The notes under the pieces: generated by a model | Databases searched by the model: none | Seen by the model: the letters and a program-made list of their open reading frames with translations, nothing else | Told to the model about the DNA's origin: nothing | Made by a program: the position numbers and the translations under genes | IMG/VR virus record: IMGVR_UViG_3300038424_000251 | Location: 248,001 to 312,000 of that record | Length of the DNA: 64,000 bases | Reading direction: 5' to 3' (one strand) | Part shown: positions 1 to 64,000 of the stretch, one piece after another | How positions within the stretch are numbered: the first letter of the stretch is position 1 | How the letters are laid out: each line of letters starts with the position of its first letter

Positions 1-75
1 AATTTGACAAGGGATTTTGGCCGTGATGAGTGAAGCTTGACATTTCTCAAAACAAATGTAAACTGATTTTACAAT

Positions 76-327
76 ATGAAAAAAGTTTACGTTGTAGCAT
101 GGGAAAGCAGGGACGGTAACGGGGTTGAATGGTATCATACACCCGAAGCTGCTGACAAAGCTTTTCACGAAGAAAAGAAAAATTGTGAAATTTTCCGCAG
201 TCGTAATTGGGCAGCTTATCGTTTTGATTTTCCAACAATAATGTCATGTCGCCGGATGATTTCCCATGATGTTGAATGTAACTATCTTAACCATTTGATG
301 TTACCGACAACGATTAAATACCCCTAA
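76..327 (+). CDS. early hypothetical protein
   Basis: ORF directly after promoter at 37. Confidence 0.75.
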   Translation: MKKVYVVAWESRDGNGVEWYHTPEAADKAFHEEKKNCEIFRSRNWAAYRFDFPTIMSCRRMISHDVECNYLNHLMLPTTIKYP

Positions 328-372
328 CAAAGCTTGACATTTGTTAAAACAATTGTATCATGTCATCACAAT

Positions 373-810
373 ATGACAAACACAATTGAATTAAACAAAA
401 ATTTCTTCTTCGGTGGTAACGCAACTTTCACTGTTGAATCAGACGTGACTCACGCGTGGCGAACGTATAAAATTCGCCGCTTCAAGAAAACCGAACGGTT
501 TCATAATCCTTCTTATGGTGTCTTTTTGTTGGCCGGTCCTGACAACGAAAATAGTTACGCGTATATCGGAATGGTTGACAAGGCCACCGGTTTCTTCCGC
601 CTGACATCCAAAAGCAAACGAAATGAAAATTCCTCCGATGTCATTATCTTTAAGTGGGTTATGCAAGGTGTATTTAACGGAATGACGTTAAAAAATGGAA
701 CGATTCACCATGAAGGGAAATGTGGCTGCTGTGGCCGCACTCTAACAGTCCCGGAATCAATTCGCCGTGGTATCGGACCAGAATGTTGGTCAAGGATTTA
801 CGGGGCTTGA
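373..810 (+). CDS. DUF6011-like Zn-finger protein
   Basis: C-terminal CGCCGRTLTVPESIRRGIGPEC; start moved to ATG 373 because the track's TTG start is the -35 box. Confidence 0.75.
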   Translation: MTNTIELNKNFFFGGNATFTVESDVTHAWRTYKIRRFKKTERFHNPSYGVFLLAGPDNENSYAYIGMVDKATGFFRLTSKSKRNENSSDVIIFKWVMQGVFNGMTLKNGTIHHEGKCGCCGRTLTVPESIRRGIGPECWSRIYGA

Positions 811-850
811 CAGAAACAATTTTTTTGGTAAATTGATATTAAATAAAATT

Positions 851-1249
851 ATGGGTAAAATCATTGTTACAAATCCGTTTAATCAAATTGACGAAATGTT
901 TAAGGATTATGTTCGCCCAGCGGAATATAATCAGCCGTTTGATTACTTAATGGCTGTTTGTGGTCGTATTGATTCACCCGGTCCACGGGATGAACGGTGG
1001 GAATACATTCGTGACGCAGGAATGGGATTGATTGAAAGAGTGTTGAAACGTCAACCGATTGGTGCAGGACCACATTATTTTGTTTTTCCTGACCGTTGGA
1101 TGGTACCCGGAGAAGCAATGGAGTTTGAATGTGCATTGCAGGAAAATCCCGACGCGAAAAAGTTCAAACGTGTTTATGTTGTGACGCATCAACCTTATCT
1201 TGTTAGTGGATGTTTACGAGAACAATGTCGAATTGTTCGGAAGGCTTGA
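851..1249 (+). CDS. early hypothetical protein
   Basis: ATG after promoter 807; stop overlaps the next -35. Confidence 0.7.
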   Translation: MGKIIVTNPFNQIDEMFKDYVRPAEYNQPFDYLMAVCGRIDSPGPRDERWEYIRDAGMGLIERVLKRQPIGAGPHYFVFPDRWMVPGEAMEFECALQENPDAKKFKRVYVVTHQPYLVSGCLREQCRIVRKA

Positions 1250-1284
1250 CATTTCTAAAAAGAAATATAAACTACCATCACAAT

Positions 1285-1593
1285 ATGATTAACGTCACTC
1301 TTGAAACGCCCGAATTCAAATCATGGATGCAGGGCATCATCGATAAAAACAGGGCCTACATGGCCGCAAGTTTTCCATCATTGGATGTGCCCACAATAAC
1401 GGCTACCGAAGGCAGTCGATATATTCGTGTCATGCGAGACAATTCCGCTCATGCTTTCATTGACCGCACCAACGGCGACGTGCTTAAACCGGCATCATGG
1501 AAAGCACCCGCCAAACACGCAAGAGGCAACATTTTTGATACTTTTAACGGATTGGGCAGCATGGGACCTTATGGACCGGCGTATCTTCGTTGA
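1285..1593 (+). CDS. conserved phage early protein (KPASWKAPAKHARGNI family)
   Basis: motif AFID..NGDVLKPASWKAPAKHARGNI seen in myophage hypotheticals. Confidence 0.75.
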   Translation: MINVTLETPEFKSWMQGIIDKNRAYMAASFPSLDVPTITATEGSRYIRVMRDNSAHAFIDRTNGDVLKPASWKAPAKHARGNIFDTFNGLGSMGPYGPAYLR

Positions 1594-1762
1594 AAGACGA
1601 AGGCTTGACATTTCTTAAAACAATGGTAAAATTTTCTTACAATAAAGTTTGAGGCCGACTGAAAAGCGCCAAGAGTAAGGGACCAGAGAGTGCGTTGATT
1701 ACTTTATCGTTAAAAAGTGACGCTTGACATTTTCTAAAACTAATATAAATTGTTACTACAAT

Positions 1763-1951
1763 ATGAAAAAACACAAATATTTTGTTCTCGTTGAGGAATC
1801 TGAGTCAATTCCTTCTCCCAAAATTTACGAAATTACAAGCAACGTTCCTCTTATAGAAGAACAAATTGAAAACGTCTTAGTTGATAACAACATTTCTTTT
1901 GTTGACAGCACTTTTCAAATTGTTGACGCCCCAATAAAAATTGAGGCTTGA
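1763..1951 (+). CDS. early hypothetical protein
   Basis: ATG 39 nt after TTG 1724. Confidence 0.7.
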   Translation: MKKHKYFVLVEESESIPSPKIYEITSNVPLIEEQIENVLVDNNISFVDSTFQIVDAPIKIEA

Positions 1952-1986
1952 CATTTCTTAAAAGTAATATAAACTACCGGCACGAT

Positions 1987-2244
1987 ATGACAAAAACATA
2001 TATTCACGAAAACGTTACCTACGGAGCCGCAGGGCGCCGCTGGAAATTCACCGCACCAAATTACGAATACGTTACGCCGCTTATGCCCGGTGGTCGGGCA
2101 ACGGCTGACAAAGTGGCACGCATCATCAATGGTGCTGTGAAACGGTCTGGCACGATGGATAATCTTGGCCGAGTCAATATGCACAAAGTATTTCACGATG
2201 CTGCCAAAGTTCAATCTCGCATCGTCAATCACCTTGACGATTGA
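1987..2244 (+). CDS. early hypothetical protein
   Basis: ATG 39 nt after TTG 1948. Confidence 0.7.
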   Translation: MTKTYIHENVTYGAAGRRWKFTAPNYEYVTPLMPGGRATADKVARIINGAVKRSGTMDNLGRVNMHKVFHDAAKVQSRIVNHLDD

Positions 2245-2281
2245 CGCTTGACAAATTCTAAAACAAGTATAAAATACCATT

Positions 2282-2482
2282 ATGATTTGCCACTACTGTC
2301 AAACTGAATACGACGAAAACGAACGTTGTTGCCCTATGTGTCACCGCACTCCGAGTGACAAAACCGGCGCCGGTAACGGATTGAAACCGAAACCTGTGAC
2401 TGTCAGAATTTCCGGTTTTCCTTTGAAAACCAATGTTTCGCCTAATCCCCCGAATCCGCAACATCGGTTCCACAAGGCTTGA
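2282..2482 (+). CDS. small Zn-ribbon protein
   Basis: CHYC...CPMC; follows promoter 2248. Confidence 0.65.
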   Translation: MICHYCQTEYDENERCCPMCHRTPSDKTGAGNGLKPKPVTVRISGFPLKTNVSPNPPNPQHRFHKA

Positions 2483-2547
2483 CAATTTTTAAAACAAATA
2501 TAAACTGTTTTTGTTGGTTGAAACAAACATAAACAAAAACACAAAAT

Positions 2548-3105
2548 ATGACAAACTTAGTCGCAGAAATTACAAAGGCTCTGACGGCCATTAAAGGAAA
2601 CCAGTTTGTTTCCATTACCTACTTGGCAAAGAAAAGTGGGGAATTGGCCCGTCACACTATCAATGTCGGGTTTTCCTACCACCGAGCGGTTGAAAAATCC
2701 GTTACTGAACTGGAAATTCTCACGGCGGAAAACTCCGCAACGTGGAATGAATTAACCAAACAGGCAGCCGCAAATGTCATGGCCAGCCTCAAAAAGACTC
2801 TGGAGGCACACGCCCGCGGGGAACAAAACGAAGATTACACGAAAAGGGGCCAATACATTCCGATTGGTAACGGCGTGAACTTGAACACCGCCGACAATAC
2901 AATTCAACTTTTCGGATTGTCTCACGCAAAAACGGTATTGGTTGAAGGGATTTACCCGACAGTGAACAGCCGGCCGCTGACGATTGAACAAAACAAAATC
3001 CGCAATATGCTAACCGTCAGCAAGTTCCGCGAGTTCGCTCTTGACTCGTCACAAATCGCACAAGTCAAAGTGAACGGCGACACTTTGGAATTGGTAAGTC
3101 GGTAA
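2548..3105 (+). CDS. early hypothetical protein
   Basis: 185-aa ORF with A-rich leader, followed by a strong hairpin. Confidence 0.8.
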   Translation: MTNLVAEITKALTAIKGNQFVSITYLAKKSGELARHTINVGFSYHRAVEKSVTELEILTAENSATWNELTKQAAANVMASLKKTLEAHARGEQNEDYTKRGQYIPIGNGVNLNTADNTIQLFGLSHAKTVLVEGIYPTVNSRPLTIEQNKIRNMLTVSKFREFALDSSQIAQVKVNGDTLELVSR

Positions 3106-3121
3106 GTTGGTCATATTGTGG

Positions 3122-3153
3122 GAGTTAGGTGGGCTTCGGCTCACCTGACTCTT
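3122..3153 (+). terminator. 13-bp UUCG hairpin (terminator/stabiliser)
   Basis: gagttaggtgggc-ttcg-gctcacctgactc; weak U tract. Confidence 0.55.
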
Positions 3154-3328
3154 GCGGTTGTTTTCAGATAACGTTAAAGGAATCACCGCAGACTCCAGTC
3201 CCCTACTCTCCGGCATCTTTCAGCCACATCGTTTATTATGAGAAAATAATAACATAACTTTAAAAATTGTCAAGCGTTGACAGTGAGGCTTGACAAATTG
3301 AATTTTTCATATAAACTACAATCACAAT

Positions 3329-3484
3329 ATGAAAATACTTTACAATTACTGGCGACAATCATTTAAACATCCATCCCTTACAAGGGAACAACTCCGAAAC
3401 ATTGCGAGGATTGCTAATGTTTCAAGGGGCCGGAACACCAAGGACACAATCGCAAATCTCAAAGTAGCCAGTATCATTGTGTGA
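3329..3484 (+). CDS. small early hypothetical protein (not in ORF track)
   Basis: ATG 39 nt after TTG 3290; MKILYNYWRQ... Confidence 0.6.
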   Translation: MKILYNYWRQSFKHPSLTREQLRNIARIANVSRGRNTKDTIANLKVASIIV

Positions 3485-3526
3485 CGCTTGACATTTGCTA
3501 AAAGAAATGTAAACTTCCATCACAAT

Positions 3527-3841
3527 ATGAAAAGAAAATCTGTTATTTGTAAATCTGGTTTGATGGGATGGCAAGGGAAACTACAAGACCAGTATAAAGA
3601 CTTTACTGAATTTGAATCCTTTTGTCGCATTTACAATAATCACATACAGCTTGGTTACAAGACGCCGGCTTCGGCTTGGCGTGCCAATCCAACCATTCAA
3701 GGTTCAACAAATCCGTCTGACTATCGGAAAGTCGAAAAGACATATCACTGTCAAAACGAAGAGTGTGGTGAACAAGTTTCAAAAACAACGTGGTATAAAT
3801 ATCAGGGATTATGTCCGGAGTGTTTCAGTTTCACTGACTGA
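3527..3841 (+). CDS. early protein with C-terminal Zn finger
   Basis: CQNEEC...CPEC; ATG 39 nt after TTG 3488. Confidence 0.7.
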   Translation: MKRKSVICKSGLMGWQGKLQDQYKDFTEFESFCRIYNNHIQLGYKTPASAWRANPTIQGSTNPSDYRKVEKTYHCQNEECGEQVSKTTWYKYQGLCPECFSFTD

Positions 3842-3962
3842 CACGCTTGACATTTCTTGAATGTTTGATAAATTCAACTCACAATGACAATACGATTTTA
3901 CATTGAACGAAGTACCAACATGGTTCGCATGTCAGTGCGGTTCTACAAACGAAAGTAATGTT

Positions 3963-4205
3963 ATGGAAAACTACACTTTTATTGCTTTGGACCAAGAACC
4001 TGTAAAATGTAACTCCTTCAAGGAAGCTTTTACCGCTATGTTCAATTGGGTTCAAAAACACTTAAACGGTGAAGGTTTATCATATCAAGTGTTGGAAACT
4101 GCTATTTGGATTGAAATAAACGGTCGACCACTTTACTTTTACGATGCCCGTGATAGAGCCATTGACGAGAATATTCTCAAAGATGGAAAACTTATAGAAA
4201 CTTGA
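3963..4205 (+). CDS. early hypothetical protein
   Basis: ATG 3963; stop overlaps -35 at 4202. Confidence 0.6.
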   Translation: MENYTFIALDQEPVKCNSFKEAFTAMFNWVQKHLNGEGLSYQVLETAIWIEINGRPLYFYDARDRAIDENILKDGKLIET

Positions 4206-4237
4206 CAACCCTACAAAAGTCAAGTAAATTTGGTCCT

Positions 4238-4456
4238 ATGAAGGTAAAAATCATAGGGCCTAATCAATCGGAATTGGTAATGGGCAATAAAACTGTTCTT
4301 TTTTCTTACTCAATTCCAGTTGCTGCAAAGGTTGGTAACAAATTTTATAGAACTAACAAATTTCACAGCAAAACTATCAATCATCATATCAATCAATGGC
4401 TAAAAGGTTGCGCTGAACACCGTTCTCAATCATGGTTCAATCAGTTAGTGGAATAA
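4238..4456 (+). CDS. conserved small phage protein
   Basis: VLFSY..PVAA...SKTI.HHIN.WL motif. Confidence 0.7.
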   Translation: MKVKIIGPNQSELVMGNKTVLFSYSIPVAAKVGNKFYRTNKFHSKTINHHINQWLKGCAEHRSQSWFNQLVE

Positions 4457-4504
4457 AACAGTGACGCTTGACAAAGTTCTATTGTGGTATAAATTACAAA
4501 TACT

Positions 4505-4717
4505 ATGAATCCTTTTTTAATTGGAGCTACCATTCTTGTTTGGTGTTTATTCTTATTCGCCTATCTGTTGTCGGCGATAACAAATGGAAAAAATAATTAC
4601 ATTTGTGACGCATTCATTTTTCTTGTCATTGGTATTTTTTTGACAATTGCTTGTGGTGCTTCGTGGCAACATTTGCATGACACGCCACAACTACCTGCTA
4701 TTGAACAACATAAGTAA
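4505..4717 (+). CDS. small membrane protein (2 TM)
   Basis: two hydrophobic segments; follows promoter 4468. Confidence 0.7.
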   Translation: MNPFLIGATILVWCLFLFAYLLSAITNGKNNYICDAFIFLVIGIFLTIACGASWQHLHDTPQLPAIEQHK

Positions 4718-4763
4718 CGAGGCTTGACGGATTTTTAATGTGGTGTAAACTTTACGCCACAAT

Positions 4764-5102
4764 ATGAAAGATTTTACTACTGCCATTGACGAATTACTCC
4801 AATTTCTCACTGAAAATCCCACACTTTCACACCAACGGCGTGCTCTCGGGACCAATGGAAAATTGGCCGATGTTGAAACGGTGGATAACTGGATTGGAGA
4901 AAAACTTTCCGAAGCTAGTTCAACTTTACTTGACCAAATTCATCAAGAAATTTTTGAGTCTTTACCACAAGAAAGAAAAGACGCAATCATATCTGAAACC
5001 AAAGAATCAATCCCCGTGGATACAAGTGGCAAACCTGAATTGACGCCTGCTTATCTCCGTTCAATAGGTCGCTTAGACTTACTTGAATGGGGAACAGATT
5101 AA
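4764..5102 (+). CDS. early hypothetical protein
   Basis: follows promoter 4724. Confidence 0.75.
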   Translation: MKDFTTAIDELLQFLTENPTLSHQRRALGTNGKLADVETVDNWIGEKLSEASSTLLDQIHQEIFESLPQERKDAIISETKESIPVDTSGKPELTPAYLRSIGRLDLLEWGTD

Positions 5103-5142
5103 GAACGCTTGACATTTCTTAAAATAATGGTAGGTTAATACC

Positions 5143-5376
5143 ATGAAAAAAATCCGATATATTTATTGGGTATCACTTAGCGAGATACTTTGCCGTGAGT
5201 CGGAAAATCCTAAACTATTCCAGTACTTCAGTGGTTCAGCGTGGTATAATTCAATCGCTAACTATCGAATACATCCTGATAGTTTCACCCGTATTTCCAG
5301 AAAAGAAGCAATGAAAAGATACACTGATGCTTTCTCTGCTATAGTTCGTTCACAACGTCATTTAGAGAACGCTTGA
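5143..5376 (+). CDS. early hypothetical protein
   Basis: follows promoter 5109; stop lies in the next -35. Confidence 0.7.
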   Translation: MKKIRYIYWVSLSEILCRESENPKLFQYFSGSAWYNSIANYRIHPDSFTRISRKEAMKRYTDAFSAIVRSQRHLENA

Positions 5377-5406
5377 CTTTCTATAAACATTTGGTAAGTT
5401 AAAGAT

Positions 5407-5694
5407 ATGAAATTTTTCACTATTACCAACGTAGATTTTGCTCAAATTCTTCGAGATTTCCGCAACTACGGAACACCGCATAGCAATCTCCTTCATTCCT
5501 TTGGAAATTTTCATTTGGCCATATCCAATGACCGTGAAGTGTATCATTTGTTTTTCCATTGTGCTGAATTTTATTTCATCATGGAATACATTTACAAAAT
5601 GGAACTGGTACAAGTCGAAGGTGATGTTGAACAATTCAGTTTACAGATGAGCAGACATTTCCCATCGGTTCACATAACACCGTCGAAGGCTTGA
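5407..5694 (+). CDS. early hypothetical protein
   Basis: follows promoter 5373. Confidence 0.7.
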   Translation: MKFFTITNVDFAQILRDFRNYGTPHSNLLHSFGNFHLAISNDREVYHLFFHCAEFYFIMEYIYKMELVQVEGDVEQFSLQMSRHFPSVHITPSKA

Positions 5695-5724
5695 CCTTCA
5701 ATAAAACTTTGGTAAATTGATTAT

Positions 5725-6078
5725 ATGATTATTCCACTCACTTTGAATGAAGAGAAATTCAGTGGAAGGCTATGGTCAAAAGGATTTCTAGCATTTTGTG
5801 ATTCCGTTCTCTCCAAGCTCGGCGCAAGGGGTAGAAGTTGCCGGTTGATAGTTCGCCTCAAAAATCCAAAAAATAAAGGGTTCACCAAAGTTCGTTTACA
5901 GCGTTCCACATCTGGAGATTATTGGAAGTGGTTCATTGACTCCGAACCATTCGCGTCACTTTTTCCATGTCATTCCTGTATTCATTATTTTCATGGCAGA
6001 GTCGTGGACAAACTTATCAATGAAACTTGTCCCAGCGCTATTGAAAATACGGTATGGGTACGAATTGAGAACGCTTGA
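5725..6078 (+). CDS. early hypothetical protein
   Basis: follows promoter 5691. Confidence 0.7.
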   Translation: MIIPLTLNEEKFSGRLWSKGFLAFCDSVLSKLGARGRSCRLIVRLKNPKNKGFTKVRLQRSTSGDYWKWFIDSEPFASLFPCHSCIHYFHGRVVDKLINETCPSAIENTVWVRIENA

Positions 6079-6108
6079 CATTTCTTAAATAAACGGTAAA
6101 CTACTTTT

Positions 6109-6267
6109 ATGAACAGATTATTTCCTAACAACGATGATTTTGATAAGTCATTCAACCGCGCCAGAAACTTCATCATCGCCATTTGGATAATCGGTGTCAT
6201 CGGTTCACTGCCTCTTGTTGGTGCTGGTATCTATGTTGCTATTCACTTTCTTAGTAAAGTGTGGTAA
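6109..6267 (+). CDS. small membrane protein (not in ORF track)
   Basis: MNRLFPNNDD...IIAIWIIGVIGSLPLVGAGIYVAIHFLSKVW after promoter 6075. Confidence 0.6.
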   Translation: MNRLFPNNDDFDKSFNRARNFIIAIWIIGVIGSLPLVGAGIYVAIHFLSKVW

Positions 6268-6272
6268 ACCTT

Positions 6273-6593
6273 ATGGCAAGAATAGTTCTGACAGCAAAAT
6301 CCCGTCAAACACTCAAAGAACTTGGATTTGAAGAAGTTCATTCAGGTTCAGCAATGGGTGGATGGTTTGGTGACGTTTACATACTTGTTTGGGAAAACGG
6401 AACATCATACGTTACTATTCGTGGCGGTAAGCAGGTTAAATTTGAGCTAACCGAATATTGGATTCCTTCGGTAAAGTATATGGCTTATCACGCCTTACGT
6501 CAAGAAATTGGCAGAATGCGTGAAGAAATTGACCGTGTTGAAACATTGTCAGACAGGTTTTTCAAGAAAACCATATTAAACTTAAAGGCTTGA
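6273..6593 (+). CDS. early hypothetical protein
   Basis: ATG 6273; stop lies in -35 at 6590. Confidence 0.7.
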   Translation: MARIVLTAKSRQTLKELGFEEVHSGSAMGGWFGDVYILVWENGTSYVTIRGGKQVKFELTEYWIPSVKYMAYHALRQEIGRMREEIDRVETLSDRFFKKTILNLKA

Positions 6594-6650
6594 CTTTCTA
6601 TAAATATTCGATAAACTGTCTTTGTTAGTTAAAACAAACAATAACACAAT

Positions 6651-6839
6651 ATGGCAAAGACATACACCAGCAAACTTACAGCCGGTAAAGATACCATAAC
6701 GACTACCGTTCGCAAAACCAAGACGTTCATTTATATCCAAAATGAATTGAACGGAAGACGGTTAGGAGAACAAGGTATCCGATTGGAAAACTTTCGTAAA
6801 GAACCTTGGAGATTTGGTTCACCTTCTTCCACCAAGTAA
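6651..6839 (+). CDS. small basic hypothetical protein
   Basis: A-rich leader like that of gene 2548. Confidence 0.65.
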   Translation: MAKTYTSKLTAGKDTITTTVRKTKTFIYIQNELNGRRLGEQGIRLENFRKEPWRFGSPSSTK

Positions 6840-6848
6840 TAACACCAT

Positions 6849-6993
6849 AAGCCCTAGCCTACGCGGGCTGGGCTTATTAGGTTGACTTAACCACCCCATT
6901 ACCCCACCCTAGCAGGTGTGGGGTGCCCTTCTGATCATGGGGATCAAAAGGGGGCTGCTACCCCGCGCATGTTAGTCTGCGACGGGAACTCCA
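6849..6993. other. GC-rich hairpin cluster at a compositional boundary
   Basis: ataagccctagcct..gggctgggcttat and runs of C and G; no ORF. Confidence 0.55.
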
Positions 6994-7148
6994 TTTTTTC
7001 TTAAGAAATAAAATACGTATTTACATGCGCTTTATATTCTCATGTGCTTTACACACAACAAAACTCTTAACACAATTTTAGCTCTTATAATGTCGGAAAG
7101 CACAAAAGAACTTGACAATTTAAGCATTTTCCTGTATCATATAAAAAT

Positions 7149-7385
7149 ATGAACTGTCTTTGTTATATGTTAAAATTGTGTATATTCCTTATAATTGCTT
7201 GTTGCTTAGTTCCTTTAGCATTAGGCATATTCCTCTTCTTTGGTGTTCTGGGAATAATTCTTTGCTTTACTCCATTATTACCACTTGGTATTTTGTCAAT
7301 TTTCTTGGCTTATTCGATGGTAATAGGAATATGGGCTATTTTAGCCAACTTGTTTTTTTACTTATTTAAACTTAACACAACATAA
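7149..7385 (+). CDS. hydrophobic membrane protein
   Basis: follows promoter 7112; almost entirely hydrophobic. Confidence 0.6.
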   Translation: MNCLCYMLKLCIFLIIACCLVPLALGIFLFFGVLGIILCFTPLLPLGILSIFLAYSMVIGIWAILANLFFYLFKLNTT

Positions 7386-7427
<42 letters not shown>

Positions 7428-7433
7428 ACACAA

Positions 7434-7961
7434 ATGGCATTTATAAAAAAAGAATTTTATGATTATGACTTTCCTTTGTGGATTGGCAAAAACCAGAGTT
7501 GTAATAATAAGATAATGGAATGTATATGTCATGCATGGCATAATAAAAATAGGAAAGATGACCTGACAAAAGTTCTTGATGGTTTTGATATATTTTGTAG
7601 GCTTCATTTAAATCATGATGATAAATTTTTTATTAGAGGAAATGATGTGTCTTCACACACATATTATCTTCAATTGATTCATTTTGGTATTTTTCCAAGA
7701 GATGGCGGGCGAATTATAAGTTCTCCGTTACTTGTAAGATTGAAAATTATCTCAACTATTCCAGAGATATACCATCAGATAAACAATGATGGTTTCTTTT
7801 ATGTTACCGGCGATGCAGAGCTTGAGAATGTGTCCAATAATAATACTACTGTTGTATTTTTGGAAAATAATCATATAACTGATTTCAGGGTTGATTCCCT
7901 TTGTTATATAAATGACACAATTGTATCAAATCAGGAACAAGTTCTTTTGTCCAATAAGTAA
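7434..7961 (+). CDS. hypothetical protein (paralog 1)
   Basis: C-terminal FFYVTGDAELE..HITDFRVDSLCYIN resembles the next gene. Confidence 0.75.
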   Translation: MAFIKKEFYDYDFPLWIGKNQSCNNKIMECICHAWHNKNRKDDLTKVLDGFDIFCRLHLNHDDKFFIRGNDVSSHTYYLQLIHFGIFPRDGGRIISSPLLVRLKIISTIPEIYHQINNDGFFYVTGDAELENVSNNNTTVVFLENNHITDFRVDSLCYINDTIVSNQEQVLLSNK

Positions 7962-7966
7962 ATTTT

Positions 7967-8704
7967 ATGAAAGTATCACCATCCGCAAAATTTTACAAAT
8001 ATTATCAGGTTATGTCACTAAAAAATGATGCAGATAAAGCTTTTTTTGATGATTTTGATGATGATTATAAAGATTTGTCCGTATCTCGTCCTTCAAGTTG
8101 GCCTTACCGTAGTTTGATTTCACAGTCAGTAGCAAAAGCAGCAAAGGATGAAGCAGCAGTTGTCGGGGCAACTCAACCACAACCAAAGGTTCAAAAACCG
8201 AATGTAATTCCTATAATGTTTGATGTAATCATTGGAAGTCCCAAACAAAACAATAACAACAATAAAAATTTTGTTGTCAATTCTTCTGATAAACTCCTTT
8301 ATTTGTCATTTAACCGTTATGTGATTCAAACAGCAATTAAGACATTTAATGATAATATTAAAAAGTATTATAACCAAACACTTCCCCGATTCATTATTAA
8401 GAGTGGTTGTGTTTCTTTGAATACCGGAAAAGATATTGAATTGTTATTTTATGGTTTAATATTTGATGATATTAAAATAACCGCTTCATTTATCTATTAC
8501 GATGATGCCTATGATGAATTTAATACTATAGAAAGTCTTAACATTTTGAATGAAATCAACCGAACTTGTGAATTTTTCATCTTGGGTGAATATGAATTGG
8601 ATGAAACAGAAGAGCACATAACCGACATGAAAATCGAATCTTTTGGTTATGTCAACCGAATTAGGAATATAAGGGAACAATTATATAAACAAAATGAATG
8701 GTAA
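7967..8704 (+). CDS. hypothetical protein (paralog 2)
   Basis: FFILGEYELDE..HITDMKIESFGYVN. Confidence 0.8.
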   Translation: MKVSPSAKFYKYYQVMSLKNDADKAFFDDFDDDYKDLSVSRPSSWPYRSLISQSVAKAAKDEAAVVGATQPQPKVQKPNVIPIMFDVIIGSPKQNNNNNKNFVVNSSDKLLYLSFNRYVIQTAIKTFNDNIKKYYNQTLPRFIIKSGCVSLNTGKDIELLFYGLIFDDIKITASFIYYDDAYDEFNTIESLNILNEINRTCEFFILGEYELDETEEHITDMKIESFGYVNRIRNIREQLYKQNEW

Positions 8705-9218
8705 ATTTTTAACCACTATAACCGAAGTCCGGATTGGTAACAATGGACAACCGAACTTTTACATAACCGGAAAAAATGAAGCAATCGTAAAGCAAGCTTT
8801 AAAAGAGTTTACCGACAAAATGTTTGACACGCCTTGTGTTCATTATTATGTAAAAATTGACCAAACGGATTGTATCTTGGATTCTGTGGAATTGGCAGGA
8901 TGTGTAATATGGGCAAGTCTGCGATATTATACCATTGAAAAAGACAGTGAGGATGACAAATCTCTTGAAGAATCATTATTTGAAGAATCTTTGAGGCGTG
9001 GTGCATTGTTTTTAGGATGTGAATATGAATTTGACAGTGGAGAATATGTCAGTCCTCAATATTTGGGATTACCCAATGAGGATATGGAACGCATGTGTAT
9101 AAGCGATCAGTTAAATTTCATAAAATTCCATATGTTGTATTATTACAGTTATCCCACTTCACTTAATATTTCTGGTTATAGAAAAACAATTTATAGGATT
9201 CCTGAATTCAAGAGTTAA
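8694..9218 (+). CDS. hypothetical protein (possible paralog 3)
   Basis: overlapping start; ASLRYY and FLGCEYEFD segments echo gene 7967. Confidence 0.75.
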   Translation: MNGKFLTTITEVRIGNNGQPNFYITGKNEAIVKQALKEFTDKMFDTPCVHYYVKIDQTDCILDSVELAGCVIWASLRYYTIEKDSEDDKSLEESLFEESLRRGALFLGCEYEFDSGEYVSPQYLGLPNEDMERMCISDQLNFIKFHMLYYYSYPTSLNISGYRKTIYRIPEFKS

Positions 9219-9231
9219 ACTATTTTAATAT

Positions 9232-10068
9232 TTACCTTCTTTTTCCTGCTCTTCTTTCATTACAAATTTGGCAAAGGACTGATATTCTATTATTGTAACG
9301 TTTGATTACATACAAGCCATATGTCATACACTTTGGACATTTACCTGCAAGAATCGCTTTACTTCTTTTTGGTTCGTATCTTGTTTCAATGCAATGCTTG
9401 CAAATGAGAGATTTCATTTTATTTGGATATTCATATGCATCATTTTCATCATGAATACATTTACCTCGATTTATATGGTCTTTTCTAATCAATGAGTTTT
9501 TTATTCTATCTTTTATTCGAGTGGTCATTCTTGCTTGAATTGTGCTCATTTGTTTGACTTTATTAAGACTTTTTGCAAAATCTTCTCTGGATATTTCATC
9601 AATAGATTCCATTTTATCCCAATCAATAATATTTTTTGCTGGAATGGATCCAAAATAAATCAATGAATCTTTTACCCTTGAGTCAACTTTGAATTTTTTT
9701 GGGTCTAATCCTTGTGTGCTTATAGTAATGACAATTACATCTTCCCTGCCACCTATACCAAATGGCATAGCTCTCTTACTTTTTCCACTCTTATCTTCGG
9801 GAGGATAATTTCCAGAGGCACCAAAATACTTTGCTGTGGATGGATTTGTTGTAAGATATATACCTTTTTGTGCCCAAGCATAATTTTTATTATGCATTGG
9901 GTCCAACCCATACTTCCAAGCTCGATTAGCTCTACTTTCAATGGTGCCATGATACATTTTTAGTGGTATTCTTGTTGGAGTGGCAGTTTCCTTAATTATG
10001 TGAGATTGACCTATTGCTTTAGCAATTATATACTCTTTAATTAACTTTTTTACTTTAACCGCATTCAT
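9232..10068 (-). CDS. ADP-ribosyltransferase-fold (Tpt1/KptA-like) protein with C-terminal Zn ribbons
   Basis: MYHGT..KYGL..GIYLTT..A..G..VITI..IPAKNI; CKHC, CPKC, CQIC; N-terminal KKLIKE. Confidence 0.65.
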   Translation of the reverse strand: MNAVKVKKLIKEYIIAKAIGQSHIIKETATPTRIPLKMYHGTIESRANRAWKYGLDPMHNKNYAWAQKGIYLTTNPSTAKYFGASGNYPPEDKSGKSKRAMPFGIGGREDVIVITISTQGLDPKKFKVDSRVKDSLIYFGSIPAKNIIDWDKMESIDEISREDFAKSLNKVKQMSTIQARMTTRIKDRIKNSLIRKDHINRGKCIHDENDAYEYPNKMKSLICKHCIETRYEPKRSKAILAGKCPKCMTYGLYVIKRYNNRISVLCQICNERRAGKRR

Positions 10069-10682
10069 GTTTTGATTTCTTCAAATGATTCCACATAATA
10101 AATAGAAACAGAAGTTCCTTTATCTCTCCATACTAACGGGTCAAGACAGGCTTTTTCTGACAACCGATTCAAGAATTCAACTTTATCGGGAAGTTGTTTC
10201 CATACTTGCGGTAAAAATGTAGCATTGTGAGAATCAATTTTTAATATTACGCCATCCTTGTAAGGTTGTAATTTATTTAATAAATCTTCTGGTGAATTGA
10301 AATTTAATGGTTTTGGTTCGGTCAATATGCTGATTTCAATTTTGATTTTATCCAGTTCATTAGATTGGACCGGCAAAAAACGCCAATCACGAATGGCTGC
10401 ATGTTGTGTATTATTTATAACTGATTGATAAAGTGGTTCTCTTGGAATAATATTACCAATACAACCTCTTAAAATGTCATTCTTTGTTAGTGTTACAAAA
10501 CATGCTTTTATATCAGTTAATCTTGGTGGAATATCCTTGAGGTCCATATTTGATATATTGCTATTTATTATATTTATCAATGTCATTCTAGATAAATCCA
10601 GTAAAAATTGCCTTTCTTGTATTGAAAAATTCACCGGTTCATCAATAGAAGGTATGTGGAATTCCTGTTTATTGAAACTCAT
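10065..10682 (-). CDS. AMMECR1-domain protein (AmmeMemoRadiSam protein A-like)
   Basis: CFVTL..LRGCIG..DWRF..EISILT..GVIL..ATFLPQVW..FL..L..KA. Confidence 0.92.
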   Translation of the reverse strand: MSFNKQEFHIPSIDEPVNFSIQERQFLLDLSRMTLINIINSNISNMDLKDIPPRLTDIKACFVTLTKNDILRGCIGNIIPREPLYQSVINNTQHAAIRDWRFLPVQSNELDKIKIEISILTEPKPLNFNSPEDLLNKLQPYKDGVILKIDSHNATFLPQVWKQLPDKVEFLNRLSEKACLDPLVWRDKGTSVSIYYVESFEEIKT

Positions 10683-10739
10683 ATAAGCGTATAAATAGTT
10701 ATGCTTTGGTATAAATTAAACTATATTTATTTAGCATAT

Positions 10740-11435
10740 ATGAACATATACGAACTCAAAATATTGATTAAAGAAGTCATCCGCGAAACAAAAAAAATAT
10801 TAGCTGAAGCGGTAGAAGAGCAAGAAGAACCCAAAGCTCCTGATATAGGCATGAAACATTCTCTAGGTCATGAAAGGGAATATGGAACATTAAGTGACAC
10901 CATTGTTAGATTAAAACTTGGTGGTGTAAATAAAAATGCTATTCATATAATAAAAGATTTTATTGCACAAGCTGCATATGAAGCTAAAATGAATGATTTG
11001 AAAGTTATCAATGCAGATATACAAAAGCAAGGAAAGTCGGTATTAGCTATCGATGAACCAGAATTAAGAAGAATTACACCAACTGAAGCAGATATAGACA
11101 GAGAATTAGCAGCAGAACCAAAAGACCCAGATGAAATGACACCAGAAGAAAGATTAGCACTAATAAAACCGGGTGAAAAAGCAGCTGAATGGAAAGCAAT
11201 GGAAAAGCAGGAAAGAGAAGAAAATAGAAAAAAAGCTGAATTGAAAAAAGCAAAAATAGCTGCAGGAACTTATGACCCCAATGATACAAGTTTGTGGACA
11301 GATAGGGATTGGGATATTTGGAATAGGGAACATCCGGAAGAAACACCATCAGGTAAAGGATACAGGCCAAGCTATAAAAAGAGTAAAACTGGTCAAGTTA
11401 TGCCAAGATTGGGTCTTGGAACATTGAAGCATTAA
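10740..11435 (+). CDS. hypothetical protein, probable virion-internal
   Basis: MNIYELKILIKEVIRE N-terminus; TATTTAT upstream. Confidence 0.75.
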   Translation: MNIYELKILIKEVIRETKKILAEAVEEQEEPKAPDIGMKHSLGHEREYGTLSDTIVRLKLGGVNKNAIHIIKDFIAQAAYEAKMNDLKVINADIQKQGKSVLAIDEPELRRITPTEADIDRELAAEPKDPDEMTPEERLALIKPGEKAAEWKAMEKQEREENRKKAELKKAKIAAGTYDPNDTSLWTDRDWDIWNREHPEETPSGKGYRPSYKKSKTGQVMPRLGLGTLKH

Positions 11436-11493
11436 ATTTTTTAATTAACTATTATTCTTATCTATAAAATTAGAATACTTATAAATAATAAGG

Positions 11494-12312
11494 TTAAGTT
11501 GATTGACTGATATAAGCATTTGAAGACGTAGCTATAATGTTATATAAACTTTCCGTCACCGCTAATGAAGCTGTATAACTACCTGTGGTATAACTATGAG
11601 TAAACGGATTATTGGTTGTATATGCCGAAGAAGTTGCATCACCAAATGTCCAAAGTCCTGATAGAGTTCCAATACTATTATAAGTTACTGACCCCGTAAA
11701 TGAAGCTGTGAATTTATGAGCTGTATTTGCGGAACTGCTAATAACGGTAAAAGCTGCTGTCAATGTTGGTGCGTTCACAGTAATTGTTTTAGAAATTGAT
11801 GAAGATGCACCTGTTGAACTTGTTTCTTGTAATGCTACTGTATAACTTCCTGTTTGTGTATAAGTAACTGCTGGTGGATTTATAGCTGTACTTGTCAATG
11901 AGCCACTGCCTAAATTCCAGTAGAATGTATCATTTTCTGGTGTAAAGGTTAAATTCAAGAAAGTTACTGTTAAAGGACCTACACCAGATGAAGGTGTTGT
12001 AGAGAATGAAGCCGTTTCTGATTGTTCCTCTTGATAGATAAGTACATCGACAGGTACTACGCCACCAGCACCAGAATTTGCGCCAAATTGCCCATCTTGA
12101 ACTTGTTGTGAAGGTGGTTGAGGTACTTGGGAAAGTAATGCTAAATTTTGACTTTGTTTAAGAGCACTCTGTTCTTTAAGCAACATTTGTTCTCTTGCTA
12201 ATTGGTCTATTGCTATTTGGTGATAAAGTGCCTCTTCTTCAGCAATTTCCATCCAGTGTTTCTTTTTGGGTGGTTTCTGATAAGCATTATATGGTTCTAT
12301 CAAATAATTCAT
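11494..12312 (-). CDS. PKD-domain protein
   Basis: GPLTVTFLN..YWNLG, WTFGD..THSYTTGSYTASL; start at 12312 since the upstream extension overlaps tmRNA. Confidence 0.8.
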   Translation of the reverse strand: MNYLIEPYNAYQKPPKKKHWMEIAEEEALYHQIAIDQLAREQMLLKEQSALKQSQNLALLSQVPQPPSQQVQDGQFGANSGAGGVVPVDVLIYQEEQSETASFSTTPSSGVGPLTVTFLNLTFTPENDTFYWNLGSGSLTSTAINPPAVTYTQTGSYTVALQETSSTGASSSISKTITVNAPTLTAAFTVISSSANTAHKFTASFTGSVTYNSIGTLSGLWTFGDATSSAYTTNNPFTHSYTTGSYTASLAVTESLYNIIATSSNAYISQST

Positions 12313-12387
12313 GTTTATAAATATTTTTATTAAATTCAATCGCTTGACATTTTTTGTAAATGTGGTATATTTATTTTTACTTGATGT

Positions 12388-12791
12388 GGGCGTGTAATGG
12401 TATCGATTTATCATAACAGTCATACAGAGCATGTAGAGGATTGGTCATCTGTGGCCTCTTAAAAAACGAAGACTAAACTAAATGCTAATCTAAATCGATT
12501 GGTAAATGCTGACTTTGCTTTTGAGGTTAATACCTTTGAGGAAGTCGCTGTAGCGGCCTAGTTTCCGCTCCGTCATGTTGAGTGATTCTCACTAATTCAA
12601 TAATGGCGTAAAACCGTGAGAAAACTGCTTGTGGTTAAAATTACAGGACTGGTTAGATTGGGCAGTTCTCAATCTAGGTTTGATAATTTTCTCAAATTTT
12701 GATATTAAACCGAAGTTTAAAGTTGATAAACATGTAGTGCTGGATGGGTGTAATGGTAAAAACACGGGTTCAATTCCCGTCACGTCCACCA
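12388..12791 (+). ncRNA. ssrA: tmRNA
   Basis: GGGCGTG/CACGTCC-A-CCA acceptor with G3:U70, T-arm acggg-ttcaatt-cccgt, tag ORF 12484-12561 ANLNRLVNADFAFEVNTFEEVAVAA; promoter TTGACA ~12344. Confidence 0.93.
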
Positions 12792-12837
12792 TTTTTTGTA
12801 CCTTCTTCTATCATTTCTTTCTCTATTTATAATACAC

Positions 12838-13677
12838 ATGGAAGATTATACCAGATTATTATTGGAAGAAACACAAACACAATTAATAGAACTGCACAGT
12901 GTTATTGGTCAGCGGTTGTTGGACGTGCCGAATTATAGCTTTCAAGCGTCGGGGATGAGCCTGCCGGGTGCGGATTATATAATACAAATTGAAGTTGCAG
13001 TTCAATTTGTTTACAAAGCATTGAAAACAGAAGATAGATTGGATATTTTTAAAGCTTTACAAAAAGCTTATGATACCTTGAAACTTAGATTTGGACATGG
13101 GGATGCAGATTATGATTTGTTGGTTGAAAAACTTAAACAAGCTTTGGAGAGATTACAAGAAGAAGTATTTGTAAATAAGTCTGTATTAAAACCACTCATA
13201 AAATTTGTTATTAAAGAGATACAAGAAGAAGTGGAAGAACATTCATCGTTTGTTAATATAAGTGAAGGTCATAAACACTCTCATGAGGTATTAATAGCTA
13301 TGATAAATGATATAAAATTGATGGTAGAGGCATATTTGAAAAAAAATAAATTAGTAGTCAACGGTGCAAGTGATTTATTTTTAAATCATCGTGAATCATT
13401 ACTCCAATTTTTAGATTATTGGGCTCAAAAAATTTATGAAAAAGCGCCTGAAAGAAAAGATGATGTGGAAAGAGTAATGAATGAACTTCGTGGTCATTTT
13501 AAAGAAATTTCTAGGCAAGGAAATAATGCAATTACTAATATTAGAGATTATGAAAATTATATCAATGCTTTAAATGAACTTGAACATTTGAATGAAATTT
13601 TTGATGTAACCAGAGAATCAGTTGATGAATTATTTAAAATAGGTCTTGATTCTGGATTTGGTAAGAAAGAAATATAA
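12838..13677 (+). CDS. hypothetical helical protein
   Basis: TATTTAT upstream; internal LKPLIKFVIKE. Confidence 0.75.
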   Translation: MEDYTRLLLEETQTQLIELHSVIGQRLLDVPNYSFQASGMSLPGADYIIQIEVAVQFVYKALKTEDRLDIFKALQKAYDTLKLRFGHGDADYDLLVEKLKQALERLQEEVFVNKSVLKPLIKFVIKEIQEEVEEHSSFVNISEGHKHSHEVLIAMINDIKLMVEAYLKKNKLVVNGASDLFLNHRESLLQFLDYWAQKIYEKAPERKDDVERVMNELRGHFKEISRQGNNAITNIRDYENYINALNELEHLNEIFDVTRESVDELFKIGLDSGFGKKEI

Positions 13678-13678
13678 T

Positions 13679-14017
13679 ATGAAAAAATTTGAAGTAAAAA
13701 AAATTATAACTGAATCCGTTATTGGATTTTTAAATGGTATTAAACTTGTTGATGATTTTGACATTTCTGATGAAGATAAAAAAAGGATTGAAGAAGTTGT
13801 CAAGAATACTTTGAATAGAAAAGGTTTATTAGCATTTACATATAGAACTGATGCAGAATCAGGAAAAACTTCTGTCGGTGCTAGAATTGACCCTACAGCA
13901 AAAGGTGACTGGGTTCTTTCCAAGGAAGAATTACTTTATGAAATGCCTATCAAATACAATTATAAACTTCATGAATTTGTAAAGAATTTAAGAAAACAAA
14001 TAGAAAATAAAAAATAA
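13679..14017 (+). CDS. hypothetical protein
   Basis: MKKFEVKKIITES N-terminus. Confidence 0.75.
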   Translation: MKKFEVKKIITESVIGFLNGIKLVDDFDISDEDKKRIEEVVKNTLNRKGLLAFTYRTDAESGKTSVGARIDPTAKGDWVLSKEELLYEMPIKYNYKLHEFVKNLRKQIENKK

Positions 14018-14094
14018 ACTTTCTCTTTCGTGTTAATATATATTGTTGGAATTCAAAAGAATTCTACAACAACACACACAGAAAGGTTTACGTT

Positions 14095-14721
14095 ATGAAT
14101 AAAAGCGAATCAAACTACAAGGATTCAGATTCAACTCCCATCATCATTCTAAAAAAAGGTAAAGTAGAACTTAAAATTAAAAATGCAGCTGCAATAATTA
14201 AAAAAATAGATGAATGGTATCCGAGTGATGGCTCGGATAGTGGATGGAATATTAATTGGAATAGAAGAAATAGAGAATTAAGTAATATTGAAAAAGATAA
14301 ACAGATACGTTGGATAGAAGCTGCTAAAAATTGGTTTAAACAAGAAATATTTGGAGGATTGGAAGATTTTGAAGTAATTGTGAATGAAAATACATCCACT
14401 GAATCAAAGAATTGTTTTGGTGGTGTCAATAAAGAATCTTCTGATATAAAAAATGGTACAGAAAAGAATATTCTTACTAATGTATTAACTTCTGAGGAAA
14501 TGGAATATTTACCTACCAATACCAAAAAAATTATACCTTCATCGGAAGTAAAATCAGTTAACAAAAATGCTTATGAAATCCGTGCCGATATTCTTGGACA
14601 ATCATTAGCATGGATTCAATATAAACGAAGTTTTGAAAATATTAATTCTCCTGTTCCCACAGAAGAAGATGTTTTGTTAGTTGCTAATAAATTCTACAAG
14701 TTTGTTGAAAATAAAAAATAA
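14095..14721 (+). CDS. hypothetical protein
   Basis: C-terminal NAYEIRADIL...A.KFY.FVE phage motif. Confidence 0.75.
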   Translation: MNKSESNYKDSDSTPIIILKKGKVELKIKNAAAIIKKIDEWYPSDGSDSGWNINWNRRNRELSNIEKDKQIRWIEAAKNWFKQEIFGGLEDFEVIVNENTSTESKNCFGGVNKESSDIKNGTEKNILTNVLTSEEMEYLPTNTKKIIPSSEVKSVNKNAYEIRADILGQSLAWIQYKRSFENINSPVPTEEDVLLVANKFYKFVENKK

Positions 14722-14916
14722 TCATACGCTTGACTTTTTCTAAACTTGTGGTATCATAAAATGATATGAAAAAAAATGTTCTGAATTGGCCAACATTGGA
14801 AGGTAGGTTAAACAATCCTTTAACAACAGAAAAGGAAGCTTTGTTACAATTACAGAAAACAATGCCTCTGACGAAATATGCTCTTAAGAAATTGGAAAGG
14901 TTGATTAAAAATAACT

Positions 14917-15807
14917 ATGTTAAATCTACCTAGTAAAGTAGAGGGTGCTAACGTTCTGCTGTGTGGTATGGGTGGTGGTTTTGATATTTACGGAACATTA
15001 CCTATTTATTACACGTTAACAAGAATGGGCATGAATTGTTTCTTTCATAGTCATCAATTTTCCCATTTAGTTTCTTCAATAGTTGATGAGAATGAACATG
15101 ATAGTTCATCTTTTTTGCCTGAAATTCCACTTGCCAAATTTATAAAGAAACCTATTTATATTGATGGTAGAGTTGGTCCTTCTATTCTCCGAAAAAGTTA
15201 TGAAAAGATAATTGAAAAACATAATATTGACCATGTTATTATGGTTGATTGTGGTGTGGATTCTTTAATGCATGGTGATGAAGAGTTTAAAGGAACTGTA
15301 GGAGAAGATTTTGTGGCTCTTGCAGCTTTTAAAAACATTCCAATAAAAAAGTGGTTGGTTGTTTTTGGATTTGGTTGTGAAGTTGAAGAACAAATTTCTC
15401 ATTATCATGCGTTGGAAAATATGGCAGAATTGATAAAAGATGATGCATTTCTTGGTTCTTGTTCTCTTACTAAAAATATGTCATCATTTCAATTTTACAA
15501 ATCTGCCTATGAAAACATAGCAAATCTTCCAAATTATAGAAAAAGTCATATTCATCCAAGAATAATACCTTCCATAGAAGGATTGGTTGGAGAAAAATGG
15601 TATCAAAATGAGTCATCTATATATCCTGAAGTTTTAGTATTCTTATCCCCATTAATGGGTATCATGTGGTTTTTTGATGGAGATGTTGTTATTAAAAAGA
15701 ATAATATTATTCCTCTATTGGAGAATCATTTTACTTTTGCGGAGTCAATATCGACTATTGAGGAAATGTCAATTCCTACAAGAATGTCTCAATCAATACC
15801 GTATTAA
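14917..15807 (+). CDS. DUF1152-family protein
   Basis: GMGGGFDIY, VDCGVDSLMHGDE..GTVGED, LSPLMGIMWFFD. Confidence 0.8.
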   Translation: MLNLPSKVEGANVLLCGMGGGFDIYGTLPIYYTLTRMGMNCFFHSHQFSHLVSSIVDENEHDSSSFLPEIPLAKFIKKPIYIDGRVGPSILRKSYEKIIEKHNIDHVIMVDCGVDSLMHGDEEFKGTVGEDFVALAAFKNIPIKKWLVVFGFGCEVEEQISHYHALENMAELIKDDAFLGSCSLTKNMSSFQFYKSAYENIANLPNYRKSHIHPRIIPSIEGLVGEKWYQNESSIYPEVLVFLSPLMGIMWFFDGDVVIKKNNIIPLLENHFTFAESISTIEEMSIPTRMSQSIPY

Positions 15808-15846
15808 ATATGGGAATCAAAATTGTAGCTGGAATATAATGATATT

Positions 15847-17043
15847 ATGAATAATATAGAATTAATGGTAAAATCCCTCAAAGGTTTGTGGGTTGGTGAT
15901 TGTATTGGAAATGTTGGACAGTTTTATTACGCTCAAGACATATTAAAAGCGTTGGATGAAGGAATTGCTAAATTTGGGATAGATAACATAGACCCTATGG
16001 GAAAATCATTCCAATATTCCGATGACACGGAAGAGGCAATCGTTTTGGTAAATCACTTGTTTAACAACAAGAAAATTTTACAAGATAAGTTAGCGATGGA
16101 ATGGGCAACTAGATATTATACCCGTGACCCTGATGGTGAAATTTATGGTTACGGATTGATGACTAGGAAAGTGTTAAAAGATATTTATGAGGGTAAACCT
16201 TGGAGAGAAGCAAATTTAACATTTCAGAGAGGCGAAAGTCCATCAAACATTGATGTGTTAATAGGTGATATTGCGCATGGTAAATCTGTCAAAGATGCTT
16301 TATCGGAATTAAGAAAAGATGGTAGTCAAAAATTTCTTCCACAAAAAGTTGGTTCGTGTGGTAATGGGTCTGCTATGAGAATTCCTCCATTGGGTGCGTA
16401 TTTTTATCTTTCTCCAATTGAAGAAGTTGTTAAACAAGCAACGTTATCAGCAGAACCAACTCATTGTCATCCGGAAGGGATTGCTGGTGCTATTGCTATT
16501 GCATCATTAGCAAAGTGTATTTCGTTGTCTGAATGGGTATATAAATCGGAAAAGGTGTTGAATACAAATTATGTCACAGATATGGATACCAAGAAAATCT
16601 ATGATTACATCTTGGAATTTATTCCTGATAGCCAAGTAAAAAAAGGTATTCTTAAAGCAAAGGAACTTCCATTGGACATACCTTTGATGAAACTGATTGA
16701 AATTTTAGGAAATGGAACATATGTTACTTGTCAAGATACAGTTCCATTATGTGTATTTTTAACAATACAGGCATTATCCTTATATCCATTAGATGAAATG
16801 TATGAAAAGGTTTTAATTGATACTTGTAAATGTTTTGGTGATGTTGATACAAATTGTGCTATTGTTGGTGGTATGATTGGAATTATCAGTTCTCCACCTG
16901 AAAAATGGATAAGATATTGTCAACCAATGGAAGGAGTAATGGGTGACCCGTTGCCTGAAATTACAACACAAAGAAAAAGAACAGAATACAATGTTAATAA
17001 AGATGCTATAAAAGACATACTGAACAATATAAAAGAAAAATAA
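15847..17043 (+). CDS. ADP-ribosylglycohydrolase
   Basis: GDCIG, YSDDTE, SCGNGSAMR, GDVDTNCAIVG. Confidence 0.9.
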   Translation: MNNIELMVKSLKGLWVGDCIGNVGQFYYAQDILKALDEGIAKFGIDNIDPMGKSFQYSDDTEEAIVLVNHLFNNKKILQDKLAMEWATRYYTRDPDGEIYGYGLMTRKVLKDIYEGKPWREANLTFQRGESPSNIDVLIGDIAHGKSVKDALSELRKDGSQKFLPQKVGSCGNGSAMRIPPLGAYFYLSPIEEVVKQATLSAEPTHCHPEGIAGAIAIASLAKCISLSEWVYKSEKVLNTNYVTDMDTKKIYDYILEFIPDSQVKKGILKAKELPLDIPLMKLIEILGNGTYVTCQDTVPLCVFLTIQALSLYPLDEMYEKVLIDTCKCFGDVDTNCAIVGGMIGIISSPPEKWIRYCQPMEGVMGDPLPEITTQRKRTEYNVNKDAIKDILNNIKEK

Positions 17044-17046
17044 TTT

Positions 17047-17895
17047 ATGATTGGAGCAATTATAGGAGATATAGTCGGTTCACCCTACGAAGGTGCTGGT
17101 CTTAATTTTGTAGATGATAGAAATTTTTCTTTGTTTGATGGAAGAAATTCACGTTTTACGGATGATACCGTTCTTACTTGCGCTACTGCTGATGCAATTT
17201 TACAAACATTTACTATTAATGATTCGCCTATAGGTTATCCTCCATTTGCAGAATTATACAAAAAGTGGGCGTCAAAATATCCAAATAAAGGATATGGAAG
17301 TGGATTTTATGAATGGGTTAGTGAAGGCGGAATTACAGTAAAGAATAGTTATGCAAATGGATGTATGATGCGTTGTAGTCCTATTGGTTTATACTATGAC
17401 GATTTTAATATAGCAAAATCTGTAGCATTAGAAAGTATCAGAATGACACATAATTCTCCAGAATCGGCTCGTGGAATTCAATCAATTGTTTCTGCCATTT
17501 ATATGGCATTGCATGGAAAGTCAAAATTACAAATTAAATCATATGTGGAAAAGAGTTTTGGTCATATGTTGAATATGACTGTTGAAGAACTACGATTGTT
17601 ACCAAAAACTACTATCAGATGTGATGTAACCGCTCCTCAAGCATTAATATGCTTTATGGAATCCACGGATTATGAGTCAGCCATTCGTAATGCAGTTTAT
17701 ACCAAGGGTGATACTGATACTATTGCAGCCATTGCAGGTTCCATTGCCGAAGCATTTTATGGTGTTCGTTCTATTCCTCAATCCACAATTGATAAAGCAA
17801 AACAAAGGTTGACGCCTGAAATAATTGAGTTAATAAACAAATTTTATTATACTATTGGAGAATATCATGAATCTTATAAGGATTTTATAATCTGA
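17047..17895 (+). CDS. ADP-ribosylglycohydrolase
   Basis: GAIIGDIVGS, FTDDT, SYANGCMMR, GDTDTIAAIAG. Confidence 0.93.
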   Translation: MIGAIIGDIVGSPYEGAGLNFVDDRNFSLFDGRNSRFTDDTVLTCATADAILQTFTINDSPIGYPPFAELYKKWASKYPNKGYGSGFYEWVSEGGITVKNSYANGCMMRCSPIGLYYDDFNIAKSVALESIRMTHNSPESARGIQSIVSAIYMALHGKSKLQIKSYVEKSFGHMLNMTVEELRLLPKTTIRCDVTAPQALICFMESTDYESAIRNAVYTKGDTDTIAAIAGSIAEAFYGVRSIPQSTIDKAKQRLTPEIIELINKFYYTIGEYHESYKDFII

Positions 17896-18054
17896 AAAGA
17901 AATTCGTTGACTTTTTTGATAGATTTGTTATAGTATAATCTAATGTTAGAAAATAATTATAGAAATTTTATTGATTGAAAATAGCTTTTGAAGAATAGTT
18001 ATTAATCATTAAAACGGTTATAATGAAAATGTAAAAAATAAAAAAGGAAAAATC

Positions 18055-18606
18055 ATGAAATATATTAAAACATTAGTTGGTGCGTTATTTGCTATAGCAT
18101 TATTGTTATCAGTAACCGCAGTTTCTGCTGTTGACTTATCAACCAACGCAGCTGCTGTAGGTCCGTGGACATTTGCTCTAAGCGGTGGTGGTTCATCGGC
18201 AATTAATAACGATAAATTAAATAATTCTACTGTCGGTCTTAATCTTGAACTTGGTCATACTGGTAAGTTGCTTCTCCCTATTGAGGGCGGTATTCGCCAA
18301 GGTATAAGTTATTCAGATGTTACCGATAGTAGTTGGGCATTATCTACAAAAGCATACTTGGATCCAAGATTGTTTAGAATAGGTAATTTGCAATCTGATG
18401 CAGGTGTTAACATTGGTGCTGCTTATGGTGATCAACCGTTAAAATGGACTGCTGCTCCTGAGGCTGACCTTAGATTTTATTTGAAGAAAGATGTCAACCT
18501 TTTTGGTCGTATTGAAGCTCCATTTGACCTTAATGCTGCTAATGATACATTTGGTAGATTTGAAAATAAACTTAGCTATACAATTGGTCTTCAAGTTCTG
18601 TTCTAA
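18055..18606 (+). CDS. outer-membrane beta-barrel protein
   Basis: signal peptide, amphipathic strands, C-terminal YTIGLQVLF. Confidence 0.75.
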   Translation: MKYIKTLVGALFAIALLLSVTAVSAVDLSTNAAAVGPWTFALSGGGSSAINNDKLNNSTVGLNLELGHTGKLLLPIEGGIRQGISYSDVTDSSWALSTKAYLDPRLFRIGNLQSDAGVNIGAAYGDQPLKWTAAPEADLRFYLKKDVNLFGRIEAPFDLNAANDTFGRFENKLSYTIGLQVLF

Positions 18607-18640
18607 GAGTTACTTAAAAACTCAGGTTACAAGTTATAGA

Positions 18641-18677
18641 AAAAATCCGCTGAATTAAAACTCCAGCGGGTTTTTTA
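18641..18677 (+). terminator. intrinsic terminator
   Basis: ccgctg..cagcgg followed by a T tract. Confidence 0.8.
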
Positions 18678-18813
18678 TGCGAAAATAAAAAGGCTTGACA
18701 CTTTCCAAAAGTTTGATATACTTATAACCAGAATGAAGAACATCTTTACATAGATTTCGGAAAATGACAAAATCATTAATTCATTCATTCTATCTTCAAA
18801 TATTCACATTTTC

Positions 18814-18888
18814 GCTTCATTAGTTCAATGGCAAGAACAGGCGCCCCTAAACCGCCTTATAAGGGTTCAAGTCCCTTATGAAGCGCCA
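18814..18888 (+). tRNA. tRNA-like with CUA anticodon (amber suppressor-like)
   Basis: GCTTCAT/ATGAAGC-G-CCA; loop ccCTAaa; C31:C39 mismatch. Confidence 0.65.
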
Positions 18889-18892
18889 TTTT

Positions 18893-18962
18893 GGTCAAGT
18901 AATTTAAAAGCAGAACATCCTTTACGGGAAAGTAGTGCGTTCAAACCCACTCTTGACCACCA
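18893..18962 (+). ncRNA. degenerate tRNA-like RNA, shrunken anticodon arm
   Basis: GGTCAAG/CTTGACC-A-CCA, ttcaaac T loop. Confidence 0.6.
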
Positions 18963-18963
18963 C

Positions 18964-19018
18964 GGGCGGGATGGCGGTTTTGCCGTCTCACAACGTTCAA
19001 GTCGTTGCCCGCCCGCCA
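18964..19018 (+). ncRNA. 55-nt mini-tRNA (acceptor + one hairpin + T arm)
   Basis: GGGCGGG/CCCGCCC-G-CCA; caacg-ttcaagt-cgttg. Confidence 0.7.
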
Positions 19019-19082
19019 TTTACGCAAAATATTAAAGAGGCTTGACGTTTTCCAAAAATCTGATATAGTTATTGCTGATTAT

Positions 19083-19156
19083 GGGCAGTTAGTTTATCGG
19101 CAGAATAATACCTCGACACGGTATAGAGATAAGTTCAATTCTTATATTGCCCACCA
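19083..19156 (+). tRNA. tRNA-Val(GAC)
   Basis: atacc-tcGACac-ggtat; CCA. Confidence 0.85.
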
Positions 19157-19160
19157 ATTT

Positions 19161-19243
19161 AAGATACACACAGCAATAAAAAATTGTCTAGTTGTAGGAA
19201 ACAACATAAAAAGGTCCCTCAGAAAAGAGTAAATCGGTATCTT
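19161..19243 (+). ncRNA. CAGCAA-stem RNA copy 1
   Basis: aagatac..acagcaa...gtatctt. Confidence 0.7.
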
Positions 19244-19248
19244 GAAAT

Positions 19249-19325
19249 CAGAATGTAGCTTAGTTTGGGAAAGCGCAAGCTTCGGGAGCTTGAGAGCGTG
19301 AGTTCGAATCTCACCATTCTGACCA
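19249..19325 (+). tRNA. tRNA-Pro(CGG)
   Basis: caagc-ttCGGga-gcttg; CCA. Confidence 0.92.
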
Positions 19326-19406
19326 ATTTAGTCAAGGCTATCTTCAACAAGATGCCGAAACATCGGAGAGAGGCTTGACAAAAAGTGTGGATATGATAAA
19401 ATGTAT

Positions 19407-20502
19407 TCACGATTGAATTCGGAACGCTTTCGAATGAAATCATAATGGTTTGTGTTCATACGGTACGAAACGCCGAAAGGTAGTAGTTGTTCAGTCAACC
19501 GTATCATGTGTGCCGATGTAATGACGGCGTAAGTAAACAACACTATAGTTGTTCACACTATGAATATTTGTTCTTTGTCAGTAGATTTAACGGGGAGTAT
19601 CGTCTCCGTTGGAGTTGCCGCAAGGTGACTTCATAAAGATAAACCGTAGCAATACGGCCAAAGGGATGGCCCCTAACGGCCACTCACCAATCGCAAGGTT
19701 GGACACCGATACAACGAGCGAAATCTGTAAATATCATCCAAAAGATGGTGTTACACTTAAAGCTGGGATGGAAAATGGTATCTGAGGGTAACACTGTAAG
19801 ATATCTACTAACGATGCCGTCGAGCACTACCATCTGCCAAGCGCAACAGTGAGAGTTAAGATTTAAGCAAAGTAGTGAGGTTTGAGGCCAGCAACCAAAA
19901 GCTTCACTACAATCTGATAGAAACCGGCCAAGGCTCATACTGAGGACGGAATCTTGAAAGATGAATGAGTATCCGCAAGAGAAAGTTAGGACTTGTGTGG
20001 CATTTTGTATCTCCAAAAGGTATGAATCCACAGGCACCGCACAAGTTTGTTAGGTTGATATAGCTCAAAGTAGAGCAACTGTATTCAGCACAGTAGGCTG
20101 CCGGAGTCAAATCTGGCTATCTATTAAAAAACGCAAAGCCGGTGCCCGCGATGACTGAAAAAGTCTTAATTCTGGAGCCGCAAGGTAATTCAGACAACCG
20201 TAGCTCGCAAGGTGAAAGTTGTTCGTGTTGAAGGTAACGGAGAGGTTAGCCCCTCTTACTGCCCGCAAGGCAGACGTTAAATGAGACGCGGAATAGGTTG
20301 TCGTCAGGTTGGAAATGCCACCAACTAAATCAGGCAGACTTACCGGATAAACCATACGTTGTCCCGCAACGGTGGATTTGGATGAAGAGGAAGACTATCC
20401 GCAAGGTAGTGATAATCTTAGAAGGCCGGTACACAATGAGGTATTCTCACTCAAAGTAAATCACAAAATTGTCGAGATAGACCTTCGGGGAACGTTTCGT
20501 GA
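19407..20502 (+). ncRNA. giant structured ncRNA, GOLLD-like
   Basis: ~1.1 kb, GC-richer, no + strand ORF, many GCAA/GAAA tetraloop hairpins, promoter 19375, end pairing tcacga/tcgtga, terminator after it, located among tRNAs; family name is from recall. Confidence 0.7.
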
Positions 20503-20542
20503 TAATCCTTGACATTTTTTGTGAACTTTAATGATAATTTAT

Positions 20543-20576
20543 AAAATATGCCTAAATGTTTAGGCGTATTTTTTTT
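20543..20576 (+). terminator. intrinsic terminator
   Basis: atatgcctaa-atgt-ttaggcgtat + T tract. Confidence 0.75.
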
Positions 20577-20645
20577 CGAAATGTTGACTAAAAATTGCAA
20601 TATGATATAAATTGACAATTAGTATTTATACTATATAATATTACT

Positions 20646-21392
20646 ATGGTAGAAAAAACTATTACAATTTATGAAGGTGATTGTCTTAAAATTATGCCGG
20701 AAAAAGTATTTGATGAATCTGTGAATATGATTTTAGTTGATTTACCCTATGGGATTACACAGAATAAGTGGGATATTATAATACCATTCGATAAATTGTG
20801 GGAACAATATCATAGAATTATTAAACCCAATGGTGCCATGGTATTTACAGCAACTCAGCCATTTGCTAGCCGACTTGTTATGAGTAATCTTAAATTTTTT
20901 AGATATGATATAGTTTGGGAAAAAACTATTTCATCGGGACAAATGAATATAAATAATCAACCACTTCGAAGCCATGAATTGATTTTGGTCTTCTATAAAA
21001 AACTTCCAACTTATAACGAACAACGGACAAAGGGTACTCCTTATGAAATTAATCGTACAGGAAAATATAAAGCGGGAAGTTATAATCCTCAAAGACCGTC
21101 ATCTAAAAAAAATGACGGGTTTAGGCATGCTCGAAGTGTGATTAAGATTCCAAATCCAAGAATGAAAGATGGACATCCGACTCAAAAGCCAATAAAATTA
21201 TTGGAGTATTTGATAAAAACTTATACAAACGTAGGAGATGTTGTGATGGACAATTGTATGGGTGCAGGAACAACAGGTATAGCATGTCGAAATCTAAATC
21301 GAAAATTCATTGGAATTGAGATTGATAAGACATATTTTCAGAAAGCCAAGAAAGCATTAGACGAAGAAATATATAACCGTTTTTTTTCTTGA
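20646..21392 (+). CDS. N4/N6 DNA methyltransferase (beta class)
   Basis: DLPY, HPTQKP, DNCMGAGTTG. Confidence 0.92.
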   Translation: MVEKTITIYEGDCLKIMPEKVFDESVNMILVDLPYGITQNKWDIIIPFDKLWEQYHRIIKPNGAMVFTATQPFASRLVMSNLKFFRYDIVWEKTISSGQMNINNQPLRSHELILVFYKKLPTYNEQRTKGTPYEINRTGKYKAGSYNPQRPSSKKNDGFRHARSVIKIPNPRMKDGHPTQKPIKLLEYLIKTYTNVGDVVMDNCMGAGTTGIACRNLNRKFIGIEIDKTYFQKAKKALDEEIYNRFFS

Positions 21393-21456
21393 CCTTTTAT
21401 ATTTAATTTACGATAATAATTATTATTGATGTAAATTAAAATATACTAAATATGAA

Positions 21457-22125
21457 ATGAAACATACAAGAACATCAGCAGATCCAATAAAGGTGATAGA
21501 ATTACTAAATGAACTAAGTACCCCCGACCCCCGCTATATAGAACTGCGTGATATTATATATAATAGAAGAAATGAGAAGATGTTATTAGAACTTCCAATA
21601 ATTAGTTTTTTTCAATCTTTGTACTTTATGACTTCGCAGAAATATGGTTTTCTAATTCAAAAGAGAATAATAAAAGATATGGGTTATGGTCCCCCAAGAA
21701 ACAAGGATGCTGGGGATGCTTTTGGAAATGATAAGGATCAGGAAATAAAAGTTTCATTAATTACTTTGACTAACCCAAGTATTAATATAAGGCAGGTTCG
21801 TATGTGGCAAGGATGTGACTACAATATTTTAGGTGTAGATATGAGAGTTGCGGCTAATCCAACTATCTATTTTTTTAAACTTACACATTCTGATATGGAA
21901 CGTGAATTGGTTCTTTGTAAGGCAGGAAAAAGCCACACCCACGGAGAAGAAATGTCCCTTACTATTAACGTTGATAAAAGTGATGAACATTTTAATCGTT
22001 GGTGTAAAGATTACAGAATACCGTCTCCTTGGGATGATGAGTTAAATAAAAGATTTGTTCATTTTGCAAAAACGTTGCCCACGGTAACTGAGAATACCTT
22101 AATTCTAGAACCGCAAAATATATGA
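21457..22125 (+). CDS. putative PD-(D/E)xK restriction endonuclease
   Basis: GDA..DQEIKVS..NIRQVR; adjacent to MTase. Confidence 0.55.
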   Translation: MKHTRTSADPIKVIELLNELSTPDPRYIELRDIIYNRRNEKMLLELPIISFFQSLYFMTSQKYGFLIQKRIIKDMGYGPPRNKDAGDAFGNDKDQEIKVSLITLTNPSINIRQVRMWQGCDYNILGVDMRVAANPTIYFFKLTHSDMERELVLCKAGKSHTHGEEMSLTINVDKSDEHFNRWCKDYRIPSPWDDELNKRFVHFAKTLPTVTENTLILEPQNI

Positions 22126-22203
22126 AAGCCGATATTAAAATTAGGATCGAGAAGTAAAAGGCTTGACTTTTTTTCAAAGTTGTGTATAGTTATAGTCGAT
22201 ATT

Positions 22204-22289
22204 GCTGGTGTGGCGGAACTAGGCAGACGCGCAAGACTTAGGATCTTGTGGAGTAATCCGTGAAGGTTCGATTCCTTTTACCAGCACCA
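22204..22289 (+). tRNA. tRNA-Leu(TAG)
   Basis: caaga-ctTAGga-tcttg, long variable arm. Confidence 0.93.
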
Positions 22290-22368
22290 ATTTTATTTGT
22301 TCGTGGTTGGGTTCGGGTAACCATATTCCACCAACGTATTTTTAAGTGGTAACATGAACAAATTATAT

Positions 22369-22444
22369 GGGGTCTTAGCTCATTTGGGAGAGCGGCTGAT
22401 TTGCACTCAGCAGGTGACGGGTTCGAATCCCGTAGGCTCCACCA
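22369..22444 (+). tRNA. tRNA-Ala(TGC)
   Basis: canonical, G3:U70. Confidence 0.95.
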
Positions 22445-22687
22445 ATTTATGATAACTGGAATAATCATCGGCCTTGTGGTCGGAATAATTATAGCAACTC
22501 TTTTTTGGAAAAAAAATAAGAATTTGCTATAATAAATTTTGTTAGTTTGTTAAAATTAACTGGCACCCACAACTATTGGGGCCGTTTCTTAATTCGTAAA
22601 ATTAAGTGGTGGAGGCGTCGGCTCGAAAGAAATTTTCTTTAAGCTACTCAGCCCTAGTTTGCCGGTGTCAAATAACCGGCATTTTTT

Positions 22688-22765
22688 GCTACTCTGATGC
22701 AATTGGAAGTCATCCAAAGCTCAGAACTTTGGTTTTTACAGGTTCGAGTCCTGTGAGTAGCACCA
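22688..22765 (+). tRNA. tRNA-Leu(CAG), short variable loop
   Basis: caaag-ctCAGaa-ctttg; CCA. Confidence 0.8.
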
Positions 22766-22964
22766 ATTTGGAGTAAGTGAATATGACAATGCTAAACGCC
22801 AGCAAATCAGACATCGTAGAATAATAAAGCATTATATAGGCTTTATTGATAGACGATGGTATCCTGATTTTCAGTCAACCGAAGAAGTTGAAAAAATATT
22901 CAGAGATTACCAATCTTACGGTAAAAAAAATCTTACATCCGAACAACTTAAAAAAATTGAACCG

Positions 22965-23234
22965 TTGCTAAATGGTCAAATAAATTATGAACTTACTATT
23001 CGCATGATTGTTGAAGAAATGTGTGATTGGTGGTCTAATAATTGGGGTTGGTATTATCCTTTACAATCTACTATAGATAGTATTAAAAATGATAGAATAT
23101 TTAAATTATCATTGCTTAAAATAAAGAAAAGATGTATGGAAGAACACGGATTGAGATTTGTTGATTTCATAAACTCTTTTACAGGCATATCACAAGAACA
23201 AAAGGATAAATACTTTATACGCAAATTTGGTTGA
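22965..23234 (+). CDS. hypothetical protein, 5' end uncertain
   Basis: frame is open back to ~22761 without an ATG. Confidence 0.5.
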   Translation: MLNGQINYELTIRMIVEEMCDWWSNNWGWYYPLQSTIDSIKNDRIFKLSLLKIKKRCMEEHGLRFVDFINSFTGISQEQKDKYFIRKFG

Positions 23235-23248
23235 TATTTATAGTAGAT

Positions 23249-23632
23249 ATGGAAGATAAGAAAAAAGTATTGGTAAAAATTTGTAGTTATTGTGAAGTAG
23301 AATTTCATGAAGTTGGTGCTGCTATGAGACATGTTATGAGACAACATGGTATAGAAGGGAAAGTTACATTTTCTCACGGATTTTGTCCTCGTCATTATAT
23401 AAAAATGATGAAAGAATATGGTTATAATAATGAAGAGATTAGAATTAAATTTAATTCTGCAAAAATGAATAATAATCTTGCTCCTGATTTGGAAAAACAT
23501 CCTGAATTGGTTGACATCTATTCCAAAGGAATTTTTACTCAAGAACAATATCAGCAATATATTCTGTCCTTACAACAAGAAAATCAACAAGTTACCGAAA
23601 GATTTAAAACTCTTGCCGGAATTCATTCTTGA
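23249..23632 (+). CDS. hypothetical Zn-binding protein (paralog of 45086)
   Basis: CSYC..GFCPRHY..DLEKHPEL..YSKGIF. Confidence 0.75.
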   Translation: MEDKKKVLVKICSYCEVEFHEVGAAMRHVMRQHGIEGKVTFSHGFCPRHYIKMMKEYGYNNEEIRIKFNSAKMNNNLAPDLEKHPELVDIYSKGIFTQEQYQQYILSLQQENQQVTERFKTLAGIHS

Positions 23633-23666
23633 CTTTTCTAATTAGTTATTGTATTATTTGCCAATT

Positions 23667-23963
23667 ATGGCAGCAGAAATGAACAAATGTGAATTTTGTG
23701 GATTACCATCTTTAACCCGTGGTCATCATGTAATTCCAAAAAGTAAAGGTGGTGATACTATTGTTCTTACCTGCGAGACATGTGAATCATTTATTCATAA
23801 AACTTGGACTCATAATGAACTCCGTGATGTATATAACACAATAGAATCCATTCTTCAAACAGAACAATTTCAAAGATTTTTAAAATGGAGATTGAAACAA
23901 CCACCGACAGTTTTGTTTAAATCTGAACGTGGTAAGTTTAGAGATAAAAATAAATATCATTAA
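23667..23963 (+). CDS. HNH endonuclease
   Basis: CEFC..HHVIPKSKGG..CETC..IH. Confidence 0.85.
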   Translation: MAAEMNKCEFCGLPSLTRGHHVIPKSKGGDTIVLTCETCESFIHKTWTHNELRDVYNTIESILQTEQFQRFLKWRLKQPPTVLFKSERGKFRDKNKYH

Positions 23964-23964
23964 T

Positions 23965-24231
23965 ATGAAATATGTAGTAGAAAGAAAAAGTAGATTACTT
24001 AGCATAGAAAACGGAAAGCCTCTTGGTAATGTAAAAGTATATTTAGAAGATAAACGTTCCAAAAATATTCCAAAGTTGACACCTATACTGAAAAATGCAG
24101 AAATTTTAACGGAAAATGAGGCATATGAATGGTTTGGAAGATTGAAGTCTCAATTTCCAGAAGATAATTCAATAACAATAGTTAAAATAAATCCTAAAAC
24201 TATGAAGTTAGATTATACAGAATTATATTAA
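23965..24231 (+). CDS. hypothetical protein
   Basis: ORF in operon. Confidence 0.65.
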   Translation: MKYVVERKSRLLSIENGKPLGNVKVYLEDKRSKNIPKLTPILKNAEILTENEAYEWFGRLKSQFPEDNSITIVKINPKTMKLDYTELY

Positions 24232-24233
24232 AC

Positions 24234-24503
24234 ATGGAAAAATCATACACATATATTGTTCAATGTAATGATAGTACATTTTATACAGGTTGGACGTTAG
24301 ATTTAGAGAGAAGAATACAAGAACATAATGATGGTAGTAGTAAAACAAGATACACTAGAACTCGCAGACCTGTGAAGCTGGTATATGTTGAAGAATTTGA
24401 TACACGGGCAAAAGCTGCTCAAAAAGAATCTCAAATAAAAAGAATGGGTCGTAAAGAGAAAATAAAACTCATTCAATCTATTCATCCAAATTTTAAGGCT
24501 TGA
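24234..24503 (+). CDS. GIY-YIG nuclease (YhbQ/UPF0213-like)
   Basis: YTYIVQCND.TFYTGWT.DLERRI.EHN..YTRTRRPV..E. Confidence 0.92.
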   Translation: MEKSYTYIVQCNDSTFYTGWTLDLERRIQEHNDGSSKTRYTRTRRPVKLVYVEEFDTRAKAAQKESQIKRMGRKEKIKLIQSIHPNFKA

Positions 24504-24536
24504 CTTTTTATATTTCTATGGTAATATTACCATATT

Positions 24537-24848
24537 ATGAAAGTTACATTCACACAAAGAGAATTTGATAAATTTCGAACCTTTCAAGATAGAATGGCAA
24601 AGGAGTTTGGTAAAACTGCATATATTGGAACTAATTATGCAACAGTATTAGTAGAATATTCTCCACAATTGGTTGAAATGTTAAGACCTTTTGCTAAGGT
24701 AAATCAGTTTGAATATGAATTGTCTCAATTGACTTGTGAAGATTGTAAGGAAAACAGAATGTTTTTTTGTGTTCCCGGAGAAACTAAATTTCTTTGTGAA
24801 GATTGTGCTTATGAGAGACAATTAAAGAGTCGACAATTATCTAAATAA
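24537..24848 (+). CDS. Zn-finger hypothetical protein
   Basis: CEDC...CEDC; own promoter at ~24500. Confidence 0.7.
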   Translation: MKVTFTQREFDKFRTFQDRMAKEFGKTAYIGTNYATVLVEYSPQLVEMLRPFAKVNQFEYELSQLTCEDCKENRMFFCVPGETKFLCEDCAYERQLKSRQLSK

Positions 24849-24895
24849 AATCTGATATTCTTTTGTGATTGGCATATATTTATTATGCGAAACAT

Positions 24896-25375
24896 ATGCC
24901 AATTAATATACCTAATCCAATACAAAACGTAGGAAGTACTGACATTGCTGATTATCCGCCAATTCCATATGGTACTCTTAATGGTGCGGTTATACAACAG
25001 CAAGGATTTGGATTTATAACTACGCTTATCAATCCATTTTTTATATCATTTTCTTATCCCGTAACAAGTTCGGTTGGTTCTTTTCTTTATTATGGAACTA
25101 CAACGACTACAACATCGTCAGTAGATGTATCTGATTATAATAATCATACATTTCAAGCGTTTGTAACAGCATCAGTAGGTGGTACGGGTAGTATTTATGT
25201 GTCTTCTTCAATTGATGGTTTAAATTTTGTTGGAGAATTTTCGTTTGTTTCAACATCATCGGTAAGTTCAAGTTTAATGAGAATAACAGGTTCAAGTAGG
25301 AGAAGATATTTTGTGGCATCTTATTCGGGGTCAAAAGGTTCAACCGGAAGCCTTTATCTTCTTAGTGGGCAATAA
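24896..25375 (+). CDS. Ser/Thr-rich beta protein, probable virion protein
   Basis: TATTTAT upstream; composition. Confidence 0.65.
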   Translation: MPINIPNPIQNVGSTDIADYPPIPYGTLNGAVIQQQGFGFITTLINPFFISFSYPVTSSVGSFLYYGTTTTTTSSVDVSDYNNHTFQAFVTASVGGTGSIYVSSSIDGLNFVGEFSFVSTSSVSSSLMRITGSSRRRYFVASYSGSKGSTGSLYLLSGQ

Positions 25376-25430
25376 TTTGTAGTTACGCTTGACATTTTTA
25401 TTTTTTCTGATATAGTTATTTAGTATTAAT

Positions 25431-25504
25431 GGCAGTATCGTCTAACGGTAAGACAGGACTCTCATAAGGTCTTGATAGTGGTTCGACCCCGCTTATTGCC
25501 ACCA
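25431..25504 (+). tRNA. tRNA(CAT), elongator Met or Ile2
   Basis: ggact-ctCATaa-ggtct; paired 1:72. Confidence 0.85.
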
Positions 25505-25507
25505 AAT

Positions 25508-25582
25508 GCTCTGCTAGTGAAATGGATATCACGTCGCTCTACGGAAGCGAAAGTCGGGGTTCGACTCCCCGGTGGAGTACCA
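25508..25582 (+). tRNA. tRNA-Arg(ACG)
   Basis: tcgct-ctACGga-agcga. Confidence 0.9.
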
Positions 25583-25588
25583 GATTTT

Positions 25589-25765
25589 ATGAAATATTGC
25601 ACAAATTGTGGAAGTCCAATTCCTGATGGACAAAAAGTTTGTTCCATGTGTTACGGTGATATGGATTACGGTAAAGATGGTTATTATCGTCAATGGGCAG
25701 AAGAGCAAGAACGTTTAGCAGAAGAAAAACGACAAGAAGAACAACAATTTAGCGATGATTTTTGA
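25589..25765 (+). CDS. Zn-ribbon protein
   Basis: MKYCTNCG..VCSMC. Confidence 0.7.
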   Translation: MKYCTNCGSPIPDGQKVCSMCYGDMDYGKDGYYRQWAEEQERLAEEKRQEEQQFSDDF

Positions 25766-25768
25766 AAT

Positions 25769-25845
25769 GCACCCGTGGTGATAATGGAATCATTCTACGC
25801 TTCGAACGTAGAGAACAGCAGGTTCGATTCCTGCCGGGTGTACCA
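25769..25845 (+). tRNA. tRNA-Arg(TCG)
   Basis: ctacg-ctTCGaa-cgtag. Confidence 0.9.
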
Positions 25846-25910
25846 ATTTACGGGACTTATTTCCATAGCCCGTTAAATGGAAGGTTAAGGAAAATAAATC
25901 CTTCCATAAT

Positions 25911-25985
25911 GCCTCTGTAATGATAACGGCAGCATACGTCTTTGGTAAAGACGAAGAGATGGTTCGACTCCATCCTGAGGCTCCA
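25911..25985 (+). tRNA. tRNA-Thr(GGT)
   Basis: cgtct-ttGGTaa-agacg. Confidence 0.88.
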
Positions 25986-26059
25986 ATTTTGGTTTGGGAT
26001 TCGTTTCAATCCCATTTGGGTGTGGAGATGGGGAATGACCTTGATACGCACCACGATTT

Positions 26060-26134
26060 GCCTGTTTGGTGATAATGGCAGCACGATGCTTTCGTAAAGC
26101 AAAGGCGTCAGTTCGATTCTGACAACAGGCTCCA
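26060..26134 (+). tRNA. tRNA-Thr(CGT)
   Basis: tgct-ttCGTaa-agca. Confidence 0.88.
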
Positions 26135-26167
26135 TCTTATGATTAAGATGAATATATTTATTCTATT

Positions 26168-26488
26168 ATGGCAAATATCCGTCTTAAATCATTAATAAAT
26201 GAAATTTCTTTTGCTGGCCAAATCATCGGTCCAATATGGATACATTCTGATGGTAAAGTAATTTCAGTAAAACCCAAAAACGGAAAAGATTTTTCTTTGG
26301 AAGAATTATATGAATTCACAAATGGTGGGCCAATTGAAATTGTTTATCTTAGAGATGGTAGATTAATGATACTTAATGAAGAAGGTAAATTAAAAAGATT
26401 GCCTGTGAATTTAAGAGCAACGCAATTGTATGGTAATGATACTATTGTCGGTGATGTTTTAGTTTGTAGTAAAGAATATATACAGTAA
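26168..26488 (+). CDS. DUF3846-like protein
   Basis: GGPIEIV..NEEGKL..LPVN.RAT..IVGDVLV. Confidence 0.8.
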   Translation: MANIRLKSLINEISFAGQIIGPIWIHSDGKVISVKPKNGKDFSLEELYEFTNGGPIEIVYLRDGRLMILNEEGKLKRLPVNLRATQLYGNDTIVGDVLVCSKEYIQ

Positions 26489-26532
26489 ATTATTTGTTGC
26501 CATTTCTTGTTTTTATGATATATTATATTTAG

Positions 26533-26597
26533 AGATTCAGTAGTTTAGTGGTAGAACAGTCAAATGACAAACGCTGGCTCTAATCCAGTCTGAATCT
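26533..26597 (+). ncRNA. degenerate tRNA-like RNA
   Basis: agattca/tgaatct, D arm, stub gtca-aa-tgac, last arm gctgg-ctctaat-ccagt; no CCA. Confidence 0.5.
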
Positions 26598-26601
26598 TAA
26601 T

Positions 26602-26676
26602 GGCGTGGTGGTAGAATGGCTCATACGTTCGTCTGCAAAACGAAAGAACAGGGTTCGATTCCCTGACATGCCTCCA
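26602..26676 (+). tRNA. tRNA-Cys(GCA)
   Basis: ttcgt-ctGCAaa-acgaa; U73. Confidence 0.9.
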
Positions 26677-26708
26677 TAATAATTGAATTATAAACACAAA
26701 ACAAGAAT

Positions 26709-27395
26709 ATGAATGAAACAATAGTTACAATGTTTGACGATGAACTTAAAAATACAGTTGCTGAAATAAGCGATTTAATAACTATATCAGACGAAATTAT
26801 ACCAGATGAAATTAATGGAGAAAAATATTTTGAGAATCCAAATGGTGTAGAATTTGGACATTGGGTTGCCAATGAATATGTAGAAAAAGTTTTTGAAGGT
26901 ATTGTGTGTGGCGAAAATCCACATTATGACAAGAAGTGTGATGATAACAAACTTGAAATTAAAGTTATTCGAGCATCATCAAAAAAGGTAAGACCAACGA
27001 ATTGTGTAATAAGCTCTCCTACAAAGAACACATTCAATAGTCGTGCATTGAGGTCAATAGATGATGATTTTAGTCATGGACTTGATAAAAATGGTAAATG
27101 TCAATCTTTAAGTAATACGTCATTTCAGCAAACGAACCCATCGGAATTTGATATTTTTATAGGGTTTGTATTTTTCTTGGACAAAGTCAGAGTGTATGTT
27201 ATTCCATCTGAGAATATTGCACATACCATTGGTGAAGTTAGTGATAGGATAAATCTTGTGCCGCAACATAGGAATCCGAAGGAAGGACACCTTTTGTTAA
27301 GAAATATTCACGCTAAGCCAGAAAAATTTATTATGTTCGAATTAATTCATAATAATAATATCTCTCTTAGAAATTTGGGAGATTATTTACAATGA
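26709..27395 (+). CDS. putative PD-(D/E)xK endonuclease
   Basis: YD..KLEIKV..FQQ..FD; overlaps MTase start. Confidence 0.55.
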   Translation: MNETIVTMFDDELKNTVAEISDLITISDEIIPDEINGEKYFENPNGVEFGHWVANEYVEKVFEGIVCGENPHYDKKCDDNKLEIKVIRASSKKVRPTNCVISSPTKNTFNSRALRSIDDDFSHGLDKNGKCQSLSNTSFQQTNPSEFDIFIGFVFFLDKVRVYVIPSENIAHTIGEVSDRINLVPQHRNPKEGHLLLRNIHAKPEKFIMFELIHNNNISLRNLGDYLQ

Positions 27396-28840
27396 ATGTA
27401 GTTGATAAAGACATATCTTCTAAAAAGAAAAGATTAGGACAATTCTTAACACCACCCAATTTAGTAAATTTTTGTTTGGACAAAATTCAAATAAATACCA
27501 ACTTAATAATAGAACCTAGTTGTGGAAATGGTGCATTTTTAAATGCTATAAGATGTGCAACGTCTGATAATCATCAAATTATAGGGATAGAATTAGACGC
27601 AGAATTAGCAAAACAATATACAGGTAAAGAAACAATTTTAGTAAAAAATTTTTATGATTATGATTATGAGTATGATTTTTCCACACCAAGAGATGTTACG
27701 TTTATTGGAAATCCCCCGTTTAGAAGTCCTGCCGCCTCTCTAAAAACACATCGCTCACGCATTCAACAATTGATGGAAATATATTCTATCAAAGGTATAA
27801 AAGAAGAATCTGTGTTTTTTCTAATAAACACGATTCATTTAATTCTTACACATAGGGTTAAAGGATTTATTCATTATATTTTGCCAAAATCCATATTTCA
27901 GAATAATTCTACAAGGTGTGAATCTTTTATATTATTTTTGAAAAAATATGTCAAGTTATTACAGGTTTGGGATATAAATAAATTTCCAGATGTGAATCAA
28001 AAACTTGTTTTCGTATCAATGGAAATTGACAATAACCGTTCTAATAATAATTCATTTAAATATAATGGAGAAATCAAATTGGTTGATGAGTTTTATGGTA
28101 ATAATACACAGTATATAACTTTTCAAAATATATTCAAGAAAACATATTTGGGGTCGGTACCATGTGAAAGTCTATTTTTGTCTATTTCAGATGAATCAAA
28201 AATACAATTTAAAAATAGACTGATCAAAATATTTCATCCAGATACAGTTATTACTTGCGAAACATTGAAAGATTTGCTCACATTTGATGGAAATCAACAT
28301 ATTAGAAGTGTAAAAAGGGGTAGCGCAAACAAAATAAAAAAATTGATTGAATATATACATGAAATAAAAAAATTAAACGGATTCGATTATCATTTATTTG
28401 AAGATTTAGAAAATTATAAACCAATTCAACATAGAAATGAAAAAAGATTTTATTTTAGACATGAATTTTTGAAAAAGTCTTCTTTCGTTTACATATTGAA
28501 TAGTAATCCATGCCCTTCTTTTTATTTTCCGGGTAATCCCAGTTCCAATTCAACGGATTATTTTGGATTTTGTGATTATGATGTAAATAGAAATAGTGGT
28601 CCGGGAGCCAACAGATGTGTGCCAGTAGTTGGAATTGAGGATAATTTGTGTGATGACTTTAAGAAGTATTGGGATAAGAATACAAACGGGCTTCCATATG
28701 GTAAGGTTTTTTCATATATCATATTTATTTCAAAATCGGAATGGTATAAAAATTTAAAAAATATATATCATAGATTTTACTTTGGAATTCCAGAAGTGTT
28801 TGATACATCATTTTTAAAAAATGTTGACATATCTTCTTAA
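27392..28840 (+). CDS. N6-adenine DNA methyltransferase (gamma class)
   Basis: GQFLTP, IEPSCGNGAF, IGNPPF. Confidence 0.88.
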   Translation: MNVVDKDISSKKKRLGQFLTPPNLVNFCLDKIQINTNLIIEPSCGNGAFLNAIRCATSDNHQIIGIELDAELAKQYTGKETILVKNFYDYDYEYDFSTPRDVTFIGNPPFRSPAASLKTHRSRIQQLMEIYSIKGIKEESVFFLINTIHLILTHRVKGFIHYILPKSIFQNNSTRCESFILFLKKYVKLLQVWDINKFPDVNQKLVFVSMEIDNNRSNNNSFKYNGEIKLVDEFYGNNTQYITFQNIFKKTYLGSVPCESLFLSISDESKIQFKNRLIKIFHPDTVITCETLKDLLTFDGNQHIRSVKRGSANKIKKLIEYIHEIKKLNGFDYHLFEDLENYKPIQHRNEKRFYFRHEFLKKSSFVYILNSNPCPSFYFPGNPSSNSTDYFGFCDYDVNRNSGPGANRCVPVVGIEDNLCDDFKKYWDKNTNGLPYGKVFSYIIFISKSEWYKNLKNIYHRFYFGIPEVFDTSFLKNVDISS

Positions 28841-28872
28841 TGGTGTATAATTATAGTTGTATTTATAAAAAC

Positions 28873-29049
28873 ATGAATGAACATCATTGTTTTAAGTGCG
28901 GTAAAATCATTAAAGAATGTATGGGGTTTGTTTTAGCTAGGGATTTTTTAAATGACAGTAAAAATCCTAGAGAGCTTTGTGGAAAATGTATTTTATTAAT
29001 TATCGATGATAGTTCTGTGATAAATTTGTTAAAAAATTCATATGAATGA
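28873..29049 (+). CDS. small Zn-binding protein
   Basis: CFKC..CGKC. Confidence 0.55.
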   Translation: MNEHHCFKCGKIIKECMGFVLARDFLNDSKNPRELCGKCILLIIDDSSVINLLKNSYE

Positions 29050-29335
29050 TATAATCAAACAAGATGATGAAAAATTGTGTGAGATGATAGTAAAACAATA
29101 TCCTGATGGATATCCTATTTTCGAAACTGACAATGCTATAGAAAATGACGATTTAAAAATCGAAGAATTATTAGACCTTCAATCGGTATCTGAATTGCCA
29201 CCAGAACCTTCTTCTATAGAAGATAAATATGAGGAAGAGCTTTTATTTAAACAAATTGCTGAGGATATAGTTAGAAGGTTGAATGAAGAACCTATGATTA
29301 TAGAATATGATGATGAAGGAGATATGGAAGGATAA
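29042..29335 (+). CDS. acidic hypothetical protein
   Basis: shares IEDKYE.EL with the next gene. Confidence 0.65.
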   Translation: MNDIIKQDDEKLCEMIVKQYPDGYPIFETDNAIENDDLKIEELLDLQSVSELPPEPSSIEDKYEEELLFKQIAEDIVRRLNEEPMIIEYDDEGDMEG

Positions 29336-29561
29336 AATATCTATGTTAAATAAAGATGATATATATTTTTATGAATTGCTTTGTAAACAAGTAATTCATA
29401 AGAAAAGAAAAAATGCTGTTGCTAAAATGCCCGAAAGAATATATGATAATTTTGATAAAAAGAAAAAATTGCCTGAAAATATAGAAGATAAGTATGAGAA
29501 GGAATTATTTAGGGTGCATGAAGAAAATTTAATGGAAGAAGCTTTTAGGTCAGATGAATAA
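29307..29561 (+). CDS. hypothetical protein
   Basis: LPENIEDKYEKEL. Confidence 0.6.
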   Translation: MMMKEIWKDKISMLNKDDIYFYELLCKQVIHKKRKNAVAKMPERIYDNFDKKKKLPENIEDKYEKELFRVHEENLMEEAFRSDE

Positions 29562-29826
29562 CATATTAATACCTGAACAATTGAAGAAAGTTGTTGGTGG
29601 ACAAAAAGTTTTAACATTGGAATTGACAAGCATATCTGATTTGATTGAACAGCTTTCATCCTTATATCCACAGGCAAAAGAGCGTTTAATCAATGAAAAA
29701 GGAGAATTTAACAGGTTTATCAATGTGTATGTGAATGGTGAGGATATACGGTTTCTAAATTCAATAAACACGAAGATTAATAATGGGGATGAAATTAGCA
29801 TAATTCCAGCTATTGCTGGCGGATAA
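29554..29826 (+). CDS. MoaD/ThiS/Urm1-type ubiquitin-like sulfur carrier
   Basis: FINVYVNGEDIRFL..GDEISIIPAIAGG C-terminus. Confidence 0.92.
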   Translation: MNNILIPEQLKKVVGGQKVLTLELTSISDLIEQLSSLYPQAKERLINEKGEFNRFINVYVNGEDIRFLNSINTKINNGDEISIIPAIAGG

Positions 29827-29869
29827 AACCCTTGTAAAATCAACAAAATAAAGAAAAATCGATGAACGC

Positions 29870-30103
29870 TTGACAGTTTTTAAAAGTCTGATATACTTAT
29901 AACATGATGAGAACAGTATCAACATCGAAAAAAGAGATTTGCCCATTGGCAATTAAAGGACAATGTGTCCTTTCTGTAAAGCCCGTGTGGTATGAATCAT
30001 ATAATCATCAATTTGATAGCATTAATGAAAGGAGCGGCGGATAAGCTCAAGCTAACAAAAAAGATACTTTGAAAACCGCCGCTAAATAAAACGGCGGTTT
30101 TTT
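29870..30103 (+). promoter_or_regulatory. promoter + leader peptide + terminator/antiterminator (attenuator)
   Basis: TTGACA 29870, TATACT 29892, ATG 29904, TAA 30042; agcggcgg 30033 can pair with ccgccgct 30076, competing with terminator 30072-30103. Confidence 0.75.
29904..30044 (+). CDS. leaderless 46-aa leader peptide (not in ORF track)
   Basis: MMRTVSTSKKEICPLAIKGQCVLSVKPVWYESYNHQFDSINERSGG. Confidence 0.7.
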   Translation: MMRTVSTSKKEICPLAIKGQCVLSVKPVWYESYNHQFDSINERSGG

Positions 30104-30114
30104 ATTGTTAAAAT

Positions 30115-30579
30115 ATGAGCAATGAAGTATGGAAAGACATAAAGGGATATGATGGAACATTTCAAATTTCATCGTTGGGTAATGTCAAGCGTGTAAAATC
30201 GCCATCTGGAAAATATTTGGTTTGCAAATTATTGAAAGTTTGTAAACATAAAAATGGATATTCAGGAATATCATTGTGGAAAAATGGAGTTAGAACAAGA
30301 TGTAGGATTAATAGGTTAGTAGCAGAAACGTTTATCGAGAAATCGGATGATAACAAAAAAATAGTTCATCATAAAAATTATAATAGGTCTGATAATAGAG
30401 TAGAAAATTTAGAATGGGTTACACACCTTTATAATTTACAAAATAAAATGCCTAAATATGTCAAAAAGAAAAAGTTACTAATGGATTTATTAAAAATCTT
30501 GAATGAAATGGGGTTATTAAAAGAAAATATTGATGAAACAGAGATATTAAAAAAGATTGAAAGAAGTTGTCGGTTTTAG
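30115..30579 (+). CDS. NUMOD4-HNH homing endonuclease
   Basis: EVWKDIKGYDG.FQISSLGNVK; RLVAETF..VHHKN..RSDN...NLEWVT. Confidence 0.92.
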   Translation: MSNEVWKDIKGYDGTFQISSLGNVKRVKSPSGKYLVCKLLKVCKHKNGYSGISLWKNGVRTRCRINRLVAETFIEKSDDNKKIVHHKNYNRSDNRVENLEWVTHLYNLQNKMPKYVKKKKLLMDLLKILNEMGLLKENIDETEILKKIERSCRF

Positions 30580-31123
30580 TTTATGAAAACATTGGAAGAA
30601 AAGAAAAAAGAGAAATTACAAAAACGAGCTCTTACAAAAGAGTTGGAAGAACATTTGAATTCCAAAGAAATGCAAGACTTGTTAAAAGAATTGGAGAAAA
30701 TGGAAAAATATGTGAAAAAGACACAAAAGGTGTCGGTATAAAATGGTGTTATGAAAAACGATTTGATTGAATTGGTAGGTATAATAGTTAAAATAAATGG
30801 TAAAAAAAGAATTTTTAAAACAGATAACTTTGGATTGCAGGGATGGGCATGGGAAGATGAAACCATAATGGAAAGTGATAGTGGAATAACATTAAATCTT
30901 AAAGATGGAAAAAAGGTATAGAAAACGGAAATTGGTGATAGTTGGATATAAAATTTTTGAATAGGCTTAGAACTCAAACAGTGAGCCTCCGTAAATCGGT
31001 GTCAAATAGTTGAAAAGCTAGAAAAAATCACTTATCGGTCATGGGGTGTTATGAGTAAAATCAGAACCCGGTCTCTGAGATAGATGCAGAGATAATATGG
31101 CGAATGGAATGGTTTTAATTTTT

Positions 31124-31197
31124 AGGCGTCTGGTGTAATGGTAGCCTGATTCTCTCCAAAAGAATTGGTGTGGGTTCGATTCCTACGGCGCCTGCCA
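31124..31197 (+). tRNA. tRNA-Trp(CCA)
   Basis: attct-ctCCAaa-agaat. Confidence 0.9.
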
Positions 31198-31212
31198 ATT
31201 TTAATAGTTAAT

Positions 31213-31290
31213 GCTTCGGAAGCTTAAGTCTGGATAAGCATCAGACTTTTAATCTGATGACAGTGGGTTCGAATCCCACCCGGAGCACCA
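31213..31290 (+). tRNA. tRNA-Lys(TTT)
   Basis: tcaga-ctTTTaa-tctga. Confidence 0.9.
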
Positions 31291-31390
31291 TTCTTCTAGG
31301 AGAAGTCCTATGATATAAATCAGTGATGGTTTAATCACAAACCACTAATCCTATTGGAAGTAATTAATCCGATAGGTAACAATTTTTTAC

Positions 31391-31465
31391 CGTCACGTAG
31401 CTTAAAGGCAAAGCAATCGCTCGATAAGCGATAGAGTGGGATTTCGAGATTCTCCGTGACGACCA
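31391..31465 (+). tRNA. tRNA-Ile(GAT)
   Basis: atcgc-tcGATaa-gcgat; odd T arm. Confidence 0.8.
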
Positions 31466-31471
31466 ATTTTT

Positions 31472-31546
31472 GGGTTCGAAACTTTGATGGTGAAGCTCAC
31501 TCTCTTAAAGTGCTGGAACTGAGTTCAAGTCTCAGCGAACCCACCA
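31472..31546 (+). tRNA. tRNA-Lys(CTT)
   Basis: cact-ctCTTaa-agtg. Confidence 0.85.
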
Positions 31547-31632
31547 ATTTTGTTAACAAAGAAAACTCTATCAATAAATGTTATGCGTTGATATGATTAA
31601 AGAAAGGGGTAAGAGTCCCAAGTATGATATAT

Positions 31633-31725
31633 GGTAGGGTGGTCCGAACGGTTGATGGCGTAAGTCTGTAAAACTTATACCCTTGTTGGTAAACATTGTG
31701 AGTTCAAATCTCACCCCTACCACCA
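31633..31725 (+). tRNA. tRNA-Tyr(GTA)
   Basis: taagt-ctGTAaa-actta, long variable arm. Confidence 0.9.
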
Positions 31726-31735
31726 AAATTTTAAT

Positions 31736-31809
31736 TGGAGTGTCGATCAATGGTAGGTCCTTCGGTTGTTACCCGAATGATGAGGGTTCAATTCCTTCTG
31801 CTCCAGCCA
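31736..31809 (+). tRNA. tRNA-Asn(GTT), atypical
   Basis: ttcgg-ttGTTac-ccgaa. Confidence 0.8.
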
Positions 31810-31862
31810 ATTTTGGGTAAGATTGATACAATGTATTTACCAACTTTTTATATTTATATTAT

Positions 31863-32600
31863 ATGAAAAGAAAAATTAAAAATACAACGATGATATCAGG
31901 TATAGTTTTACTATTCTTGATAGGAATTTCTACATCATTTATTATTGGTAGTAGTAGAAGCCATAAAGTAATAATAAATCCATCATCAAATTCAACATAT
32001 ATTGTGGTTTCAAACAATGTAGTAATACCCTCAAATGTAGTACCTTCAACTAATGTAGTGATATGTTATTCAAATAATATTTTGAGTGATAGTGATATGA
32101 TTGAGATTATGGATACTGGAGCAATACCCAATTTTGACAGAGTGACCAATAATATTTACCGAGGAAGTCAACCAACCGAAGTAGGATGGCGATATTTACA
32201 TAATGTTCTTGGTGTGACTAACGTTGTAAAACTTAATACCGAAAAAGAAGGTTCTGATGAATATGCTATATCATTGGGAATGAAGGTTAATTATTTTCCA
32301 ATTTCATTTGAGGAACAAATGATGGGTCCATCAAGTCAAAAAATAAATTCTATTTTAGCATCAATTACGGATAAAACATTTATTCATTGTGGTAGTGATT
32401 TAAGAACAAAATCAGGAATAGATAAAACATTAGACCGTCAAGGGGGACAAGATAGGACTGGTTTGGTTGTTGCTGAATATCGTTATCTTGTGGATGGTTG
32501 GTCAAAGCAAGATGCAAGACAAGAAATGTTACAGCATGGATTTCACACAAGTCTTGTTGGACTTGATTGGTATTGGAGAGAAAAAACAATAAGACAATAA
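31863..32600 (+). CDS. exported Cys-based (PTP/DSP-like) phosphatase
   Basis: N-terminal TM; NF.RV..IYRGSQP; HC...GQDRTG. Confidence 0.85.
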   Translation: MKRKIKNTTMISGIVLLFLIGISTSFIIGSSRSHKVIINPSSNSTYIVVSNNVVIPSNVVPSTNVVICYSNNILSDSDMIEIMDTGAIPNFDRVTNNIYRGSQPTEVGWRYLHNVLGVTNVVKLNTEKEGSDEYAISLGMKVNYFPISFEEQMMGPSSQKINSILASITDKTFIHCGSDLRTKSGIDKTLDRQGGQDRTGLVVAEYRYLVDGWSKQDARQEMLQHGFHTSLVGLDWYWREKTIRQ

Positions 32601-32608
32601 AATAATTT

Positions 32609-32663
32609 GAGATACGAACAGCAACTAAAAAAATTCATATGCTAAATGAAAAATAAGTATCTC
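32609..32663 (+). ncRNA. CAGCAA-stem RNA copy 2 (minimal)
   Basis: gagatac-ga-acagcaa...gtatctc. Confidence 0.7.
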
Positions 32664-32774
32664 GTAATTTAAGCGCTAGTAGGAAAGTAAATACCTCTAT
32701 TGTAGGTATGTCTAGGAGATAACCTCTGCTCAGACCATCAGTAAAATGAATGGGCGGCTTTCTACAGTATTCGT

Positions 32775-32849
32775 GGTCGTATGTTGTAGTGGTAGCAGTG
32801 GTTGTTTGTCAAACAACGGGCAGGAGTTCGATTCTCCTTATGACCGCCA
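32775..32849 (+). tRNA. tRNA-Asp(GTC)
   Basis: gttgt-ttGTCaa-acaac; G73. Confidence 0.85.
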
Positions 32850-32857
32850 ATTTTAAC

Positions 32858-32932
32858 GGGGAGTTAGCCAAGAGGAAAGGCAGGAATCTGCAAAATTCTT
32901 ATTCGTTGGTTCGAGTCCAACACTTCCCTCCA
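32858..32932 (+). tRNA. tRNA-Cys(GCA)
   Basis: ggaat-ctGCAaa-attct; U73. Confidence 0.9.
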
Positions 32933-32940
32933 ATTTTTGT

Positions 32941-33030
32941 CAGAGTGTAGGAAGGTAACTTGGAAGCCACCCTCGCTTGGAACGAGGCGTCTTTATGACC
33001 CTGTGAGTTCGAATCTCACCACTCTGACCA
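32941..33030 (+). tRNA. tRNA-Pro(TGG) with long variable arm
   Basis: cctcg-ctTGGaa-cgagg; extra gtc-tttat-gac arm. Confidence 0.75.
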
Positions 33031-33036
33031 ATTTAT

Positions 33037-33119
33037 GCCAGAGTAATATATCTAGTTTCTTTCAGATATTTACAGCAAACCATTAGGAAATATTGGTTCA
33101 AATCCGATCTCTGGCGCCA
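33037..33119 (+). ncRNA. tRNA-fused, permuted CAGCAA-stem RNA (copy 3)
   Basis: GCCAGAG/CTCTGGC-G-CCA, T arm attgg-ttcaaat-ccgat, internal atatct..agatat-tt-acagcaa. Confidence 0.7.
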
Positions 33120-33121
33120 AT

Positions 33122-33418
33122 TTCTAGTTCCTTCTGTGGCGGAATGTATCGTAGATGTTACAACGCACGCTATCAGACGCCTTGGGCGGTCTTGTGACAC
33201 AGGAAGGGTAAAGCAAAGTCAGCGAGCCCCGGTTTCGGAAAGGTGGCGCACCGAGACAGACTCGTTTGAGGGCTGGCTACCAATCTATCCCTCATTATAG
33301 GTAAAATCCTATTGCGGTGTTGAGAGTAAGTAGCTCTTACTTGAGCCGTATGGCTGAAATAACCACAACACTTGTGAAGCAACTATACACTTGGTATGTG
33401 TATCAGTTGGGACTAGAA
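33122..33418 (+). ncRNA. orphan ~300-nt structured RNA
   Basis: 10-bp closing stem ttctagttcc/gggactagaa, GC-rich multi-hairpin interior. Confidence 0.65.
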
Positions 33419-33424
33419 AATTTT

Positions 33425-33525
33425 TAGATGCCCACAGCAACACCCAAAAGGTAAAATCAATGCACTATAAAGCAATGACAAGATGGTTCAAACCCATCAA
33501 AACGCCGAAAGGCGTCTGGCATCTA
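33425..33525 (+). ncRNA. CAGCAA-stem RNA copy 4 with T arm
   Basis: tagatgcc-c-acagcaa...gatgg-ttcaaac-ccatc...ggcatcta. Confidence 0.75.
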
Positions 33526-33530
33526 GCTTT

Positions 33531-33606
33531 CCCCGTTTAGCAAATCTGGTGATTGCCTTCGGCTGAAGACCGAATGAGCTCGGTTCGAATCCGGGTACGG
33601 GGACCA
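33531..33606 (+). tRNA. tRNA-Phe(GAA)
   Basis: ttcgg-ctGAAga-ccgaa. Confidence 0.85.
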
Positions 33607-33669
33607 TTTTAATAGTAGAGCGCTAAAATAAAATTAAGCGCTTTACTAATTTCATCATATTTATTTAAT

Positions 33670-34137
33670 ATGAGAGAAATTACTACAAACGAAGAATTGT
33701 CAGAAATAGTTAAAAATTCTATTTCTTGGAGTGACGTAATTAGAGCATGTGGTGCTCCTATAGGTGGGGCAGCATATCAACATTACCAATCAAGAGTAAA
33801 AAAGTTAAATTTTAATACAAGTCATTTTCTAGGAAAAGCAGCGCATGCAGGTCCAAGAGGAACTGGTAAGGCCAAAAGAAAACACTGGTCTGAAATTCTA
33901 ATTTTTAGAAAAACTAACGATAGAGAAAGGTCAAATAAATTCAGAAGAGCATATAAAGAATATTGTGAAGAAAAAAATATTCCTATACAATGTGTTGACT
34001 GTAAAAATGGTGGTGAATGGTATGGAAAGAAACTTAAACTTGAAATCAATCATAAAGATGATTGTAGATGGAATAATATTCCAGAAAATTTGGAATGGCT
34101 GTGCCCAAACTGTCATTCAATTAAAACAATTTATTAA
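33670..34137 (+). CDS. HNH endonuclease
   Basis: CVDC..W.GKKL.LEINHKD..NN..ENLEWLCPNCHS. Confidence 0.9.
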   Translation: MREITTNEELSEIVKNSISWSDVIRACGAPIGGAAYQHYQSRVKKLNFNTSHFLGKAAHAGPRGTGKAKRKHWSEILIFRKTNDRERSNKFRRAYKEYCEEKNIPIQCVDCKNGGEWYGKKLKLEINHKDDCRWNNIPENLEWLCPNCHSIKTIY

Positions 34138-34603
34138 ATTCAATAAATATCAGAGACATGCTTTAGAATTGATTAAGAAACATGGATTAGAATTAAAGCC
34201 ATCTCTTGGGACGGTGAAATGGATAACTGATTGGAATTTATCATCAAATTATAATGGTAATTGTGTTGTGGTCCCAATTGTTAATTATCACAATATTATT
34301 TGCCCTAATATTTTAAATTATAGAGAGTATTCTATTTTTCTACATGAATCTAGTCATAGATTAAATGGTGATGATAATAGTAAAGCATATTTTGACCCGC
34401 CTTTTAATACTCAACTTACTCCGATTGGATGGATTTATGAAAAGAGTGCTTGGAAAGAAGCAAAATCAATAGCTAAGTGGTGGGTACCACAAATGACACG
34501 GTTTTGTAAGGAAGCATTAGTTTCTTATCAAAAAGGAAAAGCAAAACGCCTTAATATTTCTGATAAAGAAATAGAAGACTTTATAAATGACAATTTTGGG
34601 TAA
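34130..34603 (+). CDS. HExxH-motif hypothetical protein, start uncertain
   Basis: LHESSHR..E..AW..A; no clear start after the HNH gene. Confidence 0.45.
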   Translation, partial: FIKFNKYQRHALELIKKHGLELKPSLGTVKWITDWNLSSNYNGNCVVVPIVNYHNIICPNILNYREYSIFLHESSHRLNGDDNSKAYFDPPFNTQLTPIGWIYEKSAWKEAKSIAKWWVPQMTRFCKEALVSYQKGKAKRLNISDKEIEDFINDNFG

Positions 34604-34719
34604 GATTGATACAGTGAAGGTTGGCCCGTCATTTTCTTTTAATATTAAATGACAAGTTCAGTGAATGCTGATAACAAACAGGTTAGCCTGTATGGGTTTG
34701 ATTCCCATATTATCCACCA
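34598..34719 (+). ncRNA. expanded tRNA-like RNA with Ala-type acceptor
   Basis: GGGTAA/TTATCC-A-CCA with G3:U; tatggg-tttgatt-cccata. Confidence 0.65.
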
Positions 34720-34720
34720 A

Positions 34721-34813
34721 TTTAGAGGGACTGAAATGATTTGTAATCATTAAGCGGGACGCAACAACGTCTGAACAGTCTGAACGGCATCCGCCGTGGT
34801 AAGACCCTCTAAA
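34721..34813 (+). ncRNA. orphan closed-stem RNA
   Basis: tttagaggg/ccctctaaa. Confidence 0.5.
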
Positions 34814-34888
34814 ATTAATTTAGACACTAACATTATAATATTGTTGACAAAAACTGAATGATTGTTTATAATTATTGATGGATAGTTT

Positions 34889-35311
34889 ATGAAAAAGATT
34901 TTAATTTCCTGTTATGTGTTTTTTTTGATGTTATTCATGTCTTATTCGGCTATGGTGAGTATTTATTTCAACTTACCTAATGGAGTTGGTGTCCCATATA
35001 TCTCCTATGTCCATGTGTATTATGGACCGCAATTTCAAACATATACAAATCAATTTTTATGGCCGGTTGGCTCATCCACTAATCTTGCAGTGGCATTTGA
35101 TGCGGAAAACTGTCGGATTATGTCTATAGGAAATGCCATTAAGGTTCCAGTATATGGATTACAATTAGGCCAACAATTTTATTGCAAATATAATTTTGTG
35201 TATTCTGATGGTTCAGAATCTTTACCTATTTTTGAATCACAATGCGGATTTACTGTAACAAATTCCGCAGATTTACTTCTTCCTCCAATTGATTTGAGGG
35301 TAGTAGAATAA
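34889..35311 (+). CDS. secreted FN3-like protein 1
   Basis: signal peptide; YYGPQFQTYTN; PPIDLRVVE. Confidence 0.8.
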   Translation: MKKILISCYVFFLMLFMSYSAMVSIYFNLPNGVGVPYISYVHVYYGPQFQTYTNQFLWPVGSSTNLAVAFDAENCRIMSIGNAIKVPVYGLQLGQQFYCKYNFVYSDGSESLPIFESQCGFTVTNSADLLLPPIDLRVVE

Positions 35312-35390
35312 ATTATTTTAATTTAGATACTAACATCATAATATTGTTGACAAAATTGAATGATGGTTCATAATTATTGGTAGATAATTT

Positions 35391-35858
35391 ATGAAAAAGA
35401 TTTTAATGTTCTGTTGTATATTTTTTTTAACGTTATCCATGTCAACAGGTATTCCAACTACTTCTATTAATGAATCTAGTCAAGTTGGTGCAGCTATGGT
35501 AAATATCTACCTTAGTCAGCCTAATGGATTCGGCATCCCGCACATTTCTTATGTTCATCTGTATTATGGTTCTCAATTAAAGACTTATACAAATCAATTT
35601 TTATGGCCGGTTGGTCCTTCCACCAATTATCCGGGGGTGGCATTTGATGCATACAACTGCCAGATTGAAGCCATAGGAAATGCTATTAATATTCCAGTAT
35701 ATGGATTACAATTAGGTCAACAATTTTATTATGCTTATGATATGGTATATGATGATGGTTCAGAATCTTTATTCTATTTTGAATCGCAATGTGGATTTAT
35801 TGTAACAAATTCCGTAAATTTACTTCTTCCTCCAATTGATTTGAGGGTAGTAGAATAA
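35391..35858 (+). CDS. secreted FN3-like protein 2
   Basis: YYGSQLKTYTN; PPIDLRVVE. Confidence 0.8.
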   Translation: MKKILMFCCIFFLTLSMSTGIPTTSINESSQVGAAMVNIYLSQPNGFGIPHISYVHLYYGSQLKTYTNQFLWPVGPSTNYPGVAFDAYNCQIEAIGNAINIPVYGLQLGQQFYYAYDMVYDDGSESLFYFESQCGFIVTNSVNLLLPPIDLRVVE

Positions 35859-35888
35859 ATTATTTTAACTTTTATATTACATTTTAAT

Positions 35889-35966
35889 GGCGCTGTAGTT
35901 TAATTGGCTTAGAACAACTCGTTTTCAGCGAGTACGATGAGGGTTCGACTCCCTTCGGCGCTGCCA
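35889..35966 (+). tRNA. tRNA-Glu(TTC)
   Basis: actcg-ttTTCag-cgagt. Confidence 0.88.
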
Positions 35967-35972
35967 ATTTTT

Positions 35973-36049
<77 letters not shown>

Positions 36050-36053
36050 ATTT

Positions 36054-36129
36054 GGCCCTATCGTCTAATAGGAAAGGATTCTGGCTTCTCAAGTCGGGGA
36101 ACTCAGTTCGACTCTGAGTAGGGCTACCA
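36054..36129 (+). tRNA. tRNA-Glu(CTC)
   Basis: ctggc-ttCTCaa-gtcgg. Confidence 0.85.
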
Positions 36130-36161
36130 ATTTTATTAAAATCTATTTCATATTTATTTAT

Positions 36162-37112
36162 ATGAAGAAATCTCAATTGAAATGGCTAATCAAGGAAATT
36201 GTTAAAGAGGTTTTATCCAAAGAAGATAAAAATGATAAAACAATAATTATAGTCCACGGATGGTCGGGGTCTCCTGAAGATAATTGGATACCCTATACTA
36301 AATCATCACTTAAAAAGTTAGGATATAATGTTATTTGTCCAACTATGCCTCACTCTGATAATCCAACCATAAAAGATTGGATACCTTTTCTATCAAATAT
36401 TGTAGGCGAACCCAATAAAAATACTTATTTCATAGGACATAGTATAGGATGCCAAACTATAATGAGATATTTAGAAACTATTGATACAAAAGTTGGTGGT
36501 GTTGTTTTTGTTGCTGGTTTTTTTGACCTTAAGAATTTGGGTGATGAAGAAAAAAAGATTGCTAAACAATGGATTGAGACACCAATAGACATAGAGAAAG
36601 TTAAAAATAATATAGGATTTTCTATTGTTTTTCTAAGTAATGACGACACTGATGTTCCATATCAAAAAACTAAAGAAAAATTTGAAAAACTCTTTGGGTC
36701 AACAATTATTACAGTTGATGATGCTGGTCATTTTACTACTGATGATGGTTACGATTCTTTTCCAAAATTAGTCTCAGTAATTGATAAAAAAATATCAAAT
36801 AAAAAAATTGTTAATGAAGTTTTATCAGGTCAAGATAAAAATGCTAAAACCGAACATTTTTGGGTAAAATTTGGAGAACCTGATATAGTAAAGGGCGCAG
36901 GTAAGATATTTTTAGGAAATGAATGGTTTGCCAATGCTGTTCAAATGGCTGCAGATTGGAATCCAAAATATGCTGGAAAGTGGGTTGTAAATCGCCATAC
37001 TGGAGCATTTAGATTAAAACTTCCCCCATCTAAAGGGGGATATTATTCCACGATTCAAGAATTACTTAATGATTTAGAAACGTGGTATATTAAAAATCAT
37101 TTAAATAAATAA
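36162..37112 (+). CDS. RBBP9/YdeN alpha/beta hydrolase with phage N-terminal tag
   Basis: VHGW.GSP..NW, GHSIG, AGHF; MKKSQLKWLIKEIVKEVL. Confidence 0.88.
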   Translation: MKKSQLKWLIKEIVKEVLSKEDKNDKTIIIVHGWSGSPEDNWIPYTKSSLKKLGYNVICPTMPHSDNPTIKDWIPFLSNIVGEPNKNTYFIGHSIGCQTIMRYLETIDTKVGGVVFVAGFFDLKNLGDEEKKIAKQWIETPIDIEKVKNNIGFSIVFLSNDDTDVPYQKTKEKFEKLFGSTIITVDDAGHFTTDDGYDSFPKLVSVIDKKISNKKIVNEVLSGQDKNAKTEHFWVKFGEPDIVKGAGKIFLGNEWFANAVQMAADWNPKYAGKWVVNRHTGAFRLKLPPSKGGYYSTIQELLNDLETWYIKNHLNK

Positions 37113-37121
37113 TTTCATAAT

Positions 37122-37195
37122 GCGAGTATAGTTTAATGGTAGAACGTTGGTTTGTGGAACCAAATATACAGGTTCGATTCCTGTCACTCGTACCA
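37122..37195 (+). tRNA. tRNA-His(GTG), A73
   Basis: ttggt-ttGTGga-accaa. Confidence 0.85.
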
Positions 37196-37243
37196 ATTTA
37201 AAATTGACAATCCAAAGGATTGTGTTATAATAAAGGAAAGATT

Positions 37244-37358
37244 TCCCGTAGGTGGGTGCAATGCCCATGACGGTAGGTAAAGAAATTGATTCCAATCTTT
37301 TTCTTAATAATCTACAGTCTCACTGGTCACCCTTTCGGGTGTTCGCTTGGCTACGGGA
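37244..37358 (+). ncRNA. orphan closed-stem RNA
   Basis: tcccgtag/ctacggga; promoter TTGACA 37204, TATAAT 37226. Confidence 0.55.
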
Positions 37359-37368
37359 TTTAATTTTT

Positions 37369-37519
37369 ATGAGATTGAAAAGAGTAAAACCGTGCTCGTG
37401 ATATAGACAGACTAGGCCGGCCAAATAAAATTTGGTTGAACACATGAGAAACAAGGGTAAGGAGTCTTAGCGGGAGCCTTTACGAAAGTAAAATCACAGA
37501 ACTATCACATAAATCTCAT
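37369..37519 (+). ncRNA. orphan closed-stem RNA
   Basis: atgagatt/aatctcat; tttac-gaaa-gtaaa hairpin. Confidence 0.5.
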
Positions 37520-37522
37520 TAT

Positions 37523-37596
37523 GCTCAGGTACGATAATGGTAGTCCCTTCGCTTGATGAGCGGATTGTGTCGGTTCAACTCCGGCTCTGAGCACCA
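37523..37596 (+). tRNA. tRNA-Ile(GAT), G37
   Basis: ttcgc-ttGATga-gcgga. Confidence 0.78.
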
Positions 37597-37609
37597 TTTA
37601 AGAAAAATT

Positions 37610-38002
37610 ATGAATGAAGACAGATTGTTAAAAGAAGTTTTTGGTGGTAAAAAGTGGAAAGACAAATATTTTGTTGAGTGGTGTGATCTTTGTGATACAG
37701 CAATTATTATTTGTCTGGACCCTAATTGTGGTGGTAGTTCCTGTAATGGTCATAGTTGTGAAAAGTGTCATGATGATATTACTGAATTTGACTTATGTAA
37801 GACTAAAGTACAAGATTACCTCTCCAAAGATGAAATTAGAATTTATGAAAAGTCTTTGAGAATAAAGAAACATATTCTTGAAACTCTTGCTAAGGGAGAA
37901 AAAGAAATTAATTGGAAAAAATTACAATCTAATGGTGAATTATCAGCTTGGGAAGAACAACTTTTTAAAGAAGAATTAACAAAAGGAAAACAAAATGAAT
38001 GA
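37610..38002 (+). CDS. Cys-rich hypothetical protein
   Basis: multiple CxxC. Confidence 0.75.
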   Translation: MNEDRLLKEVFGGKKWKDKYFVEWCDLCDTAIIICLDPNCGGSSCNGHSCEKCHDDITEFDLCKTKVQDYLSKDEIRIYEKSLRIKKHILETLAKGEKEINWKKLQSNGELSAWEEQLFKEELTKGKQNE

Positions 38003-38150
38003 GTCACACAAACTTGGTAAATTGAAAAATCGTTTGAATCGTTGTAAGAAACGATTGACGGTAAAAGAATTAACATCAGAGCAAAGACTCAGAATCTCTC
38101 AAAGATTAGCTGAATTGGAAGCTCAATTAAACAAAAAATAACAACAGTAT

Positions 38151-38501
38151 ATGAAAAAAGTAAAATTACAATTCATGGTGGTCCCGGAATTACTTGCCTC
38201 AATGGCATATGTTCCTAAAGCTGTGCGGTGTAAAGTCATAGACCCGGAAGCTATATTTCTGACCGGTATCCTTGGTGAATCTGGTCGAAAATTAGTTAAA
38301 GCTGGAATTGAATTTTACTTCACTGATATTCCAGAACCGGGAGAAAAACTATCATTAGCACAGAAGTTAATTGAGAAAAAAATTGCTGTAGAGGTCAATG
38401 GTTGTAAATGCTCTGATGTTCTAAAAGAACATTTACTGAAAACATTGAATGATTTAAGCAAACAGCAAACAAAAAGGCTTAAAAAAGCCAAGTTAATTTA
38501 A
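38151..38501 (+). CDS. hypothetical protein
   Basis: ORF. Confidence 0.7.
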   Translation: MKKVKLQFMVVPELLASMAYVPKAVRCKVIDPEAIFLTGILGESGRKLVKAGIEFYFTDIPEPGEKLSLAQKLIEKKIAVEVNGCKCSDVLKEHLLKTLNDLSKQQTKRLKKAKLI

Positions 38502-38646
38502 GATACAATAATATGATATCAATTGCCTAATAAACATTCTTGGTGATTGACTCTTTTTAGATGACCACATTCCGAAAGGAATTCCCGAAAGGGATTGCTA
38601 AAAAGACTTTGAAAGATGAATGTGAATTTTCAGAGGTTATTGTATC
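38502..38646 (+). ncRNA. orphan closed-stem RNA with twin GAAA hairpins
   Basis: gatacaataat/gttattgtatc; ttcc-gaaa-ggaa, tccc-gaaa-ggga. Confidence 0.6.
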
Positions 38647-38656
38647 ATGATTTAAT

Positions 38657-38733
38657 TCCAGAGTAGCTCAATCGGTAGATGCGTGCGGCTGTTAACCGCA
38701 AGGTTGTAGGTTCGATGCCTACCTCTGGAGCCA
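38657..38733 (+). tRNA. tRNA-Asn(GTT)
   Basis: tgcgg-ctGTTaa-ccgca. Confidence 0.92.
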
Positions 38734-38741
38734 ATTTTTAT

Positions 38742-38860
38742 GGGCAGGTAACAGAGCGGTTTCATGTCATGAGTTAATGGCGTTGTTGGTTTATTTTTAG
38801 TTACATACTCTAACAACAAAACTCTAAGTTACGTTGGTTCGAATCCAACCCTGCCTGCCA
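38742..38860 (+). ncRNA. tRNA with long insert in the anticodon arm
   Basis: GGGCAGG/CCTGCCT-G-CCA, D and T arms intact. Confidence 0.7.
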
Positions 38861-38865
38861 AATTT

Positions 38866-38997
38866 ATAAAGTAATATGTTTCCGTAAAAACGGAATGAAG
38901 CGATAACGTCAGACGGCCCATGAGTCCCATGAAATCGAAAGAAAGTAAGCAAAAAGTGGGCAACGGTTCGCTAGTAAACTTGACCGTGTTACTTTAT
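38866..38997 (+). ncRNA. orphan closed-stem RNA
   Basis: ataaagtaata/tgttactttat. Confidence 0.55.
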
Positions 38998-39074
38998 CAG
39001 GTGCGTGGTGTATTCGAATAGCATCACAGACTGTGAATCTGTCGGAAAGAGTTCGAACCTCTTCCACCTGACCA
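38998..39074 (+). tRNA. tRNA-His(GTG), atypical
   Basis: acaga-ctGTGaa-tctgt; bulged acceptor. Confidence 0.75.
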
Positions 39075-39078
39075 ATTT

Positions 39079-39140
39079 AAGATACCAACAGCAATTCTAA
39101 TACAATCCGCTAATCAAGCAGACTAAAAAGATGGTATCTT
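39079..39140 (+). ncRNA. CAGCAA-stem RNA copy 5
   Basis: aagatacca-acagcaa...tggtatctt. Confidence 0.75.
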
Positions 39141-39144
39141 GTTT

Positions 39145-39220
39145 GCATCCGTAAGTCAACTGGATAGACTGCTAGCCTTTTAAGCTAGCGGTCTCGGTTC
39201 GAGTCCGAGCGGATGCACCA
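39145..39220 (+). tRNA. tRNA(TTT) with Arg-like body
   Basis: GCATCCG acceptor, ctggata D loop, ctagc-ctTTTaa-gctag. Confidence 0.85.
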
Positions 39221-39251
39221 ATTTTCAAGTTTATTCATATATTTATTAAAT

Positions 39252-40121
39252 GTGATTAAATTAGTCAATATATTGAAAGAAATAGAAAGTAAAGAGCAAC
39301 TTAAAAAACTTGCATATTCTTGGCAAAAACCTGATGGAACTTTTATTCCTGTAAAACGCGAACATGGTTTGGATGCTTTAAAACATGTTGGTGGTGACCC
39401 GAAAGATGATAATGTTGTTATATTGTGGAAAAGAGGATGGCAAAGAATATTTTATTATGGTACTGACCTTAATGTTCATAATGAATTTTATCAACCAAAT
39501 GATAAACAGAAAGTTAGATTAATTGAATTAGCAATACAACTTGGTTTTGAGAAAGTGGAATGGGATGGTGGTGATAAAGGTGATAAAATTCTTTGGTCGG
39601 TTCATGATGTTTTGGAAGAATCTATTCAAAATTTATCCAGAACAAAGCGTTTAATTCCTTTAATAAAACTTGCCAGACAATATAATACATTTGAGAATTT
39701 TTATAACGATTATCAATTTAAAAATTATCATGGAATTTATTGGCATTTAACCAATAATCCAAATTTTCGAATAGACCCCAAGCATTCTCCATCAGACCTT
39801 TCTTCATTGGCTATTGGTGGTTCTGGAGAACCCGGATTAACGCTGAGTACAGATTTGGGCAATTGGTATTCTATTTTTAAGAAATCCAGAAAATATGCTG
39901 CTCAAATAGATTTATCAGATTTAAAACCGAATGTGGATTATAGGGATACTACACGGCAATTCGGTCACGAAATATATGTTTTTAAACCAGAAAAAGTAAG
40001 AGTGGTAAAAGTATATCCTATAAAGAATGCCATGGCCATAAATTTAAGAGACTACAAAAAAGTTTTACCACAATCTATAGATGAATTAAAAAAGTTGTAT
40101 TATTTAGCTAAACAGGGATAG
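39252..40121 (+). CDS. two-domain hypothetical protein, possible ART-like C-terminal domain
   Basis: GTG start IKLVNILKE after TATTTAT; YWHLT..GLTLS..HEIYVF. Confidence 0.65.
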   Translation: MIKLVNILKEIESKEQLKKLAYSWQKPDGTFIPVKREHGLDALKHVGGDPKDDNVVILWKRGWQRIFYYGTDLNVHNEFYQPNDKQKVRLIELAIQLGFEKVEWDGGDKGDKILWSVHDVLEESIQNLSRTKRLIPLIKLARQYNTFENFYNDYQFKNYHGIYWHLTNNPNFRIDPKHSPSDLSSLAIGGSGEPGLTLSTDLGNWYSIFKKSRKYAAQIDLSDLKPNVDYRDTTRQFGHEIYVFKPEKVRVVKVYPIKNAMAINLRDYKKVLPQSIDELKKLYYLAKQG

Positions 40122-40310
40122 ACATTCCTTGGTTATGTTGGTGTAATCCGGTAGCACGCCCGTTTAGGGAGGTTACGTTCAAATCGTAAGTGTTATGATG
40201 AGCTCTTGCTCGAATGGAATCGGCTCGACGGAGCATTAGTGAAATCCCCTGATAGAAATAGAGAGATAGACGAAAATCCGAAGATGGAGGTTCAATTCCT
40301 CCCTGCCCCT
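40114..40310 (+). ncRNA. composite RNA with two T arms
   Basis: D-arm-like ggtgtaatccggtagcac; ttacg-ttcaaat-cgtaa and ggagg-ttcaatt-cctcc. Confidence 0.5.
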
Positions 40311-40417
40311 CTGGGGCGGTGGTGCAAATGGTTAGCATGTTGGACGCCCGGAACGACTGTGAAATCCTCTTTAATTTCTTAATTGACATAAATGCTTTAA
40401 TGGTGTATAATATCAAT

Positions 40418-40699
40418 ATGAAAGTTATATTGCCGGTTAAAGAAATACCTGTTGGTTCTGTTGTAACAAAATTGAATGGGCAAAAGAAATATCAAGTAAG
40501 AGATAGAATTACTATTTATGATGAAGTGAAAAATTCATCAAGAGATATAACATTGGAAATGAATACAAGAGTTTTATGGTCTGTGGATTTGCCTATGTCG
40601 GTCAATATAATTTCAGGAGATACTGAAATGATATGGGATGCAGATTATAATGCTCTTCAATCATATCTTTATGAAAAATATGAATTAGACCAAAAATAA
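40418..40699 (+). CDS. hypothetical protein
   Basis: leaderless after TTGACA 40383 / TATAAT 40406. Confidence 0.75.
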   Translation: MKVILPVKEIPVGSVVTKLNGQKKYQVRDRITIYDEVKNSSRDITLEMNTRVLWSVDLPMSVNIISGDTEMIWDADYNALQSYLYEKYELDQK

Positions 40700-40705
40700 T
40701 ATTAG

Positions 40706-40782
40706 GGGGTGGTAGCTTAGCCGGATAAAGCGTCTGCCTGTCACGCAGAAGACCGGGGGTTCGAGTCCCCTTCATCCCGCCA
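40706..40782 (+). tRNA. tRNA-Asp(GTC)
   Basis: canonical. Confidence 0.93.
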
Positions 40783-40789
40783 ATTTAAT

Positions 40790-40864
40790 TCCCGCATGGT
40801 GTAGTGGTTTGCACGGTGGTCTTTGGAACCATAAGTGACGGCTCGAAACCGTAGGCGGGAGCCA
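40790..40864 (+). tRNA. tRNA-Gln(TTG)
   Basis: gtggt-ctTTGga-accat. Confidence 0.82.
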
Positions 40865-40868
40865 TTTT

Positions 40869-41051
40869 ATGATAAGAATATTAAAAGTAAAATTGTTTTT
40901 GGGTTCGACCTTGGAAGAAATAGAAACAAAAATTTCTGATTGGTTATCCAAAGAAAAAATTTGTGTTGGAAATTATATGGATATTAAATTATCTAAATTG
41001 AGTGATGTTTATCAATTAATTCTTGTTTATGCTGAATTAATACAGGAGTAA
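40869..41051 (+). CDS. small hypothetical protein
   Basis: ORF. Confidence 0.6.
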   Translation: MIRILKVKLFLGSTLEEIETKISDWLSKEKICVGNYMDIKLSKLSDVYQLILVYAELIQE

Positions 41052-41055
41052 AGTT

Positions 41056-41304
41056 ATGATGCAAGTAATAAGATGTGAAACTTGTGGTGGCGATACAATA
41101 CCTTTGGGCGGTATTAGTGTTGATTTAACCCTAAATAAAAGTGAGTTTTGTAATCACTGTTACCGAACTAAAACAGACAAACAAGAACATTTCTTTTGTT
41201 CATTGCTTTGTTTTCATGAATATATGTTGAAGCTTGTTAATGGTGAAACAGAATTGAAATGGAAAGAGAGATTTCCACCCATTGCTATAGAAGTTAAAAC
41301 TTAA
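41056..41304 (+). CDS. Zn-finger protein
   Basis: CETC, CNHC, FCSLLC. Confidence 0.7.
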   Translation: MMQVIRCETCGGDTIPLGGISVDLTLNKSEFCNHCYRTKTDKQEHFFCSLLCFHEYMLKLVNGETELKWKERFPPIAIEVKT

Positions 41305-41309
41305 TTTAT

Positions 41310-41383
41310 TGATGCGTGGTGTAATGTAGCGCCCCTGCCCTTGAAGCAGAAAGGTGTAAGTTCAAGTCTTACCGCATCAGCCA
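41310..41383 (+). tRNA. tRNA-Gln(TTG), C33
   Basis: ctgc-ccTTGaa-gcag. Confidence 0.8.
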
Positions 41384-41567
41384 ATCTACATGAAATACGA
41401 AATACATACAAATATATTGTGGTTAGATGGAGTTCCAGCATTTCTTTTTTTACCTAATGGAGAAAAAGACCCAATGACGCCGACAGGATGGAATTGGTAT
41501 TGTAGTCATAAAGAAGAAATTGATAAATGGATTGAAAAACATTTCAAAAAATTGCCAAAATAATGAT

Positions 41568-41747
41568 ATGTGTGAACAAATTAAAGATAATTTTAACAAA
41601 TTAAAATCACAATTTGTAAAATATCATCCATTTATGGAAATTGTTTCTGCTGAAGATATGATTGGACTAATTGGAAAATCTGAACAATTTGTGATAGAAC
41701 AAATGAATAGATGGAAAATGACATATTATGGATGCTATGAAATTTAA
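41568..41747 (+). CDS. small hypothetical protein
   Basis: ORF. Confidence 0.55.
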   Translation: MCEQIKDNFNKLKSQFVKYHPFMEIVSAEDMIGLIGKSEQFVIEQMNRWKMTYYGCYEI

Positions 41748-41910
41748 GTGTAAATGTCCAAATTGTGGAACATTACGTGACCTTGAAGATTATTTGGTGA
41801 AACTTATACAAAGAAAGTATGTTAAAGGACCAACCAGAATTGGATTAGATTGTTGGTATTGCAATTTTTCATTTTGGGTAGCAGAGAAAGATTTAATAAA
41901 ATCAGTATGA
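41737..41910 (+). CDS. Zn-ribbon protein
   Basis: CPNC..CWYC. Confidence 0.65.
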   Translation: MKFKCKCPNCGTLRDLEDYLVKLIQRKYVKGPTRIGLDCWYCNFSFWVAEKDLIKSV

Positions 41911-42081
41911 TATGAAGTAAAAACCACATGGCCAACATTAAAAGGTAGATTAAGTCAACCATTAACAACGGAAGAAGAAGCATTACTTCAGTTAGAACAA
42001 ATCGGTGGAGTAACTTTTTCAGAAAAGGCCATTAAGAAATTAAAGAAAATTAAAGAACGTCGATGTGATAAATTAAGAAAT

Positions 42082-42155
42082 GCCAGCATGATGTAACGGT
42101 AGCCTGCCAAGCCTGTACCTTGGACGTGAGGGTTCGATTCCTTCTGCTGGCTCCA
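42082..42155 (+). tRNA. tRNA-Thr(TGT), C33
   Basis: ccaag-ccTGTac-cttgg. Confidence 0.85.
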
Positions 42156-42164
42156 AAAAAATTT

Positions 42165-42590
42165 ATGAAAAATATTTTAGTTTTTTGTTTAATGTTTTTA
42201 ACAGCTATATCAATAGCTTGTTCATCTACTCTTACTATATACTATGGTGGTATGCCATCAACCAATATGATAGATAGTATTAAAGTTTATTATGGCTCAC
42301 AATTAAAGTCTTATACAAATTCTATTTCATTTCCAGTAAATACTTTAATATACATTACTAATGCTCCATTTAATGGATATAATCCAATATACTGCCGGGG
42401 TGAATATATGCCTTTTTATACTAAATTGCCAATCTCTGGCTTGATAAGTGGACAACCATTTTATTATAAAATGAGTTATATATGGAAAGGTGGAAGTGAA
42501 GTATTAATGTGGGAATCGATGTGTGCATCTACAGTCCCAACTAATGATGTAGTACTTTTTCCACCAACCAATTTGCGAATAGTTGATTAA
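42165..42590 (+). CDS. secreted FN3-like protein 3
   Basis: YYGSQLKSYTN; PPTNLRIVD. Confidence 0.8.
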   Translation: MKNILVFCLMFLTAISIACSSTLTIYYGGMPSTNMIDSIKVYYGSQLKSYTNSISFPVNTLIYITNAPFNGYNPIYCRGEYMPFYTKLPISGLISGQPFYYKMSYIWKGGSEVLMWESMCASTVPTNDVVLFPPTNLRIVD

Positions 42591-42597
42591 ATAGTTT

Positions 42598-43020
42598 ATG
42601 AAAAAAATATTGATTACTTGTCTAATATGTCTATCAACATTGTTGGTTAATTCAGCAATGGTAACTATTCATTTTATGACGGGATATAGTTTATCGCCCG
42701 TTAACCTTAAAATTTATTATGGTTCACAATTACAGACATATACAAATTATATTATAGCATCTTTAAGTGCTAATAATATTGTTACTACAACTTATGCAGC
42801 CTATGATCAGGTGCAATGCAAAAGCGGAATCTGGAGTGCTCCTCATGTGGATATTCCTATAGATGGTTTGATTTTAGGTCAACAATTTTTTGATGGCATT
42901 ACTTTAATAAATTCTAATAGCGTTGAGTCTCCATTTTTATCTCAAGCGGTTTGCGGATTTACTGTTACTAATAATATAGACCAACCTCTTTCTCCAAATG
43001 GTTTGCGAATATCAAATTAG
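42598..43020 (+). CDS. secreted FN3-like protein 4
   Basis: YYGSQLQTYTN; SPNGLRISN. Confidence 0.8.
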   Translation: MKKILITCLICLSTLLVNSAMVTIHFMTGYSLSPVNLKIYYGSQLQTYTNYIIASLSANNIVTTTYAAYDQVQCKSGIWSAPHVDIPIDGLILGQQFFDGITLINSNSVESPFLSQAVCGFTVTNNIDQPLSPNGLRISN

Positions 43021-43066
43021 TTTGTTGCCATTTTAACTGTTTTTGATATATTTATAGATAGTTTAT

Positions 43067-43158
43067 GGAAGTCAGGTAGATGTTGGTTTGCTGCGCCAGT
43101 CTTGAAAACTGGACCGGAATAAAATCCGGCAGGGGTTCGATTCCCTTGGCTTCCGCCA
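43067..43158 (+). tRNA. tRNA-Ser(TGA)
   Basis: ccagt-ctTGAaa-actgg, long arm. Confidence 0.9.
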
Positions 43159-43162
43159 TTTT

Positions 43163-43254
43163 GGAAGTGTGGCCGAGAGGCTGATGGCGCAAGTTTGCTA
43201 AACTTGTGACCCTCTAACGGGGGTCCGTGGGTTCGAATCCCACCGCTTCCGCCA
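43163..43254 (+). tRNA. tRNA-Ser(GCT)
   Basis: canonical. Confidence 0.93.
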
Positions 43255-43934
43255 ATTTATGAAAAATAAAAAGAAGCAAAAAAAACAGAAGCCGGTGGTA
43301 AAAGAACTTACAGTAAAAGGAACATTAGCTGCTTTTAAAGTGATTGTGGATAATTTTACGCCAGCAGGTTATACGAGGATTTCTTGATTATGAAAAATAT
43401 AAAAAAATTATGGATTGAAAATATCAAAAAAGTGGCTCGTAAAAAATATAAGTTTTTAGAATCGGGTATTAATAATACCGATTGGGATATTTTTTGGGAA
43501 AGTTATGGTATTGATGGACTTTCACCGGAAGAAGCATTGAAAGAAGATTTTTCTAATACTTAATATACGATAGCTTAATTTATTGGAAAAAGAAAGATGG
43601 TAAAATAAATTATCATTAAAAAATGAAAGAAAAATTATGAATATGATATTGACACCAATACTTGGTAGTACTATCTATATAGGAAGTGGAGTAGGTTTGG
43701 TTCTTTTGATAGTGGTTTTAATTTTAGTATTTAGACGTTAAGATATGGTCGCTTAGTTTATTGGTGGAAAAAGTTGCCATCAATTTTATGAATGATAAAA
43801 CAAAAAAATTATCTGAAGATGTAAATGTTGTAAAAAATAATATTTCATTGGATTATTTTGAAAAACTTAGTAAAATTAAAAATTTATTACTAACATATTT
43901 TTACGGAGATATATCCATTTTTGAAGAAAAATAA

Positions 43935-44008
43935 GGTCGCTTAGTTTATTGGTAGAATAAAATCCTCACACGATTAAGAGATAGGTTCGATTCCTGTAGT
44001 GACCACCA
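43935..44008 (+). tRNA. tRNA-Val(CAC)
   Basis: aatc-ctCACac-gatt. Confidence 0.85.
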
Positions 44009-44014
44009 ATTTAT

Positions 44015-44067
44015 GCCAGATAGCCCTGCAGGCAAATTCGTTTCATGAGCGAATTGTTCTGGCACCA
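44015..44067 (+). ncRNA. 53-nt mini-tRNA lacking T arm
   Basis: GCCAGA/TCTGGC-A-CCA; aattcg-tttcatgag-cgaatt. Confidence 0.6.
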
Positions 44068-44074
44068 GTTTAAG

Positions 44075-44218
44075 TTTGTTAGAAAGTAGTGTACAGATAC
44101 GATAAATAAATTGCACAGTTTAGTAGTAGCAACTATAAGGGTCTAATATGTTAAAGTTTTAGACACGAATTAAAACAAGAGATGGTGGAGAATCGGGATT
44201 CCGTCAGTTTCTAACAAA
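44075..44218 (+). ncRNA. orphan closed-stem RNA
   Basis: tttgttagaaa/tttctaacaaa (11 bp). Confidence 0.55.
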
Positions 44219-44227
44219 TAATGATTT

Positions 44228-44326
44228 GAGATACACGCAGCAATAAAACTTTGTCGGGCAACCGACTCCACGTTGTAGAGAACAACATTAAAAGGTTCCT
44301 CAGAAAAGAGTGTAAATCGGTATCTC
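44228..44326 (+). ncRNA. CAGCAA-stem RNA copy 6 (paralog of copy 1)
   Basis: gagatac-ac-gcagcaa...gttgtag..aacaac..ctcagaaaagag..aaatcggtatctc. Confidence 0.75.
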
Positions 44327-44337
44327 GTTAATTTAAT

Positions 44338-44413
44338 CGGAGTGTCGCCTAGTGGCTATGGCGCTTGCTTTGGGAGCAAGATATCGGGCGTTCGAGTCGC
44401 CCCACTCCGACCA
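44338..44413 (+). tRNA. tRNA-Pro(TGG)
   Basis: cttgc-ttTGGga-gcaag. Confidence 0.92.
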
Positions 44414-44455
44414 TTTATTGTATTTAATATGGATGGAGAATAAAACAATTTTAAT

Positions 44456-44535
44456 GTGAGTATGGCACCAGCGGCAACGGCGCTTCCCTTACACGGAAGT
44501 TTTTATCGCAGGTTCGAGTCCTGCTACTCACACCA
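44456..44535 (+). tRNA. tRNA-Val(TAC)
   Basis: cttcc-ctTACac-ggaag. Confidence 0.85.
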
Positions 44536-44540
44536 ATTTT

Positions 44541-44723
44541 ATGAAAAATAGGATGTTAACATTATATAATTTTATTGATGAATTATCAAAAAAGGTTGAA
44601 AATAAAATCAAGAAAAATAAAATGTTAGGAGAAATATTATATTACAAATATGATAATAAACTTCTCATTTATATTTTGATTAGTAGTATAGTGATTTCTG
44701 TTATTTTAACATTTTTGTCATGA
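44541..44723 (+). CDS. small membrane protein
   Basis: C-terminal TM. Confidence 0.55.
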   Translation: MKNRMLTLYNFIDELSKKVENKIKKNKMLGEILYYKYDNKLLIYILISSIVISVILTFLS

Positions 44724-44883
44724 TTACTAAGTTTGAATGTAAAGATAAAAAACGCTTTTCTACAAAGGAACAGGCAAATGAACATATTTATACATTAGTG
44801 ATGGAATCTCTTGGTGGTGTAATTGAACTAAGGCCATATAAATGCAAGCATTGCAAGGGGTACCACTTAACCAGTAAAGTAAA

Positions 44884-45084
44884 ATGAATACTGAAACAGG
44901 ACAATTAATAAATTTTGACGATCTTAAAAAATTACCACTTGAAGAACAAGTAAAATACACCGAAATTAAACGTGATTTGACCAAATTGGAAGAATTTAAC
45001 AAACAAATCAGAATGTATTCCCCGTGCGGTTGTGGAAGTGGTAAAAAATTCAAATTTTGTTGTTACAAAAAACCAGTAAGATAA
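44884..45084 (+). CDS. SEC-C motif protein
   Basis: PCGCGSGKKFKFCC. Confidence 0.85.
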   Translation: MNTETGQLINFDDLKKLPLEEQVKYTEIKRDLTKLEEFNKQIRMYSPCGCGSGKKFKFCCYKKPVR

Positions 45085-45085
45085 A

Positions 45086-45355
45086 ATGATTTATATTTGT
45101 TCACAATGCATAGAACAGCAAAAATTAGGACCTTATACTATTAAGGCTCAAGCAGCAGGTGTTCAATTTAAACAAGGATTGTGTTTGCGTCATTATGTGA
45201 AAGCTGCACTTGATAGAGGTAGAAGTAAAAAGCAAATTGAAATAGGTATAAGGGCAAATGCCTCAACCGGGTTTAAACCACCTGTAGATTTGAAAAAATA
45301 TCCAAGTTTGATTAAACAATATAAACAAGGAATATTTAAAGAACCAGAAGTGTAA
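45086..45355 (+). CDS. hypothetical Zn-binding protein (paralog of 23249)
   Basis: CSQC..GLCLRHY..DLKKYPSL..YKQGIF. Confidence 0.7.
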   Translation: MIYICSQCIEQQKLGPYTIKAQAAGVQFKQGLCLRHYVKAALDRGRSKKQIEIGIRANASTGFKPPVDLKKYPSLIKQYKQGIFKEPEV

Positions 45356-45358
45356 TTT

Positions 45359-45447
45359 GCTACCATGCTGGAATTGGCATACAGACCAGCCTGAGAAGTT
45401 GGGGTCCGTAATTGGACTTGTGGGTTCGAATCCCTCTGGTAGCACCA
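45359..45447 (+). tRNA. tRNA-Leu(GAG)
   Basis: ccagc-ctGAGaa-gttgg, long arm. Confidence 0.9.
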
Positions 45448-45567
45448 ATTTTATATAGTGAATTGTGTCAATAAAATTTTGTTATTGACACGATTTTTGT
45501 TTTAAGGCTTGACATTTTTATGTATTTGATTTATATTTATAGATAAAGAGTTCTTTGAAATTTTTTT

Positions 45568-45847
45568 GTGACATAAGTGACCTTACGCTAACCTAAATGT
45601 GTTAGAGGAAGTTCGCGGCATCACAGCAGATGATTGGGAGAATCAGTAAATGTTGCAACCGAGCCGTAGCCAGAGAAAAACTGGTAGTGAGCCTTGAAAG
45701 GGGTTAATCGGTATGATTCGTTAATACCACAAATTAGATGCAAGTGCAAATAGGGACAAGAGTAGTGCTGCTCGTTATAAAGTCTGGGTAATAGCACGCT
45801 TAGAGAAATGTAAGGATAAAACAGAACCGCGGCTATGTCTGTGTCAT
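45568..45847 (+). ncRNA. rnpB: RNase P RNA (compact, divergent)
   Basis: P1 gtgacata/tgtgtcat, P2 ccttac/gtaagg, P3, GAGGAAGTTCGCGG pairing with ACAGAACCGCGGCT (P4, bulged U), GCAAG..CAAATAGG. Confidence 0.82.
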
Positions 45848-45857
45848 AAATTTTATT

Positions 45858-45933
45858 GGGGTCTTAGCTCAATTGGTAGAGCGTCTCAATGGCATTGAGA
45901 AGGTCAGGGGTTCGAATCCCCTAGGCTCCACCA
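45858..45933 (+). tRNA. tRNA-Ala(GGC)
   Basis: canonical. Confidence 0.95.
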
Positions 45934-45937
45934 GTTT

Positions 45938-46092
45938 TAGATGTGGTAACAGCAATTAAATATTGTTAAAACAAAAAACCCCAAAAGGGAATAAATCCTG
46001 CGAAACAGGTCGTAGCGGTGGCTACGCTAAAAACGCTCAACAGGGGTAAGTTGTAAAAAGAGCTTCGGAGATAACCGTAAATTCCGCATCTA
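45938..46092 (+). ncRNA. CAGCAA-stem RNA copy 7 (largest)
   Basis: tagatgtgg-ta-acagcaa...ccgcatcta; several internal hairpins. Confidence 0.75.
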
Positions 46093-46150
46093 GTATATTC
46101 TTTCTCTTCGTGAGAAAGATGAAGTTTTCCTCTCGGAAGGGAAACTTTAT

Positions 46151-46224
46151 GGGGTCATCGTTCAACGGGAGGACATCTCATTCGCAATGAGAAAATCCGG
46201 GTTCGATTCCCAGTGGCTCCACCA
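46151..46224 (+). tRNA. tRNA-Ala(CGC)
   Basis: tctca-ttCGCaa-tgaga. Confidence 0.9.
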
Positions 46225-46245
46225 ATTTAGAGTATTACAAAATAT

Positions 46246-46319
46246 TGATTACTGATGTAATGGTAGCATGACGCTCTCTGAAAGCGTTCGTCCATGTTCG
46301 AGTCATGGGTAATCAGCCA
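46246..46319 (+). tRNA. tRNA-Gln(CTG)
   Basis: acgct-ctCTGaa-agcgt. Confidence 0.9.
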
Positions 46320-46324
46320 ATTTT

Positions 46325-46489
46325 AACAACGGATACCTACAGTTAAATCCTGACGTATTTGATACTCAGGACAATCACGGGTAATAAGTAGGTAATTAAA
46401 GTTTACCGAAGACCGTGTTAGGAGGCCACAATCGAAAGCAGTGGCTTTGCCGTTGGACGAGATTCCAACAGGTTATTAAATCCGTTGTT
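46325..46489 (+). ncRNA. orphan closed-stem RNA
   Basis: aacaacggat/atccgttgtt (10 bp). Confidence 0.6.
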
Positions 46490-46492
46490 TTA

Positions 46493-46584
46493 GGATGTGT
46501 GGCAGAGTGGCTTATAGCGCTTGCTTGGAGAGCAAGAGGTCGGTGAAAATCGGCCCGGAGGTTCAAATCCTTCCACATCCGCCA
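46493..46584 (+). tRNA. tRNA-Ser(GGA)
   Basis: cttgc-ttGGAga-gcaag. Confidence 0.92.
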
Positions 46585-46607
46585 ATTTATTTGAAATTAT
46601 AAATAAA

Positions 46608-46838
46608 ATGTTTTTAAAATGGGTAAAATTTTTATTTGCTAAAAAATCAAAAAACCCTGAAAAGGTAGTAATTGGTTTTGTATTACCAGATGGCAAAAAA
46701 TTTAATATCGAAGCAATAAAACCATCAACAAATCCATTTGCTTGTAAAATTCATCCAGATTATATTCCTGTAAGTCCGCCAACAAATAATTGTAATAGTT
46801 GTTGGGAATATTATAGTAAAGGCCGTAGTAAATGGTAA
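46608..46838 (+). CDS. small Cys/His protein
   Basis: CKIH..CNSCW. Confidence 0.6.
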   Translation: MFLKWVKFLFAKKSKNPEKVVIGFVLPDGKKFNIEAIKPSTNPFACKIHPDYIPVSPPTNNCNSCWEYYSKGRSKW

Positions 46839-47002
46839 TATGAATCAGAGTTATTATGACGATGATTACCCTGAAACAAATAGGGATAAGACTTTAGTGC
46901 CACGAAAAGTTTCTCTTTGGTGTGGTTGTGATAGAGTCTTAATAAGACCGTGGAAAAAGTGCCCCATTTGTGGCAGACGAAATGGCAGAAAACGATTTAA
47001 AC

Positions 47003-47096
47003 GGTAAGTTGGCCGAGTGGACTAAGGCGCCAGTTTCGAAAACTGGAGGTCGGCAAAAATGCTGACCCGTAGGTTCAAATCCTACACTTACCGCCA
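47003..47096 (+). tRNA. tRNA-Ser(CGA)
   Basis: ccagt-ttCGAaa-actgg. Confidence 0.92.
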
Positions 47097-47146
47097 ATTT
47101 TATATTCTTCTTGACTTTTCTTTCTTTTTTTGATATCTTTATCTTT

Positions 47147-47356
47147 ATGAATTTTCAACCACCAATCATATATGGAATTTATAATCTAACTTTGAATAAA
47201 TGGGTTCAAGATGCAGATTCAGATGTTGGTGCAGATGTTAAATGTTATAGTCTATCTAAAGCAGAAAAATTATTGGAAAGAGTAAATGATTTGAAAATGC
47301 TTAATCCAAATAATAGAAACATGCAATTTGAAATAAGGCCTTATAAGGATTTATGA
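47147..47356 (+). CDS. small hypothetical protein
   Basis: follows promoter 47111. Confidence 0.6.
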   Translation: MNFQPPIIYGIYNLTLNKWVQDADSDVGADVKCYSLSKAEKLLERVNDLKMLNPNNRNMQFEIRPYKDL

Positions 47357-47964
47357 AACTTAAAATTATAGGTGATGGGGCGTTTGGTTCTTTTCTTAAA
47401 GAATTACTTGCTCCTCATTTTGAAATTTGTGATGATGCAGAAAGTGTTATTCTTGCTATTCCTATATCTGCATACCCATCTTGGGGAGCACAATTGTCTG
47501 ATAAACATCTAATAAATGTATGTTCGGTTCAAAAACCATCAACTGATATACTTCTTTCGTCAACAGACAGAGTTACAAGTATTCATCCTTTATTTGGAAG
47601 GCGAACACCCGAAGATAAACGGAATTCAATTTTGACATATATAGGAACAAACAATGATACATGGGATTCAGGATTAGATTGTCAATTTGAATTCATAAAA
47701 ATATTTGGAAAAGTTTCTAAAATAATAGATACTGATCAAGAGGGTAAAAAGTTTACACCTGAATCGCATGACCAGCTTATGGCTAAAACCCATGTAGCTG
47801 CCGTTATGGCAGCTAAACAATTAAAGGTATTTGTTGACAGAGTTAAAGATGTTCCTGATGAATTGATTCCTCATAGTTTTCGTATGATGCGAGAGTTTGT
47901 AAAAACTCTTGATGATATGCCGAAAGGAACTATTGAAAGTATTATGGCAAATCCATATTTTTAA
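47353..47964 (+). CDS. prephenate/arogenate dehydrogenase-like protein
   Basis: IIGDGAFG, CSVQ, SIHPLFG, PESHDQLMA..H. Confidence 0.8.
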   Translation: MKLKIIGDGAFGSFLKELLAPHFEICDDAESVILAIPISAYPSWGAQLSDKHLINVCSVQKPSTDILLSSTDRVTSIHPLFGRRTPEDKRNSILTYIGTNNDTWDSGLDCQFEFIKIFGKVSKIIDTDQEGKKFTPESHDQLMAKTHVAAVMAAKQLKVFVDRVKDVPDELIPHSFRMMREFVKTLDDMPKGTIESIMANPYF

Positions 47965-48021
47965 TAAAACCATTAAATAAAATAAGTTGATTATAAAAAC
48001 CCATTGTTGTATCATTTAGAT

Positions 48022-48342
48022 ATGACAATGGGTGTTTTTATTTTAGTTGTTATAGCAATGACATTTTATGGATTTGGTGAATATTTTTCAAAATTATTTG
48101 CTAATATAGGTGGTTCAAAATTTGCTCTTCTAGCTCTTCTTTTCTATATTTTAACTTCTATCTGTTTTTTACCAGCCTTAAAAAAGCTTAATTCACTTTC
48201 TATTTTAGGAACTATTTGGAATGTAGGCTATATGATAATTACATTGGGAATAGGTATTTTAATATTTCATGAAACTCTTACCATACTTCAAATTATAGGT
48301 ATAATATTTGGTTTTATTGCTATAATTTTATTGTCAATATAA
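48022..48342 (+). CDS. SMR/DMT-family 4-TM transporter
   Basis: 4 TM; GE..SK; IW; FHETLT..QIIG. Confidence 0.8.
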   Translation: MTMGVFILVVIAMTFYGFGEYFSKLFANIGGSKFALLALLFYILTSICFLPALKKLNSLSILGTIWNVGYMIITLGIGILIFHETLTILQIIGIIFGFIAIILLSI

Positions 48343-48395
48343 TAAATTGATTTTCTCTTAATCTGTGTTAGTATGCTTCACAGAAGGAAAAATAT

Positions 48396-49079
48396 ATGAT
48401 TGACAAAACTAATTTGACTGATGCTGAAATTCAAGAAAATTACCAAGAATTTTTGAAATTTGTTGGTGATACTTTCATTGGTAAAAGAAAAGATAAACTT
48501 CTAAAAATGTATTCTGATGAAGAAGATTCGTTGGGATTACCTTTAGCAACTGCACCTGCATCAATGTGTGAACATTTTCATCTGTGTTATCCGGGTGGAT
48601 ATTTGCAACATGTTATGCATGTAATCAGATTATCTTTTGCAGGAAAGAAATTATTTGAAATTGCTGGAGCAAATATTGATTTTACAGATGAACAAATGGT
48701 ATTTGCAGCTATGCATCACGATTTAGGAAAACTTGGTGACCCTGAATTTGGTGAATATTATGCTCCACAAGACCAAGATTGGAAGTATAAGAAGGGTGAA
48801 TTTTACAAAATGAATCCTAATCTTCCTTACATGGAAGTTACTGATAGAGCTATATTTCTACTTCAAAAGTATGGTGTAGTTTATGATTGGAAGGAATACC
48901 TTGGTATTAAATTATCAGATGGTTTGTTCAATGATTCCAATGAAAAATATCTAAAACAATATAATCCTGAAATGTATTTATCAACTAATTTACCACGCAT
49001 AATTCATACTGCTGATTATACAGCATGTAGGTCAGAATATGACAGGTGGCATTATGTTAAAGCTGAAGAAAAGCTCTAA
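48396..49079 (+). CDS. HD-domain phosphohydrolase
   Basis: APAS..FH..GGYLQH..HDLGK..HTAD. Confidence 0.88.
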   Translation: MIDKTNLTDAEIQENYQEFLKFVGDTFIGKRKDKLLKMYSDEEDSLGLPLATAPASMCEHFHLCYPGGYLQHVMHVIRLSFAGKKLFEIAGANIDFTDEQMVFAAMHHDLGKLGDPEFGEYYAPQDQDWKYKKGEFYKMNPNLPYMEVTDRAIFLLQKYGVVYDWKEYLGIKLSDGLFNDSNEKYLKQYNPEMYLSTNLPRIIHTADYTACRSEYDRWHYVKAEEKL

Positions 49080-49292
49080 TAATTCCATGAATAAAAAACA
49101 TTCCCCGTCTGAAATATTCAGATGGGAGAATTTTTTTGTGCAATAGAAGACTGCTAACGCGGATTAAACATCCGACATGAAATTTCATATTGTCGAAACA
49201 AGTATATCCACTATTATTTTTCACTATTATAAGTATCATTGCTACAAATGAAATAGTGTTGACTTTTAACAGACCTGTGATATGATATAATT

Positions 49293-49616
49293 ATGCCTGT
49301 AATAAAGGATGATAAAATATTGCTGATTCGTTGTAAATGCCATGGGCATATTCTGGAAATTACTTACGATGATTATTGGATTGAAGAAGGTGTAGAACCT
49401 GATTTTTATGTTTCCGTATGGAATCAATCTCCATGTCCACTTTCTTTTTCTTACCGCCTTAAACTTGTTTGGGACTTAATTCGTGGAAAAGACCTTAGTG
49501 GTGATGATGTAATAATAGAAAAAGCAGATGCACAATCGATTGTAAATTTCTTAAACAAACAAATAAGAGCAAATTATGTCAAACAAAAAAAGAACAAAGG
49601 AAATGCAATCAGATGA
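49293..49616 (+). CDS. hypothetical protein
   Basis: leaderless after promoter ~49259. Confidence 0.7.
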   Translation: MPVIKDDKILLIRCKCHGHILEITYDDYWIEEGVEPDFYVSVWNQSPCPLSFSYRLKLVWDLIRGKDLSGDDVIIEKADAQSIVNFLNKQIRANYVKQKKNKGNAIR

Positions 49617-49869
49617 AATCCTTACTTTAGAAGTACCCATAGCCGAAATAATGAAACAAGAGGAAATTATTTGGTCGCCGGGAGATACAGCGCCACGTTA
49701 TGTTATTGTTCGTGGTGGATTAAGAGTATCTGACAAAGATTATCCAGAACGGGATGACCCAAGGGCAATTTCTGAAATGAATTTTTGGAACAGAGTAATC
49801 AGTCGTTGGCCTGATGGAACGAAAATTGAAATCGTTCAATATGATAAAAAGAAGCATCGCATTTGGTAA
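49576..49869 (+). CDS. hypothetical protein
   Basis: ORF. Confidence 0.7.
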   Translation: MSNKKRTKEMQSDEILTLEVPIAEIMKQEEIIWSPGDTAPRYVIVRGGLRVSDKDYPERDDPRAISEMNFWNRVISRWPDGTKIEIVQYDKKKHRIW

Positions 49870-49901
49870 AAAAATAAAAATATTTATCTAAATTTATACG
49901 T

Positions 49902-49936
49902 AACGTGGTAGAGAAATCTACCACGTTTTTTCTTTT
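49902..49936 (+). terminator. intrinsic terminator
   Basis: aacgtggtaga-gaaa-tctaccacgtt + T tract. Confidence 0.85.
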
Positions 49937-49970
49937 TGTACGTCTTTGCCGATATTTATTCAATGAAGAT

Positions 49971-50324
49971 ATGGTAGAAAAAAATAATAAAAATATACCA
50001 ACTCTATATGTTATACCATCTGATAATAAGGAATTGCAATTTTTTTCCAAAAAGTTTAAGTTTGACATGATGGAGCAAGTCATAAACATGATTGCGTTTG
50101 CTATTGAACATAATTTACCTCTTGTTGAAGTATTTCAGTTTAAAAATTCTGACTTTGTTATAACATTATCAGAGAGAGATTATTTGACTAACCTTAACAA
50201 TATTTATTCTTACTATGTAGAAAAAGAAGCTTACGAATATTGTCCAAAGGTAGTCAAGTTACAGAAAATTCTAAAGGAAAAGTCCGTAATAAATACTGAT
50301 GAAAACCAAACGAATCGACACTAA
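49971..50324 (+). CDS. hypothetical protein (UVR-like C-terminal helix)
   Basis: EKEAYEYC..V; TATTTAT upstream. Confidence 0.7.
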   Translation: MVEKNNKNIPTLYVIPSDNKELQFFSKKFKFDMMEQVINMIAFAIEHNLPLVEVFQFKNSDFVITLSERDYLTNLNNIYSYYVEKEAYEYCPKVVKLQKILKEKSVINTDENQTNRH

Positions 50325-51030
50325 TGAAGTTAAGGACATAAGCCCTATTATCCCACAACGAAATAAGATTAAAAATCTTCTATCAATTTATCAAAGAAAT
50401 CTTAATGAAAAGCAAAAAAATTTTTTGGAAATTGCCATGGACAAGAATACAAAAATTGTATTCGTATATGGGCCTGCTGGCACGTCCAAAACGTATATGG
50501 CAATATATGCTGCACTTACACTGGTCAATCAAAGAAAAGTAAGTGATTTAATCTACATTCGTTCAGCAGTAGAATCATCAGAAGCTAAACTTGGATTCTT
50601 ACCCGGAGAAGCTGACGAAAAAATGGCACCATATTTAGCTCCTTTAACGGATAAATTAGTAGAATTATTACCAAAAAATGATATAGATATTTTAAAAAAA
50701 GAAAATAGAATTTCATCTATCCCAGTTGGATTTCTTAGAGGGTTAAATTGGAATGCTAGAGTAATAATTTCTGATGAAGCGCAGAACATGACTTTTAAAG
50801 AATTATTTACATTGATTACTAGGGTAGGAGAATTTAGTAAAATGTTTATTTTGGGTGACCCTGAACAATCGGACCTCAACGGTAAAACCGGATTTCTTAA
50901 AATGATATCTTATTTTGATGATGAAGAATCGAGAGCTAATGGAATTCAAGTGTTTAGATTTACCGATAATGATATTGTAAGAAGTGGATTGGTTCAATTC
51001 ATTGTCAAAAAAGTTAAAAAAACGATTTGA
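50299..51030 (+). CDS. phoH: PhoH-family ATPase
   Basis: GPAGTSKT, LGFLPG, FLRG, DEAQN, GDPEQSD, DIVRSGLV. Confidence 0.95.
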   Translation: MKTKRIDTNEVKDISPIIPQRNKIKNLLSIYQRNLNEKQKNFLEIAMDKNTKIVFVYGPAGTSKTYMAIYAALTLVNQRKVSDLIYIRSAVESSEAKLGFLPGEADEKMAPYLAPLTDKLVELLPKNDIDILKKENRISSIPVGFLRGLNWNARVIISDEAQNMTFKELFTLITRVGEFSKMFILGDPEQSDLNGKTGFLKMISYFDDEESRANGIQVFRFTDNDIVRSGLVQFIVKKVKKTI

Positions 51031-51052
51031 GAGTCTATTTATAGGTTATATT

Positions 51053-52045
51053 ATGTCTGATAATGAAAAAGTATCTTCCTTACTGGAATTAGATGCACCA
51101 GAAATACAACCAAATGATGTTTTTCTAGTCACAGATATGAGTCAACGGGAGTCTAAACAACTTCCAGTAGGACAATTATTACTATTTATTGAAAGTAGTG
51201 GAAGTTTTTTGGCTTATGATTCTGCTCATGCAGATACGGCCTCTTATATTTTGGCTAGTGGTATTGATGGTATTATACCTCTTGCTACTAATGCGTCACA
51301 ATCTATATCATCAAGTTGGGCGAGTCTTGCTGATACAAGTTCTTATGCTATTACAGCATCATCTTCTTCATATTCTGCATTTTGTTCAATTACATCAGAT
51401 ATTGCTAATACTGCTTCATTTTTGTCATATACTGGAACACCTAATGGTACAGCTTCGTATGCTATAACTTCCCTTACATCAAATACTGCTCAAAATGCCG
51501 CGTTTTTAATTTATTCCAGTGGAAGTAATAATGGAACATCATCGTATTCTGTAACGTCGCTCACTACTATTTCAGCATCGTATTCCAATACATCATCATA
51601 TTCCAATACGTCATTATATTCTGATACTTCAAGTATAGCAATATCATGTAATACCGCACAGACAGCAAGTTTTTACAATGGCCCAAGATTTGCTCCTACT
51701 TTTATAGCACCCGTTACTATTTTTTCTGGTACAGGACAATCTGCATTTACAACATTTGATTGTAGTCCTTATATTCCGGTTGGAACCAGCGTGGTTATTT
51801 TAGATGCATGGTCTGTAAATGGTAATACAAATACTACCGGATTTGTTTATATAAGACCAGATTCCTTTTTTACTGCTTCAAATTATGTATTGATAGCATT
51901 TCGTTCAGCAGGCAGTGGTGATAATGTAGCAGTTGGTGCACAAGGAAGTTTTCCTCTTTCTTCAATTAGTCCTTTAACATTTCAATTCAGTGTGACACAA
52001 ACAGCAGATGGTGGAACAACGATTCGTTTAATAGGATATTACTAA
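51053..52045 (+). CDS. Ser/Ala-rich fibre-like virion protein
   Basis: TASYA repeats; N-terminal domain shared with the next gene. Confidence 0.7.
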   Translation: MSDNEKVSSLLELDAPEIQPNDVFLVTDMSQRESKQLPVGQLLLFIESSGSFLAYDSAHADTASYILASGIDGIIPLATNASQSISSSWASLADTSSYAITASSSSYSAFCSITSDIANTASFLSYTGTPNGTASYAITSLTSNTAQNAAFLIYSSGSNNGTSSYSVTSLTTISASYSNTSSYSNTSLYSDTSSIAISCNTAQTASFYNGPRFAPTFIAPVTIFSGTGQSAFTTFDCSPYIPVGTSVVILDAWSVNGNTNTTGFVYIRPDSFFTASNYVLIAFRSAGSGDNVAVGAQGSFPLSSISPLTFQFSVTQTADGGTTIRLIGYY

Positions 52046-52058
52046 TAATAACAATTTT

Positions 52059-54077
52059 ATGCCAAATATAGGAAATCAATTATTAACACAGTTAGTGGAA
52101 CTTACAGCACCTGAAGTTCAACCAAATGATATATTTCTTATTGTAGATATAAGTGCTAATGAATCAAAAAAAATTCAAGCATATGATTTGGCATTGTGGT
52201 TGAATGCAAGTGGAAGTCTTTATGCAATTTATGCAGTAAATGCTGATACAGCTTCATATATTTTGGGGAGTGAAGTACATGGAACGGTAATTTCATCAAG
52301 TTATTCAAATAAATCTTCATTATCAGATACCGCTTCTTTTGCTCTGCTTGCAAATAGTTCTTCATATGCTTTGACTGCTTCATTTGCTATGAGTGGGTCA
52401 GGAGGAGCAACTTCCATTACTGCTTCGTATTTACTTTATTCAGGTGTGCCCAATGGAACGGCATCATATGCTATAACTTCTTTCACATCAAATACTGCTC
52501 AAAATGCTATCTTTTTACTTTATAATAGTGGAAGTAATAATGGAACGGCATCGTATGCTATAACCACTCAAAATGTACAGCATTCGACTACATCTGATAC
52601 TGCGTCTTATGTTGCTGGAGGACCAACAGCTACAGCTTCATATGCTCTTTATGCTCAACAATCGGCTCCGGGGTCGTCTAGTTATTTGATATTTTCTTCA
52701 ACTAATGGAACATCATCTTATGCTATGGCTGCACAAGTCATAGCTAATATAATGGCTAATTATGGTATCTTTTTAGCATATACTCAATCAGTTAATATGG
52801 CACAACTTGATGATGTAGATATATTGTGGTCCACAGCAGCAGAGGCCATAACACCCATTGAAGCTATGGGAACTGTAATTGTTCCTTTTACATCATCAGT
52901 TCCTACAAATGGAATTGTATATCTTTCCGCAATGGATAGAAATACAGGATTCCAGACTTTGTTGGATTCAACTCCAATATCAGTGAATGTCCCTATTATA
53001 TATACTTGGGATAATCAATATGCTAGTGGAACTATAGAAACTCCGTTTTCCTTAATGGGGCAATCAAGTTTTTATGGTTCTTATATGTTATTTGTGAGTT
53101 CATCAAATAATATTAAAATTGAACCAACGAGAACTGTTCGATTTAAAATTTCCAGTCAAAGTGACACGGTAAATTCTTATGTAAATGTTCCATTAAGTTT
53201 AAGTGTGTTTCCATCTAGTTCTGTTGTATTCACATTTACATCCACAGATGGTGGTCCTTTTACGGATTATATTACAGGTTTATTTTACACAATGTCTTTT
53301 AATAAACAAATATTTACATTAGATGCCATTAACCAAGGTTTGACATCAATGTATTATTATTGGACATTGAATAGCGTCACAGAATCAAATTTTTCAAATA
53401 ATCCATTATCAATATTGAGTGGTGTACCTAATTCTTTAACTTCTCTATCATGTTCAAATTGCTCTTTGGCATCGTTTTACACATTCCAATCTTCATCGTT
53501 AAGTACTCTAAGTTGTGATGGTAATTTCTTAACATCATTACCAAATTTTCCAACATCCATGTCGTATATAAATTGCTCAAATAACAATTTGACATCTTTA
53601 AATTTACCATTAACATTATCATATTTGAATTGTTCTTTAAATCAACTGACTTCACTACCAAGTGTTCTTCCATCAGGGTCATATACATTTTTGGCTGATA
53701 ATAATCAGATACAAGTTTTACCATCTGCCCTTCCAGATACCATAGTTACTATGTCAATGAATAATAATACTTCATTATTAAACTTTTCACTAACACCTTT
53801 ACCTGCTCAATTGGGTTATCTTTCTTTCAATAATTGTCCAAATATAGGTAGTTTACCGAGCATACCGACAGGAGTTTTATATTTATCTTTACAAAGTTGT
53901 AGTCTTAATTCGACAGTTTTGGAGAATATTACAGCTAATTTAGCATCTAGTAGCTTATCTGCTAGTATGATTAGCGGAACAGTTGATATAAGAGGAAATG
54001 GCGCACCCGATAGTACAGCATTAAACAATTTACAGACGTTAATAAATAATGGATGGGTGGCATTATACGATATGTAA
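52059..54077 (+). CDS. fibre-like virion protein with C-terminal leucine-rich repeats
   Basis: TASYA repeats; L.C..N.LTSLP.LP repeats. Confidence 0.75.
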   Translation: MPNIGNQLLTQLVELTAPEVQPNDIFLIVDISANESKKIQAYDLALWLNASGSLYAIYAVNADTASYILGSEVHGTVISSSYSNKSSLSDTASFALLANSSSYALTASFAMSGSGGATSITASYLLYSGVPNGTASYAITSFTSNTAQNAIFLLYNSGSNNGTASYAITTQNVQHSTTSDTASYVAGGPTATASYALYAQQSAPGSSSYLIFSSTNGTSSYAMAAQVIANIMANYGIFLAYTQSVNMAQLDDVDILWSTAAEAITPIEAMGTVIVPFTSSVPTNGIVYLSAMDRNTGFQTLLDSTPISVNVPIIYTWDNQYASGTIETPFSLMGQSSFYGSYMLFVSSSNNIKIEPTRTVRFKISSQSDTVNSYVNVPLSLSVFPSSSVVFTFTSTDGGPFTDYITGLFYTMSFNKQIFTLDAINQGLTSMYYYWTLNSVTESNFSNNPLSILSGVPNSLTSLSCSNCSLASFYTFQSSSLSTLSCDGNFLTSLPNFPTSMSYINCSNNNLTSLNLPLTLSYLNCSLNQLTSLPSVLPSGSYTFLADNNQIQVLPSALPDTIVTMSMNNNTSLLNFSLTPLPAQLGYLSFNNCPNIGSLPSIPTGVLYLSLQSCSLNSTVLENITANLASSSLSASMISGTVDIRGNGAPDSTALNNLQTLINNGWVALYDM

Positions 54078-54105
54078 TACTTATACTTAAAAGGAATATA
54101 AAAAT

Positions 54106-55053
54106 ATGTCATTACAAAGCATACCAATCAGTGGTTTAAATCCGGATAGTGTAGTTGTATCAAGTGATTTTATACCAATAGTTCAAAGTTCTTCTTTAAC
54201 AACTTTTAGAGTACCATTGTCAGTGTTAGCGAATTGGATATCTTCGTCTGTTGATGCTAGTTCTTCATTTTCATCTGTATCAGCATCATATGCCTACTCA
54301 GGCAGTTGGGCTTTTATGAGTATTAGCTCCAGTTATTTAATTTATCCTAATTTATCTACTGCTTCATATGCAATAAGTTCAAGTTATGCAATAAGTTCAA
54401 GTTATACAATAAGTGCTTCGTGGGCATCATCGCCTGCTAGTTCTTCGTGGGCTTCTCGGTCTATTTGGTCGTTATCATCATCGTTTGCTTCTCGGTCTAT
54501 TTGGTCGTTATCATCATCGTGGGCTTCACAGTCAATAAGTTCATCGTGGAGTCCATTTATTCCATCAGTTAGTGCCTCATATGCTTTTAACTCATTGAGT
54601 TCAAGTTATTCAGCAACAGCAAGTTATACACCACCATCTGCTAATATGATACGTGCTTTTGGTACGATATTAATGGCGCAAGCAAACAAATATGATACTA
54701 TACTTATTTCATCAGCTTCATATAACATAAAATCTGCTGTATATTTAGGTAATAATAATGCAAGTAATATTCTACCAGATAATAATTGGTCTTCACCATT
54801 AGGTGTAAATACATTACACACTCATTTACCCGGAAATGCCATTTGTATTACGTTTAATAATCCTATGCCAACAAAATATTATACGGTTGTAAATACCTAT
54901 AATGGATACGAACCTTATGGGTATGAGGGTATTAATACATATATCAGTCCAGTAGGTCAAACTATTAATGGATATACTATGTCATTTTCTGGTGGTGATA
55001 ATAGTAGTACTGAAGGAAAATTCTTAACTAATTTCATGGTTTTACATCCGTAA
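54106..55053 (+). CDS. Ser-rich fibre-like virion protein
   Basis: SSSWAS repeats; ASYNIKS..ITF.NPMP..YY C-terminal domain. Confidence 0.7.
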   Translation: MSLQSIPISGLNPDSVVVSSDFIPIVQSSSLTTFRVPLSVLANWISSSVDASSSFSSVSASYAYSGSWAFMSISSSYLIYPNLSTASYAISSSYAISSSYTISASWASSPASSSWASRSIWSLSSSFASRSIWSLSSSWASQSISSSWSPFIPSVSASYAFNSLSSSYSATASYTPPSANMIRAFGTILMAQANKYDTILISSASYNIKSAVYLGNNNASNILPDNNWSSPLGVNTLHTHLPGNAICITFNNPMPTKYYTVVNTYNGYEPYGYEGINTYISPVGQTINGYTMSFSGGDNSSTEGKFLTNFMVLHP

Positions 55054-55088
55054 AATAGTTATAATATATTACTACTGATGAATTCATA

Positions 55089-56090
55089 ATGAAAGACAAA
55101 AACTTACTAAAGTCTAAATTTTCATGGATATTAGGATGTTCAGCACTTTTTATAGCATTGTGTGCAGCATTTTTTAGTGTTTATGGTATTTCAACCCTTT
55201 TTGCAGGAGCATTTATTTCCGCTGTAATTATGGCGTCATCTCTTGAAATAGGTAAATTGGTTGGAGTTACATTTCTATATCGTTATTGGACAAAATGTAG
55301 GGGATTTTTAAAAGCATATTTAATAAGTGCTATTTTGGTATTAATGCTTATAACGTCATTAGGTATTTTTGGTTATTTATCGGCTGCTTATCAAAAATCT
55401 TCCTCAGAATTTAATGTGGCACAAGAAAAGATATCAAATGTACAGGACCAAAAAACCTATTACAAAGATAAAATAGATGTGGCTAAAAAGCGTATTGATG
55501 ACCTTACTAAACTTCGGGCTTCTCAAGAAACTACAATAAATAACGTGATAGAAAAGAAAGGTCTTTTTTCTTCAAAGTGGAATCAATCATCACAACAACA
55601 AACGGTGGATTTAATCTCTGATACTGATAAGAGTATAAAAGAAGAAAATCAAAAAATACAAGAATCTATTGATACTATTCGTGGTATTGACAATCAAATT
55701 AATCAGTTAAAATCAACAATAGTAGCAAGAAAAGATATTCAGACTTTTAAATTTGTTGCCGATGCATTAAAATTACCATTGGATACTGTAGCTAGATGGT
55801 TTATTTTATGTTTAATTTTTGTATTTGACCCATTGGCAATTTCTTTAGTTTTAGCATACAATGTAGCTGTTTATAGAAAAGAAGATGAATCCGTATATGA
55901 TAGAAATACAAATAATATTCCAGTATTGTTGAAAAGCGAACCAGAACCTTTGCCACCACCCATATCTCAACCAAAAATTGATTCAGAACCTTTGCCTACT
56001 GTCAAAGAGGAACCAAAAGTAGAGAAAATAGAAGAAAAGAAACCTAAATATAATATGCCATTGTGGTATAAACAAATGTTTAAACTTTAA
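55089..56090 (+). CDS. membrane-anchored coiled-coil protein
   Basis: AAFFSVYG..LEIGKLV..ITSLGIFGYLS..VFDPLA. Confidence 0.8.
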   Translation: MKDKNLLKSKFSWILGCSALFIALCAAFFSVYGISTLFAGAFISAVIMASSLEIGKLVGVTFLYRYWTKCRGFLKAYLISAILVLMLITSLGIFGYLSAAYQKSSSEFNVAQEKISNVQDQKTYYKDKIDVAKKRIDDLTKLRASQETTINNVIEKKGLFSSKWNQSSQQQTVDLISDTDKSIKEENQKIQESIDTIRGIDNQINQLKSTIVARKDIQTFKFVADALKLPLDTVARWFILCLIFVFDPLAISLVLAYNVAVYRKEDESVYDRNTNNIPVLLKSEPEPLPPPISQPKIDSEPLPTVKEEPKVEKIEEKKPKYNMPLWYKQMFKL

Positions 56091-56336
56091 TACTTGCCAA
56101 AATGAATAACATATATTAAACTCAATTATATTAAAAATTTTGATATTTAATTAGTTATTCAACTATATATGACGCTGATAATCCTTATGTAATTAATGAT
56201 GAATCAATCTGATATAAATTGTATAGTAGAACTATTAAGTAAAGCCATAAAACAAAATGATTGGGATGCCGTGGCAGAAGCTCTTGAATATATTCAAGAA
56301 TTTCAAGATGACCCCCAATATGAAGAAGAATAACAT

Positions 56337-56630
56337 ATGTTAATTTCTTTAGTTATATTGTTGTTAATATTATTAATAGTATCTGTTGTTTTCAACTTTC
56401 TCCTTTTAAAAGCAGGTGAACGACAACTTGTAATAAATGAATTGTATATAAGCTGGATATCTGAATGGAGAATACAAGTTCTAAAGACTTGGGCACATAT
56501 GAAAATGCTTGATGATAAGCAAATGTTTGAAAAAGACGATGAAGTTGGCATTGTATTTCAAGATATGAAAGACCTTATACAGAATCTTAATAATAGAACT
56601 GAAGAAACCATAGAAGAAGAAGGAGAATAA
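56337..56630 (+). CDS. small membrane protein
   Basis: N-terminal TM; FEKDDEVG. Confidence 0.75.
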   Translation: MLISLVILLLILLIVSVVFNFLLLKAGERQLVINELYISWISEWRIQVLKTWAHMKMLDDKQMFEKDDEVGIVFQDMKDLIQNLNNRTEETIEEEGE

Positions 56631-56638
56631 AATTTTCT

Positions 56639-57568
56639 ATGAAGAAGAAAAAAACCCTGAAGCATAGTCATGTCCATAAATTCAATAAGAAGAATAGAAA
56701 ACTAAGAAAAAAAACTATTCATCGAAAAAAAAGAGTTGTTCGTCATTATAGAAGAAAGGTGATGCGCCGATATCATAAGAAAAGAGTTATAAAAAATCCT
56801 ATAATATCATCTGTATCTCCCATTGTAGTAATTACACCACCAAAACGAGGTAAAAGAAGTAGTAACACCTCCATTAGTAAGATGTATTTTACTAAAGATA
56901 CTGAGGATTCTATTATTAAATATAATAACACAACTGATTCTCAAATTAGAGAAGATATTTACAATACTAAAATTAAACATCCGTTTGAAAAATTAGTTGA
57001 GAATATTTTTAATACATTTAAATTTAGTTATTTTGAAATTGGTCCTTTGGATGTTCAAAAAGAAACTGTCGCTCATTTAGTATCAAACATACATAAATTT
57101 GAAGCTGGAAAGGGTAAAGCTTTTTCTTATTTTTCAATTATAGCAAAACATTATTTAATTGCGTTAAATAACTCAACTTATAAAAGACGTAACCAACATG
57201 TCGAAATAAGTGAAGAGCATGATGAAAATACAGTTCAGCTTCAAACCGAAGATAAACATTATAAAGATGCAGAAATGCATGAATTCATGGAGTTGATGAT
57301 AAAATTTTGGGAAAATAATGTAGGAAAAATTTTTACCAAACAAAGGGATTTAGATATAGCTAATGCGGTTATTGAATTGTTTAGAAGTTCTGACCGAATA
57401 GATGCATTCAATAAAAAAGCTTTATATCTCTATATCCGAGAAATTTCGTCTTGTAAAACCCAGCAAATTACTAAAGTAATCAACAAGATGAAACAATATC
57501 AAAATAACATATCCCGTTCTTATCTTAACCAAGGTTCTATAAATACCGAAAATTACATAAAGGTTTAA
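56639..57568 (+). CDS. putative late sigma factor (gp55-like)
   Basis: region-2-like KFEAGKGKAFSYFSIIAK; very basic N-terminus. Confidence 0.6.
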   Translation: MKKKKTLKHSHVHKFNKKNRKLRKKTIHRKKRVVRHYRRKVMRRYHKKRVIKNPIISSVSPIVVITPPKRGKRSSNTSISKMYFTKDTEDSIIKYNNTTDSQIREDIYNTKIKHPFEKLVENIFNTFKFSYFEIGPLDVQKETVAHLVSNIHKFEAGKGKAFSYFSIIAKHYLIALNNSTYKRRNQHVEISEEHDENTVQLQTEDKHYKDAEMHEFMELMIKFWENNVGKIFTKQRDLDIANAVIELFRSSDRIDAFNKKALYLYIREISSCKTQQITKVINKMKQYQNNISRSYLNQGSINTENYIKV

Positions 57569-57598
57569 TAAAATACCATACGCCTCTATTTATAGGGT

Positions 57599-57976
57599 AT
57601 GGAAACTGATTTTGAATTATTTGAAGGAAAATCCTTCAGGGATTTATGTAGAGATATTGTTACTAATCAAACTCATCGCAAAGAACAAATCGAAATTTTT
57701 ATTGGAGATTTGCGTCCAATGATTAAAACGGTTAACGATGCTATGCAAGTTGTTCCTCTTATAAAACAATATATTGATGCAGGCATTTCTAATGACGAAC
57801 ATCTTGTAAAATTGGCTCAAATTTGCCAAAGAATTATGGCTATTCAAGCTAATGTTGAAGCCGGTGGTGGTTCTTTTGGTCTTAGTGAAGAAGAAAAAAA
57901 AGAATTGATGACTACTATTGATGAGATTAAGAAATCAGATTCGGTTATTGTTAAAACTATTTCTCAAAAGGAATAA
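57599..57976 (+). CDS. conserved hypothetical protein
   Basis: NDEHLVKLAQI.QR; LSEEEK. Confidence 0.8.
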   Translation: METDFELFEGKSFRDLCRDIVTNQTHRKEQIEIFIGDLRPMIKTVNDAMQVVPLIKQYIDAGISNDEHLVKLAQICQRIMAIQANVEAGGGSFGLSEEEKKELMTTIDEIKKSDSVIVKTISQKE

Positions 57977-57979
57977 GTT

Positions 57980-59596
57980 ATGTCATATTGGAATAGACCT
58001 TTTAGTAACTTTGCTCCTTCGTTAGATACAGTATCTCTTTCTGCTGGTATGCGAAAGGGTAAGACTACTGCTGATGAATTTTATGAAATAGAACCTGCTA
58101 TAGTCTTAGATATAATATTAGACATAAATCATCCTTATTTTAAAGAAAAAAATTATAAATTGATTCCTGACCAATGGCCTGTCTGTATAAATGGAAAACC
58201 GCCTCTAAATACCGACCAAGATTATACTTGGGTAGGTAGAGCGCAAGTCAGGCTTCTTTATAGTCAACGTAATGTAGCTAAAGAAGATTTGATATGGGCA
58301 ATACCTTTGGAATCCAATATATCAGAATATCCTGTATTAAATGAAATTGTTGGTGTAGTATTTTATTTGGGTCAATATTATTATACAAGAAAAATTAACA
58401 TCTTTAATACTCCTAACGCTGATGCTAATTTTAATATGGAATTAGCGTATGGTGGATTTAGAGATAATCCTCAATCTATAATTCAAGGAAATAGAGAATT
58501 ATTGGTTAATTCTACAGACCCAAAAATTCCGTATATTGGACCACCCTCTAAGTTAAACTCTTTAGGTAGTGTTGGATATGTAGGTGCATTAGGAAGATAT
58601 TTTTTTTATAATAATAGAATACGATGCCTTAAGAGAAGAGAAGGAGATTTGATTTTTGAAAGTCGTTTTGGGCAGTCTATTCGATTTGCTTCTTATGATG
58701 ACAACAGAAATAATGATAAAGGTTATAATTCTGATTTCAGTGGATATGCTGATTATAAAGGTAGTGGTATAACCAATCCATATTCTAAAACAGAAGCAGG
58801 TGGCGGCAATCCTATGCTTCTTATTCGCAATCGTCAACGACCATTAAATTCAACAAGTGATGATGAGAAAAATGTTGGTGGTTACATGCTAGAAGATATT
58901 AATAATGATGGTTCTTCTATACATCTTACATCAGGTGTTACTTTAAGTGCATTTCAAACAACATGCTTAAAGAAAATGTGGGGAATGGGAGAAGAACAAT
59001 CTAAATTTAACGGTAATACTTTATTTGTATTTCCTAAATTATTAGGTGACCAGATAGTAATAAACAGTGATAGAATTGTTATTTCAGCTAAAAGAAACGA
59101 AATGTTTCAATATTCAAAAAAACGAATGGCATTTGTTACGGATGATGAATTTACAGTTGATGCTCAAAATCAAATAGTTATTAACACAAACAATAAAACG
59201 GTATTAAATTCCCCGGCTATTTATTTAGGAGAATATAATCAGACTAATGAACCTGTTTTGCTTGGGCAAACATCGGTCAATTGGCTGTATAATTTGTGTA
59301 ATTGGTTATTGGAACATACCCATTGGTATAAACACAATCATCCGGATGCACAGGGTGGAACAGTGGGTGGCCCAAATCCGGTTCAAACACAAGCATCGGT
59401 TCAGATAGCATCTTTGATTGTATTAAGAGATACTTTAAATTTATTAATGAGTAGAAGAGTATTTGTAGTGGGTGGCGGGCTAGCACCGGGTGTGAATGGT
59501 GGGACTATTCCAAACGGTGCATCACCTGTAACAATAACCACACCTTCTGGGACTGGAGTTCCGGGCGGATGGGGCGGGTCTAATTATAAAACATAA
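57980..59596 (+). CDS. baseplate hub/spike (gp5-like)
   Basis: N-terminal OB-like region, GD..ESRFGQSIR, QIVINSDR, EPVLLG, HTH tip motif. Confidence 0.7.
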   Translation: MSYWNRPFSNFAPSLDTVSLSAGMRKGKTTADEFYEIEPAIVLDIILDINHPYFKEKNYKLIPDQWPVCINGKPPLNTDQDYTWVGRAQVRLLYSQRNVAKEDLIWAIPLESNISEYPVLNEIVGVVFYLGQYYYTRKINIFNTPNADANFNMELAYGGFRDNPQSIIQGNRELLVNSTDPKIPYIGPPSKLNSLGSVGYVGALGRYFFYNNRIRCLKRREGDLIFESRFGQSIRFASYDDNRNNDKGYNSDFSGYADYKGSGITNPYSKTEAGGGNPMLLIRNRQRPLNSTSDDEKNVGGYMLEDINNDGSSIHLTSGVTLSAFQTTCLKKMWGMGEEQSKFNGNTLFVFPKLLGDQIVINSDRIVISAKRNEMFQYSKKRMAFVTDDEFTVDAQNQIVINTNNKTVLNSPAIYLGEYNQTNEPVLLGQTSVNWLYNLCNWLLEHTHWYKHNHPDAQGGTVGGPNPVQTQASVQIASLIVLRDTLNLLMSRRVFVVGGGLAPGVNGGTIPNGASPVTITTPSGTGVPGGWGGSNYKT

Positions 59597-59604
59597 TACA
59601 TAAT

Positions 59605-60159
59605 ATGAAAATAGATGAATTAAGAAAAGCTATTCGACACTTGGTAAGACAAGAAGTTAAAAAAACGGTAGCAGAAGAGGTCAGTAAAGCTATGGGTAAG
59701 GTGTTGGTGGAAATGGTAAAGGAAATTAAATCCAATAATCCTTCTAAGATAATTGAAGATGTTGAAGAAGTGCCAGAATCTACTGCTGCTATCATACAAA
59801 CAAAAAATCCAAAACTTAATTCTGTTTTGGCTGAAACTGCTCGTAATTTCAAACCATTACAGAAAACAACTGATGCATCTTTGATAGAATTGATTGGTGG
59901 CGGAATGGCAAAAATAGGTCAAGAGGAAAATATGGAATCAGAACAACCTGCTACTAAAATAGATTTCCTGAAACAAATAGTAGGACAGCCATCAGAAGTA
60001 AGTCAACCATCTGCTTTAGATGGCGGAGCTGAAGTTCCTGCTGCTTTAAAGAAGGTTTTCAAAAAGGACTTTAGAGCTATTATGAAAAGGATAGATGAAC
60101 AGAAAAAGGGAACAGCTAGTGGAGGATATATTGATACTACAAAACTTTTATCTGGATAA
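59605..60159 (+). CDS. hypothetical protein
   Basis: ELRKAIRHLVRQEV; KDFRAIMK. Confidence 0.8.
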   Translation: MKIDELRKAIRHLVRQEVKKTVAEEVSKAMGKVLVEMVKEIKSNNPSKIIEDVEEVPESTAAIIQTKNPKLNSVLAETARNFKPLQKTTDASLIELIGGGMAKIGQEENMESEQPATKIDFLKQIVGQPSEVSQPSALDGGAEVPAALKKVFKKDFRAIMKRIDEQKKGTASGGYIDTTKLLSG

Positions 60160-60161
60160 TT

Positions 60162-60596
60162 ATGGCAACTATAGTCACAAATCCTATATCAGCAGTTCCA
60201 ATTGGATTAACTTTACCAATTCAAGATGGTAATAGTGGATATTTTGCACAATCGTTTGATACTTTAACACAAGTTAAAACCAATATTACTAATCTTTTAA
60301 ATACTCGTCAGGGAGAAAAAAGATTTCAACCAACATTTGGAACAAGATTATGGAATTTGGTTTTTGAACAAAACGTAGATACGTTGAAAGACCAAGCAAT
60401 TAATATAGTGAGTGAAGATATATCATCATGGATACCAAATGTGACGGTTACTAATGTAACTGCTAATTTATTAACAAGTAATCAAATAATAGCAGAAACA
60501 GATATTTATATGTTGGAAATTGCTGTGACTTTCATGGTAAATTTAACAAAACAAATTGACACGGTAATAGTAACAATTAATAATGCCTTACAGTAA
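60162..60596 (+). CDS. baseplate wedge subunit, gp25-like
   Basis: NLLNTRQGEKRFQPTFGT.L..VFE..WIP. Confidence 0.9.
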   Translation: MATIVTNPISAVPIGLTLPIQDGNSGYFAQSFDTLTQVKTNITNLLNTRQGEKRFQPTFGTRLWNLVFEQNVDTLKDQAINIVSEDISSWIPNVTVTNVTANLLTSNQIIAETDIYMLEIAVTFMVNLTKQIDTVIVTINNALQ

Positions 60597-60599
60597 TTT

Positions 60600-62588
60600 A
60601 TGGCAACAACAACACAAAAAAGCTTTCAGCCAAATAGTAAAGAAGTAAGATATCTCAATAAGGATTTTTCTCAATTTCGCCAAAATCTTATTAATTTTGC
60701 CAAGTATTATTTTCCAAACACTTATGCTGATTTTAATGATGCAGCTCCGGGTATGATGTTTATTGAAATGGCATCTTATGTTGGAGATGTTTTATCTTAT
60801 TATACTGACTATGCTTTCAAAGAGGGTCTTCTTTATAATACAACAGAGAGAAAAAATATTATCGCTCTAGCAAAATATCTTGGTTATACAACTTCGCCGG
60901 CAAAAGGTGCCACCGGACAGATAAATGTATCTCAAATTTGTCCTACTACAGTTGATGAGAATGGAAATTATGTTCCTGATAATAATTATGCATTAAGTAT
61001 TCAGGAAAATATGCAAGTGTCTAATAATGCTGGTGCATATTTTTTGACTTCTGAAACCATAGATTTCACAGTTAATACCAACTTATCTCCGTTGACTTCA
61101 TCAGTTTATCAAAGAGATAATACAGGAGTTCCCACATTTTTCTTATTGCAAAAAACTTCTAATATTCGTTCAGGACAAATTGTAACTAAAACTTTTACAA
61201 TTAGTGCAATGCAACCATTTATAAATCTTTATCTTGATGAGGATAATGTTTTGGAAATCATAAGCGTGGTTGATTCTGATAATAATCAATGGCATCAAGT
61301 TGATTTCTTAGCTCAAGAAATGGTTCTTACTGATGTTCCAAATAATGAAGCATTTGAAGGAACGCTTTCCACTTATCAAGGTACTGTTCCTTATATTCTT
61401 GATTACTTGAAAACATCACGAAGATTTACAGTTAATGTAGATGAAAATAATAAAACATATTTGCAATTTGGAGCTGGAACGAGTGGATTTGCTGATGAAA
61501 TTATTAATTTAAGTTCACAACAAATTGGAGTTGGATTATCTAACATAAGTAATCTTAATTTACCAATAGACCCTTCTAATTTTCTTAATAATGACACTTA
61601 CGGATTAGCACCACAAAATACTACATTGACTGTAACATATACAATTGGTGGTGGTTTTGAGTCAAATTCACCATCAAATTCCATTATCAATGTCGATTCA
61701 GTTACTATAAACAATTCAACAGATGGACTTACACCTGAACAAACGTCACTTCTCAATACCGTTCAAAGTTCTTTAAAAGTTAACAACCCAGATGCTACCG
61801 TGGGCGGTGCTGGACCTGAAAGTAATGACAATATTCGGCAAAATGCTATTGCTGCTTTTGCAGCTCAGAATAGAGTAGTTACACAAAATGATTATTTGGC
61901 AAGAGTATATGCATTACCCCCAAAATATGGTTCAATTGCTAAAGCGCAGGTTATAACTTATAATAGTTTGGATGTATATCAAAATCAAATTTTAACAGGA
62001 ACAGTTAGTCAAGACAATATTGCTATTGTTAATAATGCCAATACCCAAACTTATTTTAGGAATGTTGCTTTTGATAGAAGCAATCCTTTTGCTGTTAACC
62101 TTTATATTTTGTCATTTGATGAAAATGGAAATCTTACTCAATCAAATGAAGCGTTGGTAACTAATTTGTTGACTTATTTGAGACGTTATAGAATGTTGAC
62201 TGATGGCATTAATGTTATTGATGGTTATATAATCAATATAGGAGTCCAATTTACAATCAGTGTTTTCAAAGGTTATAATAAGAAAGATGTATTAACAAAT
62301 GCTATTGCTGCTGTTCAAGCTTTTTTTGATATAGATAAATGGGAATTCTCACAACCTATTAATTTAAGTAGCTTAAGATTGGAAATTGCTAAAGTTGAAG
62401 GTGTTCAGACGGTTGTATCGTTAAATATTATCAATCTTACACCATTAACAACCAATGGTGGAAATTATTCTCCCGTAGCATACGATATTTCAGCTGCTAC
62501 TAAAAATGACATAATTTATCCTTCTTTGGACCCATCCATTTTTGAAGTAAAATATCCAAACAGTGATATACAAGGAACCACAATGTAA
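60600..62588 (+). CDS. baseplate wedge subunit, gp6-like
   Basis: KDF..L..F..DFN..GMMFIE..SYVGDVLSYY; LQFG.G; QNRVVT..DY. Confidence 0.9.
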   Translation: MATTTQKSFQPNSKEVRYLNKDFSQFRQNLINFAKYYFPNTYADFNDAAPGMMFIEMASYVGDVLSYYTDYAFKEGLLYNTTERKNIIALAKYLGYTTSPAKGATGQINVSQICPTTVDENGNYVPDNNYALSIQENMQVSNNAGAYFLTSETIDFTVNTNLSPLTSSVYQRDNTGVPTFFLLQKTSNIRSGQIVTKTFTISAMQPFINLYLDEDNVLEIISVVDSDNNQWHQVDFLAQEMVLTDVPNNEAFEGTLSTYQGTVPYILDYLKTSRRFTVNVDENNKTYLQFGAGTSGFADEIINLSSQQIGVGLSNISNLNLPIDPSNFLNNDTYGLAPQNTTLTVTYTIGGGFESNSPSNSIINVDSVTINNSTDGLTPEQTSLLNTVQSSLKVNNPDATVGGAGPESNDNIRQNAIAAFAAQNRVVTQNDYLARVYALPPKYGSIAKAQVITYNSLDVYQNQILTGTVSQDNIAIVNNANTQTYFRNVAFDRSNPFAVNLYILSFDENGNLTQSNEALVTNLLTYLRRYRMLTDGINVIDGYIINIGVQFTISVFKGYNKKDVLTNAIAAVQAFFDIDKWEFSQPINLSSLRLEIAKVEGVQTVVSLNIINLTPLTTNGGNYSPVAYDISAATKNDIIYPSLDPSIFEVKYPNSDIQGTTM

Positions 62589-62608
62589 ATTAGGTAAGAT
62601 TAAACAAT

Positions 62609-64000
62609 ATGCATCATTTCATTTATCCATCACAAGACACATTCATAACCAACACTGTAGGACTTGAAGACCTAAATTTTGGATTGGATGAAATTTTGCG
62701 TGTAGGTACTGAAACGATTACTGTTAAAAGCACATCACCAACTACAACTATTCCTATCTTTGGAACGGTATTAAATTTATGTGTGTCAGGATTTTCAGGT
62801 TCTATTGTTAATTCTTCCATTTATGGGACAGCATCATTTGCATCGGGAGTGATTACAAGTAGTATTGATGCAAATGTAACTGCTTCTAATTTTAATGGAA
62901 TATTGACAGGTAGTTATCTTTCATCTTCTTTATTGAGTGGTTCAGCTTTTACAGGTTCATTGACAAATTTCAGTGGTAGTTTTACAGGTATTTTTAGTGG
63001 AAGTGTTTCTGGTTATCTTTGGACTGATTATTTACAGTACTTTAACGGTAATGTGATTGGGTTTACTGGTCAAATTATTTCAGGAAGTGTTAATGGAGCT
63101 GACATTTTACCACAACAAAATACAACCATTTCTGATATAATTTATGATAATAGAGCATTAGTTCAATTTGACATAACTGCTATTTCTCAGTCCATTGCTA
63201 GTAGGGATATTGTTAATCCAGAATTTAGACTAAAATTAAAGGTAGCAAGGGAATTTGAATTACCTATACAATATCATATTTATGCTTTTCCAATTTCTGA
63301 AAGTTGGGTAATGGGTAATGGATATGTATCTGATAACGGTTCATCACAGGGGGCTAACTGGATATATAGAGATTATGATGGAGGCACACCTTGGGCTACT
63401 ACAGGTTCATCTTATATTTCATCTTTATCTGTTACTCAGTCTTTTAATTATCAGGTTGGTGACATCAATGTGGATGTTACACCCATTGTCAATGCATGGG
63501 TAAGTGGAACAGTTCCTAATAATGGAATTGTTTTAATCAGCGGTGATGAATTTGCACCAACAAGTTCAGGTATGAGTTTGTATTTCTTTAGTAAGGATAC
63601 TAACACTATTTATGAACCTATTTTGGATGTTGGATGGAGTGATTTTTCTTGGTCAACGGGTAGTATAATCACTTCTAGTGCGAATATTTCTACAATTCCT
63701 GCAGGTATTTCTGGAAGTGTTAGTGATAGTGGTTCTATAAGTGGTTTCCTATTTGGTTGTTTCACAGGATTTGGTAATATGTCCTTTTCTTCTAGTATTG
63801 ACCCTATTAGTGGCTCTAGTGGTTCTTTTATCACAAATTCTTATGCGAGTGGGATAATTCAAGCAACTGGACTTTCTGGGTTGATAACAAGTATGTCTAT
63901 CAATGGGGATTTTGTTGGTATGGTTAGTAGTTCTACAGTTTGTTTAATTTCTACTTGTAGTTCATGCATACCAAACTTTTATTCCAGAACTGGTGATAGT
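62609..64000 (+). CDS. virion structural protein (partial, runs off window)
   Basis: MHHFIYPSQDT..NFGLDEIL..RALVQFD..W..G..PNNG; Gly/Ser-rich. Confidence 0.75.
   Translation, partial: MHHFIYPSQDTFITNTVGLEDLNFGLDEILRVGTETITVKSTSPTTTIPIFGTVLNLCVSGFSGSIVNSSIYGTASFASGVITSSIDANVTASNFNGILTGSYLSSSLLSGSAFTGSLTNFSGSFTGIFSGSVSGYLWTDYLQYFNGNVIGFTGQIISGSVNGADILPQQNTTISDIIYDNRALVQFDITAISQSIASRDIVNPEFRLKLKVAREFELPIQYHIYAFPISESWVMGNGYVSDNGSSQGANWIYRDYDGGTPWATTGSSYISSLSVTQSFNYQVGDINVDVTPIVNAWVSGTVPNNGIVLISGDEFAPTSSGMSLYFFSKDTNTIYEPILDVGWSDFSWSTGSIITSSANISTIPAGISGSVSDSGSISGFLFGCFTGFGNMSFSSSIDPISGSSGSFITNSYASGIIQATGLSGLITSMSINGDFVGMVSSSTVCLISTCSSCIPNFYSRTGDS

What the first reader, a model, noticed from the sequence alone, without database searches (positions are those of the whole stretch)
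33037..33119. Circularly permuted CAGCAA element fused into a CCA-ending tRNA scaffold
Seen: a perfect 7-bp acceptor, discriminator G, CCA and T arm. The D and anticodon arms are replaced by atatct-loop-agatat-tt-acagcaa, the same stem plus motif with the strand order reversed. Inference: the motif is a structural module that survives permutation, which ties the family to tRNA mimicry and to RNase P/CCA processing.
Basis: partly seen in the sequence, partly recalled or inferred. Interest (0 to 1): 0.72.

Follow-up and report, generated by a model that had tools for sequence, protein, structure and literature searches.

The report
Phage Y-RNA-like tRNA mimic
This 83-base stretch of a giant peat-bog phage is a cut-down tRNA look-alike carrying a conserved hairpin-plus-ACAGCAA tag that, across hundreds of phages, sits next to a gene for a Ro60-like RNA-binding protein, so it is most likely a new kind of "Y RNA" partner of that protein rather than a working tRNA.

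Summary
Window 33037-33119 has a perfect 7-bp acceptor stem, discriminator G, encoded CCA and a T arm. There is no D arm or anticodon arm. In their place are a 6-bp hairpin (33048-53/33064-69), TT and ACAGCAA. No tRNA finder calls it.

The same helix-plus-ACAGCAR module occurs in the window five to six more times with the helix opened. There the helix closes the whole element. In other phages the module interrupts real tRNAs or flanks circularly permuted tRNAs.

The module tracks one protein family, DUF2828+vWA. Its predicted fold matches Ro60 over its full length. In 79 phage loci chosen by that protein alone, 140 module hits all lie on the gene's strand, mostly just upstream of the gene. This phage has one such gene, with two tandem modules in its leader.

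The closest known system is bacterial Ro60 with YrlA, a tRNA-mimicking Y RNA. M. smegmatis YrlA is cut by RNase P and receives CCA. The motif, the protein subfamily and the topology differ here, so I rate it a new variant of a known kind.

Binding, expression and processing of this particular copy are inferred, not shown.

The parts
33037..33043 (+). acceptor stem, 5' strand (GCCAGAG)
   Evidence: Pairs perfectly with 33109-33115. The pairing is kept in homologs, with one A-U to U-G change.
33044..33047 (+). 4-nt linker TAAT in place of positions 8-9 and the D arm
   Evidence: Sequence. It varies in homologs: AAAT, or TAAAAC in L124.
33048..33069 (+). closed P1 hairpin: ATATCT (33048-53), 10-nt loop, AGATAT (33064-69)
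   Evidence: Six pairs kept in all three variants, with one U-A to U-G change and a freely changing loop. Both strands match the family consensus..RYCTWG / TWAGRY... The closed-form model R2 scores 33044-33082 at 18.4 bits, E 0.036, which is marginal.
33070..33078 (+). spacer TT + invariant single-stranded motif ACAGCAA (33072-78)
   Evidence: Invariant in all homologs and in the family alignment. ACAGCAA is enriched in the window: 21 copies against 8.4 expected, 17 of them on the + strand.
33079..33091 (+). rudimentary hairpin (CC 33080-81 / GG 33086-87) + AAAT linker, at the place of the anticodon arm
   Evidence: RNAalifold pairs it. It is 4 bp (UCCA/UGGA) in the L062-type homologs.
33092..33108 (+). 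T arm ATTGG-TTCAAAT-CCGAT
   Evidence: Sequence. Kept in homologs, with U.G to U-A.
33109..33119 (+). acceptor 3' strand CTCTGGC, discriminator G33116, encoded CCA 33117-19
   Evidence: Sequence. All tRNAs of this array also encode CCA and use ATTT-type spacers.
19157..19247 (+). family copy, opened-helix form, between tRNA-Val and tRNA-Pro
   Evidence: Model R1: 33 bits, E 3e-5, not in the training set. P1 TTTAAGATAC/GTATCTTGAA.
32605..32667 (+). family copy, opened-helix form, whose cargo is an anticodon-arm-like hairpin (TTCAT-ATGCTAA-ATGAA)
   Evidence: R1: 43.6 bits. Anticodon-stem-loop scan (as the identical copy in L075).
33421..33529 (+). family copy, opened-helix form: P1 33424-32/33510-18, ACAGCAA 33434-40, a T arm (GATGG-TTCAAAC-CCATC) and a closed 4-bp 'acceptor' (CGCC-GAAA-GGCG). 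It is the permuted counterpart of the finding.
   Evidence: R1: 25.9 bits, E 0.0015, not in the training set. Fold.
39075..39144 (+). family copy, opened-helix form, directly 5' of tRNA-Lys
   Evidence: R1: 50.9 bits.
44224..44330 (+). probable family copy with variant motif ACGCAGCAA; its cargo is homologous to that of 19157-19247
   Evidence: R1: 18.4 bits, E 0.087. Sequence and fold.
45939..46106 (+). probable family copy: 10-bp P1 (TTAGATGTGG/CCGCATCTAG) + ACAGCAA (45949) around a 157-nt structured cargo
   Evidence: Helix search. R1 matches only the 5' part, 14 bits.

Best explanation
The element is a small non-coding RNA of the Y-RNA type, built on a cut-down tRNA.

Its acceptor/T-arm 'minihelix' with encoded GCCA should let the host tRNA machinery excise it from the long tRNA-array transcript. 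RNase P would cut at G33037, and 3' trimming would stop at CCA. This step is inferred.

Its hairpin plus single-stranded ACAGCAA is the recognition module for the phage's Ro60-like protein. That protein is a DUF2828 + vWA ORF of 519 aa at about G000:136404-137963, outside the window. This step is inferred from genomic linkage and from analogy with Ro60 and Y RNA.

In most family members the module's helix is formed by the RNA's two ends and the cargo sits inside, as in YrlA. The cargo can be nothing much, an anticodon-arm-like hairpin, a tRNA-like domain or a full permuted tRNA. In this copy the connectivity is reversed: the helix is closed by a loop and the acceptor stem is open. [quoted passage not shown]

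The likely role, by analogy only, is to tether or gate the Ro60-like ring with respect to tRNA-binding factors, or to serve as a tRNA decoy. The phage also carries 54 tRNA genes and a tmRNA gene, three Rnl2-family RNA ligases and a CCA-adding-type enzyme, which fits such an RNA-handling toolkit.
For: Shown:
1. The structure is real, non-random and conserved with pair-preserving changes.
2. The hairpin strands and motif match the family consensus.
3. The family helix P1 covaries strongly: 108 double-change cells, score 0.745 against 0.255 in shuffles, 0 of 500 shuffles as high. The set was selected for having a helix.
4. ORF clustering of about 120 module-bearing loci gives one dominant neighbour in 33 loci, DUF2828+DUF7788.
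5. Reverse, unbiased test: in 79 loci fetched by that protein alone, model R1 gives 140 hits at E<=0.01, all on the gene's strand, in 63 of 79 loci. An independent script finds 143 modules on the gene strand against 7 on the other. They occur in 62 of 78 loci, and 46 of 78 loci have one ending within 200 nt upstream of the ATG.
6. In the phage's own genome, R1 hits occur only in the tRNA array and immediately upstream of the single DUF2828 ORF. There two tandem modules with ACAGCAG lie between a TTGACA-17-TATAGAAT promoter-like site and the start codon.
7. The AlphaFold model of that ORF (pLDDT 86, pTM 0.84) hits Ro60 structures as its top 13 PDB matches over 520-570 alignment columns. They include Xenopus Ro60 (also in complex with RNAs), human Ro60, D. 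radiodurans Rsr and Thermus phage phiLo Ro60. A vWA MIDAS-like D-x-S-G-S-M motif is invariant or nearly so.

Established knowledge: YrlA genes lie within 4 kb of Ro60 genes on the same strand. They have a short 5'-strand motif contacted by Ro60 and a tRNA-like domain. M. smegmatis YrlA is cleaved by RNase P and gets CCA (PMC4201824).

Context: the RNA next door (33121-33420) has ends that fit tRNA-like processing plus CC addition. The phage encodes three PF09414 ligases and a PF01743 nucleotidyltransferase.
Against: There is no binding data. The complex prediction was not run by the tool.

No RNA read covers 33037-33119, so expression and ends are not shown.

This copy lies about 145 kb from the Ro60-like gene.

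The closed-hairpin model scores it only marginally (E 0.036), and a likely chance hit inside an ORF scores slightly higher.

Only three sequence variants of this particular element were found, so its own covariation support is thin: one compensatory pair.

The modules upstream of the protein gene could be cis-regulatory leader elements rather than free RNAs.

The motif (ACAGCAR) and the Pfam family (DUF2828, no TROVE hit) differ from canonical Ro60/YrlA, and Rfam finds no Y RNA here.
Confidence: 0.55

Rival explanations
1. Splicing or permutation cassette. The module is a mini-intron, or in opened form a permuted intron, that is cut out and the flanks are sealed by the phage's nick-sealing RNA ligases. 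On this reading the finding is a decayed intron-containing tRNA. Splicing would leave a ~45-nt minihelix and free the hairpin-ACAGCAA RNA. The Ro60-like protein could be part of this machinery, so this rival is not exclusive of the best explanation.
For: In other phages the module interrupts otherwise canonical tRNAs, in or next to the 5' strand of the anticodon stem. Rfam tRNA hits of 113-120 nt show this, as do hand-checked cases in L034, L048 and L091 and about 26 sites found by deletion plus ARAGORN.

The module also flanks permuted tRNAs. All 18 that were parsed structurally become full-length canonical tRNAs once un-permuted, often with CCA plus a normal spacer between the acceptor strands.

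A break inside a stem is an ideal nick for Rnl2/Rnl5-type ligases, and the phage has three of them.

A head-to-tail joined RNA exists next door.
Against: No spliced read was seen.

The splice-site distances from the motif vary: 2-12 nt on one side and 1-13 nt on the other, with no conserved junction bases.

There is no bulge-helix-bulge motif.

The phage has no RtcB and no splicing endonuclease.

Most copies next to the protein gene carry only 20-49 nt of cargo, where splicing makes little sense.

In this phage no functional tRNA carries the module.
Confidence: 0.15
2. Inert relic. The element is a decaying tRNA pseudogene that happens to retain the acceptor stem, the T arm and an old module insertion, with no function of its own.
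For: The D arm is lost and the anticodon arm is reduced to 2-4 bp. One homolog (L124) has two mismatches in the acceptor stem. No close paralogous tRNA exists in the genome. No RNA evidence exists.
Against: Between variants that differ at roughly a third of alignment columns, all stem substitutions preserve pairing. The T loop and ACAGCAA are unchanged, while loops and linkers change freely. The element was found in at least three lineages, at different array positions.
Confidence: 0.12
3. Processing punctuation only. The minihelix exists to direct RNase P and 3' processing, so that neighbouring RNAs, such as the 300-nt RNA starting at 33121, get exact ends. On this reading the hairpin-ACAGCAA part is incidental.
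For: The 5' end of the neighbouring RNA, as seen in RNA, is 2 nt after the element's CCA. The arrays are densely packed with short AT-rich spacers.
Against: In homologous phages the element is followed by an ORF or a tRNA, not by that RNA. An invariant ACAGCAA and a maintained hairpin would not be needed for punctuation.
Confidence: 0.1
4. DNA-level element: a promoter, a terminator, a protein operator, or a hairpin-ended mobile element.
For: There is a conserved sequence block upstream of a gene family, and there are inverted repeats.
Against: The helix partners lie 30-160 nt apart, at variable distance, and covary. Hits are strictly strand-specific: 140 to 0, and 143 to 7. Insertions in tRNAs show no target duplication. 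Both connectivities are maintained.
Confidence: 0.03

Closest known systems
YrlA-type bacterial/phage Y RNAs bound by Ro60 (Rsr), especially M. smegmatis YrlA (Chen et al. 2014, PMC4201824)
   Same: It is a small RNA encoded beside, and on the strand of, a Ro60-fold protein gene. It has a helix plus a short conserved motif on or after the 5' strand. It has a tRNA-like domain with a T arm and an acceptor stem. M. smegmatis YrlA is opened by RNase P and receives CCA, giving the same open-acceptor, closed-protein-site layout that this element encodes directly.
   Different: The motif is ACAGCAR, single-stranded and 3' of the helix strand, not GNCGAAN0-1G. The partner is DUF2828+vWA, which gives no Pfam TROVE hit. 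Rfam models do not match. This copy has no D arm and is not permuted. Relatives carry complete tRNAs with anticodon arms, or only 20-49 nt of cargo.
Ro60/Y RNA ribonucleoproteins (Xenopus, human, D. radiodurans; phage phiLo Ro60 structure 9L5Y)
   Same: The predicted fold of the phage protein is a helical-repeat ring plus a vWA domain. The expected RNA partner has a terminal helix.
   Different: Sequence identity is 11-14%. RNA specificity and effector (PNPase in Deinococcus) are unknown here.
Circularly permuted tRNA genes (Cyanidioschyzon merolae, some green algae, Thermofilum pendens)
   Same: Relatives of this element in other phages have the 3' part of a tRNA upstream of the 5' part, with the ends held by a helix.
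   Different: There is no bulge-helix-bulge motif and no splicing endonuclease. The break lies in or near the anticodon stem, next to a conserved ACAGCAR. The finding itself is not permuted.
'Enigmatic' introns in Lak megaphage tRNAs (Devoto et al. 2019, PMC6784885)
   Same: They are unclassified insertions in phage tRNA genes, some with a T-arm-like hairpin and an ACAG-containing stretch.
   Different: Lak inserts are 79-114 nt, are placed at the anticodon loop, and lack ACAGCAA in the stored supplement. Relatedness was not established.
tRNA minihelices and the tmRNA tRNA-like domain
   Same: It has an acceptor stem stacked on a T arm, with NCCA and without a full cloverleaf.
   Different: It has no G3:U70 (C3-G70 here) and no mRNA-like part. 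It carries a protein-binding hairpin instead.

Membership tests
tRNA (Rfam RF00005) | Cloverleaf with a D arm and a 5-bp/7-nt anticodon arm | tested here: not met
   No ARAGORN call. No Rfam tRNA hit even at E<=10. Only 48 nt lie between the acceptor and the T arm, folding as hairpin + motif + stub.
tRNA (Rfam RF00005) | 7-bp acceptor stem, discriminator, CCA, T arm with a TTCRANY loop | tested here: met
   the only non-tRNA hit to the strict signature, with 0 hits in shuffles.
YrlA / bacterial Y RNA | Encoded near a Ro60 gene on the same strand | tested here: inconclusive
   The family meets it strongly, and so do two copies in this genome. This copy is on the same strand but about 145 kb away, in the tRNA array.
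YrlA / bacterial Y RNA | Conserved GNCGAAN0-1G motif in the 5' strand of the terminal stem | tested here: not met
   The motif here is RGAYRY-NN-ACAGCAR.
YrlA / bacterial Y RNA | tRNA-like domain in the order V, T arm, closed acceptor stem-loop, D arm, inside a stem formed by the RNA's ends | tested here: not met
   This copy has the reverse connectivity and no D arm. Copy 33421-33529 has the T arm and a closed stem but no D arm. Relatives in other phages have the full order.
YrlA / bacterial Y RNA | Match to Rfam Y RNA / YrlA covariance models | tested here: not met
   No such hit at gathering score in the window or in 14 loci, nor at E<=10 over 32900-33650.
YrlA / bacterial Y RNA | Physical binding to the Ro60 protein | not testable with these tools
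   Complex prediction returned no fold for a protein-RNA pair.
Ro60/TROVE proteins (the proposed partner) | Ring of helical repeats plus a C-terminal vWA domain | tested here: met
   The top 13 Foldseek PDB hits are all Ro60/TROVE, full length, probability 1.0. A D-x-S-G-S-M motif is invariant or nearly so.
Ro60/TROVE proteins (the proposed partner) | Pfam TROVE (PF05731) sequence match | tested here: not met
   No hit in the genome at E<=0.1. The ORF matches DUF2828 + DUF7788 instead.
Permuted tRNA genes / BHB introns | Bulge-helix-bulge motif at the junction, and a splicing endonuclease | tested here: not met
   The linkers beside the helix are about 10-20 nt on one side and about 1-13 nt on the other, not 3-nt bulges. 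PF01974 is absent.
Group I tRNA intron | A catalytic core of about 200 nt or more | tested here: not met
   The inserted modules are about 41-46 nt. There is no Rfam intron hit.

The most novel reading that the evidence does not exclude
The module-bearing tRNAs of these phages, both the interrupted and the circularly permuted ones, are matured into working tRNAs by a previously unknown pathway. In it the Ro60-like ring recognises helix+ACAGCAR, the flanking single strands are removed, and phage Rnl2/Rnl5-type ligases seal the nick templated by the anticodon stem. That would give the first permuted tRNA genes and a new protein-dependent intron class in bacterial viruses. The 83-nt element would be a non-decoding offshoot, perhaps a regulator or competitor of that pathway.
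Probability: 0.15. Interest if true: 0.95.

Novelty: new variant of a known kind. Interest (0 to 1): 0.75.

Why it matters
Ro60 and Y RNAs are conserved from bacteria to humans, yet their bacterial and phage functions remain poorly understood.

This analysis points to a second, abundant Ro60-like lineage in phages. It comes with its own easily recognised RNA partners, often several per genome.

Those partners range from 55-nt hairpins to complete tRNAs presented in two connectivities. That gives a rich natural series for asking what the tRNA-like part of a Y RNA is for. Candidates are tRNA quality control, repair after host anticodon nucleases, and decoys.

It also explains many 'gaps' in phage tRNA arrays, and tRNA genes that tRNA finders miss.

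Tried and rejected
- Rfam, both at gathering score and at E<=10, gave only a weak SpF41_sRNA match (20 bits against a cutoff of 52). That match is driven by the acceptor and T arm.
- An alternative hairpin, ATATTT/AAATAT, enclosing ACAGCAA is not conserved in homologs.
- The GenBank phage collection holds no relative of the region.
- Ancestry: no paralogous tRNA in the genome resembles its acceptor and T arm.
- Splicing enzymes: RtcB, the splicing endonuclease and T4 Rnl1 are absent (the Rnl1 control rang nowhere).
- From memory I compared the motif with the hammerhead, twister, twister-sister, pistol, hatchet, hairpin and HDV ribozymes, with CRISPR repeats, with retron msr, with IS200/605 ends and with phage promoters. 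None fits, and none was tested formally.
- Pairing of ACAGCAA with GOLLD: GOLLD contains no complementary TTGCTGT.
- RNA-seq: the metatranscriptome contigs do not cover the element.
- Complex prediction for protein plus RNA was not folded.
- The closed-form covariance model R2 is too short to be decisive.
- Literature searches for ACAGCAA, permuted or split tRNAs in phages, and DUF2828 found nothing relevant.

Full report
**Setting.** The window is bases 248001-312000 of a 365,299-bp IMG/VR virus record that CheckV rates as complete. The record is 33% G+C. Near-identical DNA is held by peat and wetland metagenome runs. The window carries 43 tRNA genes and a tmRNA gene by ARAGORN, plus a GOLLD RNA by Rfam, all on the + strand.

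**The observation.**
- GCCAGAG (33037-43) pairs perfectly with CTCTGGC (33109-15).
- G33116 is the discriminator, and CCA is encoded at 33117-19.
- ATTGG-TTCAAAT-CCGAT (33092-108) is a T arm.
- Between the acceptor and the T arm lie TAAT, a 6-bp hairpin ATATCT/AGATAT (33048-53/33064-69, 10-nt loop), TT, ACAGCAA (33072-78), and a stub hairpin CC-ATTA-GG.
- A strict scan for the acceptor/NCCA/T-arm signature finds nine tRNAs and this element on the + strand. It finds nothing on the - strand and nothing in 200 shuffles.
- ARAGORN and Rfam's tRNA model do not call it. The only Rfam echo is a sub-threshold SpF41_sRNA match.

**Homologs of the element.** Pattern scans of IMG/VR found identical copies (L075, L127) and two diverged variants: the L062/L121/L123/L126 type and L124. 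Loops and linkers differ heavily between variants. ACAGCAA and the T loop are unchanged. Every stem substitution between this copy and the L062 type keeps pairing; L124 alone has two acceptor mismatches. RNAalifold returns the acceptor stem, the hairpin, the stub hairpin and the T arm, with ACAGCAA unpaired. With three variants, this support is real but thin.

**The family in the window.** ACAGCAA is enriched in the window, with 21 copies against 8.4 expected. The context RGAYRY-N1-3-ACAGCAA occurs five times in the whole genome. All five are in the tRNA array on the + strand. In the other copies, the strand 5' of the motif pairs with a partner 30-160 nt downstream, so the helix (P1) closes the element. 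These copies are 19157-19247, 32605-32667, 33421-33529, 39075-39144, and probably 44224-44330 and 45939-46106. Copy 33421-33529 holds a T arm and a closed 4-bp 'acceptor'. It is the permuted counterpart of the finding.

**The family elsewhere.** In about 120 IMG/VR loci the module appears in three settings.
- Solo elements of 50-76 nt. Sixteen of 56 carry a canonical anticodon-type stem-loop, against 1.8 expected from shuffles.
- Around circularly permuted tRNAs. The order is anticodon arm, T arm, acceptor 3' strand, often CCA plus a spacer, acceptor 5' strand, then D arm. All 18 that I parsed structurally become full-length canonical tRNAs once un-permuted.
- As a 41-46-nt insert with the helix closed by a short loop, in or beside the 5' strand of the anticodon stem of otherwise normal tRNAs.

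P1 covaries strongly in a 40-sequence alignment. The caveat is that the set was chosen for having a helix. A covariance model (R1) finds 58 hits at E<=0.001 in 880 kb of those loci, many of them outside the training set.

**The protein partner.** I clustered all ORFs of at least 100 aa from those loci. One dominant family emerged, present in 33 loci with a median length of 483 aa. It often starts 34-114 nt after a module. Pfam calls it DUF2828 + DUF7788, with weak vWA_Ro60 matches.

I then ran the test in reverse, with no RNA information. I fetched 79 loci by the protein alone; at least 524 relatives exist in IMG/VR.
- R1 gives 140 hits at E<=0.01, all on the gene's strand, in 63 of the 79 loci.
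- An independent script counts 143 modules on the gene strand against 7 on the other. They occur in 62 of 78 loci, and in 46 of 78 one ends within 200 nt of the ATG.

The phage itself has one such ORF (519 aa). Two tandem modules with the variant motif ACAGCAG sit between a sigma-70-like promoter and its start codon. Genome-wide, R1 hits only there and in the tRNA array. The AlphaFold model (pLDDT 86) has Ro60 structures as its top 13 PDB matches over the full length. Pfam TROVE itself does not match.

**Comparison with what is known.** Bacterial and mycobacteriophage Ro60 genes are flanked, on the same strand and within 4 kb, by YrlA RNAs. A YrlA has a terminal stem with a short 5'-strand motif that Ro60 is thought to contact, and a tRNA-like domain. 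M. smegmatis YrlA has a 7-bp acceptor stem, is cleaved by RNase P and receives CCA (PMC4201824). In Salmonella, rsr and yrlBA share an operon with the RtcB ligase. That operon is induced by damaged tRNAs, and a decoy role for the tRNA-like domain has been proposed (PMC7790460).

The present family parallels this system in layout and linkage. It differs in motif, in protein subfamily, in carrying full tRNAs or almost nothing as cargo, and in existing in both connectivities. The finding is the open-acceptor, closed-helix form. I therefore file it as working like a Y RNA and tRNA mimic, and as a new variant rather than a member of YrlA. Three defining features of YrlA, namely the motif, the CM match and the domain order, were tested and not met.

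**Mechanism, marked by status.**
- Shown: the structure and its conservation, module identity, linkage to a Ro60-fold gene, and the presence in the phage of three Rnl2-family ligases and a CCA-adding-type enzyme.
- Inferred: excision by RNase P and 3' processing, binding by the Ro60-like protein through the hairpin plus ACAGCAA, and a tethering, gating or decoy role.

**Main rival.** The module could be a splice or permutation cassette. The interrupted and permuted tRNAs keep this reading alive. Against it are the variable junctions, the absence of RtcB and EndA, and the predominance of tiny cargos next to the protein gene. The two ideas are compatible.

**RNA evidence.** One wetland metatranscriptome holds a 227-nt contig joining 33276-33420, then CC, then 33121-33200, without mismatches. 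The neighbouring 300-nt G+C-rich RNA is therefore present in an RNA library. It begins at the first base of an 11-bp terminal helix, 2 nt after the element's CCA. It ends one base past that helix. It carries two untemplated C and occurs head-to-tail joined. This fits tRNA-like end processing in this array, but it does not cover the finding itself. DNA in the library, or a tandem DNA variant, has not been excluded.

**Limits.**
- Nothing here shows binding, expression or ends of the 83-nt RNA.
- Several counts rest on my own heuristics and on ARAGORN's tolerance.
- The literature library is partial, so 'not described' means not found there.

Noticed in passing
window 33121-33420: A G+C-rich (50-57%) ~300-nt non-coding region closed by an 11-bp helix (33121-31/33409-19), with no Rfam hit. 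A metatranscriptome contig joins 33420 + 'CC' + 33121 with no mismatches. This suggests a circular or tandem RNA whose ends look like tRNA-type processing plus CC addition.
   Followed up: partly
G000:136275-137963 (outside the window; L133:1228-2916): Two tandem modules with the variant motif ACAGCAG lie between a TTGACA-17-TATAGAAT site and the ATG of the phage's only Ro60-like (DUF2828+vWA) gene. They could be co-transcribed Y-like RNAs or an autoregulatory leader.
   Followed up: partly
L019, L023, L012, L036, L037, L068, L083, L109 and others (IMG/VR loci): Circularly permuted tRNA genes in phages, bounded by the helix+ACAGCAA module. Some have CCA plus a spacer between the acceptor strands. 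Several carry suppressor-type anticodons (cta, tta, tca). Some have 6-nt 'anticodon' loops (AUAAAC).
   Followed up: partly
L034 119-237 and 330-449, L048 3002-3114, L111 1418-1534, L107 4840-4957: tRNA genes of 113-120 nt with a 41-46-nt module insert in or near the anticodon stem. Rfam finds them; ARAGORN missed those it was run on (L034, L048).
   Followed up: partly
window 19988-20453 and 12388-12791: A GOLLD RNA (165 bits) and a tmRNA gene (tag ANLNRLVNADFAFEVNTFEEVAVAA) lie in the same array. ROOL RNAs and tmRNAs occur in several related loci.
   Followed up: no
window 18814-18888: A tRNA with anticodon CTA (amber suppressor type, labelled Pyl by ARAGORN). It may indicate TAG recoding in this phage.
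   Followed up: no
window 31213-31287, 31472-31543, 26534-26597: Rfam tRNA hits (61, 38 and 45 bits) that ARAGORN does not call. tRNA-Pro 32941-33030 has a 13-nt insert in the variable region.
   Followed up: no
window 31863-32600 and 33670-34137: ORFs with tyrosine/dual-specificity phosphatase-family matches and weak HNH endonuclease matches flank this part of the array. The first ends 5 nt before module 32605-32667.
   Followed up: no
G000:126-127 kb, 189 kb, 213 kb and 9 kb (L128-L131): Three Rnl2-family RNA ligase ORFs, one with an N-terminal PHA02142 OB fold. A SpoU methylase ORF lies about 700 nt upstream of the 189-kb ligase ORF, and there is a PF01743 CCA-adding/poly(A) polymerase-family ORF.
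   Followed up: partly
window 8299-8340: The best hit of the closed-hairpin model R2 (19.2 bits). It lies inside a 245-aa ORF and is probably a chance match.
   Followed up: partly

Follow-up and report, generated by a model that had tools for sequence, protein, structure and literature searches.

The region analysed here, hereafter the window, is a stretch of 64,000 nucleotides covering bases 248001-312000 of the 365,299-bp IMG/VR virus record IMGVR_UViG_3300038424_000251, which CheckV rates complete. The phage carries a T4-type baseplate wedge protein, by which its nearest cultured relatives are a Microcystis phage (43% identity) and Flavobacterium phages (36.5%), and the sequencing runs that hold the region are peat and wetland metagenomes. 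The window contains a very large tRNA array on the + strand, with 43 tRNAs called by ARAGORN and 42 by Rfam, together with a tmRNA and a GOLLD RNA, and interspersed with free-standing HNH endonuclease genes and a tyrosine-phosphatase-family ORF. One of the ARAGORN calls is an amber-suppressor-type tRNA, but reading TAG through hardly lengthens the ORFs (111 versus 114 ORFs of 300 aa or more), and reading TGA through also adds almost no long ORFs, indicating that the standard genetic code fits and giving no sign of genome-wide recoding. Within this array, between a tRNA-like gene (E1) and a stem-closed spacer element (E2), lies a 300-base non-coding RNA of no known family (Table 1).

Table 1. 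Coordinates of the RNA, its predicted structural elements and other features (window coordinates unless stated otherwise)
Feature	Position	Strand	Description	Basis
Orphan RNA	33121-33420	+	300 templated nt, followed in RNA data by a non-templated CC	metatranscriptome contig; no Rfam match; GC 47.3%
P1, 5' strand	33121-33131	+	UUUCUAGUUCC; the 5' end of the RNA is its first paired base	pair probability 0.93; contig junction
P1, 3' strand and A33420	33409-33420	+	GGGACUAGAAA (33409-33419) plus unpaired A33420 in the position of a tRNA discriminator base	folding; contig junction
5' hairpin domain	33133-33177	+	apical loop carries UAGAU (33152-33156)	helix probabilities 0.71-0.94
Two small hairpins	33178-33204	+	CGCC-UUG-GGCG and UCUUGU-GAC-ACAGGA	folding
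GC-rich core	33205-33266	+	local hairpins CCGG-UUU-CGG, GGUG-GCG-CACC and CGAG-ACAGA-CUCG; long-range pairing unresolved	pair probabilities of about 0.25 or less for the predicted pairings; 4 substitutions in the variant
Central hairpin	33267-33294	+	UGAGGG/CCCUCA (33267-33272 / 33289-33294) with the 16-nt loop CUGGCUACCAAUCUAU, complementary to the loops at 33152-33156 (5 bp) and 33391-33396 (6 bp)	folding; loop shuffles; invariant in the variant
AUAGG hairpin	33297-33312	+	AUAGG-UAAAAU-CCUAU	folding; outer pair A33297-U33312 becomes G-C in the variant
Two hairpins	33321-33355	+	UGAGAGU..GCUCUUA and AGCC-GUAU-GGCU	folding
3' hairpin	33381-33408	+	aact-atacac..gtgtat-c-agtt; 10 bp with a bulged C, 7-nt loop UUGGUAU; abuts P1 directly and can stack on it as a T arm does on an acceptor stem; loop not a canonical T-loop	probabilities 0.82-0.98
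3' trailer	33421-33425	+	UUUUU directly after the discriminator-like A; no encoded CCA; the last two U (33424-33425) also begin the 5' stem strand of E2	sequence
E1 (upstream)	33037-33119	+	tRNA-like gene with a 7-bp acceptor stem, T arm (AUUGG-UUCAAAU-CCGAU) and encoded GCCA end, no anticodon arm; degenerate CAGCAA motif	not called by ARAGORN or Rfam tRNA; weak match to the tRNA-like Streptococcus sRNA SpF41 (E 1.8)
E2 (downstream)	33424-33526	+	regular CAGCAA element, 9-bp closing stem UUAGAUGCC/GGCAUCUAG, span 103 nt	motif and stem comparison
tRNA-Phe(GAA)	33531-33606	+	next gene in the array	Rfam, ARAGORN
Other CAGCAA elements	19160-19246, 32608-32664, 39079-39142, 45937-46093	+	stem-closed modules	motif and stem comparison
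tmRNA	12388-12791	+	25-residue tag ending AVAA, encoded CCA	Rfam, ARAGORN
GOLLD RNA	19988-20453	+	165.5 bits; the 440 nt upstream (19540-19979) is also GC-rich (up to 51%) and unannotated, and may be the variable 5' domain of the same RNA	Rfam
tRNA, anticodon CUA	18814-18888	+	labelled Pyl	ARAGORN
GC-rich stretches (45-52%)	18884-19012 and 40100-40389		look like unconventional or decayed tRNA-like genes; 18884-18952 and 18953-19009 each have terminal pairing followed by CCA and T-arm-like GTTCAA motifs; 40100-40389 holds two GTTCAA motifs	sequence
HNH endonuclease genes	30115-30579 and 33670-34137		one with NUMOD4; the gene at 33670 follows tRNA-Phe directly	
Tyrosine-phosphatase-family ORF	31863-32600			
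CCA-adding-type nucleotidyltransferase	about 7991-9478 of the phage record, outside the window	-	495 aa, class II; PolyA_pol head, RNA-binding and HD domains	best NCBIfam match CCA tRNA nucleotidyltransferase, 4e-64
RNA-ligase-family ORFs (PF09414)	126528-127007; 189025-189528; 212753-213343 of the phage record, outside the window	-; +; +	three proteins	Pfam

The original prediction described an orphan structured RNA of an unrecognised family at 33122-33418, GC-rich, closed by a 10-bp helix and lacking a credible ORF. To assess this, we first re-examined the sequence. The named hairpins are present, the closing helix P1 in fact comprises 11 bp including one G.U, and the proper limits are 33121-33420. 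GC content is 47.3%, compared with 31.6% in both flanking ORFs, 33.9% in the window and 48-57% in the neighbouring tRNAs, and the only ORFs are 44-69 aa with no Pfam match at E<=1. In a scan of 4227 Rfam 15 families, nothing falls within the RNA on either strand at gathering score or at E<=10, while the same scans recover 42 tRNAs, the tmRNA and GOLLD. However, the sequence alone is not beyond chance: an 11-bp helix with at most one G.U at a span of 150-500 nt is not rare, with 110 in the window against 69-108 in shuffles, and folding z-scores are modest and similar on both strands (-2.2 on + and -2.7 on -). What lifts the element above chance is that RNA-seq contig ends fall exactly at the base of P1.

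To determine whether the element is present as RNA, we aligned contigs of two RNA runs and two DNA runs to 32700-33700. The results show that it is present in two metatranscriptomes while the flanks are not. In a wetland metatranscriptome, one 227-nt contig without any mismatch reads 33276-33420, then two letters CC that are not in the DNA, then 33121-33200, a joint that goes back 300 with 80 nt on its shorter side. This run has no contig on the flanking tRNAs, spacers or HNH gene within the 1001 bases examined, and the two DNA runs are collinear across 33121 and across 33420. An aquaculture metatranscriptome from an unrelated study holds a 166-nt contig over 33208-33359 with 12 differences (about 92% identity). 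Given that the end mapping rests on a single low-depth contig (mean word depth 2.4) from one run, and that contigs show neither strand nor abundance, we treat the ends and the CC tail as the finding, and the circle suggested by the joined ends as a tentative possibility.

Read against the predicted fold, the 5' end is the first paired base of P1, the last templated base is the single unpaired base after P1, and the untemplated CC follows it where the gene has a U-run. This layout is consistent with a tRNA acceptor end (position 1 paired with 72, discriminator 73, then C74 and C75), the kind produced by RNase P, by RNase Z acting on CCA-less precursors and by the CCA-adding enzyme, although the terminal A is not seen and CC is not what a finished CCA addition gives. 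The phage itself encodes a nucleotidyltransferase of the CCA-adding type, and all its ordinary tRNAs and its tmRNA encode their own CCA, so this RNA is the odd one out. The resemblance is not complete, in that P1 plus the stacked 3' hairpin is about 21 bp, not the 12 bp of a tRNA acceptor/T minihelix. We assigned the RNA to the + strand because all tRNAs, the tmRNA and GOLLD lie on it, the + fold is 11-12 kcal/mol better, the G.U pairs of P1 and the 5' hairpin would be A.C on the other strand, and only on + does the end geometry match a known processing pathway.

We next asked whether the remainder of the RNA shows signs of a specific fold. P1 and the hairpins are predicted with confidence, whereas the core (33205-33266) and 33356-33380 are not resolved. 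The 16-nt loop of the central hairpin contains UACCAAUCUA, the exact complement of UAGAU in the apical loop of the 5' domain plus UUGGUA in the loop of the 3' hairpin. Only 0.3% of shuffles of that loop do as well in a post hoc test, and we infer that the contact would pull both arm tips onto the central hairpin. The aquaculture variant supports the fold modestly. Positions 33256-33296, including the 16-nt loop, show no listed change, A33297>G and U33312>C turn an A-U pair into G-C, two further changes fall in that hairpin's loop, and of the four in the unresolved core one makes a G.U and one breaks a predicted pair. One variant with one compensatory pair cannot, however, give statistical covariation.

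Searches for homologues indicate that the RNA is an orphan. Blastn in distant mode against 50,697 phage records gave no match. Exact and degenerate pattern scans (a 17-mer, a 20-mer, a 16-mer and a variant-specific pattern in viral contigs, two scans of metagenome contigs and one of genome contigs) returned only identical copies of the same phage, or chance hits in coding or high-GC DNA, and anchoring on neighbouring proteins (the phosphatase-like ORF and a serine hydrolase) recovered only the same phage. We also searched 14 related viral records and about 160 kb of related tRNA arrays, found through the baseplate protein and the CAGCAA motif, by blastn, nhmmer with maximum sensitivity and a single-sequence covariance model, and found nothing, with the limit that three of the loci (L113, L116 and L124) could not be searched as whole records. 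Identical copies occur in three IMG/VR contigs and one JGI contig of the same phage, assembled from several separate peat and wetland samples. The closest relative with a syntenic array (baseplate 83% identical) has other sequence between its Asp and Phe tRNAs. The gene therefore looks like a recent gain of one lineage, and the 92% copy in an aquaculture sample shows that this lineage is not confined to peat.

The RNA had also been described as lying between two CAGCAA elements, but these are not a matched pair bracketing it. The heptamer ACAGCAA is enriched in the window (21 copies against 8.4 expected), and the extended motif TTTnAGATR(n2-5)ACAGCAA occurs only six times in the whole genome, all on + and all in the array. 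Five of the six, and 22 further distinct copies in 12 related IMG/VR contigs, are closed by a 7-10-bp stem (..AGATRYn / n'RYATCT..), with nACAGCAA(C)AAA on the 5' side of the loop; the stem starts 2-4 nt after a tRNA's CCA and spans 50-213 nt. The stem position after AGATAC is seen as A-U, C-G, G-C and U-A, an orthologous pair differs by a G-C to A-U double change, and U.G pairs occur on the + strand only. These elements, none of which matches Rfam, are thus a separate, conserved family of stem-closed spacer RNAs, or possibly processing signals or promoter-plus-leader units, of this phage group. E2 is a normal member, and a 151-nt peat-metagenome contig matches it over 33480-33533 with 8 differences in 54 nt before running on into related but diverged sequence, indicating a more distant relative of this part of the array in the same habitat. 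In contrast, the upstream copy at 33064 lies inside E1 and lacks the closing stem, and the 300-nt RNA itself has neither the stem nor the heptamer.

Based on these observations, we propose that the locus encodes a stable, non-coding RNA of about 302 nt, cut out of the tRNA-array transcript by the machinery that matures tRNAs, a reading to which we assign a probability of about 0.6. In this model, the cuts are inferred to be made by RNase P-type and RNase Z-type enzymes, the CC to be added by a CCA-adding nucleotidyltransferase of either the host or the phage, and the roughly 280-nt body to fold into about ten hairpins held compact by loop-loop contacts of the 16-nt loop. The function is pure inference: our working model is a structured scaffold or decoy within phage tRNA metabolism, in the way GOLLD and ROOL accompany phage tRNA islands. 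A covalently closed RNA would explain the joint most simply in a random-primed library, with P1 capped by an A-C-C triloop, and at least part of the pool may be closed in this way, possibly by one of the three PF09414 proteins, which by family use 3'-OH and 5'-P ends; closure would protect the RNA from exonucleases. No RtcB was found, and no T4 Rnl1 family member was detected, although that last search had no positive control. It remains possible, though tentative, that the phage makes a DNA-encoded circular RNA by a route not described before, through excision by tRNA-end processing, extension by two untemplated C's and end-to-end sealing by an RNA ligase.

The joint may instead be a library artefact, the RNA being linear in the cell and the junction arising by reverse-transcriptase template switching or in-vitro ligation. 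Only one contig shows it, the library selection is recorded only as "other", and ends held together by an 11-bp helix would be expected to ligate easily in vitro. However, template switching from a + strand 5' end would be expected to leave G's rather than C's in the sense strand, since MMLV-type enzymes mostly add C to the cDNA. Moreover, words seen only once are probably dropped when Logan contigs are built, in which case the junction words were seen at least twice and the junction would be no rarer than the body of the RNA. This possibility still implies the same ends and the same CC tail. A minus-strand transcript, whose cDNA was C-tailed by reverse transcriptase at the complement of 33420 before a jump to another molecule's 3' end, cannot be excluded but is very unlikely. 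The minus strand folds about as significantly (z -2.66) and C is the usual non-templated addition, yet, besides the arguments on strand given above, every gene within about 35 kb on either side is on +, a 1-nt 5' overhang matches no known processing, and the acceptor 3' end (...AGAAA) offers no GG to which a CC tail could anneal.

We consider it similarly improbable that the element is a mobile or self-processing RNA, such as a group I intron or a ribozyme-flanked cassette, recently inserted between duplicated tRNA-like sequence. Its absence from the syntenic position in the closest relative, the layout shared by the 3' part of E1 and by E2 (motif, T-arm-like hairpin, CUGGC), the nearby HNH genes and the circular junction would fit such a scenario, but no intron or ribozyme family matches at E<=10, the 3' end is A rather than the terminal G of group I introns, there is no split host gene (the upstream gene ends in its own CCA), and self-circularisation would not add a non-templated CC. 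It is also unlikely that the RNA is merely a GC-rich spacer made of decayed tRNA genes. The array does carry several degenerate tRNA-like sequences, similar helices occur by chance and there is no conservation beyond one lineage, whereas no tRNA remnant is detected inside the RNA at E<=10, its ends and tailing are precise, the variant shows a compensatory change and loop-restricted changes, the loop-loop complementarity is unlikely by chance, and the sequence is identical in copies from separate samples.

Other known classes were considered and rejected. ARAGORN makes no tRNA or tmRNA call within 33121-33420, the RNA has no GTTCRA T-loop, its third pair is U-A rather than G3.U70, and the only frame read by eye from the GCA at 33213 ends in ...RLV. 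No RNase P model matches at E<=10, and although GCAAAGUCAGCG (33213-33224) appears to fit the CR-I pattern, no CR-V and no P4 partner strand were found by eye. SRP and HEARO/omega-RNA likewise lack any model match and defining features. A viroid-like replicon is ruled out by the presence of the sequence in phage DNA in 22 DNA runs and four assembled contigs, and rolling translation of a circle by a UAG near the 5' end and by 302 not being a multiple of 3.

Bacterial Y RNAs (YrlA), tRNA mimics bound by Ro60, are also non-coding RNAs whose ends form a long stem, with tRNA-like features, and are sometimes phage-encoded (PMC4201824), but no Ro60/TROVE gene was found in the phage, there is no Rfam match, and the tRNA-like part here is the terminal stem rather than an internal T/D module. 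In ligase-made circular RNAs, such as tRNA-intron circles and the engineered Tornado system, the ends are brought together by a terminal helix and joined into a circle, which would explain the joint seen here; those probably rely on 5'-OH/2',3'-cyclic-phosphate ends and RtcB and add no nucleotides, whereas here the junction carries an untemplated CC. The species 1 and species 2 stable RNAs (rnaC, rnaD) of the phage T4 tRNA cluster appear comparable as small stable RNAs of unknown function, co-transcribed with phage tRNAs and released by tRNA-processing enzymes. With tmRNA and other CCA-tailed tRNA-like ends (viral tRNA-like structures, mascRNA), the RNA appears, on the evidence of one contig, to share ends that pair into an acceptor-like helix with one unpaired base followed by C-C, and a size in the tmRNA range; in mascRNA and some viral tRNA-like structures, CCA or its last base is likely added after transcription. 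It has, however, no T-loop and no tag reading frame ending in a hydrophobic tail.

Phage tRNA islands are already known to harbour large enigmatic RNAs, GOLLD and ROOL, which are non-coding, multi-hairpin and GC-enriched, with no known protein partner or function (bioRxiv 10.1101/2024.12.08.627333), and this phage carries a GOLLD 13 kb upstream. The RNA described here is about 300 nt instead of 580-800 or more, matches neither Rfam model and has no family of homologues, and GOLLD and ROOL do not appear to have acceptor-like ends or CC(A) tails. It would add a third, unrelated RNA to these islands, with defined ends that tie it to the tRNA maturation and CCA-repair machinery. If the end-joining is real, it would be a natural, protein-made circular RNA in a bacterial virus, formed through a tRNA-like end, and both the biology (stability, decoy or scaffold roles against tRNA-targeting defences) and the route to circular RNA would be new; if the joint is an artefact, the locus would still be a clean example of a non-tRNA substrate for tRNA-end processing and CC(A) tailing in an uncultured jumbo phage. 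Taken together, the RNA is a member of neither group but works most like two things at once, the ornate RNAs of phage tRNA islands and the RNAs with tRNA-like, CCA-tailed ends.

What the first reader, a model, noticed from the sequence alone, without database searches (positions are those of the whole stretch)
45568..45847. Phage-encoded compact RNase P RNA inside the tRNA array
Seen: P1, P2, P3 and the P4 pseudoknot in canonical order, with altered P4 (GUUCGCGG/CCGCGGC rather than GUCCGGG/CCCGGC). It is only ~280 nt; P18 and P19 appear absent (gcttagagaaat runs directly into P2'). It has its own promoter (~45509). Inference: the phage matures its own polycistronic tRNAs and odd tRNA mimics.
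Basis: partly seen in the sequence, partly recalled or inferred. Interest (0 to 1): 0.72.

Follow-up and report, generated by a model that had tools for sequence, protein, structure and literature searches.

The report
Phage-encoded minimal RNase P ribozyme gene
A 365 kb peat-soil phage carries, inside its tRNA gene array, its own stripped-down copy of the RNase P ribozyme (the RNA enzyme that trims tRNA precursors); it keeps the whole catalytic half, lacks the substrate-recognition half, and belongs to a conserved family found in the tRNA arrays of other large phages.

Summary
Window 45566-45850 (+) matches Rfam bacterial class A RNase P over the full model (44.1 bits, E 1.3e-12), below the curated cut-off of 100.

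The P6 pseudoknot and P15-P17 with an invariant L15 GGU are present. The RNA is compact mainly because the specificity domain (P8-P14, CR-II/CR-III) is gone, replaced by one stem carrying about 70 nt of lineage-specific sequence. And the element belongs to a family: at least 36 distinct sequences on viral and metagenomic contigs, 210-400 nt long.

All helices covary (95-97% paired vs 75% in shuffles, 0/500). The region between the P5 strands is only 41-61 nt in 15 of 27 variants scored. Six more phage tRNA arrays and one Acidobacteriota-MAG contig carry a sister lineage with canonical P4. Peat metatranscriptome contigs of close relatives cover exactly the predicted RNA. The phage has 53 tRNA genes, a tmRNA and no RnpA.

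Most likely it is a working, catalytic-domain-only RNase P RNA that uses host RnpA. Catalysis is untested. I found no prior report.

The parts
45509..45537 (+). Sigma-70-type promoter: -35 TTGACA (45509-14), 17-nt spacer, -10 TATATT (45532-37). Predicted transcription start near 45544.
   Evidence: 11 of 12 consensus positions. The extended -35 box CTTGACATTTTT recurs 50 times in the window, almost all on the + strand, including upstream of the tmRNA and tRNA clusters. The same -35/-10 arrangement is conserved upstream of relatives.
45549..45558 (+). Conserved leader motif AGTTCTTTGA, between the predicted start site and P1. Role unknown.
   Evidence: The shorter core GTTCTTT occurs upstream of the RNA in 14 of 27 family members scored. 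The full 10-mer has only one exact + strand copy in the window.
45566..45850 (+). The mini RNase P RNA gene as a whole (P1 to P1, with its short extension).
   Evidence: RF00010 full-length match at 45569-45850. Metatranscriptome contigs of relatives begin at 45566/45567 and end at 45846.
45569..45605 (+). 5' strands of P1 (45569-75) and P2 (45581-86), and the P3 hairpin (45588-92 / 45601-05).
   Evidence: P1 and P2 differ in sequence but stay complementary in nearly every lineage.
45605..45619 (+). CR-I, GAGGAAGUUCGCGGC. The P4 5' strand is 45610-18, with bulged U45613.
   Evidence: GAGGAA, UC and GG are invariant across the family.
45619..45637 (+). P5 5' strand (45619-22), P6 5' strand CAGCA (45624-28), P7 5' strand (45629-37).
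   Evidence: covariation.
45640..45719 (+). S-slot: a stem (GAAUC 45640-44 / GAUUC 45715-19) enclosing a 70-nt lineage-specific insert (45645-45714). It sits where the S-domain (P8-P14) would be.
   Evidence: not alignable to CR-II/CR-III. Close relatives carry unrelated sequence at this position.
45720..45743 (+). Conserved linker GUUAAUA (45720-26), P7 3' strand (45727-36), P5 3' strand GAUG (45737-40), J5/15 CAA.
45744..45797 (+). The P15-P16-P17 module: P15 GUGC/GCAC (45744-47 / 45794-97); J15/16 AAAUAG; P16 GGAC/GUCU (45754-57 / 45782-85); P17 GAG/CUC (45760-62 / 45771-73), whose loop supplies the P6 3' strand UGCUG (45766-70); L15 GGGU (45786-89), carrying the CCA-binding GGU.
   Evidence: GGU is invariant in all aligned members.
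45798..45835 (+). J15/2 (GCUUAGAGAAAUG), which runs on directly with no P18; P2 3' strand (45810-15); CR-V ACAGAACC (45821-28); P4 3' strand (45827-34).
   Evidence: P18 block of 24 positions aligns to 0 nt.
45840..45846 (+). P1 3' strand, UGUGUCA.
45858..45933 (+). tRNA-Ala(GGC), encoding CCA. It starts 11 nt after the core P1 and 7 nt after the extended P1, with no terminator between, so it is probably co-transcribed. RNase P cleavage at its 5' end would create the ribozyme's 3' end.
   Evidence: A tRNA lies 2-7 nt after P1 in 14 of 28 variants.
45359..45447 (+). Upstream tRNA-Leu(GAG), followed by a terminator-like hairpin at 45460-96. The order tRNA-Leu, RNase P RNA, tRNA-Ala is conserved in the window's clade.

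Best explanation
Window 45566-45850 (+) is a phage gene for an RNase P RNA of bacterial class A ancestry, reduced to its catalytic domain.

What it keeps: P1-P5, the P4 and P6 pseudoknots, P7, P15-P17 with the L15 GGU, the J18/2 block AGAGAAAUG, and CR-I and CR-V.

What it lacks: the specificity domain (replaced by one stem with a 70-nt lineage-specific insert) and P18.

Proposed mechanism (inferred):
1. It is transcribed from its own phage promoter together with the downstream tRNA-Ala.
2. Its 3' end is released by RNase P cleavage at the 5' end of that tRNA.
3. The phage has no rnpA, so it most likely assembles with the host RnpA protein.
4. It removes the 5' leaders from the phage's 53 pre-tRNAs, and probably from the tmRNA precursor.
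5. It recognises substrates through the acceptor stem, through 3'-CCA pairing with the L15 GGU, and through the N-1 contact, rather than through the T-loop/S-domain contact.
6. This adds to or replaces host RNase P capacity while the phage floods the cell with its own tRNAs.

Shown here: homology, conserved structure, family distribution, and the presence of close relatives in RNA libraries with matching ends.
Inferred only: catalysis, the protein partner, and the benefit to the phage.
For: Homology:
- Full-length RF00010 match, E 1.3e-12 and 2.7e-13.
- Relatives score 33-65 bits against the same model.

Structure:
- P2-P6 on 22 variants: 94.8% of cells paired vs 73.2% in shuffles, 0/500.
- Full core including P4, P6, P7 and P15-P17 on 10 diverse sequences: 96.7% vs 74.6%, with 26 of 37 pairs showing compensatory double changes; slid controls 29-49%.
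- 36 distinct sequences aligned by the model: 95.0% vs 74.9%.
- P1 and P2 differ in sequence in nearly every lineage yet stay complementary.
- Invariant positions are those of the catalytic core: GAGGAA..UC..GG, the AA of J5/15 (GCAA or CUAA), L15 GGU, AGA.AAAUG and ACAGAACC.

Substrate match:
- At least 40 of 42 phage tRNA genes encode CCA, and most have U at -1.

Context:
- A single copy, between tRNAs, in a 365 kb phage with 53 tRNAs and a tmRNA.
- Among 17 viral contigs picked by a canonical CR-I/CR-V spacing pattern, the 6 confirmed by model R1 are exactly the 6 with tRNA arrays.

Expression:
- Peat metatranscriptome contigs (90-99% identical relatives) cover 45566/7-45846 only, not the promoter or flanks.

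Feasibility, from the literature:
[quoted passage not shown] Its efficiency depends on a P6-like pairing and not on P18 (PMC5839562).
Against: - The Rfam score is far below the gathering cut-off (44 vs 100 bits).
- With no recognisable S-domain, activity could be weak, or could need an unknown cofactor.
- No rnpA or other RNase P protein was found in the phage (only PF00825 was searched), and the host is unknown.
- The RNA-library evidence comes from assembled contigs of relatives, not from this exact phage, and DNA carry-over cannot be formally excluded.
- Single-sequence folding is no more stable than shuffled controls (z = -0.8). This is expected for a pseudoknotted RNA but gives no support.
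- No biochemical test was possible.
Confidence: 0.75

Rival explanations
1. It is a real ribozyme with retargeted specificity. The catalytic core is used on substrates other than, or in addition to, ordinary pre-tRNAs (for example the tmRNA or GOLLD precursors, phage mRNAs or host RNAs). The hypervariable S-slot acts as a swappable specificity or regulatory module.
For: The S-slot is the only part that changes completely between otherwise near-identical genes: L016, L095 and L153, and the metatranscriptome variants. The phage also encodes a tmRNA and a GOLLD RNA. Some divergent members have no tRNA gene in the locus DNA held (L130, L137, L158, L171).
Against: 15 of 27 members have only a 10-14-nt hairpin in the slot, so the family's basic function cannot depend on slot content. 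The conserved L15 GGU, the CCA-encoding tRNAs and the tight linkage to tRNA genes all point to pre-tRNAs.
Confidence: 0.1
2. It is a non-catalytic decoy or sponge. The RNA mimics host RNase P RNA in order to capture host RnpA (or a host or defence factor that binds or attacks RNase P RNA), and so reprograms or protects tRNA processing without cleaving anything itself.
For: No phage rnpA. The S-domain is dispensable for RnpA binding (my own knowledge of the Thermotoga maritima holoenzyme structure). Two ADP-ribosylglycohydrolase genes lie in the same ncRNA-rich region, and an ADP-ribosyltransferase toxin that modifies structured RNAs is known (PMC12340436 abstract).
Against: A decoy would not need strict conservation of the active-site elements: the P4 geometry with its bulged U, the P6 pseudoknot, J5/15, and the L15 GGU that pairs with substrate CCA.
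Confidence: 0.08
3. It is a decaying, non-functional remnant of a host rnpB gene that was picked up together with tRNA genes.
For: It is shortened and scores poorly against Rfam. One contig (L134) carries a second copy that looks degenerate.
Against: Compensatory changes maintain every helix across at least 36 distinct sequences in several phage lineages. The promoter is conserved. Relatives are present in RNA libraries with defined ends. The altered-P4 CR-V variant was not found in any of 185,579 species genomes.
Confidence: 0.03

Closest known systems
Bacterial class A RNase P RNA (Rfam RF00010; E. coli M1 RNA type)
   Same: P1-P5; the P4 pseudoknot with its bulged U; the P6 pseudoknot between J5/7 and the P17 loop; P15-P16-P17 with L15 GGU for 3'-CCA; the J18/2 AGAUAAAUG-type block; CR-I and CR-V. 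It is the best Rfam family for the window.
   Different: No S-domain (P8-P14, CR-II/CR-III); no P18 in the window's copy; 210-290 nt in most members, against a 367-position Rfam consensus; scores of 33-65 bits against a cut-off of 100; encoded by phages inside tRNA arrays rather than as a single chromosomal rnpB.
[quoted passage not shown]
   Same: A natural RNase P RNA that keeps the catalytic domain but lacks most of the specificity domain, with the S-domain position ending in a small stem-loop. It too was missed by the existing Rfam models of its time.
   Different: Type T has an archaeal C-domain with a 3-bp P2, a shortened P15 and a 2-nt P5/P15 linker, and works with archaeal proteins. 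The phage RNA has a bacterial class A C-domain (6-bp P2, P6/P16/P17, L15 GGU, 3-nt CAA linker) and lives in a bacterial-type setting (sigma-70 promoters, a bacterial tmRNA). This looks like convergent reduction, not shared descent.
Engineered C-domain-only E. coli RNase P RNA ('Eco CP RPR'; PMC5839562)
   Same: [quoted passage not shown] Efficiency depends on a P6-type pairing, and P18 is dispensable. Both points match what the phage family conserves (P6) and what it can drop (P18).
   Different: That is a laboratory deletion construct with reduced efficiency. The phage RNAs are natural, evolutionarily maintained versions, with a conserved GUUAAUA linker and a closing stem at the deletion point.
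Diverged RNase P RNAs of CPR bacteria (PMC8172020)
   Same: Bacterial RNase P RNAs that fall below Rfam thresholds and lack P12, P13, P14 and P18, and in some cases the UGG/GGU motif.
   Different: Those are each cell's only rnpB and keep at least part of the S-domain. The phage RNAs lack all of it, keep the GGU, and are accessory copies on phage or mobile tRNA arrays. One MAG has both a normal copy (321 bits) and a mini copy (65.5 bits).

Membership tests
Bacterial RNase P RNA class A (RF00010) | Covariance-model score at or above Rfam's gathering threshold (100 bits) | tested here: not met
   44.1 bits, though full-length (1-367) with E 1.3e-12 and 2.7e-13. Relatives score 33-65 bits.
Bacterial RNase P RNA class A (RF00010) | CR-I and CR-V forming the P4 pseudoknot with a bulged U | tested here: met
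   45610-18 pairs with 45827-34. The pairs form in 100% of cells, and 4 of 8 pairs show compensatory changes across the family.
Bacterial RNase P RNA class A (RF00010) | Class A-specific P6 pseudoknot plus P15-P16-P17, with GGU in L15 | tested here: met
   P6 pairs in 98-100% of cells, and 4 of 5 pairs covary. P15, P16 and P17 covary. GGU is invariant.
Bacterial RNase P RNA class A (RF00010) | Specificity domain (P8-P14) with CR-II/CR-III | tested here: not met
   All S-domain consensus positions are skipped in the Infernal alignments. The region between the P5 strands is 41-61 nt in 15 of 27 members and 114 nt in the window.
Bacterial RNase P RNA class A (RF00010) | P18 hairpin | tested here: not met
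   The 24-position model block aligns to 0 nt in the window. P18-like tetraloop hairpins are present in many relatives.
Bacterial RNase P RNA class A (RF00010) | Site-specific 5' cleavage of pre-tRNA, stimulated by RnpA | not testable with these tools
   No PF00825 (rnpA) match in the phage genome. The RNA-protein complex job was not folded.
[quoted passage not shown] | Catalytic domain retained and most of the S-domain absent | tested here: met
   compared with the description in PMC3579882.
[quoted passage not shown] | Archaeal-type C-domain: 3-bp P2, shortened P15, 2-nt P5/P15 linker | tested here: not met
   P2 is 6 bp, the P5/P15 linker is CAA (3 nt), and the bacterial P6/P16/P17 are present.
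[quoted passage not shown] | Match to the type T covariance model | tested here: inconclusive
   cmscan reports only the best family in the clan. That was class A for the window and RF00373 (archaeal) for three minimal relatives at 27-38 bits. No type T hit was listed.

The most novel reading that the evidence does not exclude
Large phages and mobile tRNA arrays carry a previously unrecognised natural class of bacterial-type, catalytic-domain-only RNase P ribozymes. These are embedded in the tRNA polycistron and cut out of it by the same tRNA-processing reactions they catalyse. They work without any T-loop-reading domain. Their hypervariable slot, and a possible head-to-tail (circular) RNA form, would be lineage-specific add-ons that tune stability or specificity.
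Probability: 0.3. Interest if true: 0.9.

Novelty: new variant of a known kind. Interest (0 to 1): 0.8.

Why it matters
As far as I know, RNase P RNA has so far been treated as a gene of cells and organelles only. A virus-encoded copy would add a ribozyme to the list of translation-related functions that huge phages carry (tRNAs, tmRNA and so on).

It also provides dozens of natural bacterial-type RNase P RNAs of 210-250 nt with no specificity domain. Until now that state was known only from laboratory deletions and from one archaeal family.

These natural minimal forms make an old question directly testable: how much of RNase P is needed for accurate pre-tRNA cleavage in vivo, and which compensating features make it work. 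Candidate features are P6, the conserved GUUAAUA linker, CCA-encoding substrates and U at -1.

Practically, current Rfam thresholds miss all of these genes, so they go unannotated in phage and metagenome records.

Tried and rejected
- Default Rfam scan at gathering thresholds: no RNase P hit. The hit appears only with permissive thresholds.
- Single-sequence MFE folding: z = -0.8, uninformative for a pseudoknotted RNA.
- blastn of the element against 50,697 GenBank phage records: no match.
- The 15-mer CR-I pattern alone: mostly chance hits, so I filtered for the paired CR-V motif.
- Genome-collection scan for the altered-P4 CR-V variant: 2 hits, both chance matches in coding-like DNA with no Rfam signal.
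I replaced them with a CR-I-to-CR-V core model, R1.
- R1 does not detect a canonical bacterial RNase P RNA, so it cannot be used to place the family phylogenetically among bacterial rnpB genes.
- R1 on 151 Bacteroidota genomes: nothing found.
- RNA-protein complex prediction (ribozyme + pre-tRNA + T. maritima RnpA): not folded by the tool, so it is no evidence either way.
- Testing whether the large slot inserts are cryptic S-domains: rejected. Even the 181-nt insert of L157 is skipped by the class A model.
- Nine literature searches and direct reading of the huge-phage survey: no report of a phage-encoded RNase P RNA. The library lacks most subscription journals, so a prior report elsewhere cannot be excluded.
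- The idea that the contig is cellular: rejected. It is an IMG/VR record rated 100% complete by CheckV, with a baseplate gene and typical phage accessory genes.

Full report
**1. What is at the coordinates**

The window is part of a 365,299-bp IMG/VR virus record that CheckV rates as complete. The genome is 33% GC and has 53 tRNA genes covering all 20 amino acids plus a CUA suppressor, and one tmRNA. The window also holds a GOLLD RNA and a tail baseplate gene.

The flagged stretch lies between tRNA-Leu(GAG) (45359-45447) and tRNA-Ala(GGC) (45858-45933). It overlaps no credible ORF.

Rfam at curated thresholds reports no RNase P. A permissive scan of 45440-45860 gives one strong hit: RNaseP_bact_a (RF00010), 45569-45850, covering model positions 1-367, 44.1 bits, E 1.3e-12. 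The same hit against the whole phage genome has E 2.7e-13 and is the only one.

The alignment shows P1, P2 and P3; CR-I (GAGGAAGUUCGCGGC); P5 and P7; P15-P17 with GGGUA; the block UUAGAGAAAUG; and CR-V (ACAGAACCGCGGCUA). P18 aligns to nothing, and all S-domain consensus positions are skipped.

It pairs A-U, G-C, U.G, [U], C-G, G-C, C-G, G-C, G-C. That is a fully compensated version of the canonical helix with the same geometry, and the bulged U is kept.

The promoter TTGACA-17-TATATT (45509-37) matches 11 of 12 consensus positions. It carries the phage's recurrent extended -35 box.

**2. It is a family, and the structure is under selection**

Scans of viral contigs, metagenomes and species genomes with motif patterns, filtered for paired CR-I/CR-V, gave 28 unique variants.

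- On a MAFFT alignment of 22 variants, RNAalifold found the two pseudoknots by itself: P4, and a helix between J5/7 and the loop of the 3' hairpin, which is P6, a class A hallmark.
- Pair counts for P2-P6: 94.8% paired vs 73.2% in shuffles (0/500), 21 of 28 pairs with changes on both sides, slid controls 31-52%.
- On a clean alignment of 10 diverse members, the whole core (P4, P5, P6, P7, slot stem, P15, P16, P17) gives 96.7% vs 74.6%, with 26 of 37 pairs showing double changes.
- A covariance model of the CR-I-to-CR-V core (R1) recovers every member. The window, which was not in the seed, scores 70.6 bits (E 4e-16).
- On the resulting alignment of 36 distinct sequences the figures are 95.0% vs 74.9%. 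That alignment leans towards the model's structure.
- P1 and P2 have different, complementary sequences in almost every lineage.
- The invariant columns are those of the catalytic core, including the L15 GGU.

**3. Why the RNA is small**

The region between the two P5 strands would normally hold the whole S-domain. It is 41-61 nt in 15 of 27 variants. That leaves room only for J5/7, P7, a 3-5-bp hairpin (for example GGG-GAAA-CCC) and a conserved GUUAAUA linker.

Total P1-to-P1 sizes run from about 210 to about 397 nt. The window has 114 nt between the P5 strands, because a 70-nt insert sits in that hairpin.

The inserts are unrelated to one another. L016, L095 and L153 have nearly identical catalytic domains, but their slots hold about 100 nt, a 7-nt loop and about 60 nt respectively.

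Even the largest insert (181 nt, L157) is not alignable to the class A S-domain.

P18-like tetraloop hairpins are present in many members but absent from the window and from the smallest forms.

**4. Distribution**

- The altered-P4 lineage occurs on contigs of up to 306-488 kb.
- The exact CR-V variant is found in none of 185,579 species genomes, apart from two chance matches.
- R1 on 151 Acidobacteriota genomes found one hit, on a 1.5-kb contig made of 13 back-to-back tRNA genes. A 209-nt mini RNase P RNA sits directly between two of those tRNAs. It has the canonical P4 and scores 65.5 bits against RF00010. The same MAG has a normal rnpB (321 bits) elsewhere.
- A spacing-constrained scan for canonical CR-I/CR-V in viral contigs gave 17 loci. 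R1 confirmed 6, on contigs of 19-191 kb. These are exactly the 6 with tRNA arrays; the other 11 have no tRNA at all.
- In 14 of 28 variants a tRNA, usually tRNA-Ala, begins 2-7 nt after P1.
- A few divergent members show no tRNA in the DNA held for the locus.

**5. Expression**

The phage occurs in at least 24 peat and wetland metagenome runs.

In two peat metatranscriptomes, assembled contigs 90-99% identical to the window cover 45566/7-45846 only. They do not cover the promoter, the leader or the spacer. They carry other sequences in the S-slot, and one also differs in the P3 loop. This fits a stable, processed RNA from close relatives.

It is not proof for this phage, and DNA carry-over cannot be excluded.

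One 359-nt contig joins 45846 to 45567 through 12 nt, head to tail. This is unexplained. It could be a circular RNA, an RT template switch across P1, or tandem gene copies.

**6. Mechanism**

The retained elements are those that form the active site and bind the acceptor end of the substrate.

The substrates fit. At least 40 of 42 tRNA genes in the window encode CCA, the partner of the L15 GGU, and most have U at -1. The proposed -1/A248 contact is described in PMC6582537.

[quoted passage not shown] That work also found that a P6-type pairing matters for efficiency and that P18 does not (PMC5839562). Archaeal type T RNAs also lack most of the S-domain (PMC3579882).

The phage has no rnpA, so the host protein is the likely partner.

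There is no terminator between the ribozyme and tRNA-Ala, which implies co-transcription. RNase P cleavage at the tRNA 5' end would then define the ribozyme's 3' end.

All of this section is inference. No cleavage assay was possible.

**7. Comparison and novelty**

The element works like, and descends from, bacterial class A RNase P RNA. It fails two of that family's defining features (S-domain, P18) and the curated score cut-off.

It parallels archaeal type T in what is missing, but it has a bacterial catalytic domain.

I found no report of a phage-encoded RNase P RNA in nine full-text searches or in the main huge-phage survey, which mentions tmRNAs but not RNase P. The library is incomplete, so an earlier report cannot be ruled out.

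I classify it as a new variant of a known kind.

**8. Verdict**

- Observation: confirmed.
The main loss is the S-domain, and P4 has canonical geometry.
- Confidence that this is an RNase P RNA homologue maintained by selection: about 0.93.
- Confidence that it acts as the phage's tRNA 5'-processing ribozyme: about 0.75.

Noticed in passing
window 19988-20453 (+): A GOLLD RNA (165.5 bits, above the gathering score of 150) sits within the phage's tRNA-rich region. GOLLD is known to be associated with phages and tRNA clusters (PMC6582537).
   Followed up: no
window 12388-12791 (+): A phage-encoded tmRNA (103.6 bits; tag ANLNRLVNADFAFEVNTFEEVAVAA), with the phage promoter box at 12343.
   Followed up: no
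window 18814-18888 (+): A tRNA with a CUA anticodon (ARAGORN calls it 'Pyl'), that is, an amber suppressor. It may point to stop-codon recoding in part of the phage genome.
   Followed up: no
window 14917-17895 (+): A DUF1152 gene followed by two adjacent ADP-ribosylglycohydrolase genes, next to the ncRNA region. These could conceivably reverse ADP-ribosylation of structured RNAs by host toxins.
   Followed up: no
window-wide, e.g. 12343, 20508, 25388, 45508: The extended -35 box CTTGACATTT[C/T]T occurs 50 times (23 expected), almost always on the + strand. It is probably the phage's main promoter class.
   Followed up: partly
window 45549-45558; upstream regions of L012, L016, L142, L155, L157 and L167: The conserved motif AGTTCTTTGA lies in the predicted 5' leader of the ribozyme transcript. 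In L148 and L161 a similar motif lies upstream of the promoter instead. Its function is unknown.
   Followed up: partly
window 45566-45846, from metatranscriptome run X25: A 359-nt RNA-library contig joins the 3' end (45846) to the 5' end (45567) through CATATGAGATTA, head to tail. It could be a circular RNA, an RT template switch or tandem gene copies. It is a single low-depth contig.
   Followed up: partly
L134:1905-2037 (-), on a 488-kb viral contig: A second RNase P-like copy lies about 350 nt downstream of the intact one. It keeps P5-P17 and AGAGAAAUG but has no CR-I, has a local hairpin in place of the P4 3' strand, and runs directly into a tRNA.
   Followed up: partly
L188:1-1542 (contig of an Acidobacteriota MAG): Thirteen tRNA genes are packed back to back, without encoded CCA, and a 209-nt mini RNase P RNA with canonical P4 sits at 584-792 between tRNA-Arg and tRNA-Leu. 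The MAG also has a normal rnpB. This could be a mis-binned phage fragment or a hint about the host.
   Followed up: partly
window 26534-26597 (+): A 64-nt tRNA-like hit (Rfam 45.3 bits) that ARAGORN does not call and that lacks an encoded CCA.
   Followed up: no
window tRNA genes, 18814-47096: The tRNA genes share a CCAATT trailer and a leader ending in ..TTAAT, which suggests uniform processing signals across the array.
   Followed up: partly
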